Below, in pieces: positions 1-64,000 of a DNA stretch of 64,000 nt (position 1 is its first letter; each line of letters starts with the position of its first letter). Made by a program: the position numbers and the translations under genes. Origin of the DNA: Escherichia coli (GTDB lineage Bacteria > Pseudomonadota > Gammaproteobacteria > Enterobacterales > Enterobacteriaceae); the NCBI RefSeq assembly GCF_013122565.1, contig NZ_CP053258.1. The stretch is one strand, 5' to 3'. The notes under the pieces are model-generated. The model was not told the DNA's origin, made no database searches, and saw only the letters and a program-made list of their open reading frames with translations.

Positions 1-277
1 GAGGGATTTACAGACCAGCGGCATAGTGGGGTTGTCAGCCAGTAAGGTGGGATACAGGCACAGTGATCGACATGGTGAGGTCAACGACAAAAAAAATGTT
101 GCCGTTCTGCCAACAGTTCCTGCCAGCATTCGGGCAACGAAGGGTTCTACTGGTGGATACACATACCAGGGGAATAAAGTCGTTTTAGCCTCTCCTTTAG
201 TAATCACCGGGGGTAATGAAATCAGCATCTGCATCCCTCGTCATGCCAGCCATCAATTTCAGTTGCTTATGTCCTGA

Positions 278-805
278 CTAAAAATAAGATGTGATACCCA
301 GGGTGACGATGTCGCTCATACGTCTTAGTTTCAGCTTGTACATAATGTTGAATTTCTGAATCTTTAATGTTTGTTGCGAAATATTGAGCGTCGACGTGAT
401 ATTGCTTTCATTTTTATTTTTCAGAATCAGTTGCATAATTTTGAACTGATTATGTGAAAAACATAATTCTGAATTCTTATGGGGCAAGTGTTTACCATAA
501 GTAATCTCAAGAAGATTTTTGATACTTTCTTTGCGGCTGACAAAATAAATAGGCGCTTTAGCTTTTAGTTTACTGATGTGATAAGGTGCCAAAACAATAA
601 TTCTCTCGGCATCTAATTTCTCCAGAAATTTAATCGCTTCTTCATCAAGGATATGATTGTGATAGGTATCAATGATAACCTTGAAGGGTTTATTGCCTAC
701 TTTTTTGATCTCTGACAGGGAATTGATTTTTATCATTTCGTGATTATCTTTCAACTGCCAAAAGCCCTGTAAAAGAAAAGAATCTTTCGTCATGAGAAAA
801 ATCAT
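278..805 (-). CDS. gadE: LuxR-family acid-resistance transcriptional activator GadE (175 aa; ORF track extends to 883 but the conserved start is MIFLMTKDSF)
   Basis: Translation matches GadE over its full length as recalled; C-terminal LuxR-type HTH; synteny with hdeD/hdeAB. Confidence 0.9.
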   Translation of the reverse strand: MIFLMTKDSFLLQGFWQLKDNHEMIKINSLSEIKKVGNKPFKVIIDTYHNHILDEEAIKFLEKLDAERIIVLAPYHISKLKAKAPIYFVSRKESIKNLLEITYGKHLPHKNSELCFSHNQFKIMQLILKNKNESNITSTLNISQQTLKIQKFNIMYKLKLRRMSDIVTLGITSYF

Positions 806-1603
806 AACTTGCTCCTTAGCCGTTATCGTTTCGAACATGTCATCCTTTTCATTATTTACATCCTTGTCCGAATCGTTGTTCAATATAGTAAACGCCTATA
901 AGAACTTTGCCCTTCGTGAACTAATACGTCTATTAACACTAATCAATACTTCAGATTTATCCATCACGCACTCCATATATTGATCCTAAGTAAAATTCCT
1001 GGTTGTTATCAATTTGTAAACAGTGAACAAAAAGTTAACGTTTGCGGATTACTGCCCAAGAATAAGTTATCAATAACCAGTTTGTGATCTCTGAAGAATA
1101 TTACTAAAGTTAAAATGTAATCCGATTTAAATATCGAGTCTCCTTGTTTCGACTTAAGCTGGCAATTGGATTGCCAGCTTTCTTTTAACGCATTGAAATT
1201 ACCTGAGTAAATAACGCATTCATGTCTTCAGGTTTTTATATAGCGTCTGGAGACACGGATATTTATGCAATGTAATCAACGCCAGTTGCAATAAAATGAA
1301 CCCGGATTACTTATTTAACCGCCCATATCATCAACGCTTACGGAACTCTTTGTTCACTTTCCCACAGCACTTTTAAAACATTAAACCTGACTACGGAAAA
1401 TATCAGCCATGATAATGTTTGAAATGGCTAATTTGCCATGGAATGAAAAAATTTAGATTAAATTCAGTAGGTTGAAATAATCACCAGCAGGTGATTATTT
1501 CAATGATAGTGCGAAAATGATCTGCAACGCTGTGAAGCGGAGAGAGTATTAATTAGATCATAGTCACATCAAGTGACTATGATCCAGATGACAACCGGGA
1601 TAA
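806..1603. promoter_or_regulatory. Long gadE upstream control region / hdeD-gadE intergenic (~800 bp, AT-rich, no convincing ORF)
   Basis: Non-coding AT-rich stretch between divergent-convergent AFI genes; established knowledge that gadE has an unusually large multi-promoter control region (an antisense sRNA, ArrS, is reported here in K-12 but I cannot place it precisely). Confidence 0.5.
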
Positions 1604-2176
1604 TTATTGCTGCTTAACGAACAAACTGGCGAAGCTGAACAGGCTGGCGGCGCTAAATATCAGTTCAATTCCCACCAGTGTCGAAACCAGCGTTACAGAC
1701 ACCATCGGCGTTGCACCAAGGAATATCCAGGCAATGACGATATCCAGCACACCAATAACGAGCTGTAGCCAGCTGCCTTTCATTGAACGCTGACGATACC
1801 AACTCATCAGGCGAATAACCCCTGCAACACAGAACAAACCGGCAATAAATGCCGCTATGGCAAAAATGCCCAGCTCCGGTGCGCGGATGAAGAAATAGCC
1901 GATCAATAAATAGGCGACTGCGACGAGGAAACCGGATAATACCGGCCAGAAATTATGACTGCGGTTGCTGAATAATCCAACAATAAGCGCAATGCCCGAG
2001 CAGATTAATAATGCACCCACTACCGTGCTTAAAATATCGCCAGAGACGAACGGGAAACTGATACACAGCAACCCGACGATAAACAGCAGCACGGCAATAA
2101 ACTGGATTGCTCTGCGATGTTTTTTAAGCATCTCCAGATCAAACTTCAAAATTGTTGCCTTATCTATATATAACAT
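1604..2176 (-). CDS. hdeD: Acid-resistance inner membrane protein HdeD (190 aa)
   Basis: Multi-TM hydrophobic translation matching HdeD; position divergent from hdeA. Confidence 0.9.
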   Translation of the reverse strand: MLYIDKATILKFDLEMLKKHRRAIQFIAVLLFIVGLLCISFPFVSGDILSTVVGALLICSGIALIVGLFSNRSHNFWPVLSGFLVAVAYLLIGYFFIRAPELGIFAIAAFIAGLFCVAGVIRLMSWYRQRSMKGSWLQLVIGVLDIVIAWIFLGATPMVSVTLVSTLVGIELIFSAASLFSFASLFVKQQ

Positions 2177-2430
2177 AGAACCACCCTATAAAATTAAGAA
2201 GAAAATCCCCTGCTATCAATCTATGCCAAAAACGCGTCTAAGAATGCAGTCGATTTAATAAAAATTTCCTAATTACAGTATCTGATGCATCTGTAACTCA
2301 TTGTATTGAAATAAAAATATCTGATTTTGATATTTTCTATCAACATGACATATACAGAAAACCAGGTTATAACCTCAGTGTCGAAATTGATTCGTGACGG
2401 CTCTTTCACTTTATAGTTGAGGATATTACG

Positions 2431-2763
2431 ATGAAAAAAGTATTAGGCGTTATTCTTGGTGGTCTGCTTCTTCTGCCAGTTGTGAGCAATGCAGCGGATG
2501 CGCAAAAAGCAGCTGATAACAAAAAACCGGTCAACTCCTGGACCTGTGAAGATTTCCTGGCTGTGGATGAATCCTTCCAGCCAACTGCAGTTGGTTTTGC
2601 TGAAGCGCTGAACAACAAAGATAAACCAGAAGATGCGGTTTTAGATGTTCAGGGTATTGCAACCGTAACCCCAGCTATCGTTCAGGCTTGTACTCAGGAT
2701 AAACAAGCCAACTTTAAAGATAAAGTTAAAGGCGAGTGGGACAAAATTAAGAAAGATATGTAA
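2431..2763 (+). CDS. hdeA: Periplasmic acid-stress chaperone HdeA (110 aa, signal peptide)
   Basis: Translation MKKVLGVILGGLLLLPVVSNA... matches HdeA; followed by hdeB. Confidence 0.95.
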   Translation: MKKVLGVILGGLLLLPVVSNAADAQKAADNKKPVNSWTCEDFLAVDESFQPTAVGFAEALNNKDKPEDAVLDVQGIATVTPAIVQACTQDKQANFKDKVKGEWDKIKKDM

Positions 2764-2878
2764 TTCCGGGAATGCGTTACATCGTACTTCCTTGCATATT
2801 GAACAGGCCGGAATATCTTCTTAAAAAGCAGCTATTCCTCCTGTTCATATATAATCTCTATATTGAATGGGTTACAAA

Positions 2879-3205
2879 ATGAATATTTCATCTCTCCGTA
2901 AAGCGTTTATTTTTATGGGCGCTGTAGCGGCTTTGTCACTGGTAAACGCACAATCTGCGCTGGCAGCCAATGAATCCGCTAAAGATATGACTTGCCAGGA
3001 ATTTATTGATCTGAATCCAAAAGCAATGACACCGGTTGCATGGTGGATGCTGCATGAAGAAACAGTATATAAAGGTGGCGATACTGTTACTTTAAATGAA
3101 ACCGATCTCACTCAAATTCCTAAAGTGATCGAATACTGCAAGAAAAACCCGCAGAAAAATTTGTATACCTTCAAAAATCAAGCATCTAATGACTTGCCGA
3201 ATTAA
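2879..3205 (+). CDS. hdeB: Periplasmic acid-stress chaperone HdeB (108 aa from MNISSLRK)
   Basis: Translation matches HdeB; signal peptide; ORF-track start at 2867 is probably 12 nt too long. Confidence 0.9.
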   Translation: MNISSLRKAFIFMGAVAALSLVNAQSALAANESAKDMTCQEFIDLNPKAMTPVAWWMLHEETVYKGGDTVTLNETDLTQIPKVIEYCKKNPQKNLYTFKNQASNDLPN

Positions 3206-3268
3206 TGAGGTACAAGTAAAAAGGAGTAGCAAGTTGAGCCATCTTGCTGCTCCTTTTTGCATTTTTAT

Positions 3269-3916
3269 ATGACAGCAGAATTTATTATACGTCTTATACT
3301 CGCGGCAATTGCCTGTGGCGCTATTGGCATGGAAAGGCAAATGCGCGGCAAAGGAGCAGGGTTACGCACACATGTATTAATTGGCATGGGAAGCGCCCTG
3401 TTTATGATTGTTTCGAAATATGGTTTTGCTGACGTGCTGTCTTTAGATCACGTCGGACTGGACCCCAGCCGTATTGCTGCTCAGGTGGTGACGGGCGTCG
3501 GGTTTATCGGTGCAGGTAACATTCTCGTTCGTAACCAAAATATTGTAGGTCTCACGACGGCAGCGGATATCTGGGTGACCGCCGCCATTGGTATGGTTAT
3601 TGGCAGCGGTATGTACGAACTGGGTATTTATGGTTCAGTGATGACCTTGCTGGTGCTGGAAGTCTTCCATCAATTAACCTTCCGCCTGATGAACAAAAAT
3701 TACCATTTACAGCTGACATTAGTGAACGGTAATACGGTATCAATGCTCGACTGGTTTAAGCAGCAAAAAATAAAAACGGATTTAGTTTCGTTGCAGGAAA
3801 ATGAAGATCATGAAGTGGTCGCCATTGATATCCAGCTTCATGCCACAACGTCGATAGAAGATCTGTTGCGATTATTAAAAGGTATGGCAGGGGTGAAAGG
3901 CGTTTCAATTAGCTAA
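3269..3916 (+). CDS. yhiD: MgtC-family inner membrane protein YhiD (215 aa)
   Basis: Translation from MTAEFIIRL... matches YhiD; hydrophobic N-terminal MgtC-like domain. Confidence 0.85.
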   Translation: MTAEFIIRLILAAIACGAIGMERQMRGKGAGLRTHVLIGMGSALFMIVSKYGFADVLSLDHVGLDPSRIAAQVVTGVGFIGAGNILVRNQNIVGLTTAADIWVTAAIGMVIGSGMYELGIYGSVMTLLVLEVFHQLTFRLMNKNYHLQLTLVNGNTVSMLDWFKQQKIKTDLVSLQENEDHEVVAIDIQLHATTSIEDLLRLLKGMAGVKGVSIS

Positions 3917-3957
3917 TCTGTGTGGCAGCGTAGTCAGACTCACCGTAAGCCTGAAAT

Positions 3958-4488
3958 TCACACCAGATAATCAATATGCTGATGGCGTACCAGCTCATTG
4001 ATCCGCTTAAGATTGAGGATCATCATGATATTGTGTTTATGGCAGTAGAACGTTTTTAGCGATATTTTCAGTTTCTCCAGAATATCTTCCGTTGTCATTT
4101 GATTCGCAATGCAGCTCAGAACCTGATGTTGCTTACGCGAAAGTGACACAGCCGCTTCAGGCACAGAGCAGTAACTGCCATTGATGAGTGCGACAAAATC
4201 AATGATAGTGATAGTCCGCGGAACAAAGGTCACCGGTACTTTCCCCAGACAGCGTTTAATATTAAAGGGGGAGAAAATAATTACATGGACAGGTTTTAAT
4301 CGTTCAATTTGAGTGAGAAAATTAGAATGAAATACATTATTCATTAATGTATCAATAATGACGAAGGCATTCTGATGCAACATTACGTCGATCTCTTCTT
4401 CGTTCTGTATATGAACGACATTACCTTTACTCAGAATGTTTTTCATCGCGGTGAAGAACATCGTATCCCTGGTAATTATAAGAAACAT
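3958..4488 (-). CDS. dctR: LuxR-family regulator DctR/YhiF (176 aa)
   Basis: 176-aa ORF with C-terminal LuxR HTH (…LSRKQHQVLSCIANQMTTEDILEKLKISLKTFYCHKHNIMMILNLKR); synteny between yhiD and slp. Confidence 0.85.
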   Translation of the reverse strand: MFLIITRDTMFFTAMKNILSKGNVVHIQNEEEIDVMLHQNAFVIIDTLMNNVFHSNFLTQIERLKPVHVIIFSPFNIKRCLGKVPVTFVPRTITIIDFVALINGSYCSVPEAAVSLSRKQHQVLSCIANQMTTEDILEKLKISLKTFYCHKHNIMMILNLKRINELVRHQHIDYLV

Positions 4489-4643
4489 AACCGACTCCTG
4501 GTGCAGACATTAACTTTATAATCAGTTTGCCAAAGGTAATTAACAGGACAGGGCTTATAATAATATCAGTTAGCTTACTGTGTATTAATTGGATGTAATG
4601 CATGATGCAGATACTGGGAAAGCACCTGCATCTTTCGGTGGTG

Positions 4644-5210
4644 TTATTTGACCAGCTCAGGTGTTACCTGACTCACTGCATTGGTGTAGTAAGGCACGCC
4701 CCAGCCCGGTTCCGGCCAGAATGCACCATAGCCGTAATCCCACAGGTTATAGGTGGTATTAACCACTTCTCTCAAATGCCACACCTGGATGCCCTGCATA
4801 TTCACTTCCAGGAAGTTATACGGGACTTTATTGATAAAGCCAGGTTGTTCACCCTGAATGGTGCCGAGGATGGTAACAAAGTGATTACGATAGTTCACTG
4901 GATCAAGGAAGCCGCTTTGTCTGGCGAGCAGTCGGCCCTGATAGTTGGCTTCAATATCAGGCTTCGCATAGCTATCCAACGGTAATACAGCGATTTCTAA
5001 CAACGTATCCGTTTTGCCATTGATAACGTTGATAACCTTCCCACCAAAGCGCGCTTGTTGACCAACATATAACCCCGGCTGGTTATGAACAGCAACAAAA
5101 CTTTTTTGAATATCAGGTTGGTTATTGCCTTTGATATTTTGCGGAATTGAACTACATGCGGCAAGCAAAAATGAAAGGCTGAGGATGAGTGCACCTTTTG
5201 TCATGTTCAT
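4644..5210 (-). CDS. slp: Starvation-inducible outer membrane lipoprotein Slp (188 aa from MNMTKGALILSLSFLLAAC)
   Basis: Lipoprotein signal with lipobox LLAAC; matches Slp. Confidence 0.85.
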   Translation of the reverse strand: MNMTKGALILSLSFLLAACSSIPQNIKGNNQPDIQKSFVAVHNQPGLYVGQQARFGGKVINVINGKTDTLLEIAVLPLDSYAKPDIEANYQGRLLARQSGFLDPVNYRNHFVTILGTIQGEQPGFINKVPYNFLEVNMQGIQVWHLREVVNTTYNLWDYGYGAFWPEPGWGVPYYTNAVSQVTPELVK

Positions 5211-5457
5211 GTTACTATCCTTATCAACAAATATTAAAACCATAATAGATATTTCTTTATAGTTTTCATCTGATTCTGAGGCGATATGCCTGATAGTAAC
5301 GTAAACCTGTCTGATGTTTATATCCTTTCTATTTAGGTGAACTCAGTTAATTTTGGGGCATGACATGAGTATCCATCGCCCCATAATATAGCGCTTTGTT
5401 TTAAAAATACATAAAATCTATTTTTATTCAATGATCATAAAGTACTAATGTTAAACA

Positions 5458-6681
5458 TTATGGTATTATATTCTGATAATGATTTGATAAGCGAATTCTT
5501 TTGCCTGTTGGTATTTCTATTTCCACCCCATAATTTATATCTTTTTCATTAGGGAGTGGCCTCTTTAAATATGGAGTGTGTGACATTTTTTTTGGGTTAA
5601 GCGTCTCGTATTGAAATACTTCGAATTGATATTCAGACATTTCTGCCCATGTTTGAATTTTATTGTATCGAGAAAGTGTCGTAAAGGCTTTAACTTGCTT
5701 ATAACATTCTTTTTTGAATTCTTGCTGATATTTTAATATGTTGTTGTATGAAAGATTGGTTATCCTGGCCTCTAAAAATTTAATTATTGTCGAAGCAATT
5801 TCCGCTTTTGCTCGTAAAAAGTTGTCATTAATGGTTAATAATGTTGAAAATAAACCTTCGATTTGTTTGTCAATATATTGTTCATCTTTATGTGATTTGG
5901 GGGTAGGGTGTTCCTTATGTGAAAAAATAGTGTCACATAAATTTGCGTCAGTGAAATTAATATTAAGTAGATCTTCGAAATAAAACCTTGACAAGGTCAG
6001 AACGAACCCGGACAGGTTCTGTCCTGTCATATTGAAATCAATAAAGTTGGTTCCGGCAAAGACTTTCATCCTGTTTTTATTTTCACTGTGCTCAAGATAT
6101 AACTTCGTCATTTTTTGATACAGACTTTGAATATCTTTTATATTAGTTGGTAAGTCAGCTCGTTGTTCAGCAATAAAATTAGTATCTGAAAACATGGTTT
6201 GGACACAGAATGTTATGGGTATTCCCTCTTCTACGCTAATTTTAGTTATGATTGCCTTGTCGGGTTTAGGATTAGCGACAACAATGATTCGACATTCAGC
6301 ACTTTTGTTCTTTTCGTATCTAATGTTACTAATTTGATTAAGTATTTCCTGTGCCTGCCGCGTAGGTGGTGTCGAACTTATCGATTCAATGTTAGTAATA
6401 AGACTTACAAGTTGAGCCACAACTTTGGAGTAGTCTGCATTTGTATATTTGGTGTTCGTGCGGCACGCATAAATTTGTGGGAGGTGTTGCCGCGCTAAAT
6501 CATATTGTTTAGGGTTGTATCCTTCTCCAGAGAATGTGGAATTAATGGGTTGTTGTTCTTCCCGATTATCACAAGGCCACATCGGTGTGTCTGGTGTTTT
6601 AACATTGTCGGTATCTGTTGTGCGGTTATAAATATCGCCGTGATATGTATTTATCATACCTGGGGTAAAGTCAATTGACAT
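5458..6681 (-). CDS. yhiS: Uncharacterized protein YhiS, intact 407-aa form
   Basis: Position between slp and arsC, where K-12 carries yhiS interrupted by IS5; long uninterrupted AT-rich ORF; no IS5 sequence here. Confidence 0.6.
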
Positions 6682-7139
6682 AACATTCCTTATTTGTGAT
6701 CTATTTCGCTAAATTTTTGTAAATAGGAGAATTAGAGCAGGAATGTATTTTCTTCTACGCAGAAATAAACATAATGCGTCATATCTTCCTGATATAATTA
6801 CCTTTGACTTCCCTTTTATCTCCACCCGGTAATATTTGTGTATAAAAAAGGGTATTGATAGTATCGTAAAGGAAAACGTTAACAACTATCAAAAAGCGCT
6901 CATTTTAAAAAGTTATGATGTTCTCCGATAGTGTGTGAAGTGATATTTTTGTGATGTTTTAGATGTGTAATAATAAAATGGGTTAAGGTATCTTATAATT
7001 ATTGAATAATTTGTTGTGTAAAGCACTGATAAATCATAATCCAGTACGTCTTTAAACTGCTGCACTGTATCGCTGATAACTAAGCAGCTCATTGATACAC
7101 CATGCTGGACGCGATAATTGGAATCTCACGCAGGGAGTA

Positions 7140-7265
7140 ATGTGTAAATAGCAAAATCGCCTGATGCGCTACGCCTGTCAGGCCTACAAATAACATACAA
7201 TTAATTGAATTTTCATCACTTTGTAGGTCGGATAAGACGCGCCAGCGTCGCATCCGACATAAATA
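7140..7265. repeat. REP/BIME-type palindromic units in the yhiS-arsC intergenic
   Basis: gcctgatgcgctacgcctgtcaggcctaca and gtaggtcggataagacgcgccagcgtcgcatccgaca are typical enterobacterial REP sequences. Confidence 0.75.
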
Positions 7266-7306
7266 AAGCGCACTTTTCTAACAACCTGTGGGGGGATATA
7301 GCCGCT

Positions 7307-7732
7307 TTATTTCAGGCGATTACCCGCTTCATCAACCACTTTCTCGCCGTCTTCCTTGGTGAACGCGCCTTGTTGCGCATCTGGCAGAATTTCCAGCACC
7401 ACTTCTGAAGGGCGGCACAGGCGAGTTCCCAGCGGCGTCACCACAATCGGGCGATTAATCAGAATCGGGTGCTGAAGCATAAAGTCGATTAACCGATCGT
7501 CAGTAAATTTATCTTCTGCAAGGCCCAGTTCCTCATACGGCTCGACGTTTTTACGCAGCAGCGCGCGTACGGTAATCCCCATATCGGCAATCAGTTTGAC
7601 CAGTTCATCACGCGTCGGTGGGGTTTCCAGATAATAGACAATGGTCGGTTCTGTGCCGCTGTTGCGGATCATCTCCAGCGTATTTCGCGATGTGCCGCAG
7701 GCCGGGTTGTGATAAATGGTAATGTTGCTCAT
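7307..7732 (-). CDS. arsC: Arsenate reductase ArsC (141 aa)
   Basis: Translation MSNITIYHNPACGTSRNTLEMIRN... with catalytic Cys in the CGTSR motif. Confidence 0.9.
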   Translation of the reverse strand: MSNITIYHNPACGTSRNTLEMIRNSGTEPTIVYYLETPPTRDELVKLIADMGITVRALLRKNVEPYEELGLAEDKFTDDRLIDFMLQHPILINRPIVVTPLGTRLCRPSEVVLEILPDAQQGAFTKEDGEKVVDEAGNRLK

Positions 7733-7744
7733 ATCAATATCTCA

Positions 7745-9034
7745 TTACAAAGTGAAAGAGAGACGTAGCGCCAGCGCAGCCAGCGTCACAAACAGCACAG
7801 GCAGGGTCATGATAATCCCTGTACGGAAGTAATATCCCCAGCTGATAGTCATATTCTTCTGCGAAAGTACGTGCAGCCAGAGTAGCGTTGCCATGCTACC
7901 AATTGGGGTAATTTTCGGTCCCAAATCGCAGCCAATCACGTTGGCATAAACCATCGCTTCTTTGATAACGCCAGATGCCGTGCTGCCATCAATGGACAAT
8001 GCGCCAACCAGTACCGTCGGCATATTGTTCATAATAGAAGAGAGGAAGGCGGTAAGGAATCCGGTGCCGAGCGTCGCGGCCCACAGGCCGTTATCCGCCA
8101 GCACGTTGAGTACGCCAGAAAGATATTCCGTTAACCCGGCATTGCGCAGGCCATAAACCACCAGATACATGCCGAGCGAGAAGATGACAATCTGCCAGGG
8201 CGCACCGCGCAGCACTTTACCCGTATTAATCGCATGACCGCGTTTAGCGACGACAAATAATATCAGCGCACCCACTGCCGCAATGGCGCTGACCGGAATG
8301 CCGAGCGGTTCCAGGACGAAAAATCCCACCAGCAGAAGCAGTAAAACAACCCAGCCAGTTTTGAACGTAGCAGGATCTTTAATCGCTTCTGCGGGAGATT
8401 TCAGCAGCGCCATGTCGTAGTTCTGCGGAATATCTTTGCGGAAATAGAGATGCAGCATCATCAGCGTGGCAACAATTGCGGCGATATCCACCGGCACCAT
8501 CACCGAGGCATATTCGCGAAAGCCGAGGCCAAAGAAATCTGCGGAAACGATATTCACCAGGTTGGAGACAATAAGTGGCAGGCTGGCGGTATCGGCAATG
8601 AATCCGGCCGCCATCACGAACGCCAGCGTCGTGCCTTTACTGAACCCTAAAGCCAGCAGCATAGCGATGACAATCGGTGTCAAAATAAGCGCCGCGCCAT
8701 CATTGGCAAACAGGGCGGCAACGGCGGCACCGAGCAGGACAATCCAGGTAAACAGCAAGCGACCACGACCATTACCCCAGCGTGAGACGTGCAGCGCCGC
8801 CCATTCAAAAAAGCCGGACTCATCCAGCAGCAGGCTGATGATAATGACGGCAATAAACGCAGCCGTCGCGTTCCAGACGATATTCCACACCACCGGAATA
8901 TCACCCGGATGAACCATGCCCGTAATTAACGCCAGAACTGCGCCGAGCGTTGCACTCCAGCCGATGCCTAAACCTTTCGGCTGCCAGATAACCAATACGA
9001 TGGTCAGGACAAAGATAGCGCCTGCCAGTAACAT
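7745..9034 (-). CDS. arsB: Arsenite efflux pump ArsB (429 aa from [13 protein letters not shown] track extends 7 codons further upstream)
   Basis: Polytopic membrane protein matching ArsB; operon arsRBC. Confidence 0.9.
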
Positions 9035-9087
9035 AATGCCTCCCGGATAAAACACATGTGCAAATCCATATGTGTTTAGCTAAATTT

Positions 9088-9441
9088 TTAACTGCAAATG
9101 TTCTTACTGTCTGCGGAACAGTTTTGTCGAGCCAGGTTGCGGACAATTGCCTGAATCTTTTCCTGTTCACATCGCCAGGCCTCATCAATAATTTTCGCCG
9201 CCCATGCTGGAATATGCGGCGATAAGCGGTAATGAACCCACTTACCTTGCTTGCGGTCCAGCAATAGCCCACTTTCACGCAGTAATGCCAGATGGCGGGA
9301 TATCTTGGGCTGCGACTGATCGAGGGCAGTGCAGAGATCGCAGACGCATAACTCTCCCAGCTCGCTGAGCAGTAAAACGATGCCCAGACGGGTTTCATCG
9401 GCAAGAATTTTGAACAGTTGGATGGGTAACAGAAATGACAT
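9088..9441 (-). CDS. arsR: ArsR/SmtB-family arsenic-responsive repressor ArsR (117 aa)
   Basis: Translation contains the ELCVCDLC metalloid-binding motif and a winged HTH. Confidence 0.9.
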   Translation of the reverse strand: MSFLLPIQLFKILADETRLGIVLLLSELGELCVCDLCTALDQSQPKISRHLALLRESGLLLDRKQGKWVHYRLSPHIPAWAAKIIDEAWRCEQEKIQAIVRNLARQNCSADSKNICS

Positions 9442-9591
9442 ATTGCGCTCCTGATTGTTGCAGGTAGTGTCTCTCTTCGAAGCGGATAAGTCAAAAACAT
9501 ATATGTTTTAACGAATGCGTATGTGCAGAGAAAGGTAATAGATGTGAGTTAAGAGTTGGGTATTTATTGGAAAAGACCTGAATCAGGACGT

Positions 9592-9620
9592 AAAAAAACC
9601 GACTTTGCGTCGGTTTTTTA
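9592..9620. terminator. Bidirectional rho-independent terminator-like hairpin (A-run, ccgac-ttt-gcg-tcgg stem, T-run)
   Basis: aaaaaaaccgactttgcgtcggtttttta: GC stem flanked by A7 and T6, so it can terminate on either strand. Confidence 0.6.
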
Positions 9621-9736
9621 CTTTCCAGCCCTGAGTTGGTGGCTCTGGCTGGAGTGAGATAGTCATCATCTAACGCATCAATGCTAATACCATACTGAAA
9701 CTATTGCAAGGACGTGCTGGTTTTATAACCCGCAAG

Positions 9737-9756
9737 TACTGTATGATTATCCAGTT
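9737..9756. promoter_or_regulatory. LexA (SOS) box, probably the dinQ promoter operator
   Basis: TACTGTATGATTATCCAGTT fits CTG-N10-CAG with an AT-rich core; lies in the arsR-gor intergenic where K-12 has the LexA-regulated dinQ/agrAB locus. Confidence 0.6.
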
Positions 9757-9831
9757 AGCTCTGAGACATTTTCACTCTGGCAATGCGCTTGACATCCTCC
9801 ACGCCCTGAATGACGAGGATCCCTGCTACGT

Positions 9832-11040
9832 TCAGGCTGTCGCCTGAATCATTTCGGTGGGTTCCTGCTTCAACGAGCGGCCTGACTGCACCCTCTCTCC
9901 ACAGGCAAGAACGGCGTGCCCCGCCGCTAAAATGTTACGAGCGCCGTTTACATCGGCGTTCGCTGTATATCCACATACCTGGCATCTGAATTTACTTTGT
10001 GACAGGCGGTTCTCTTTCGCTGTATGACCACAGTACGCGCAACGCTGGCTTGTATACGCTGGCGGAACAGCAAGCACCTGACCGCCACGCCAGAGCTGCT
10101 TGTACTCAAGCTGGCGGCGCATTTCATACCAGCCCTGATCCAGTATCGAACGGTTTAAACCTGATTTTGCCCGGACATTGCGCCCCGGCTGGCTGACCGT
10201 ACCCGCTGCTGACTTTGACATGTTGCTGACCTTCAAATCCTCAATGACTATCATTGCGTGGTTTTTGCTGACGGTCGTTGTGACTTTGTGAAGGTAGTCC
10301 CTGCGGATATTTGCGATACAGGAATGCAGTCGCTGTATTTTGCGTTTCTGCTTCTGCCAGTTGTTGCTGAATTTGACCCTGCGGCTTAACTGTCGCTGAA
10401 GTCTCGCCAGCGTCTTCTGGTTTTTCTGAAAACTGTTTACAGGCTCAAAGACTGTGCCATCTGACAGCGTGGCGAGTTTAGCCACGCCAGCATCCAGCCC
10501 GACCATTGATGCTGAAGGGTGAACCGGAGTGGATACTTCACTTTCTGTCTGAATACTGATGTACCACTTACCGCAGGACTGGCTGACAGTGACATTTTTC
10601 ACAACTCCCGTGACCTGACGGCTATTCCGGTAGCGCATCCAGCCCAGTTTCGGCAGAAAAATACGGCTGTTTTCCTGATCGAGCTTAACGCCCTGCGGGT
10701 AGCGGAATGCATCATCCTGTCCCCGCTTTTTGAATCGGGGAAAAGCAGCCCGCTTCCGGAAGAAGTTTTTGTAAGCCCGCTCAAGGTCTTTCAGTGACTG
10801 TTGCAATGGCTGTGAGGGCGAATCTTTAAGCCATTGCGTTTCAGTGGCGTTTTTCCACTCAACCAACCAGGAAGCCATTTTCCCGTAAGGGATGTATTTA
10901 TTACCGGCCTCATGATTCTCATTCTGACGTGCCAGAGCACGATTGAAAACGAAACGACATGCGCCTGCGAAGCGCCTAATTTCACGCTCCTGTTGACCAC
11001 CGGGCCTTAACTGGAATTTAAATGCCTGTAGTCGTTTCAC
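9832..11040 (-). CDS. tnpB: IS605-family TnpB/OrfB (RuvC-like nuclease with C-terminal zinc finger, 402 aa)
   Basis: Translation has the OrfB_IS605 layout, including the C-terminal CxxC...CxxC zinc ribbon (CAYCGH...CQVCGY) followed by [10 protein letters not shown]. Confidence 0.8.
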
Positions 11041-11047
11041 AGGTCAA

Positions 11048-11514
11048 ATGATACTTTGGTCTGTGAAAAAAGAAACCGATATCCGGCGTGGAAGGCATTG
11101 TGTTTTCCTGATGCATGTTCACCTGGTCTTTGTCCCAAATACCGACGCCAGATTTTTGACCATGACGCGACAGAAAAACTACGCACTTACTTTTCAAATG
11201 TATGTGCTGATTTTGAAGCTGAACTGGTTGAAATGGATGGCGAACCAGATCACGTCCATTTGTTAATTAACTATCCTCCCAAACTGGCGATATCCAGTCT
11301 GGTAAACAGCCTCAAAGGCGTATCGGGTAGGTTACTGCGACGAGATCGACCAGATATTGCAGTCAGGTATTACTACAAAGGCGTTTTGTTGAGTCCTGGC
11401 TATTTTGCCAGTAGCTGCGGAGGTGCGCCAATATCCGTCATCCGCCAATACATTGAACAACAGCAAACACCTGGTCAGGTGGAAAACCGCGCCTTATATC
11501 CCCGCCCTGAATGA
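11048..11514 (+). pseudogene. tnpA: IS200-like Y1 (HuH) transposase TnpA, apparently disrupted by a -1 frameshift near codon 30
   Basis: N-terminal motif HCVFLMHVHLVFVP is in the frame starting at 11048; the rest (PKYRRQIF...HVHLLINYPPK...LKGVSGRLL) is in the frame starting at 11056; the shift is in an A-run (cccaaatac where cccaaaatac is expected) around 11137-11142. Confidence 0.6.
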
Positions 11515-11535
11515 ACGGGGTTTTACGGCGCACCG

Positions 11536-11613
11536 GATAAAGCAATCATCGTTCTTGGGGCGTTAATTGCGCTGCTGGAACTGCTCCGCTTTCTGCTTCA
11601 GCTTCTGAACTGA
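11536..11613 (+). pseudogene. dinQ: dinQ remnant: type I toxin peptide coding sequence (…DKAIIVLGALIALLELLRFLLQLLN) lacking its own start codon and directly abutting the IS right end
   Basis: In-frame translation up to the stop at 11611-11613 matches the DinQ hydrophobic peptide as recalled (K-12 MIDKAIIVLGALIALLELIRFLLQLLN); no ATG/GTG precedes DKAII here. Confidence 0.6.
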
Positions 11614-11630
11614 TAGCGGAAACGTAACTA

Positions 11631-11662
11631 AGGGCAAAGAGCACACCACTCTTTGCCCTTTA
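11631..11662. terminator. Hairpin terminator between convergent dinQ and gor
   Basis: agggcaaagag-cacaccact-ctctttgccct perfect 11-bp stem immediately 3' of the gor stop (11667) and of dinQ. Confidence 0.65.
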
Positions 11663-11666
11663 ACAT

Positions 11667-13019
11667 TTAACGCATTGTCACGAACTCTTCTGCCGCCGTT
11701 GGGTGAATGGCGACGGTATTGTCGAAGTCTTTTTTGGTTGCGCCCATCTTCAGCGCCACCGCGAAGCCCTGCAACATTTCGTCCATACCAAAGCCAATGC
11801 CGTGAATACCGACAATCTTCTCTTCTGGCCCAACGCACACCAGCTTCATGCGGCACGGCTGGCGGTGAGTGGTGACGGCGGTATACATCGCGGTGAAAGA
11901 GGATTTATACACTTTCACCTGATCGTCGCCGTACTGCTCGCGCGCCTGCGGTTCCGTTAAACCAACAGTACCAATCGGCGGATGGCTGAAGACCACGGTC
12001 GGAATGTTGCTGTAATCCAGATGCTCATCCGGCTTGTTATTAAACAGGCGTTCAGAGAGGCGGCGACCCGCTGCAACTGCCACCGGTGTCAGTTCTACTG
12101 CACCCGTGTTATCGCCCACCGCGTAAATACCTTCAATGTTGGTGTTTTGATATTTATCGACGACGATATAGCCTTTTTCGTTGGTTTTAACGCCAGCGGC
12201 TTCGAGGTTGATGTTGTCATTGGCAGGCTCGCGACCAATCGCCCAAATCAGGCAATCCACCGTTTCACTGCGACCATCTTCCAGCTCCAGCGTCAGGCTA
12301 CCATCGGCATTTTTCACTACCGCTTTCGGGATGGCGTTGGTGTGCAACTGCGAGCCTTCGGCGTTCATCACTTCGACCAGCGTTTCAGAGATCATCGGGT
12401 CGAAGCTGCGCAGCGGCGCATGTTTACGCACAAACAGATGCGTTTTCGCGCCGAGGCCGTTAATCACGCCCGCCAGCTCAACGGCGATGTAACCCGCGCC
12501 AACAACCGCCACGCGCTCTGGCAAAGCAGGAAGGGCGAAGAAGCCATCAGAATCAATACCGTATTCCACGCCCGGAATATCCGGGTGGCTCGGACGACCG
12601 CCGGTGGCGATCAGAATATGATCGGCCGTGATGGTTTCACCGTTAACTTCCAGCGTTTTGGCATCAACGAAGCGGGCAAAGCCTTTGATTACATCAACGT
12701 TATTTTTACCGAGCACGTTTTCATAGGAAGTATGAATACGGTCGATATAGGCGGTACGGCTGGCGATCAACGTTTCCCAGTTGAATTTATTGATCGTGGT
12801 ATCGAAACCATAATCCGGACCGTACATGTGGATCGCTTCACGGATTTGCGCCGCGTGCCACATCACTTTCTTCGGTACGCAGCCGACGTTCACGCAGGTG
12901 CCGCCCAGCTCTTTGGCTTCAATCAGCGCGCATTTCTGACCGTACATAGCCGCGCGGTTGATGGAGGCAATACCGCCGCTGCCGCCGCCGATGGCGATGT
13001 AATCATAGTGTTTAGTCAT
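11667..13019 (-). CDS. gor: Glutathione reductase Gor (450 aa)
   Basis: FAD-binding GGGSGG N-terminus, redox-active [10 protein letters not shown] motif; full-length match to Gor. Confidence 0.95.
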
Positions 13020-13090
13020 GACAGAGTGTCCTTATCGTTGATTACCGCGATTGTAGCGCGAGACGTAATAGGTGCCAGCGATGGCTGCAA

Positions 13091-13933
13091 TTACTCCGGC
13101 ACGATCCAGCTTACGGTGGCGTGCCCGGTGCCAGCCGGAACCAGTTTGCTGTGCAGCCACGGCAGCACGTTATTCATCTGCTGTTCCAGCTTCCACGGCG
13201 GGTTAATCACAATCATGCCGGAAGCGGTCATGCCACGGCGATCGCTGTCTGGCAGTACCGCCAGTTCAATTTGCAGAATTTTGCGAATGCCAGTCGCTTC
13301 CAGGTCGTGGATCATGCGCTTAATTTGCTGACGCAGCACCACTGGATACCACAATGCGTAAGTGCCAGTGGCGAAACGTTTGTAGCCTTCTGCTATCCCG
13401 CTGACCACCGCCTGATAGTCGATTTTCATTTCATACGGCGGGTCGATAAGGATTAAACCACGGCGGGAAACCGGCGGCAGCTTGGCTTTAAGCTGCTGGA
13501 AACCGTCGGCTTTTTCCACGCGTGCGCGGCTGTCTTTCTGAAATTCAGAACGCAGCAACGGGTAATCGCTCGGGTGCAGTTCGGTCAGTTGCAGGCTGTC
13601 CTGTTCACGCAGTAACTGACGAGCAATCAACGGCGAACCGGGGTAGTAACGCAACTGACCGCTACGGTTGAAGTGTTTTACCACATTGATGTACGGCTCA
13701 AGCTCCGCAGGCAAATCGTCCTGCTGCCAGATACGGGCGATACCTTCGAGATATTCGCCGGTACGCTCGGCATGTTCGCTGCCTAACTGATAACGCCCGG
13801 CCCCTGCGTGGGTATCGAGATAGAGAAACGGTTTATCTTTCTCTTTCAGCGACTCGATGATCAGGCTCTGAACGGTATGTTTAAGGACGTCGGCGTGGTT
13901 GCCAGCGTGAAAGCTGTGGCGATAACTGAGCAT
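13091..13933 (-). CDS. rlmJ: 23S rRNA m6A2030 methyltransferase RlmJ/YhiR (280 aa from MLSYRHSFHAGN)
   Basis: Translation matches RlmJ; synteny between gor and prlC. Confidence 0.85.
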   Translation of the reverse strand: MLSYRHSFHAGNHADVLKHTVQSLIIESLKEKDKPFLYLDTHAGAGRYQLGSEHAERTGEYLEGIARIWQQDDLPAELEPYINVVKHFNRSGQLRYYPGSPLIARQLLREQDSLQLTELHPSDYPLLRSEFQKDSRARVEKADGFQQLKAKLPPVSRRGLILIDPPYEMKIDYQAVVSGIAEGYKRFATGTYALWYPVVLRQQIKRMIHDLEATGIRKILQIELAVLPDSDRRGMTASGMIVINPPWKLEQQMNNVLPWLHSKLVPAGTGHATVSWIVPE

Positions 13934-14040
13934 GGGTAAAGGTGTTCCGGTAAGTAAAAATCGGCCCGTATTCGGGGCGCACAAAAGTCTATCAGGACAG
14001 TATACCGAAAAGAGGCCGCCGCCGCGAAAGCGTAACGTTT

Positions 14041-14073
14041 CTCATTGAAATTCACTACACTTAACCCCATGCT
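14041..14073 (+). promoter_or_regulatory. sigma32 heat-shock promoter of prlC
   Basis: CTCATTGAAA -N14- CCCCATGCT matches the sigma32 consensus (CTTGAAA ... CCCCATNT), about 65 bp upstream of the prlC start. Confidence 0.6.
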
Positions 14074-14135
14074 ACACACATTATGTAAAGCGCCTGTTGA
14101 GCGCTTCCTTAACCTCTTTAACCAGGACTGCGCTA

Positions 14136-16178
14136 ATGACGAATCCGTTACTGACTCCCTTTGAATTGCCTCCGTTTTCTAAAATTCTCCCGGAACATGT
14201 CGTTCCAGCCGTGACTAAGGCATTGAACGACTGCCGCGAAAACGTGGAGCGCGTAGTAGCGCAAGGGGCACCGTACACCTGGGAAAATCTCTGCCAGCCG
14301 TTGGCGGAAGTGGACGATGTGCTGGGGCGTATCTTCTCCCCGATCAGCCACCTGAACTCGGTGAAAAATAGCCCGGAACTGCGTGAAGCGTACGAACAAA
14401 CCCTGCCGCTGCTGTCGGAATACAGCACCTGGGTAGGGCAACATGAAGGGCTGTATAAAGCGTATCGCGACCTGCGCGATGGCGATCATTACGCCACGCT
14501 GAACACGGCGCAGAAGAAAGCGGTTGATAACGCACTGCGCGACTTTGAACTCTCTGGCATCGGTCTGCCGAAAGAGAAACAGCAGCGTTACGGCGAAATT
14601 GCTACCCGTCTTTCTGAACTGGGCAACCAGTACAGCAACAACGTCCTCGACGCGACGATGGGCTGGACCAAACTCGTTACCGACGAAGCGGAACTGGCGG
14701 GAATGCCTGAAAGCGCGCTGGCTGCGGCAAAAGCCCAGGCTGAAGCGAAAGAGCTGGAAGGCTACCTGCTGACGCTGGATATCCCAAGCTACCTGCCGGT
14801 AATGACCTACTGCGACAACCAGGCTCTGCGCGAAGAGATGTATCGTGCTTACAGCACCCGCGCTTCCGATCAAGGTCCGAACGCCGGTAAGTGGGACAAC
14901 AGCAAGGTGATGGAAGAGATCCTCGCGCTGCGTCACGAACTGGCGCAACTGCTGGGCTTTGAAAACTACGCCTTTAAATCCCTTGCCACTAAAATGGCAG
15001 AAAACCCGCAGCAGGTGCTTGATTTCTTAACCGATCTGGCAAAACGCGCGCGTCCGCAAGGTGAAAAAGAGCTGGCGCAACTGCGTGCCTTCGCTAAAGC
15101 CGAATTTGGCGTGGATGAGTTGCAGCCGTGGGATATCGCGTACTACAGCGAAAAACAAAAACAGCACCTCTACAGCATCAGTGACGAACAGCTGCGTCCG
15201 TACTTCCCGGAAAACAAAGCGGTTAACGGCCTGTTTGAAGTGGTTAAGCGTATTTACGGCATCACCGCTAAAGAGCGTAAAGATGTTGATGTCTGGCATC
15301 CGGATGTACGTTTCTTCGAACTGTATGACGAGAACAACGAACTGCGCGGTAGCTTCTACCTCGACCTGTATGCCCGTGAAAACAAGCGCGGCGGGGCGTG
15401 GATGGATGACTGCGTAGGCCAGATGCGCAAAGCTGACGGTTCTCTGCAAAAACCGGTCGCGTATCTGACCTGTAACTTTAACCGCCCGGTAAATGGTAAA
15501 CCGGCGCTGTTCACTCACGACGAAGTGATCACCCTGTTCCACGAGTTCGGTCACGGCCTGCACCATATGCTGACCCGCATTGAAACCGCCGGTGTTTCCG
15601 GGATCAGCGGGGTGCCGTGGGATGCGGTCGAACTGCCGAGTCAGTTTATGGAAAACTGGTGCTGGGAGCCGGAGGCGCTGGCGTTTATCTCCGGACACTA
15701 TGAAACCGGCGAACCGCTGCCGAAGGAGCTGCTGGATAAAATGCTGGCGGCGAAGAACTACCAGGCGGCGCTGTTTATTCTGCGCCAGCTGGAGTTCGGC
15801 CTGTTCGATTTCCGCCTCCATGCCGAGTTCCGCCCGGATCAGGGAGCGAAAATCCTCGAAACTCTGGCAGAAATCAAGAAACTGGTTGCCGTAGTACCGT
15901 CTCCATCCTGGGGCCGTTTCCCGCATGCTTTCAGCCATATTTTCGCCGGTGGTTATGCCGCAGGTTACTACAGCTACCTGTGGGCCGACGTGCTGGCGGC
16001 AGATGCCTTCTCGCGCTTTGAGGAAGAGGGCATTTTCAACCGTGAAACCGGGCAGTCGTTCCTCGACAACATTCTGAGCCGTGGCGGTTCAGAAGAGCCG
16101 ATGGATCTGTTCAAACGCTTCCGTGGTCGTGAACCGCAGCTGGATGCGATGCTGGAGCATTACGGCATTAAGGGCTGA
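14136..16178 (+). CDS. prlC: Oligopeptidase A PrlC/OpdA (M3 zinc metallopeptidase, 680 aa from [10 protein letters not shown])
   Basis: HEFGH zinc-binding motif ([13 protein letters not shown]); full-length similarity to OpdA. Confidence 0.95.
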
Positions 16179-16185
16179 TCATTCA

Positions 16186-16938
16186 GTGAAAATCTGCTTA
16201 ATTGATGAAACAGGCACCGGAGACGGTGCCTTATCTGTTCTGGCGGCCCGCTGGGGGCTGGAGCACGATGAAGACAACCTGATGGCGCTGGTGTTAACGC
16301 CGGAACATCTGGAATTGCGCAAGCGTGATGAGCCAAAACTTGGCGGCATCTTTGTTGATTTTGTTGGCGGAGCGATGGCGCACCGACGCAAATTCGGCGG
16401 TGGTCGCGGTGAGGCGGTGGCGAAAGCGGTGGGCATTAAAGGCGATTATTTGCCGGATGTGGTGGACGCCACCGCAGGGCTGGGGCGCGATGCCTTTGTG
16501 CTGGCTTCAGTCGGCTGCCGCGTGCGGATGCTGGAGCGTAATCCAGTCGTTGCCGCATTGCTCGACGACGGCCTGGCGCGTGGTTATGCGGATGCGGAAA
16601 TCGGCGGCTGGTTGCAGGAGCGGTTGCAGTTAATTCACGCCTCCAGCCTGACGGCGCTAACCGATATTACCCCACGCCCGCAGGTGGTCTATCTCGATCC
16701 GATGTTCCCGCATAAGCAGAAAAGCGCGCTGGTGAAAAAAGAGATGCGCGTGTTTCAGTCGCTGGTGGGACCGGATCTTGATGCCGATGGATTACTGGAG
16801 CCTGCACGCTTGCTGGCGACCAAACGCGTGGTGGTAAAGCGCCCGGACTACGCGCCACCGCTGGCGAATGTCGCCACGCCAAACGCGGTAGTCACTAAAG
16901 GGCATCGCTTTGATATTTATGCCGGAACGCCGGTGTAA
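16186..16938 (+). CDS. rsmJ: 16S rRNA m2G1516 methyltransferase RsmJ/YhiQ (250 aa, GTG start)
   Basis: Translation [25 protein letters not shown]... matches RsmJ; GTG at 16186. Confidence 0.85.
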
Positions 16939-16986
16939 AAGTAAAGCGGGGTAGCGATAACGCTACCCTGCTTTCTGCAAGAATAA

Positions 16987-18456
16987 TTAATGGCTTTCCG
17001 GCGTCGCAATCATGCGTTTCAGCCACGGCACCATCAACAGCATCACAACTGCAACGCCCAGCGTGACCAGACCAATCTTACCAAACACGTTGGTATAGAC
17101 GGGCAACGTCTCAAGCGGATCGGTAATGTTGTCCGGCACCGCGGTAAATGTTGCCACATAGCCGCCCAGCAAGAACGCGGCAGCCTGCGTCAGGAACCAC
17201 ATCCCGAGAATAAAGCCCATCAAATGCTGCGGCACCAGGGCAGCAATCATCGCCAGGCCAAGGGCGCTAATAAACAGTTCACCTAAGCTCTGGAATAAGT
17301 ACACCAGCACGATAAACCATGGCGATGTCAGCCCTTGTGCATCCGCAAACCACATTCCCGCAGCTGCCGCCGTCAAAAAGCCCAGTGAGCACATAAACAT
17401 GCCGAGAGTAAATTTCATCGGCATCGAGAGGTCTTTGCCTTTGTTACCCAGATGCGTGTAAATGCCTGCCAGTATTGGGCTGGCGAGTACCACCCAGAAC
17501 GGGTTAAGCGCCTGGAAGCTGACCGGGTTGATGGAAAAACCGAGAATTTCATGATGCACGTTGTTGATGGCAAAGAAGTTCAGCGATGTTGGCATCTGGG
17601 CGTAGAGAATGTAAAACACCACCGCTTCGAGCATCAGGACAAAGGCGACAAACATTTTATTGCGCCCGGTTTTATCCAGCTTGAATGCCTGACGAAAGAA
17701 GATGATGGTGACGACGATGGAGAGAACAATCAGCACCAGATTGGCGACTTCTACGTTGTGCATCAGCCAGGCACAGACGAAGATCATCACCACGCTGCCA
17801 AGTAACACGTACAACAGTTTGCTGAAGCTCATCGGCCGGAAGTCGGGTTCAGAACCAATGTCTTTCACCATTCCACGACAGGCGATGTAAACCAGTAATG
17901 CGATAATTAACCCCGCCCCGCACAGGTTGTAGGTGACAGAATAACCGAATCTATCAGCGATCACAGGGGCCAGCGATAACGCTATCAACGAGCCGATATT
18001 GATCGACATATAGAACAGGGTGAATGCGCCATCAAGCCGCGGATCTTTCGGCGGATAGCACTTCGAAAGCAAGCTGGCTGGGTTAGCTTTAAACAGGCCG
18101 TTACCGACAGCGATAGTCCCCAGGGCGATGAAAATCAGGTCAGGCTTAAGTAGCGACAGGCCGGTCATGAAGTAGCCAATCGCCAGCACAAGTGCTCCGA
18201 GAACGATGGTGCGTTTGGTCCCCAGCAGGTGGTCGCCGACATAGCCGCCAATGGAAATGAGGCCATAGACCAGCGCAGCAAAAGCACCAAAAGTGACAAA
18301 AGCCTGCTCTTGCGAGAATCCAAGCTGTTTAACGAAGAAAACCGCCAGTACGCCCTGCACGCCGTAGTAGCCGAATCGCTCCCATAACTCGACAAAAAAG
18401 ATCATGAAAAATGGGCGAGGTTGCTGCAGCATCCCCATGGGTGTTGTTGTATTCAT
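16987..18456 (-). CDS. dtpB: Proton-dependent di/tripeptide transporter DtpB/YhiP (POT family, 489 aa)
   Basis: 12-TM MFS/POT-type protein matching DtpB; synteny. Confidence 0.9.
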
Positions 18457-18723
18457 ATTTATTAACCTTCCAATACCATCCTGAAAAGTATGAACGCGTA
18501 AGGGATAACGCGCGAAAAAGTTTACATCTGTCAGAGATTCTTAATATTGATGCGGTGAATAGATTAATACACTATTACAACAGAAAATAACCAGCTGATC
18601 ACACTAATGATGGAAAATATGATGGTGTTAAATGTTGTATTGGCAGGGGGTTTTGATTGCGTGCGCAGATCGTAGGCCAGATAAGGTGTTTACGCTGCAT
18701 CAGGTAACAAGGCGCGCCAAAAA

Positions 18724-18750
18724 GCAAAACGCCCGCATATGCGGGCGTTC
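18724..18750 (-). terminator. uspA rho-independent terminator
   Basis: gcccgcatatgcgggcg hairpin followed by a T-rich run on the minus strand just 3' of the uspA stop. Confidence 0.65.
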
Positions 18751-18773
18751 AGGAACACGTCGTGGAGAGAAGA

Positions 18774-19208
18774 TTATTCTTCTTCGTCGCGCAGCGGAAC
18801 AATCAGCATATCAACGTGAACGGTGTTGATCAGCTGACGTGCGGAAGACATCAGTTTGCTCCAGAAGTCCTGGTGGTGACCACAAACCACCAGATCCATA
18901 TCGTATTTCTTGATTGCATCGACCAGAACCTGGCCCAGGTCGCCGCTGCCGCTCAGGGTTTCAGTGATTGGGTAGCCTGCATTAGTGGAAAGCTCGGTCA
19001 GCGCATGATGTGTCTCTTCAGAGATGCGTTTCTGCATATCACCCAGATTCACATCAATAAGCCCGGTGTATAGGTCAGAGTAGTTTACATCTACGTGGAT
19101 CAGAGAAACTTTCGCATTATAGGGGCGAGCCATAGAGACTGCTTTCTCTACCAGAACTTTGCTTTCCGGGGAGAGATCGACCGCGATGAGAATGTGTTTA
19201 TAAGCCAT
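18774..19208 (-). CDS. uspA: Universal stress protein A (144 aa)
   Basis: Translation [24 protein letters not shown]... matches UspA. Confidence 0.95.
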
Positions 19209-19598
19209 AGTGTTACTCCTTCCATAAAGTTGTCGATGACTGGCCAGCTAGCGTTTCTTGTGCCGTTACGTCACCCGCGTCCTGCGAACTACGTGCGCGG
19301 GGCTAACCCAGCCGTAAAGATTCAGTGTTAAGACCATCCTTACCTTATAGCGACCCGGATGATCCGTCAATCCGCCTTGCTTACCCGTTAGATAAACAAA
19401 TTTTCGACATGAATATATTGATAGTGGTTAACCTTCTGGAAAAAAAACAACCTGATCTCCTACACTATCTATAGAGCCGCTCGGATGTTGGTCACCACAA
19501 AAGCGGTTTCTCCAGGACCTGGTGTTAACTGATTGGCAGCGTATCGGGAGCGGTAGCCCCGGGGTGGAACTCCGCGGGCAGGTCGCCGGGGAGGAGGT

Positions 19599-19934
19599 AT
19601 GATAAGCACCGTCGCATTATTTTGGGCTTTATGTGTCGTTTGCATTGTTAACATGGCGCGCTATTTCTCATCACTACGCGCGTTGTTAGTGGTACTGCGT
19701 AACTGCGATCCATTGCTCTATCAATATGTTGATGGAGGGGGCTTTTTTACCTCACATGGTCAACCCAACAAACAGGTGCGTCTCGTTTGGTATATCTATG
19801 CCCAACGTTATCGCGATCATCACGATGATGAGTTTATTCGCCGCTGTGAGCGGGTGCGTCGGCAGTTTATTCTGACCAGCGCATTGTGTGGTCTGGTGGT
19901 GGTCAGCCTGATTGCGTTGATGATTTGGCATTAA
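19599..19934 (+). CDS. uspB: Universal stress protein B (membrane, 111 aa)
   Basis: Translation [23 protein letters not shown]... matches UspB. Confidence 0.9.
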
Positions 19935-19989
19935 GCACTTCAGCAATAATAACGCATAAAAAAAGCGGGCCAGTAAACTGATCCGCTCG

Positions 19990-20110
19990 AGACTGATTAC
20001 AAACGCAAAATTGCCTGATGCGCTACGCTTATCAGGCCTACATAATCTCTGCAATCTATGGAATTTGCATGTTTTTGTAGGCCGGATAAGGCGTTCACGC
20101 CGCATCCGGC
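19990..20110. repeat. BIME (paired REP units) between uspB and pitA
   Basis: gcctgatgcgctacgcttatcaggcctaca ... gtaggccggataaggcgttcacgccgcatccggca. Confidence 0.8.
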
Positions 20111-20177
20111 ATGAACAAAGCGCACTATGTCATAATCTGAAGCGGGCCAGCTGACCCGCTCGTTTTGGTGTGTACGA

Positions 20178-21677
20178 TTACAGGAACTGCAAGGAGAGCC
20201 AGTACAGCCCGCCGGAAAGCAGTACCGCAGCCGGAAGGGTAAACACCCAGGCCATCAGAATGCTGGTCACGGTTTTACGCTGTAAGCCGCCACCATCTAC
20301 CACCATCGTCCCCGCGACAGAAGAGGAGAGTACGTGAGTAGTGGAAACCGGCATCCCGGTATAACTCGCCAGGCCGATAGACACTGCCGCAGTCATCTGG
20401 GCAGACATCCCCTGAGCGTAGGTCATGCCTTTCTTACCGATTTTCTCACCGATAGTCGTTGCCACACGACGCCAGCCAATCATCGTACCGATACCTAACG
20501 CCAGCGCGACCGCCATGATGATCCACACCGGTGCATACTCGATGGTGCTAAGCATGTCGGACTTCAGTTTCTTCAACAGGCGCTGATCGTCAGCACTCAC
20601 GCCAGGCATCTTCACCACTTTGTCGATAGTGTCAGAAACGCACAGCATAATGCGGCGCATCTGGCTACGTTGATCAAGCGACAGCTTGTCGTAGCTTTCC
20701 ACATCGGTAGTCAACATGCCTTTCAGGCGATTGAGCGCGTTAATGGTATTCGACGGATGGCAATGGAACTCCGCAGGTTGCGTTGCGCCAGCTTCCGGAG
20801 CCGGTACTAACTGATCAGCACCGGTAGCTTGTTTCAGCAGCGCAGGATGCTGCTCAAAGTAAGCTTCGACGTTGTTGATGGCATCACGGGTACGGGTAAT
20901 TTCGTAGCCAGTGGCATTCATGTTCACCACGAAGCCTGCTGGTGCGACACCAATCAATACCAACATAACCAGACCAATGCCTTTCTGACCATCGTTCGCG
21001 CCGTGCGAAAACGCCACGCCGATAGCGGAAAGGATCAGCGCAATACGCGTCCAGAACGGCGGCTTTTTCTTGCCGTCTTTCTTTTCACGCTCCGCTGGGG
21101 TCAGGTGGATACGGGCGCGTTTCTTGGTGCCGCTCCAGTAGCGACGCAGCAAGAAAATCAGACCGCCAGCAAACACCAGGCCGACAATAGGGGAAACGAT
21201 CAGAGAACCGAAAATACTTAATACTTTCGGGATATTGAGTGCATCCACCACTGACGTCCCGGTCATCAACGCATTGGTTAAACCAATCCCGATGATCGCG
21301 CCAATCAGCGTATGAGAGCTGGATGCAGGTAAACCAAAGTACCAGGTACCCAGGTTCCAGATAATCGCTGCCAGCAACATAGAGAACACCATGGCAAGGC
21401 CATGAGACGATCCCATATTAAGCAGCAGATCCGTCGGCAGCATATGCACAATGGCATAGGCAACACTCAGACCACCCAGCAAAACACCCAAAAAGTTGAA
21501 CACCGCCGCCATAACCACGGCGAGCTGAGAACGCATCGCGCGGGTATAGATAACGGTTGCCACGGCGTTGGCTGTGTCATGGAAACCATTGATGGCTTCG
21601 TAGAACAGCACAAAAGCCAGTGCAAGCAATAATAACAGCCCGGTATGCAAATCCAGGCCAGCAAACAAATGTAGCAT
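20178..21677 (-). CDS. pitA: Low-affinity inorganic phosphate transporter PitA (499 aa)
   Basis: PiT-family membrane protein; matches PitA. Confidence 0.95.
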
Positions 21678-21908
21678 AGGACGTTACGCCATTTTGAGGA
21701 CATGAACGCGGCGCATTATCAGTGACTTTCGCGGCGCGGGCAAAGTGAAATATAGACTTTTTTTGATTTGCCTCCTGTATGGATTTCACTCAAAAAATAA
21801 TTATCTTATATAATTCAGGCAAATACTTCCTTTTAGTAATATTGATGCTGGTGCGACCACTGAGGAATCTTTACAATTCACGCCCGTTTTTTCTTAGAGG
21901 AGCGCAAC

Positions 21909-33714: not shown

Positions 33715-33990
33715 ATGAGAACCAAGGTACAGGCTTTACGGAAGAAACAAAAAAATACATTGGATCAAATATTTAAAACTCCTGTTCCTCAAGGGATCAA
33801 GTGGTCTGATATAGAGTCACTGGTTAAAGCATTAGGCGGAGAAATTAAGGAAGGAAGAGGTTCGCGTTGTAAGTTCATACTAAATATGAGCGTTGCGTGT
33901 TTCCATCGGCCTCATCCGTCGCCAGATACCGATAAAGGCGCTGTAGAAAGCGTGCGTGACTGGTTACTAAGTATAGGGGTAAAACCATGA
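33715..33990 (+). CDS. Putative HicA-like (YcfA family) type II toxin, 91 aa
   Basis: Small basic protein with a ...GSRCKF...FHRPHP...LLSIGV... pattern resembling HicA mRNA interferases; 4-nt overlap (atga) with the following RHH gene. Confidence 0.5.
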   Translation: MRTKVQALRKKQKNTLDQIFKTPVPQGIKWSDIESLVKALGGEIKEGRGSRCKFILNMSVACFHRPHPSPDTDKGAVESVRDWLLSIGVKP

Positions 33991-34346
33991 TCAAACTGAA
34001 GACGCCAAACTCTATGGAGATTGCCGGGCAACCTGCTGTTATCACTTACGTGCCAGAACTGAATGCATTTCGTGGCAAATTCCTGGGCTTGTCAGGTTAT
34101 TGTGATTTTGTCTCTGACAGCATTCAGGGGCTGCAAAAAGAAGGGGAACTTTCCCTGCTAGAGTATCTTGAGGATTGTAAAGCTGCGGGTATTGAGCCGT
34201 ATGCGCGTACAGAAAAGATTAAGACCTTTACGTTACGCTATCCAGAATCGCTGAGTGAACGCCTTAATAATGCGGCTGCGCAGCAACAAGTCTCTGTTAA
34301 TACCTATATTATTGAAACACTGAATGAGCGTTTGAATCATTTATAA
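33987..34346 (+). CDS. Putative HicB-like antitoxin with C-terminal ribbon-helix-helix, 119 aa
   Basis: C-terminal RYPESLSERLNNAAAQQQVSVNTYIIETLNERL is a CopG/RHH-type DNA-binding motif; translationally coupled to the upstream small ORF. Confidence 0.5.
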   Translation: MIKLKTPNSMEIAGQPAVITYVPELNAFRGKFLGLSGYCDFVSDSIQGLQKEGELSLLEYLEDCKAAGIEPYARTEKIKTFTLRYPESLSERLNNAAAQQQVSVNTYIIETLNERLNHL

Positions 34347-34465
34347 ATTTTAGCGGCGTACATTACGCAGAATATCTGCCTTTACAGGATCTATCTATGC
34401 AACTGAACTTAATTTTATAAATTAAGTTCAGTTAATATCTTTTCTTTCCTCGTTTTAGAAATAAC

Positions 34466-37269
<2,804 letters not shown>

Positions 37270-37273
<4 letters not shown>

Positions 37274-38214
37274 GCGTGCGCTCCTTCATGACGACGAATG
37301 CGCGGGTCCAGCGCGGCGTTTAGCAAATCGACAATCAAATTACAGACCACAAAAACCACCACCATCATCAGCGTAAAGCACTGGATCACCGGATAGTCAC
37401 GGTTAAAAATCGCCGACACCGCATAGCGCCCGACGCCCGGCCAGGCAAAGATGTTTTCGATAATCATCGTCCCGCCAATCAGTTCGCCAATGTGCATCCC
37501 CACGGCGGTGATCATCGGCAGCGAGGCATTGCGCAGAATATGACGACGTTCGGTCTGTTTGTCGTTCAGGCCGCGCAGCCGCGCCCAGGTGACGTGACGC
37601 TGACCGGCGACGTCCAGCATACTGGCGCGCAGCAGCCGCGCGTTAATCGCCAGCGACATAAAGGCAATGGAAACCGCAGGCAAAATGATGTGCTGCCAGC
37701 CGCCGTAGCCCATCGCGGGTAGCCATTGCAGATACACCGAAAACGCCATCACCAGTAAAAACGCCAGCCAGAAGTTAGGCATCGACACGCCAAGAAACGC
37801 GATGAAACGTACGGCGAAATCCGGCAGACGATCGCGATGGCGCGCCGCCCAGATACCGAGCGGCACGGAAGTGAGCAGAATTAATACCAGCGCGGCACCT
37901 GCAAGTTCCAGCGTGGCGGGCAGGAAGTTCAGCATATCGTCCAGCACCGGGCGTTGGCTGGCGAATGAGATACCAAAGTCAAGATGCAGCGCCTTCCACA
38001 ACCAGGTACCGTACTGGACGTACAGCGGCTGATCCAGTCCCAGCATGGTGCGGGTAGAGGCCAGCATCTCCGGCGTCGGCGGCAGGTTAGACAGACGCAA
38101 ATAATCGAGCGCCGGGTCGCCGGTACCGAGGCGCAGCATCAGAAAAATGATCACCGAGGCGGCGAGCACCATCGGGATCAGCAGCAGAAAGCGGCGTAAT
38201 ACGTAACGCAACAT
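37270..38214 (-). CDS. nikB: Nickel ABC transporter permease NikB
   Basis: Membrane permease; operon position. Confidence 0.9.
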
Positions 38215-39788
38215 TAAGGTTTCACCGGTTTAATCTGTTCGAACGGAATTTCGGTGGCGATCGGCGCGTAGGGGATGTTACCCAGCTCCGGTTTTGATAC
38301 CACCATCATTGAGATGTAACTGATAGGCAGATAAACCGCCTCGTCATGCAGACGGGTCAGAATGTCGCGATACAGTGCCTGACGTTGTGCTTCGTCATGG
38401 GTCGCCAGCACTTCGCCGATCTCTTTATCAATCAGCGGCTTGTCGGCTAATCCTTGCTGTGCCTGGAAATCAGCGTGCGACGGTACGCGCATTGAACTCA
38501 GGAAGGCGTGTGGATCGTATGGCGCGCCCCAGGTGCGGTGGAAAATCATGCCAAAACGACCGTCGCGCTGACGAGCATAGATACTGCTCTCTTCTTCGCC
38601 AATCAGCGAGACATCTGCGCCAATCTGGCGCATATCAGCCTGAATGATTTCCGCCATCGATTTGCTTAACGCATCGGTGCCGATGAACGAAAGTTCAATG
38701 CGCAGCGGCTGACCATTTTTCTCGCGGATGTCTTTGCCCGCAGGAAGCGTCCAACCGGCTTTTTCGAGCAACTCTTTCGCTTTCTGCGGATCGTACTGGC
38801 GCGGTTTCAGGCCGAGGTTGGCGTAGGGCACAGAAGGGGCAAACAGGGTGTCGGCGACCTGCTGGGTGCCATACAACGCGTTATCAATCAGCGATTTTTT
38901 GTTTACCGCGTAATTAAGAGCTTCACGTACTGCCAGCTCGTTGGTAGGGGCTTTGGCGGTGTTGAGCGCCAGCATCACGGTTTCGATCGGCTGTGACAGT
39001 TGGGTGTGGTACGCCGGATTCTGGCTAAAGCGGGCGAAAGTATCGAGCGGTAATAACCCTTCATTACCGTACAGCAGGTCGATATCGCCAGTTTCAAACG
39101 CCACCGCGCGGGTAGTCGGGTCCGGGATCACGTTAAAGGTGATCTTTTTAATCGCCGGCTTTTCGCCCCAGTAGTTTTCGTTACGGACGAAGACATCGTA
39201 CTGATTCAGTTTCGATTCCTGCAAAACCCACGGCCCGGTGCCAATCGGCGCTTTAATCCCGTTCATGGTTTCATGGTTTTTAAACTGCGAGGGGGCGATA
39301 AAGCGGAAAGGACGTGGCAGGGCCAGTTCTTGCAGGAAAGGATAGTAGGCGCTTTTCAGGGTGATTTGCAGCTCGTTTTTACTGAGTGCTTTGACATCAA
39401 CAATCTGGTTTGCCAGCTCCAGCCAGGCGTGACGTTGACGGTTATCGAGCACTGCGCGGAAGTTTTCTGCCGCCGCCTCTGCATCAAACGGTTCGCCGTT
39501 AGAGAATTTCACGTCATCACGCAGGGTGAAGGTCCAGGTTTTACCATCTTCTGAATGAGTCCAGCTTTTTGCCAGCCACGGGATCACCGAACCGTCTGCC
39601 TGATATTTCACCAATGGTTCATAAACCATGCTCTGGGCGAACATCTGGTTAGGCGTGTAAAGGTGCGGGTTTAGTGGCCCGACATTCACCGGCCAGGCGG
39701 TGGTGATTTCATCTGGTGCAGCGGCATGGACGATAAAAGACGCACAAGCCAGCAGCGCAAATAGAGTGCGGCGGAGTGTGGAGAGCAT
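38214..39788 (-). CDS. nikA: Periplasmic nickel-binding protein NikA (524 aa)
   Basis: Signal peptide plus family-5 solute-binding protein; operon position. Confidence 0.9.
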
Positions 39789-39825
39789 GGTAACCCCAAT
39801 GGATTAAAATAGATGGCGGAAATAA

Positions 39826-39853
39826 GTATGACGATTTTAAGTATTCGTCATAC
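39826..39853. promoter_or_regulatory. NikR operator in the nikA promoter
   Basis: GTATGA-N16-TCATAC perfect dyad (gtatgacgattttaagtattcgtcatac), 38-65 bp upstream of the nikA start. Confidence 0.8.
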
Positions 39854-39898
39854 TGATTACCTGTTCTGGATCAATAGATGGGCAGTCGGGTGGGCGGA

Positions 39899-40486
39899 TC
39901 AGTTAACTGAATCGATCCATTGCACACTGTCGGCGGTGAGCGTAAAGGGAGTAGGGGTGCAGATCGCCAGGCTTAAATTTTCTAGCTGACAATGGCTGAC
40001 TGACAGCGAGGAGTGATAGGTGCTGTCTACGCTGACGATTTGCCAGGCGCTGCCACCACGCTGTTTAACGATGGCTTCTTTGCGCGTCCAGATGCGCCAG
40101 AACATTTCCAGTTGCTGATCAGGATGCACGGCGTCCATCTCAGCGTGTTCCCCGAGGCTGAATACGGCGTTCGCCAGCCAGCGCCAGTTGGCGCGCGGGC
40201 GAATCACTTCGATATCGCAGCCGACTTCGCCTTCATCGCTCAACAGCAGGGCGATATCGTCACCGCTATGGCTTAAGTTGAACCATAGCGGCGTTTCCGG
40301 CGCGAATGCCGGTTTGCCTTGTTCGCCATAGATGATCTCCGGTAGCGGGGAAAGCGTGTGCGAAAGCAATGCACGCCCCGCCAGCCAGCGTTCGCGTCGT
40401 GGACCTTGCGGTGCTTGCTCGCGTAAACCCGGTGGCAGTGGAGCTGCGCTTAAGGTCGAAACTTTCCCCAGAACTATCCGATACAT
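39899..40486 (-). CDS. acpT: 4'-phosphopantetheinyl transferase AcpT/YhhU (195 aa)
   Basis: Translation matches AcpT; synteny next to nikA. Confidence 0.85.
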   Translation of the reverse strand: MYRIVLGKVSTLSAAPLPPGLREQAPQGPRRERWLAGRALLSHTLSPLPEIIYGEQGKPAFAPETPLWFNLSHSGDDIALLLSDEGEVGCDIEVIRPRANWRWLANAVFSLGEHAEMDAVHPDQQLEMFWRIWTRKEAIVKQRGGSAWQIVSVDSTYHSSLSVSHCQLENLSLAICTPTPFTLTADSVQWIDSVN

Positions 40487-40540
40487 ATCAGGGCCAACGT
40501 ATAATGGAAAATGAAAGTGCGTATCGTATCACTTGTCGCC

Positions 40541-41590
40541 TCATCCCGGTAACCGACTTTTCGGTCTGCCCGGTCCCAGTAAAATCGCCAGTTTGCTACC
40601 GCCTTTCGTAGTTTCCATCCAGATTTTACACACGCTGGTTAATGGCACCGAAAGTAGCATCCCTACCGGGCCGAGCAGCCATCCCCAAATTAACAATGAA
40701 AGAAATACCACCATGGTGGACATCCCCAGGCGATGGCCCATCATCCGTGGCTCTAAAATATTGCCGATGACCATATGGACAACTAAAAACAATGCGCCGA
40801 CCAGAATACATTCGTAAATACCATTAAACAGCAGCACCTGAATCATTGGCGGTACGGCGGAAATTACCGCGCCGATATTAGGCACGTAGTTGAGCAAAAA
40901 CGCCAGTACTGCCCACATCAGCGCAAACTGCACCCCCATCAGCTCCAGCCCCAGCCAGACGATGACACCCGTCCATAAACTGAGTAGCGTCTTTAACGCC
41001 AGATAATGCGAAACGCCTTTAAGTGCGCGGTGTAATCCCGCGATGTGAATCTGTGGGTTATTCAGCGCAAAACGCATTTTGTAAGGGACGTGGCGCACTT
41101 CAAACAGCATAAAAACTACGGTCATCACCAGCAGAATTACGCTCGCCATTGCCCCGGAAAGCCCGGTCATTAGCGCCGTGGTGAAGGTAACCACTTTTTC
41201 CGAGTCCATCCGCTGCAGCATTCGCTCTGGCGACATATGCAAATTAAGAAAAGGCAACATCTCCTGCAATTTAAAAAGTTTGCGCGTCAGCTCCTTATTA
41301 AACTTCGGCAGCATAGAGATAAATTCGTTAAACGATGCCGCCAGTACGCCAACCAGCGCGGTTAGTGCGATCAGCATCACCACCACCACAATCGTAATGG
41401 CAACGGGGCGTTTTACTCCCCGTCGAACAAACCAGGTAACGAGCGGGTTGAGGACGATGGCAAAAAACAGCGCCAGTAACAGCTGCACAATGATATCTGC
41501 CGCTGCGTGAATGCCCGCGAGGATCACTACCAGCGAGGCCAGCTTGAGCAGAATGTGCATGCCCGTTTTATCGGGTTGAGGGGTTTCCAT
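40541..41590 (-). CDS. yhhT: AI-2E (UPF0118) family transporter YhhT (349 aa from METPQPDKTG)
   Basis: Polytopic membrane protein; synteny. Confidence 0.8.
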   Translation of the reverse strand: METPQPDKTGMHILLKLASLVVILAGIHAAADIIVQLLLALFFAIVLNPLVTWFVRRGVKRPVAITIVVVVMLIALTALVGVLAASFNEFISMLPKFNKELTRKLFKLQEMLPFLNLHMSPERMLQRMDSEKVVTFTTALMTGLSGAMASVILLVMTVVFMLFEVRHVPYKMRFALNNPQIHIAGLHRALKGVSHYLALKTLLSLWTGVIVWLGLELMGVQFALMWAVLAFLLNYVPNIGAVISAVPPMIQVLLFNGIYECILVGALFLVVHMVIGNILEPRMMGHRLGMSTMVVFLSLLIWGWLLGPVGMLLSVPLTSVCKIWMETTKGGSKLAILLGPGRPKSRLPG

Positions 41591-41709
41591 TGGGGCTTCC
41601 TTGTGACTTTTTGTATTAAGTGTAGCGGGAGTCACGCCAGCAATATTCTGATTCTTACTGCTGATTTTCACGTCAGCACGTGGTAAAAATGAAACACTGT
41701 TGTAAAAAT

Positions 41710-42927
41710 GTGGTGATCCTCATGCCCGAACCCGCGCTAAACGGATTGCGCCTGAATTTGCGCATTGTCTCCATTGTCATGTTTAACTTCGCCAGCTACC
41801 TCACTATCGGGTTGCCGCTCGCTGTATTACCGGGCTATGTCCATGATGTGATGGGCTTTAGCGCTTTCTGGGCAGGAGTGGTTATCAGCCTGCAATATTT
41901 CGCCACCTTGCTGAGCCGCCCTCATGCCGGACGTTACGCCGATTTGCTGGGACCCAAAAAGATTGTCGTCTTCGGTTTATGCGGCTGCTTTTTGAGCGGT
42001 CTGGGATATCTGACGGCAGGATTAACCGCCAGTCTGCCCGTCATCAGCCTGTTATTACTTTGCCTGGGACGCGTCATCCTTGGGATTGGGCAAAGTTTTG
42101 CCGGAACGGGATCGACCCTGTGGGGCGTTGGCGTGGTTGGCTCGCTGCATATCGGGCGGGTGATTTCGTGGAACGGCATTGTCACTTACGGGGCGATGGC
42201 GATGGGTGCGCCGTTAGGTGTCGTGTTTTATCACTGGGGCGGCTTGCAGGCGTTAGCGTTAATCATTATGGGCGTGGCGCTGGTGGCCATTTTGTTGGCG
42301 ATCCCGCGTCCGACGGTAAAAGCCAGTAAAGGCAAACCGCTGCCGTTTCGCGCGGTGCTTGGGCGTGTCTGGCTGTACGGTATGGCGCTGGCACTGGCTT
42401 CCGCCGGATTTGGCGTTATCGCCACCTTTATCACGCTGTTTTATGACGCTAAAGGTTGGGACGGTGCGGCTTTCGCGCTGACGCTGTTTAGCTGTGCGTT
42501 TGTCGGTACGCGTTTGTTATTCCCTAACGGCATTAACCGTATCGGCGGCTTAAACGTAGCGATGATTTGCTTTAGCGTTGAGATAATCGGCCTGCTACTG
42601 GTTGGCGTGGCGACTATGCCGTGGATGGCGAAAATCGGCGTCTTACTGGCGGGGGCAGGGTTTTCGCTAGTGTTCCCGGCATTGGGCGTAGTGGCGGTAA
42701 AAGCGGTTCCACAGCAAAATCAGGGGGCGGCGCTGGCAACTTACACCGTATTTATGGATTTATCGCTTGGCGTGACCGGACCACTGGCTGGGCTGGTGAT
42801 GAGCTGGGCGGGCGTCCCGGTGATTTATCTGGCGGCGGCGGGACTGGTCGCAATCGCGTTATTACTGACGTGGCGATTAAAAAAACGGCCTCCGGAACAC
42901 GTCCCTGAGGCCGCCTCATCATCTTAA
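41710..42927 (+). CDS. yhhS: MFS transporter YhhS (about 405 aa, probable GTG start)
   Basis: 12-TM MFS-type translation; synteny. Confidence 0.8.
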   Translation: MVILMPEPALNGLRLNLRIVSIVMFNFASYLTIGLPLAVLPGYVHDVMGFSAFWAGVVISLQYFATLLSRPHAGRYADLLGPKKIVVFGLCGCFLSGLGYLTAGLTASLPVISLLLLCLGRVILGIGQSFAGTGSTLWGVGVVGSLHIGRVISWNGIVTYGAMAMGAPLGVVFYHWGGLQALALIIMGVALVAILLAIPRPTVKASKGKPLPFRAVLGRVWLYGMALALASAGFGVIATFITLFYDAKGWDGAAFALTLFSCAFVGTRLLFPNGINRIGGLNVAMICFSVEIIGLLLVGVATMPWMAKIGVLLAGAGFSLVFPALGVVAVKAVPQQNQGAALATYTVFMDLSLGVTGPLAGLVMSWAGVPVIYLAAAGLVAIALLLTWRLKKRPPEHVPEAASSS

Positions 42928-42930
42928 AAC

Positions 42931-43488
42931 TTACTGAATAACCAGCGTATTAATGATGTTTTCTGCGGTGGTCTGCGCTTTTTGCTGATCATCAGCTGGC
43001 AGAGTAATTTGCATGGTCAGCAGTTGATTACCCACGTTACCCAGAATAACGGAAGAGTACGCCGTCTGGCCTTTCGCGGAGATAATACTGTCTAACTGCT
43101 GCATTTTGTGACCTTTCAGCTCAATGGCTTTATTGGTTACCACTTGCAGCTGCGGATCGCGGCTACGTTGCTGATCTTCCAGACGCTTCGCCAGCACCGC
43201 CAGATCTTCTTTCGGATCATCGCCCATGATGACGATGACTGCTTTCTGCCCGGTGGCGTCGGACCAGACATGCATGTTATTGGCCTGCGTTCCCAGCTTA
43301 CCGCTCTGGTCGGTCATATCCGCTGGCAGCGAGAAACTTAACTTGCCATCAAGCAGGTTGACGGGATTCCCGGTAGCGTTACTTTCCGCGACCGAACCCT
43401 GCGCCGTAGCGTTAGTGTCTTTATCATCACAGGCCGCAAGCCCCATAACCAGCAGGCCAATTCCGACATATTTAACCAGATTGCGCAT
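42931..43488 (-). CDS. dcrB: Periplasmic lipoprotein DcrB (185 aa from [20 protein letters not shown])
   Basis: Lipobox LAAC; matches DcrB. Confidence 0.85.
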
Positions 43489-43560
43489 TGACTTCTTCCT
43501 TTCGATAAACGGCCATAACGGCTCATTCATCCATCTTATCACAACTCTGATAACGAACCT

Positions 43561-44226
43561 TTAACTCGCCTGCAAAGCGTTGATTTCGGATTTATCTGCC
43601 AGTCTTTTCAACAGCATATTGAGTAATACGCCATACATTGGCAGGAAGAAAACGATACTGATTAACACTTTGAAACAGTAATCGACCAGCGCGATTTCCA
43701 TCCAGTGTTCAGCCATAAAGGCATCCGGGCTACGCCAGAAGGCAATGAAGAAAAAGGCCAGCGTGTCGCTGACGTTACCGAACAGTGTGGACGCTGTCGG
43801 TGCCAGCCACCAGCGGCGACTCTGACGCAGGCGGTTAAAAACGTGCACGTCGAGGATCTGTCCCAGCGCGTAGGCCATGAAACTGGCGGTGGCGATACGG
43901 GCGACAAACAGGTTGAAGTGGGCGAGTGCGCCGAATCCCTGCCATGAACCCATATAGAATAGCGACGAGATGACGTAGGAGATCAGCAATGCCGGGATCA
44001 TCACCGCAAAGATGATACGACGGGCCAGCGGTGCGCCAAAAATACGTACGGTCAGGTCGGTAGCGAGAAAGATAAACGGAAAGCTAAACGCGCCCCAGGT
44101 GGTATGGAAACCAAAAATGGAGACGGGAAGCTGAACCAGATAGTTACTGGAGGTGATCACCAGCAGATGAAATAACGATAACCAGAACAACGCCTTATAG
44201 CGTTGAGTTTGCGAGAAAACGTTCAT
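43561..44226 (-). CDS. yhhQ: Queuosine-precursor transporter YhhQ (221 aa)
   Basis: Hydrophobic membrane protein; synteny. Confidence 0.85.
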   Translation of the reverse strand: MNVFSQTQRYKALFWLSLFHLLVITSSNYLVQLPVSIFGFHTTWGAFSFPFIFLATDLTVRIFGAPLARRIIFAVMIPALLISYVISSLFYMGSWQGFGALAHFNLFVARIATASFMAYALGQILDVHVFNRLRQSRRWWLAPTASTLFGNVSDTLAFFFIAFWRSPDAFMAEHWMEIALVDYCFKVLISIVFFLPMYGVLLNMLLKRLADKSEINALQAS

Positions 44227-44446
44227 ATTGTACCTTTTTGATTAACCATTGGGGTGAGGGAACCCAATACGTACGACACGTCTGTTACCTTAACATAATA
44301 ACGTGCTTACCCTTTTTTCGAGCCGCCGCATGATACTGCTTTACGTTGACAATGCAATGGTTAATTTTCACGCAATCGTTAACCTGGTTTGCTTACGGAC
44401 TCACAGGGCGTAAACTAGCGCCGTTTTTTTATGTGATGAGAAGAAA

Positions 44447-44692
44447 ATGACCGATCTCTTTTCCAGCCCTGACCACACACTCGACGCGCTTGGCCTGCGC
44501 TGCCCGGAACCCGTAATGATGGTGCGCAAAACTGTGCGCAATATGCAGCCAGGTGAAACGTTGCTGATTATTGCTGACGATCCGGCGACGACCCGCGATA
44601 TTCCTGGGTTTTGTACCTTTATGGAACACGAACTGGTTGCTAAAGAGACGGATGGACTGCCTTATCGTTATTTGATTCGTAAATCGGGGTAA
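44447..44692 (+). CDS. tusA: Sulfur carrier protein TusA (81 aa)
   Basis: Conserved CPEP active-site motif ([14 protein letters not shown]). Confidence 0.95.
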
Positions 44693-44719
44693 GGTGGATC
44701 AGGCTAGCGGACCGATCGC

Positions 44720-44890
44720 GCTCAATTTTGCGGCTTGCAACCGGTTTGTAGGATGGATAAAACGTTCAAGCTGCATCTGGCGATACGGTGCGCAATGCCT
44801 GATGCGACGCTGTCGCGTCTTATCATGCCTACGAGTTTGATGCCCTGTGTAGGCTGGATAAGGCGTTCACGCCGCATCCGGCACGCAAAC
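44720..44890. repeat. REP/BIME cluster downstream of tusA
   Basis: gcctgatgcgacgctgtcgcgtcttatcatgcctac and gtaggctggataaggcgttcacgccgcatccggca. Confidence 0.8.
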
Positions 44891-44898
44891 GTATTGGA

Positions 44899-45216
44899 AT
44901 GCAAAAAATGGATTATTTAATTCCAGTTTGTCTGGCATTGCTTGGATTGCTGGCGATCTTCACCCCCAATTGGCTGATCCCTGTTTTTATCGTCGTGGGT
45001 GGATGGCTGGGAGTACTTGTCTGGGGCTGGCTCTGGCTAATGATATTTTTACCTTTACTTAACGGTGTCGGGCTTGCTTATGCCCTGTGGTTGATGTTCA
45101 AAAGGCCATCATTAGCATCCCGCCTGGTTGCTGCATTTAGTGTTATCTCCGTCATTCTGATGTTAGCGCTATATTACGCTATCCTGACCATGCCGCCGTT
45201 CCCGCCTCAGCATTAA
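44899..45216 (+). CDS. Hypothetical small membrane protein (105 aa, Trp-rich, 2-3 predicted TM helices)
   Basis: ORF with a strongly hydrophobic translation (…WLIPVFIVVGGWLGVLVWGWLWLMIFLPLL…); not recognised as a K-12 gene at this position. Confidence 0.4.
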   Translation: MQKMDYLIPVCLALLGLLAIFTPNWLIPVFIVVGGWLGVLVWGWLWLMIFLPLLNGVGLAYALWLMFKRPSLASRLVAAFSVISVILMLALYYAILTMPPFPPQH

Positions 45217-45275
45217 GCCCTGTATACGGAAATGATGCCAGAAGTGCCGCCGGGGCACTCTGGCGGCAAAAAGGT

Positions 45276-45842
45276 TTAACTTTCCCAGGTAATATCCAGC
45301 AACTCACTCTTCTCGTCGAAAGTAAATACCAGCAACTGATCCGAGATATCTTTTGATATCCCATAATCCACAGTCATTTTTAACCTGCCTGGAGCAGGGG
45401 CGGCTATCCAGAGATGAACGCCACGTAAAGTGATTTGCTTTGCACAAGCCTCGTGCGTAGGTGGAGTTATATCTAGAGATTGCAATGTTTCAGCATCGAG
45501 TTCATCTAAATGAAACTCAATAAACTCATCAACAAACGCATTTGTTCCTTTCTTTTGCGCAAGTATGTTGCGGATAATTTCAGTACATGCAGGGAGGCTA
45601 TCCAGGAGTGGAACGATTTTCTCAATGGGGGTATTTGGCAGGACATCTTCAAAAATATTTAGCCAGACAGTTCGTTTTTCATTGTTAAGCGTAACGGGTA
45701 CGTATTCCGCGAAACCCTCTGACTTATCAACAGCGAGCCTTCCCCAGTAATTTGAATTTAACGTAATCATCCATTGATTCCATTTATATGTTATGTAATG
45801 AGATGCTGCGAAGCCCGTATTAGATAGCTTCGCAGGGCTCAC
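45276..45842 (-). CDS. Hypothetical soluble protein (188 aa if the GTG at 45842 is used; about 164 aa from the internal ATG, MITLNSNYWGRL...)
   Basis: Long ORF immediately downstream of zntA on the same strand; no recognisable motifs; the first ~20 codons of the long form overlap a 9-bp-stem hairpin. Confidence 0.4.
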   Translation of the reverse strand: MSPAKLSNTGFAASHYITYKWNQWMITLNSNYWGRLAVDKSEGFAEYVPVTLNNEKRTVWLNIFEDVLPNTPIEKIVPLLDSLPACTEIIRNILAQKKGTNAFVDEFIEFHLDELDAETLQSLDITPPTHEACAKQITLRGVHLWIAAPAPGRLKMTVDYGISKDISDQLLVFTFDEKSELLDITWES

Positions 45843-45878
45843 CGTATATCATGGTCAGGATGACAGCAATCCGAAAAA

Positions 45879-48080
45879 CTACCCCTTCCTGCGCAACAAT
45901 CTTAACGCATTCGCCGTCACCAGCACCGTCGCACCCGTATCTGCCAGCACTGCCAGCCATAGTCCGGTCATCCCTAAAAGCGTGGTGACGAGGAAGATCC
46001 CTTTCAGCCCCAGCGCAATGGTGATGTTCTGGCGGATATTGGCGTGAGTGGCGCGTGCCAGTTCAATCATTTGCACCAGGCCGCGCAGGTGGTTATGGGT
46101 TAATGCTGCGTCGGCGGTTTCCAGCGCCACGTCTGTGCCGCTACCCATTGCAATCCCAATGGCGGCAGCTTTCATCGCTGGCGCGTCGTTAATACCATCA
46201 CCGACCATCGCCAGGGGCGCATGTTGATTCAGCTTGGTCACCGCTTTGACTTTATCTTCCGGCAAGAGGCCCGCTTTAAACTCCAGCCCCAGCTCCCCGG
46301 CAATTGCGGCCGCTGCGCGTGGATTATCGCCGGTGAGGATCACTCCTTTAACCCCCAGCGCGTTCAGTTCACTGATGGCAGTTGCAGCATCGGCGCGCAG
46401 GGTATCCTGTAACGCAATGACACCAAGCACGTCATTGTTACGTACTACCAGCACTACCGTTTGCCCGGCGCTTTCCAGTTCGTTAATTAAACCAGCAAAT
46501 GCATCAGCGGGATGTTTCCCGGCAGCGCATATCAACACGCGCTCACCGTTAACCTGCGCTTCAATGCCAGACCCGACCAGCGCCCGCTGTGATTCGGCGG
46601 CGGGAATGGCGAGTGCAGCAACCTGTGCTTCTCGCACGATGGCCTGCGCCAGTGGATGCGTCGCGCCTTGCTCGACCGCCGCCGCCAGTGTCAGCAGTTC
46701 AGATTCACTAATACCCGTTGCCGGATGAATCGCGGTAACGCGCGGTTTACCGACGGTCAGCGTACCGGTTTTATCAAACGCCACCTGGGTAACATGACCC
46801 AGCTGTTCCAGCGCCGCTCCGCCTTTAATCAACGCCCCACGACGCGCTGCCGCCGCCAGCCCGGAGGTAATCGCCGCAGGCGTTGAGATAACTAACGCAC
46901 ACGGGCAGCCAATCAGCAGCAGCGTCAGCCCTTTATAAATCCACTCCTGCCAGCTGGCGGCAAACAGCAGCGGTGGCACCAGCGTCACCAGCAGAGCGAC
47001 GGCCATAATCGCGGGCGTATAGATACGGCTGAAACGGTCGATAAACCGCTCAATGGGTGCGCGACGCTCTTCGGCTTCTTCGATCAGTTTTAGAATCCGG
47101 TCAATGGCGCTGGCACCCGGTTCTGACAGCACTTCCAGCGTTACCAGACGGTCTACGCTGGTGGCACCAGCAGGGACTTTATCGCCCGTCGCGCGCTCCA
47201 CCGGAATGGATTCTCCGGTCAGGGCGCTTTCATCAAAACTGGCAAACGGTGAGAGCAGTTTACCGTCGGCAGGCAAACGTCCACCTGCGGCGACTTCAAT
47301 CATATCGCCAGGGCGCAGGCTGTTAATCGCCACCTCTTCCCGCTCACCGTTACGCAGGCGCGTGGCGGTTTCTGGTTTCAGCGCCATTAACGCGCTAACG
47401 CCCTGACGCGCGCGGCTGGCGGCCCAGCCTTCCAGTCGTTCACCAATCAAAAACAGCAGCAACACCATCGCAGCTTCAGCCGTTGCGCCAATAAACAGTG
47501 CACCAATAGCGGCTACGCTCATTAAGGTTTCAATGGCGAAGTAGCTGCCGGATTTGATCAGCCGTAATGCCTGACGAGCAATCGGGTACAGCCCAACCAG
47601 CGTGGTCGCGATAAACGCCAGTTGCCCGAACGGATGATTAAATTGCTCCAAACCCCAGCTGATTGCCATCATCACGATAAGCGTAATCAGCGGCAGATTC
47701 TCTTTCAGGCGCGATGCTTGTGGCTCGTCGGCGGCCTGCTCATCGCGCAGGGAATAGCCCGCTTTTTGCACCGCAGATTCAACTTGTGCACGGATGTCAT
47801 TGTCGGCATCAACCACCAGTTTTTCGGTGGCGAACAACACCTGTACCTGATTCACGCCTGCAAGCTGGCGCACGGCATTTTCTACCTTGCGCGCACAGGC
47901 GGCGCAGTCCATGCCGCTGACTTTCCAGCTATAGCGGGTGCCGGAGACGTTTTCAGAGAGAGTTGGCGTGCTGGAACATGCGCCGTCGCAGCAACAGTCG
48001 TTGGCGTTCTGTACCGTGGTTAGCGGTTTGAACGCAGCAAATTGAGGGGCTTTCTTGCCGTGATTGTCAGGAGTCGACAT
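45879..48080 (-). CDS. zntA: Zn(II)/Cd(II)/Pb(II)-translocating P-type ATPase ZntA (about 732 aa)
   Basis: N-terminal CCCDGAC and GMDCAAC metal-binding motifs, CPC transmembrane motif, DKTGT phosphorylation site. Confidence 0.95.
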   Translation of the reverse strand: MSTPDNHGKKAPQFAAFKPLTTVQNANDCCCDGACSSTPTLSENVSGTRYSWKVSGMDCAACARKVENAVRQLAGVNQVQVLFATEKLVVDADNDIRAQVESAVQKAGYSLRDEQAADEPQASRLKENLPLITLIVMMAISWGLEQFNHPFGQLAFIATTLVGLYPIARQALRLIKSGSYFAIETLMSVAAIGALFIGATAEAAMVLLLFLIGERLEGWAASRARQGVSALMALKPETATRLRNGEREEVAINSLRPGDMIEVAAGGRLPADGKLLSPFASFDESALTGESIPVERATGDKVPAGATSVDRLVTLEVLSEPGASAIDRILKLIEEAEERRAPIERFIDRFSRIYTPAIMAVALLVTLVPPLLFAASWQEWIYKGLTLLLIGCPCALVISTPAAITSGLAAAARRGALIKGGAALEQLGHVTQVAFDKTGTLTVGKPRVTAIHPATGISESELLTLAAAVEQGATHPLAQAIVREAQVAALAIPAAESQRALVGSGIEAQVNGERVLICAAGKHPADAFAGLINELESAGQTVVLVVRNNDVLGVIALQDTLRADAATAISELNALGVKGVILTGDNPRAAAAIAGELGLEFKAGLLPEDKVKAVTKLNQHAPLAMVGDGINDAPAMKAAAIGIAMGSGTDVALETADAALTHNHLRGLVQMIELARATHANIRQNITIALGLKGIFLVTTLLGMTGLWLAVLADTGATVLVTANALRLLRRKG

Positions 48081-48122
48081 GGCATCCTCCGGTTAAGTTT
48101 TTTCTCATTAACCGAAGGATAC

Positions 48123-48144
48123 ACTCTGGAGTCGACTCCAGAGT
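48123..48144. promoter_or_regulatory. ZntR (MerR-family) operator within the zntA promoter
   Basis: Perfect 22-bp palindrome ACTCTGGAGTCGACTCCAGAGT between a TTGACT -35 and a TATCCT-like -10 on the minus strand, giving the long spacer typical of MerR-type promoters. Confidence 0.7.
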
Positions 48145-48153
48145 CAAGTTTTA

Positions 48154-48780
48154 TCAGAGATACAGCGAGCGGACGATGAGGAAGTGACCGGCAAAGTAGC
48201 AGGCCGCAGCAATCGCGTTATCCGCATGGAAGCGTCGGCGATAGTGGCTACCCAGCCAGACAAAGTTACTGATAAACAGCAACGAAGCGCCAACAAACGC
48301 AGAGAGTGCCGGAGCGGTCGGACGGAAGAACCACAGTTCACCTGCCAGCCACACCATCACCAGCGTCATGCCGATAAACGTGCAGATAGGCCAACGATAC
48401 TCTTCCAGCCGCGTCCAGATAATCGCCAGTAACAGCGCGCCCAGAACCAGCAACACCAGTGGCAGAGGCCAGAAGAAAGAGAGCGTCATCTGACTGGCGA
48501 AATAGATGGTGTACAGCAGGTGCGAGAGGAAAAACGCGCCGATGGCGTACATCAGACGTTGACGTGGCAACAGGGTTAGCGCATCGCCCAGCAGTGAGGC
48601 GCACAGCCCTGCCAGCACCAGATAGCTAATGGCGTCGAACATCGGCGCTTGCCAGGCCAGTAACAGCAGGAGAAGAAGGGTTAACGGTTTAAACACCCAG
48701 CGTTGCCAGGTAGGCCCACGATACGATGCATCCACAGATAGCCATGCGGAAAGACAGACAGCGATAAACGACCAAAGCAT
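48154..48780 (-). CDS. yhhN: Inner membrane protein YhhN (208 aa)
   Basis: Polytopic membrane protein; synteny. Confidence 0.8.
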
Positions 48781-48920
48781 CTTAGTTCCTTGAATTCGTT
48801 ATTTTTTCGTAAGCGGAATGCCTACGGTCTTGCTTCCAGTTTAGTGGCGAGGGTGGACGGATGACAACACCATAACTGGCAGGGTATGCTTATTTCCGCA
48901 TTTTCCGATGAGGGATAAAG

Positions 48921-49280
48921 ATGAGCAAACCACCTCTTTTCTTTATTGTTATCATTGGCTTAATTGTCGTCGCCGCATCGTTTCGTTTTATGCAACAGCG
49001 ACGGGAAAAAGCTGATAATGATATGGCACCGCTCCAGCAAAAGCTGGTGGTGGTGAGCAACAAGCGGGAAAAACCGATTAACGATCGCCGTTCGCGCCAG
49101 CAGGAAGTGACTCCGGCAGGCACCAGTATGCGCTATGAGGCAAGCTTCAAACCGCAAAGCGGAGGAATGGAGCAGACGTTTCGCCTCGACGCCCAGCAGT
49201 ACCACGCCCTGACAGTGGGCGATAAAGGTACGCTGAGCTATAAAGGAACGCGCTTTGTCAGCTTTGTTGGCGAACAATAA
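48921..49280 (+). CDS. yhhM: DUF2500-family protein YhhM (119 aa)
   Basis: N-terminal TM segment; synteny. Confidence 0.75.
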   Translation: MSKPPLFFIVIIGLIVVAASFRFMQQRREKADNDMAPLQQKLVVVSNKREKPINDRRSRQQEVTPAGTSMRYEASFKPQSGGMEQTFRLDAQQYHALTVGDKGTLSYKGTRFVSFVGEQ

Positions 49281-49282
49281 TG

Positions 49283-49552
49283 CTATTTTTTGAGGTTAAT
49301 TTTCTTCTGCCAGGCCAATAGTTCAAACACGCCGAAAAGGAAAATACGCACCTTTTCGGCGGTGGTTAGCTGCGGACTATCCTTCGGTAGGGTCGATTTG
49401 AGTAGCGCCAGTTGCATGGCATGCATCAGCACGGTAAAGATCAGCGCCACGTTAACGAAAATATTCAGCGGACGCGGGAAGGGATGCACCAGGTTGAGGA
49501 TTAAAAATCCCCAAACGCAGAGCATTAACAAACGTCCAATATTAATCAGCAT
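49283..49552 (-). CDS. yhhL: Small membrane protein YhhL (89 aa from MLINIGRLLM)
   Basis: Hydrophobic small protein; synteny upstream of rsmD. Confidence 0.7.
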   Translation of the reverse strand: MLINIGRLLMLCVWGFLILNLVHPFPRPLNIFVNVALIFTVLMHAMQLALLKSTLPKDSPQLTTAEKVRIFLFGVFELLAWQKKINLKK

Positions 49553-50138
49553 CACTTTCTCCTTGTGCTTCGCGTTGATACAGCCGATAAGCCACCTGAC
49601 CCGCCACTTTTTCCCGATATAATGACCAGTTCGCCGGAACGGTGGGCAGACCGTTTTCGACTTCGCTTTCGACATAAATCAGGGCTTCGTCAGCCAGCCA
49701 GTCGTTATCTTCCAGTAAATTTATCGTCTCTTCTAACAAGCCACGGCGGAACGGTGGATCGACAAACACGATATTATGCGGTGTGCCTTTTTGCGCCAGG
49801 AATGACATCGCGTTGCTGTTCACCACGCGTGCATTGCCTGCTTTTAGTGTCGCCAGATTCTTAATTAACTGCTGAGAAACCGCGCGATCCATCTCAATCA
49901 ACGTGGCCCCCGCAGCGTAGCGCGATAACGCTTCCAGTCCCAGCGCGCCGCTTCCGGCGAAGCAATCCAGACATTGGGCGTCAACAATGACCGGAGCCAG
50001 CCAGTTAAATAACGTTTCGCGTACGCGGTCGGTGGTGGGGCGCAGACCTGGGCTATCAGGAACCGGGAGTTTACGGCCTCGCCACTGCCCGCCAATAATG
50101 CGGATTTGGCCGCTGCCGGAATGATTCGGTTTTTTCAT
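49542..50138 (-). CDS. rsmD: 16S rRNA m2G966 methyltransferase RsmD (198 aa)
   Basis: SAM-MTase motifs (LDCFAGSGALGLEALSR; DPPF); synteny divergent from ftsY. Confidence 0.9.
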   Translation of the reverse strand: MKKPNHSGSGQIRIIGGQWRGRKLPVPDSPGLRPTTDRVRETLFNWLAPVIVDAQCLDCFAGSGALGLEALSRYAAGATLIEMDRAVSQQLIKNLATLKAGNARVVNSNAMSFLAQKGTPHNIVFVDPPFRRGLLEETINLLEDNDWLADEALIYVESEVENGLPTVPANWSLYREKVAGQVAYRLYQREAQGESDAD

Positions 50139-50287
50139 AATAAATTGCTCAATCCGCCAGATAACACATACTTGCAGGCGGTGATGTGAATTAAGTTAAG
50201 TGATAGACTATTTCATCATTTTTTTAGCTGCTATGTACATAGCGTTAACGCTGTGCCATGAAGCAACAGCGAGGAGTGTAGTCGCAA

Positions 50288-51784
50288 ATGGCGAAAGAAA
50301 AAAAACGTGGCTTTTTTTCCTGGCTGGGCTTTGGTCAAAAAGAGCAGACCCCGGAAAAAGAGACAGAAGTTCAGAATGAACAACCGGTTGTAGAAGAAAT
50401 CGTTCAGGCGCAAGAGCCTGCGAAGGCTTCGGAACACGCCGTTGAAGAGCAGCCGCAGGCGCATACTGAGGCCGAAGCGGAAACTTTTGCTGCCGAAGTT
50501 GTGGAAGTCACTGAACAGGTTGCTGAAAGTGAAAAAGCGCAGCCTGAAGCGGAAGTCGTTGCACAGCCGGAACTGGTCGCAGAAGAAACGCCGGAGCCAG
50601 TGGCTATCGAGCGTGAAGAGCTGCCGTTGCCGGAAGACGTCAACGCCGAAGCGGTTTCGCCAGAAGAGTGGCAGGCCGCAGCGGAAACCGTAGAGATTGT
50701 CGAAGCGGCGGAAGAAGAAGCGGCTAAAGAAGAAATCGCCGACGAAGAGCTGGAAGCACAGGCGCTGGCTGCCGAAGCGGCAGAAGAGGCGGTGATGGTG
50801 GTTCCTCCGGCAGAAGAAGAGCAGCCGGTGGAAGAAATCGCTCAGGAGCAGGAAAAACCGACCAAAGAAGGTTTCTTCGCGCGCCTGAAACGCAGCCTGT
50901 TAAAAACCAAAGAAAATCTCGGTTCCGGATTTATCAGCCTGTTCCGCGGTAAAAAAATCGACGATGATTTGTTTGAGGAGCTGGAAGAGCAGCTTTTGAT
51001 CGCCGATGTGGGCGTGGAAACCACACGTAAAATTATCACCAATCTGACGGAAGGCGCATCCCGCAAGCAGCTTCGTGATGCCGAGGCGCTCTATGGCCTG
51101 CTGAAAGAAGAGATGGGTGAGATTCTGGCGAAAGTCGATGAGCCGCTGAATGTTGAAGGCAAAGCGCCGTTTGTGATCCTGATGGTGGGCGTCAACGGTG
51201 TGGGTAAAACCACGACGATTGGTAAGCTGGCACGTCAGTTTGAGCAGCAGGGTAAATCGGTGATGCTGGCGGCGGGCGATACTTTCCGTGCAGCAGCGGT
51301 TGAGCAGCTTCAGGTCTGGGGTCAGCGCAACAATATTCCGGTGATTGCCCAGCATACCGGGGCGGATTCCGCTTCGGTTATCTTCGACGCCATTCAGGCA
51401 GCTAAAGCGCGTAATATCGACGTCCTGATTGCCGATACCGCCGGACGCCTGCAGAACAAATCGCACCTGATGGAAGAGTTGAAGAAAATCGTCCGCGTGA
51501 TGAAGAAACTCGACGTTGAAGCGCCGCATGAAGTTATGCTGACTATCGATGCCAGCACCGGGCAGAACGCGGTAAGCCAGGCCAAACTGTTTCACGAAGC
51601 CGTTGGCTTAACCGGCATCACGCTAACGAAACTGGACGGCACGGCGAAAGGCGGGGTAATTTTCTCGGTGGCTGACCAGTTTGGTATCCCTATCCGCTAC
51701 ATTGGTGTCGGCGAACGTATTGAGGATTTGCGTCCGTTTAAGGCGGACGACTTTATAGAGGCACTTTTTGCCCGAGAGGATTAA
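50288..51784 (+). CDS. ftsY: Signal recognition particle receptor FtsY (acidic A-domain plus NG GTPase domain)
   Basis: Glu/Ala-rich N-terminal low-complexity domain; GTPase motifs GVNGVGKTT and DTAGR. Confidence 0.95.
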   Translation: MAKEKKRGFFSWLGFGQKEQTPEKETEVQNEQPVVEEIVQAQEPAKASEHAVEEQPQAHTEAEAETFAAEVVEVTEQVAESEKAQPEAEVVAQPELVAEETPEPVAIEREELPLPEDVNAEAVSPEEWQAAAETVEIVEAAEEEAAKEEIADEELEAQALAAEAAEEAVMVVPPAEEEQPVEEIAQEQEKPTKEGFFARLKRSLLKTKENLGSGFISLFRGKKIDDDLFEELEEQLLIADVGVETTRKIITNLTEGASRKQLRDAEALYGLLKEEMGEILAKVDEPLNVEGKAPFVILMVGVNGVGKTTTIGKLARQFEQQGKSVMLAAGDTFRAAAVEQLQVWGQRNNIPVIAQHTGADSASVIFDAIQAAKARNIDVLIADTAGRLQNKSHLMEELKKIVRVMKKLDVEAPHEVMLTIDASTGQNAVSQAKLFHEAVGLTGITLTKLDGTAKGGVIFSVADQFGIPIRYIGVGERIEDLRPFKADDFIEALFARED

Positions 51785-51786
51785 CA

Positions 51787-52455
51787 ATGATTCGCTTTGA
51801 ACATGTCAGCAAGGCTTATCTCGGTGGGAGACAGGCGCTGCAGGGCGTTACGTTCCATATGCAGCCGGGTGAGATGGCGTTTCTGACCGGTCATTCTGGC
51901 GCAGGGAAAAGTACCCTCCTGAAGCTGATCTGTGGGATTGAGCGGCCCAGCGCCGGGAAAATCTGGTTTAGCGGCCATGACATCACGCGTCTGAAAAACC
52001 GTGAAGTTCCGTTTCTGCGCCGCCAGATTGGCATGATTTTCCAGGATCACCATCTACTGATGGACCGTACTGTCTACGATAACGTGGCGATCCCGCTTAT
52101 TATCGCCGGTGCCAGCGGTGACGATATTCGTCGCCGGGTGTCGGCGGCACTGGATAAAGTCGGGCTACTGGACAAAGCGAAGAACTTCCCTATTCAGCTT
52201 TCTGGCGGTGAACAACAGCGTGTTGGCATTGCCCGCGCGGTGGTGAACAAGCCCGCGGTACTGCTGGCGGACGAACCGACTGGTAACCTGGACGACGCGT
52301 TGTCGGAAGGGATTCTACGTCTGTTTGAAGAGTTTAACCGCGTAGGGGTAACCGTATTGATGGCAACGCACGACATCAACCTGATTTCACGGCGTTCCTA
52401 TCGCATGCTCACCCTGAGCGATGGTCACTTGCATGGAGGCGTGGGCCATGAATAA
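51787..52455 (+). CDS. ftsE: Cell-division ABC ATPase FtsE (222 aa)
   Basis: Walker [18 protein letters not shown] signature. Confidence 0.95.
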
Positions 52456-53506
52456 GCGCGATGCAATCAATCATATTCGGCAGTTTGGCGGGCGTCTGGA
52501 TCGCTTCCGTAAATCGGTCGGCGGCTCTGGCGACGGCGGTCGTAACGCGCCGAAACGCGCGAAATCCTCGCCAAAACCGGTAAATCGCAAAACCAACGTT
52601 TTCAACGAACAGGTGCGCTATGCCTTCCACGGCGCATTGCAGGATCTGAAAAGCAAACCGTTCGCCACGTTTTTAACGGTGATGGTTATCGCCATCTCCC
52701 TGACGCTGCCCAGCGTCTGTTATATGGTGTACAAAAACGTTAACCAGGCGGCGACGCAGTATTATCCGTCACCGCAAATCACTGTTTACTTGCAAAAAAC
52801 GCTGGACGATGACGCCGCTGCGGGCGTGGTGGCACAGTTGCAGGCCGAGCAAGGCGTGGAGAAAGTGAACTATCTTTCTCGTGAAGATGCACTGGGCGAG
52901 TTCCGTAACTGGTCTGGTTTTGGTGGTGCGCTGGATATGCTGGAAGAAAACCCGCTTCCGGCAGTGGCGGTGGTGATCCCGAAACTCGATTTTCAGGGGA
53001 CGGAGTCACTCAATACGCTGCGCGACCGTATCACGCAGATTAACGGCATTGACGAAGTGCGGATGGATGACAGCTGGTTTGCCCGCCTGGCGGCGTTGAC
53101 CGGGCTGGTCGGGCGCGTTTCGGCGATGATCGGCGTGTTGATGGTGGCGGCAGTGTTCCTCGTCATCGGTAACAGTGTACGCCTGAGTATCTTTGCTCGT
53201 CGTGACTCCATTAACGTGCAGAAACTGATTGGTGCAACGGATGGTTTCATCCTGCGCCCGTTCCTGTACGGTGGCGCATTGCTGGGGTTTTCTGGCGCAT
53301 TGTTGTCACTAATTTTGTCAGAAATTCTGGTACTGCGATTGTCATCGGCGGTTGCGGAAGTGGCACAGGTTTTCGGAACGAAGTTTGATATCAATGGCTT
53401 ATCGTTCGATGAATGCCTGCTATTGCTGCTGGTATGCTCGATGATTGGCTGGGTGGCAGCGTGGCTTGCCACGGTACAACATTTACGCCACTTTACGCCT
53501 GAATAA
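52448..53506 (+). CDS. ftsX: Cell-division permease-like protein FtsX (352 aa from MNKRDAINH)
   Basis: 4-TM FtsX-type translation; 8-nt overlap with ftsE. Confidence 0.9.
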
Positions 53507-53628
53507 TAAAAGCGTGTTATACTCTTTCCCTGCAATGGGTTCCGTAGCAGGGAAAGAGATCCCGTTGTCTCTTCCCGGTATTTCATCTCTATGTCACATT
53601 TTGTGCGTAATTTATTCACAAGCTTGCA

Positions 53629-53658
53629 TTGAACTTGTGGATAAAATCACGGTCTGAT
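53629..53658 (+). promoter_or_regulatory. rpoH sigmaE-dependent promoter (P3) overlapping a DnaA box
   Basis: GAACTT -N16- TCTGA matches the sigmaE consensus; the embedded tgtggataa is the reverse complement of the DnaA box TTATCCACA. Confidence 0.7.
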
Positions 53659-53750
53659 AAAACAGTGAATGATAACCTCGTTGCTCTTAAGCTCTGGCAC
53701 AGTTGTTGCTACCACTGAAGCGCCAGAAGATATCGATTGAGAGGATTTGA

Positions 53751-54605
53751 ATGACTGACAAAATGCAAAGTTTAGCTTTAGCCCCAGTTGGCAACCTGGA
53801 TTCCTACATCCGGGCAGCTAACGCGTGGCCGATGTTGTCGGCTGACGAGGAGCGGGCGCTGGCTGAAAAGCTGCATTACCATGGCGATCTGGAAGCAGCT
53901 AAAACGCTGATCCTGTCTCACCTGCGGTTTGTTGTTCATATTGCTCGTAATTATGCGGGCTATGGCCTGCCACAGGCGGATTTGATTCAGGAAGGTAACA
54001 TCGGCCTGATGAAAGCAGTGCGCCGTTTCAACCCGGAAGTGGGTGTGCGCCTGGTCTCCTTCGCCGTTCACTGGATCAAAGCAGAGATCCACGAATACGT
54101 TCTGCGTAACTGGCGTATCGTCAAAGTTGCGACCACCAAAGCGCAGCGCAAACTGTTCTTCAACCTGCGTAAAACCAAGCAGCGTCTGGGCTGGTTTAAC
54201 CAGGATGAAGTCGAAATGGTGGCCCGTGAACTGGGCGTAACCAGCAAAGACGTACGTGAGATGGAATCACGTATGGCGGCACAGGACATGACCTTTGACC
54301 TGTCTTCCGACGACGATTCCGACAGCCAGCCGATGGCACCGGTGCTCTATCTGCAGGATAAATCATCTAACTTTGCCGACGGCATTGAAGATGATAACTG
54401 GGAAGAGCAGGCAGCAAACCGTCTGACCGACGCGATGCAGGGTCTGGACGAACGCAGCCAGGACATCATCCGCGCGCGCTGGCTGGACGAAGACAACAAG
54501 TCCACGTTGCAGGAACTGGCTGACCGTTACGGTGTTTCCGCTGAGCGTGTGCGCCAGCTGGAAAAGAACGCGATGAAAAAACTGCGCGCTGCTATTGAAG
54601 CGTAA
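53751..54605 (+). CDS. rpoH: RNA polymerase sigma-32 (heat-shock sigma factor RpoH, 284 aa)
   Basis: Full-length match to RpoH, including the [14 protein letters not shown] region. Confidence 0.95.
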
Positions 54606-54874
54606 TTTCTGCTATTAAGCAGAGAACCCTGGATGAGAGTCCGGGGTTTTGTTTTTTGGGCCTCTGTAATAATCAATTTCCCCTCCGGCAAAACGCCAAT
54701 CCCCACGCAGATTGTTAATAAACTGTCAAAATAGCTATTCCAATATCATAAAAATCGGGTATGTTTTAGCAGAGTATGCTGCTAAAGCACGGGTAGTCAT
54801 GCATAAAACGAAATAAAGTGCTGAACAACAACATCACAACACACGTAATAACCAGAAGAATGGGGATTCTCAGG

Positions 54875-55978
54875 ATGAACATAAAGGGTAAAGCGTTACT
54901 GGCAGGATGTATCGCGCTGGCATTCAGCAATATGGCTCTGGCAGAAGATATTAAAGTCGCTGTCGTGGGCGCAATGTCCGGGCCGGTGGCACAGTACGGT
55001 GACCAGGAGTTTACTGGCGCTGAGCAGGCGGTAGCGGATATCAACGCTAAAGGCGGCATTAAAGGCAACAAACTGCAAATCGTAAAATATGACGATGCCT
55101 GTGACCCGAAACAGGCGGTTGCGGTGGCGAACAAAGTCGTTAACGACGGCATTAAATACGTGATTGGTCACCTCTGTTCTTCATCAACGCAGCCTGCGTC
55201 TGACATCTACGAAGACGAAGGCATTTTAATGATCACCCCAGCGGCAACCGCGCCGGAGCTGACCGCCCGTGGCTATCAGCTGATCCTGCGCACCACCGGC
55301 CTGGACTCCGACCAAGGGCCGACGGCGGCGAAATATATTCTTGAGAAAGTGAAACCGCAGCGTATTGCTATCGTTCACGACAAACAGCAATACGGCGAAG
55401 GTCTGGCGCGAGCGGTGCAGGACGGCCTGAAGAAAGGCAATGCTAACGTGGTGTTCTTTGATGGTATCACCGCCGGGGAAAAAGATTTCTCAACGCTGGT
55501 GGCGCGTCTGAAAAAAGAGAATATCGACTTCGTTTACTACGGCGGTTATCACCCGGAAATGGGGCAAATCCTGCGTCAGGCACGCGCGGCAGGGCTGAAA
55601 ACTCAGTTTATGGGGCCGGAAGGTGTGGCTAACGTTTCGCTGTCTAACATTGCGGGCGAATCAGCGGAAGGGCTGCTGGTGACCAAGCCGAAGAACTACG
55701 ATCAGGTTCCGGCGAACAAACCCATTGTTGATGCGATCAAAGCGAAAAAACAGGACCCAAGCGGCGCATTCGTCTGGACTACCTACGCCGCGCTGCAATC
55801 TTTGCAGGCGGGTCTGAATCAGTCTGACGATCCGGCAGAAATCGCCAAATACCTGAAAGCGAACTCCGTGGATACCGTGATGGGGCCGCTGACGTGGGAT
55901 GAGAAAGGCGATCTGAAAGGCTTTGAGTTCGGCGTATTTGACTGGCACGCCAACGGCACGGCGACCGATGCGAAGTAA
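54875..55978 (+). CDS. livJ: Leu/Ile/Val periplasmic binding protein LivJ (367 aa from [11 protein letters not shown])
   Basis: Signal peptide plus type-I periplasmic binding protein; about 80% identical to the downstream LivK paralog. Confidence 0.9.
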
Positions 55979-56127
55979 CGGATAGATAAATGAAAATGCC
56001 CGATGCGCTTAACGTCCATCGGGTTTTTTTATGTTTGTCGAAATGGTTGTAGAAAGATTAAACAATCCAGGATATGCTTATTGTACGGTGATGTGCCGTA
56101 CATATTATACGGAGCAGGAGAGTTCAC

Positions 56128-56394
56128 ATGTCTGCTGTTAAAAAGCAGCGTATCGATCTGCGTTTAACTGACGATGACAAAAGTATGATTGAGGAAGCTG
56201 CAGCGATATCTAATCAGTCCGTCAGCCAATTTATGTTGAACAGCGCTTCGCAGCGGGCTGCGGAAGTGATTGAACAGCATCGGCGGGTGATCCTCAATGA
56301 GGAATCCTGGACGCGGGTGATGGATGCGCTGAGTAATCCACCGTCACCAGGTGAAAAGCTAAAACGTGCGGCAAAACGTCTTCAGGGAATGTAA
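56128..56394 (+). CDS. DUF1778 (RHH-like) antitoxin of a GNAT-type toxin-antitoxin pair (88 aa); resembles AtaR/TacA-type antitoxins
   Basis: Small protein followed 7 bp later by a GNAT acetyltransferase ORF; typical antitoxin-toxin order and size; not present at this junction in K-12 (recollection). Confidence 0.6.
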   Translation: MSAVKKQRIDLRLTDDDKSMIEEAAAISNQSVSQFMLNSASQRAAEVIEQHRRVILNEESWTRVMDALSNPPSPGEKLKRAAKRLQGM

Positions 56395-56400
56395 TAATTT

Positions 56401-64000: not shown

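Follow-up and report, generated by a model that had tools for sequence, protein, structure and literature searches.

The promoter element found upstream of rpoH in a 64,000-nucleotide stretch of DNA (hereafter the window, to whose first letter all positions refer) is the rpoH P3 promoter of Escherichia coli with its DnaA boxes, that is, the known element itself and not a relative of it. With high confidence, we propose that this promoter is read by the σE holoenzyme (EσE), that DnaA bound to a perfect consensus box (box 1) occludes its -35 region and represses it, and that overlapping sites serve CRP and CytR.

Results

The window carries the E. coli rpoH locus and its P3 promoter

The open reading frames (ORFs) around the site come in the order ftsY, ftsE, ftsX, an ORF of 284 amino acids located at 53751-54605, and livJ. 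The 284-residue product is RpoH, as indicated by a score of 430.5 bits on the equivalog model TIGR02392 (cut-off 323.1). When a 501-bp query spanning the site was compared to 5426 complete E. coli genomes, matches were found in 5425 of them, all chromosomal and all annotated as lying between ftsX and rpoH. The window is a segment of the E. coli chromosome encompassing ftsYEX-rpoH-livJ, and the gene annotation for which the promoter had been put forward as an internal check, in an earlier reading made from the sequence alone (the sequence-only reading), is sound.

Between positions 53480 and 53780, a single-nucleotide polymorphism (at 53560) separates the window from E. coli K-12 MG1655, the two sequences being otherwise identical and devoid of indels relative to each other; positions in NC_000913.3 (K-12) are obtained by subtracting the window position from 3,654,534. 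Owing to this near-identity, published work on the K-12 promoter is directly applicable here. Compared to rpoH P3 of K-12, the element has the same sequence, the same ftsX-rpoH context and the same DnaA-bound sequence, and nothing substantive differs. A 71-bp stretch appeared to be absent from about 480 E. coli genomes. This most probably reflects the megablast word size and not true loss, since polymorphisms in the linker and at 53651 would leave no exact 28-mer in this stretch and the 501-bp query had matched all genomes but one.

Read directly, positions 53629-53658 are ttGAACTTgtggataaaatcacggTCTGAt. The coordinates of the promoter elements and of the other features discussed below are compiled in Table 1. 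The heptamer tGAACTT (53630-53636) matches six of the seven bases of the -35 consensus GGAACTT, and the full motif GAACTT-N16-TCTGA, which lies ~95 bp 5′ of rpoH, occurs once in the window versus 0.02 times expected from shuffled sequences. Known σE promoters are defined by GGAACTT, a median spacer of 16 nt, a TCAAA element with an invariant C, a distance of ~6 nt to a purine start and A/T-rich upstream sequences (PMC1851643, PMC1312014). With its 6/7 match at -35, its 16-nt spacer and the invariant C present in the -10 element, the geometry of the window element fits this consensus. The median 6-nt discriminator and the purine start typical of σE promoters further lead to the prediction that P3 transcription starts at A 53664.

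RpoE was first identified through rpoH P3 (PMC8103513), and this promoter, described as "exclusively transcribed by sigma-E", is a standard reporter of σE activity (PMC1851643, PMC1312014). Together with the sequence identity with K-12, this literature supports the view that P3 transcription would be σE-dependent in the strain from which the window originates. The proposal of the sequence-only reading that GAACTT-N16-TCTGA is a σE promoter upstream of rpoH is thereby upheld, the promoter elements having been read directly, the downstream ORF confirmed as RpoH and the region found to be that of K-12. A full-text search of the literature found no paper printing the E. coli P3 sequence.

Table 1 Features of the rpoH promoter region, in window coordinates
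Feature	Position	Strand	Remarks
DnaA box 2, TTATTCACA	53612-53620	+	8/9 match; found by relaxed search; fixed 24-bp offset in relatives
CytR-like octamer, CTTGCATT	53623-53630	+	In linker between the DnaA boxes; resembles the CytR octamer consensus
Degenerate DnaA half-site, TTCAATGCA	53626-53634	-	4/9 match; from the double-box model of the ChIP-seq study; covers GAAC of the -35
σE -35 element of rpoH P3, GAACTT	53631-53636	+	Every base retained in 49-50 of the 50 aligned enterobacterial sequences
DnaA box 1, perfect consensus TTATCCACA	53636-53644	-	Only perfect box in the 64-kb window
CRP-like core, TGTGG-ATAAAA-TCACG	53636-53651		8/10 match to TGTGA-N6-TCACA; overlies box 1 and spacer
P3 spacer, 16 nt	53637-53652	+	Nucleotides 1-8, DnaA box; 11-14, TCAC; last G, extended -10
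σE -10 element, TCTGA	53653-53657	+	TC and final A match the TCAAA consensus; likewise retained (49-50 of 50)
Predicted P3 transcription start, A	53664	+	6 nt past the -10; 87 nt before ATG
rpoH coding sequence (σ32)	53751-54605	+	P3-driven gene; profile match and annotation

A perfect DnaA box straddles the -35 element and the spacer of P3

The nonamer tgtggataa at 53636-53644 is the reverse complement of the consensus DnaA box TTATCCACA. The sequence-only reading had located a DnaA box within the P3 spacer; the perfect box is indeed there, but it is not wholly contained in the spacer, as its first base, T53636, doubles as the 3′-terminal base of the -35 hexamer, leaving spacer bases 1-8 to complete it. 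The number of such boxes is unremarkable: one perfect TTATCCACA occurs in the window versus 0.51 expected, and 37% of the shuffled sequences contained at least one. What matters is that box 1 lies within a promoter of 27 bp and that it is conserved.

In published DnaA ChIP-seq experiments, 16 regions were found to be bound, of which the entry named "rpoH", with the sequence tTTATCCACAagTTCAATGCAa, showed a 4x enrichment, the lowest of the set (PMC11317965), a value that counts against a strong effect of DnaA at this site. The sequence tTTATCCACAagTTCAATGCAa is the exact reverse complement of positions 53624-53645 of the window. In the same study, the genome had 32 consensus boxes, no more than 13 of which were DnaA-bound, the rpoH box being one of these (PMC11317965). 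Although the footnote to Table 1 of that paper cites NC_000913.2, its oriC and rpoH coordinates fit only NC_000913.3, and in this numbering the reported peak (3,600,944) falls ~35-55 bp from box 1. As cited by several papers, Wang and Kaguni (1989; JBC 264:7338) reported that DnaA binds the rpoH promoter region and represses it. The σE dependence of P3, the DnaA ChIP-seq signal and this cited repression agree with what the sequence-only reading had said of the known multi-input control of rpoH. The rpoH promoters that DnaA represses would be P3 and the neighboring σ70 promoter, P4.

Box 1 is conserved with P3 in close relatives of E. coli

The conservation of the element was analyzed in metagenome contigs, which were scanned with a pattern built on the rpoH ribosome-binding site and first codons and independent of the promoter itself. 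Upstream sequence of 200 nt or more was available for 116 loci, which yielded 53 distinct sequences, every one of which displayed the σE motif. A perfect TGTGGATAA was found at the homologous place in 49 of the 53; one further sequence departed from it at one base only, the T that also belongs to the -35 element, and three were devoid of the box. Two of the box-less groups encode a full-length RpoH 83-85% identical to that of E. coli, while the ORF of the third (L130) is truncated, which precluded scoring. The box was present at all loci for which RpoH could be scored and reached ~88% identity or more.

Individual columns were next compared in an alignment of 50 distinct sequences anchored on the σE hexamers only and thus independent of the box. 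None of the eight columns of the box half of the spacer was variable versus six of eight in the other half (Fisher p=0.007, with the caveat that the 53 distinct sequences share phylogenetic ancestry, so that column counts overstate their independence), and all ten columns of the 10-bp linker separating the two DnaA boxes varied. Positions 53637-53644 were invariant, 53645-53646 and 53651 were variable, and the TCAC at 53647-53650 was conserved in 48-50 of the 50 sequences. The ATAA at 53641-53644 occupies positions that are free for σE and that fall in the free N6 of the CRP-like core, yet it was invariant in 50/50 sequences; thus, only the DnaA box explains the conservation of ATAA.

Variant alleles sampled within E. 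coli differed at linker positions 53621-53623 (AGC, AAC or GCG) and at 53651 (G or T), and never in the σE hexamers or the DnaA boxes. The T at 53651 is the majority state across the Enterobacteriaceae.

Two explanations of box 1 fare poorly in light of these data. That the box arose by chance in an ordinary σE promoter would fit the single perfect copy per 64 kb, which is close to expectation, but its retention inside the promoter in about 50 distinct sequences, amid variable bases of the spacer and linker on either side, together with published in vivo DnaA occupancy (PMC11317965), effectively refutes this origin and leaves it with a negligible probability. Equally improbable is that the box is chiefly a DnaA-titrating or replication-linked site and not an operator for the repression of rpoH: chromosomal DnaA boxes do contribute to titration, but the study reporting this counts rpoH among the regulatory targets and does not assign it to the high-density region near oriC (PMC12371093), and the exact, conserved overlap with promoter elements argues for a promoter-linked role.

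A second DnaA box converges on box 1

The promoter region contains a second DnaA box, missing from the sequence-only reading, which is inverted relative to box 1 and converges on it over a 15-bp gap. At the position of box 2, 33 of the 50 distinct sequences fit TTATNCACA, wherein the fifth base is degenerate (T, A, C or G): TTATTCACA was found in 24 of them, TTATACACA in five, and TTATCCACA and TTATGCACA in two each. The other 17 sequences differ at positions 1, 3 or 4, ten of them reading CTATTCACA. The CACA of box 2 was invariant throughout the 50 sequences.

The double-box rule derived from the ChIP-seq data places the second box 2-3 bp away from the first and in the same orientation (PMC11317965). 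At rpoH, the only partner with this arrangement is the degenerate 4/9 half-site TTCAATGCA, the non-promoter bases of which fall in the poorly conserved linker. Despite a distance and an orientation that depart from the 2-3-bp rule, the sequence comparisons favor 53612-53620 over TTCAATGCA as the probable second real box.

A CRP-like core overlaps the DnaA box and the spacer, and a CytR-like octamer lies in the linker

The CRP-like core overlying box 1 is the only match of at least 8/10 in the interval 53480-53750; 18 such matches occur across the 64-kb window, making the motif alone weak. The conserved TCAC at 53647-53650, which DnaA leaves unexplained, fits the right half-site of CRP. The octamer CTTGCATT located in the linker resembles the CytR octamer, and its commonest form in relatives is GTTGCATG/T. 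The CRP-like core and the CytR-like octamer are consistent with the published control of rpoH by cAMP-CRP and CytR, and the close relatives of E. coli are described as sharing a conserved CRP-CytR cassette at rpoH (PMC3454398). Judging from its motifs, the P3 spacer with its DnaA box and CRP-like site would be a composite operator.

The overlap of these motifs raises the best-surviving alternative, namely that TGTGGATAA is conserved mainly as the left half of the CRP site (TGTGG-N6-TCACG) and/or as the -35 element of P4, the DnaA match being incidental and of little effect in vivo. The constraint on TGTGG could come from CRP or from the P4 -35 instead of from DnaA, TTGTGG at 53635-53640 being presumably the -35-like element of P4. 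Added to the 8/10 core at 53636-53651 and the conserved TCAC are the conserved CRP-CytR cassette (PMC3454398) and the DnaA enrichment of just 4x in a genome where 13 of 32 consensus boxes are bound (PMC11317965). Set against this are the ATAA at 53641-53644, invariant in 50/50 sequences while the next two bases vary, the place of the rpoH box among those 13 (PMC11317965), and the presence of a second TTATNCACA-type box at a fixed distance. CRP as the sole cause of spacer conservation is ruled out by the invariant ATAA in its N6, and we consider the alternative as a whole, with P4 included, unlikely.

Other features of the locus

A σ54-type motif, TGGCAC-N5-TTGCT, is present at 53695-53710, 41 nt upstream of the rpoH start codon, and is kept as TGGCAT-N5-TTGC in Enterobacter and Citrobacter. 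It corresponds to P6, the σ54-dependent rpoH promoter already published (Janaszak 2007, cited in PMC3661553).

Just 3′ of the ftsX stop codon, a strong hairpin with 12 bp (CUCUUUCCCUGC...GCAGGGAAAGAG; 53522-53558; -25.6 kcal/mol; z = -7.0) surrounds the likely P1 start (TATACT, 53518-53523) and is not followed by a U-run. The core of its stem is kept in Enterobacter and Citrobacter, and its loop differs. A generic scan of the intergenic region for σ70 promoters and terminators returned one weak promoter match near the start codon and no terminator, and did not recover the published P1, P4 and P5 promoters.

Elsewhere in the window, this strain differs from K-12 in carrying ataRT beside livJ. 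The ataR/ataT pair (56128-56928, between livJ and panM) is a type II toxin-antitoxin system composed of a TacA-like antitoxin and a GNAT acetyltransferase toxin. It is accessory, being found in 1624 of 5426 E. coli genomes, and the window allele is 95-99% identical to nearly all of these. The divergence of this allele hints at a source strain outside the common E. coli lineages.

The spacer DnaA box is restricted to close relatives, and other lineages carry CIRCE

The comparison was extended to the Proteobacteria by a protein-anchored scan, with a single genome taken from each species, which provided 80 rpoH loci; 81 sequences were compared. Of the 81, 44 contained a σE-type motif, defined as GAACTT (with at most one mismatch), N15-17 and TCnnA, in the 400 nt preceding rpoH, versus 5 in reverse-strand, 2 in coding and 1 in downstream controls. 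For Shewanella oneidensis, the RpoE-dependent promoter of rpoH has been published, and it is the very element that a relaxed form of the scan found in the Shewanella locus (L016), which validates the approach.

Apart from the window, Enterobacter (L002) and Citrobacter (L017), none of the 81 sequences contained a DnaA box in the spacer. Acerihabitans, an uncultured Enterobacterales metagenome-assembled genome, Haemophilus and Pseudomonas lack the box but harbor the σE motif, which in some cases emerged from the relaxed scan alone; Photorhabdus showed neither a σE-type promoter nor the box in the strict or relaxed scan. A perfect TGTGGATAA lies at -103 from the rpoH start in Vibrio hannami (L018), outside any σE promoter. 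As it is missing from two other Vibrio loci, it is probably there by chance.

A CIRCE element (TTAGCACTC-N9-GAGTGCTAA) was found upstream of rpoH in 36 of the 81 loci versus 0/81 controls. Where a σE-type promoter was present as well (21 loci), CIRCE overlaps the -10 element in 20, its left arm supplying the "TC". In the CIRCE-bearing loci (within L021-L081), the element sits ~50-180 nt upstream of rpoH; that of L054 spans -116 to -68, counted from the start codon. The presence of CIRCE upstream of rpoH had been noted earlier (PMC545781). Other proteobacterial σE/AlgU-type rpoH promoters likewise consist of GAACTT-N16/17-TCnnA located ~70-200 nt upstream of the gene, but they are devoid of the spacer DnaA box and many carry instead a CIRCE/HrcA operator over the -10 element.

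Discussion

In the mechanism that we propose for P3, EσE would recognize GAACTT and TCTGA and initiate near 53664, producing an 87-nt leader. DnaA on box 1 would block access of the polymerase to the -35 region and thereby repress the promoter, presumably by steric occlusion. A second DnaA protomer may sit on the weak site at 53626-53634, which covers the rest of the -35 element, and/or DnaA on box 1 may cooperate with box 2. From the geometry of the region, box 1 would also overlap the -35 region of the σ70 promoter P4, and CRP and CytR would use overlapping sites.

The rpoH promoter resembles those of dnaA, mioC, uvrB and nrdA in that a consensus TTATCCACA box located at the promoter, in vivo binding of DnaA and negative regulation have been reported for all of them; it differs in that the target at rpoH is an ECF (σE) promoter, whereas theirs are σ70 promoters. 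Relative to the other DnaA-bound regions, rpoH stands apart by the lowest ChIP enrichment, an adjacent partner matching at only 4/9 positions, and a conserved second box that is 15 bp off and inverted.

That P3 carries a DnaA box is already known and was described decades ago, so that its recognition here is correct but ordinary; the connection between DnaA, σE and rpoH was published as early as 1989, and a ChIP-seq study confirmed it anew in 2024. The value of the present analysis is mainly that of a positive control, showing that a real, characterized composite element can be recognized from raw sequence. Its additions are modest and consist of a per-position view of conservation that separates the constraints exerted by DnaA, CRP and σE on the spacer, and of the finding that the box is confined to close E. 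coli relatives.

The element links the response to envelope stress (σE), the heat-shock regulon (σ32) and the initiator of replication (DnaA), and repression by DnaA would couple the output of rpoH to the state of this initiator. On a broader evolutionary scale, we lean toward the interpretation, on balance the more plausible one, that the σE promoter of rpoH is an ancient and widely conserved platform, that the DnaA input is a lineage-specific addition, absent where RpoH identity to E. coli falls to ~85% or less, and that repressor operators differing between lineages were inserted into this platform at one and the same site, a DnaA box and a CRP-like site in the core Enterobacteriaceae and CIRCE/HrcA in many Beta- and non-enteric Gammaproteobacteria.
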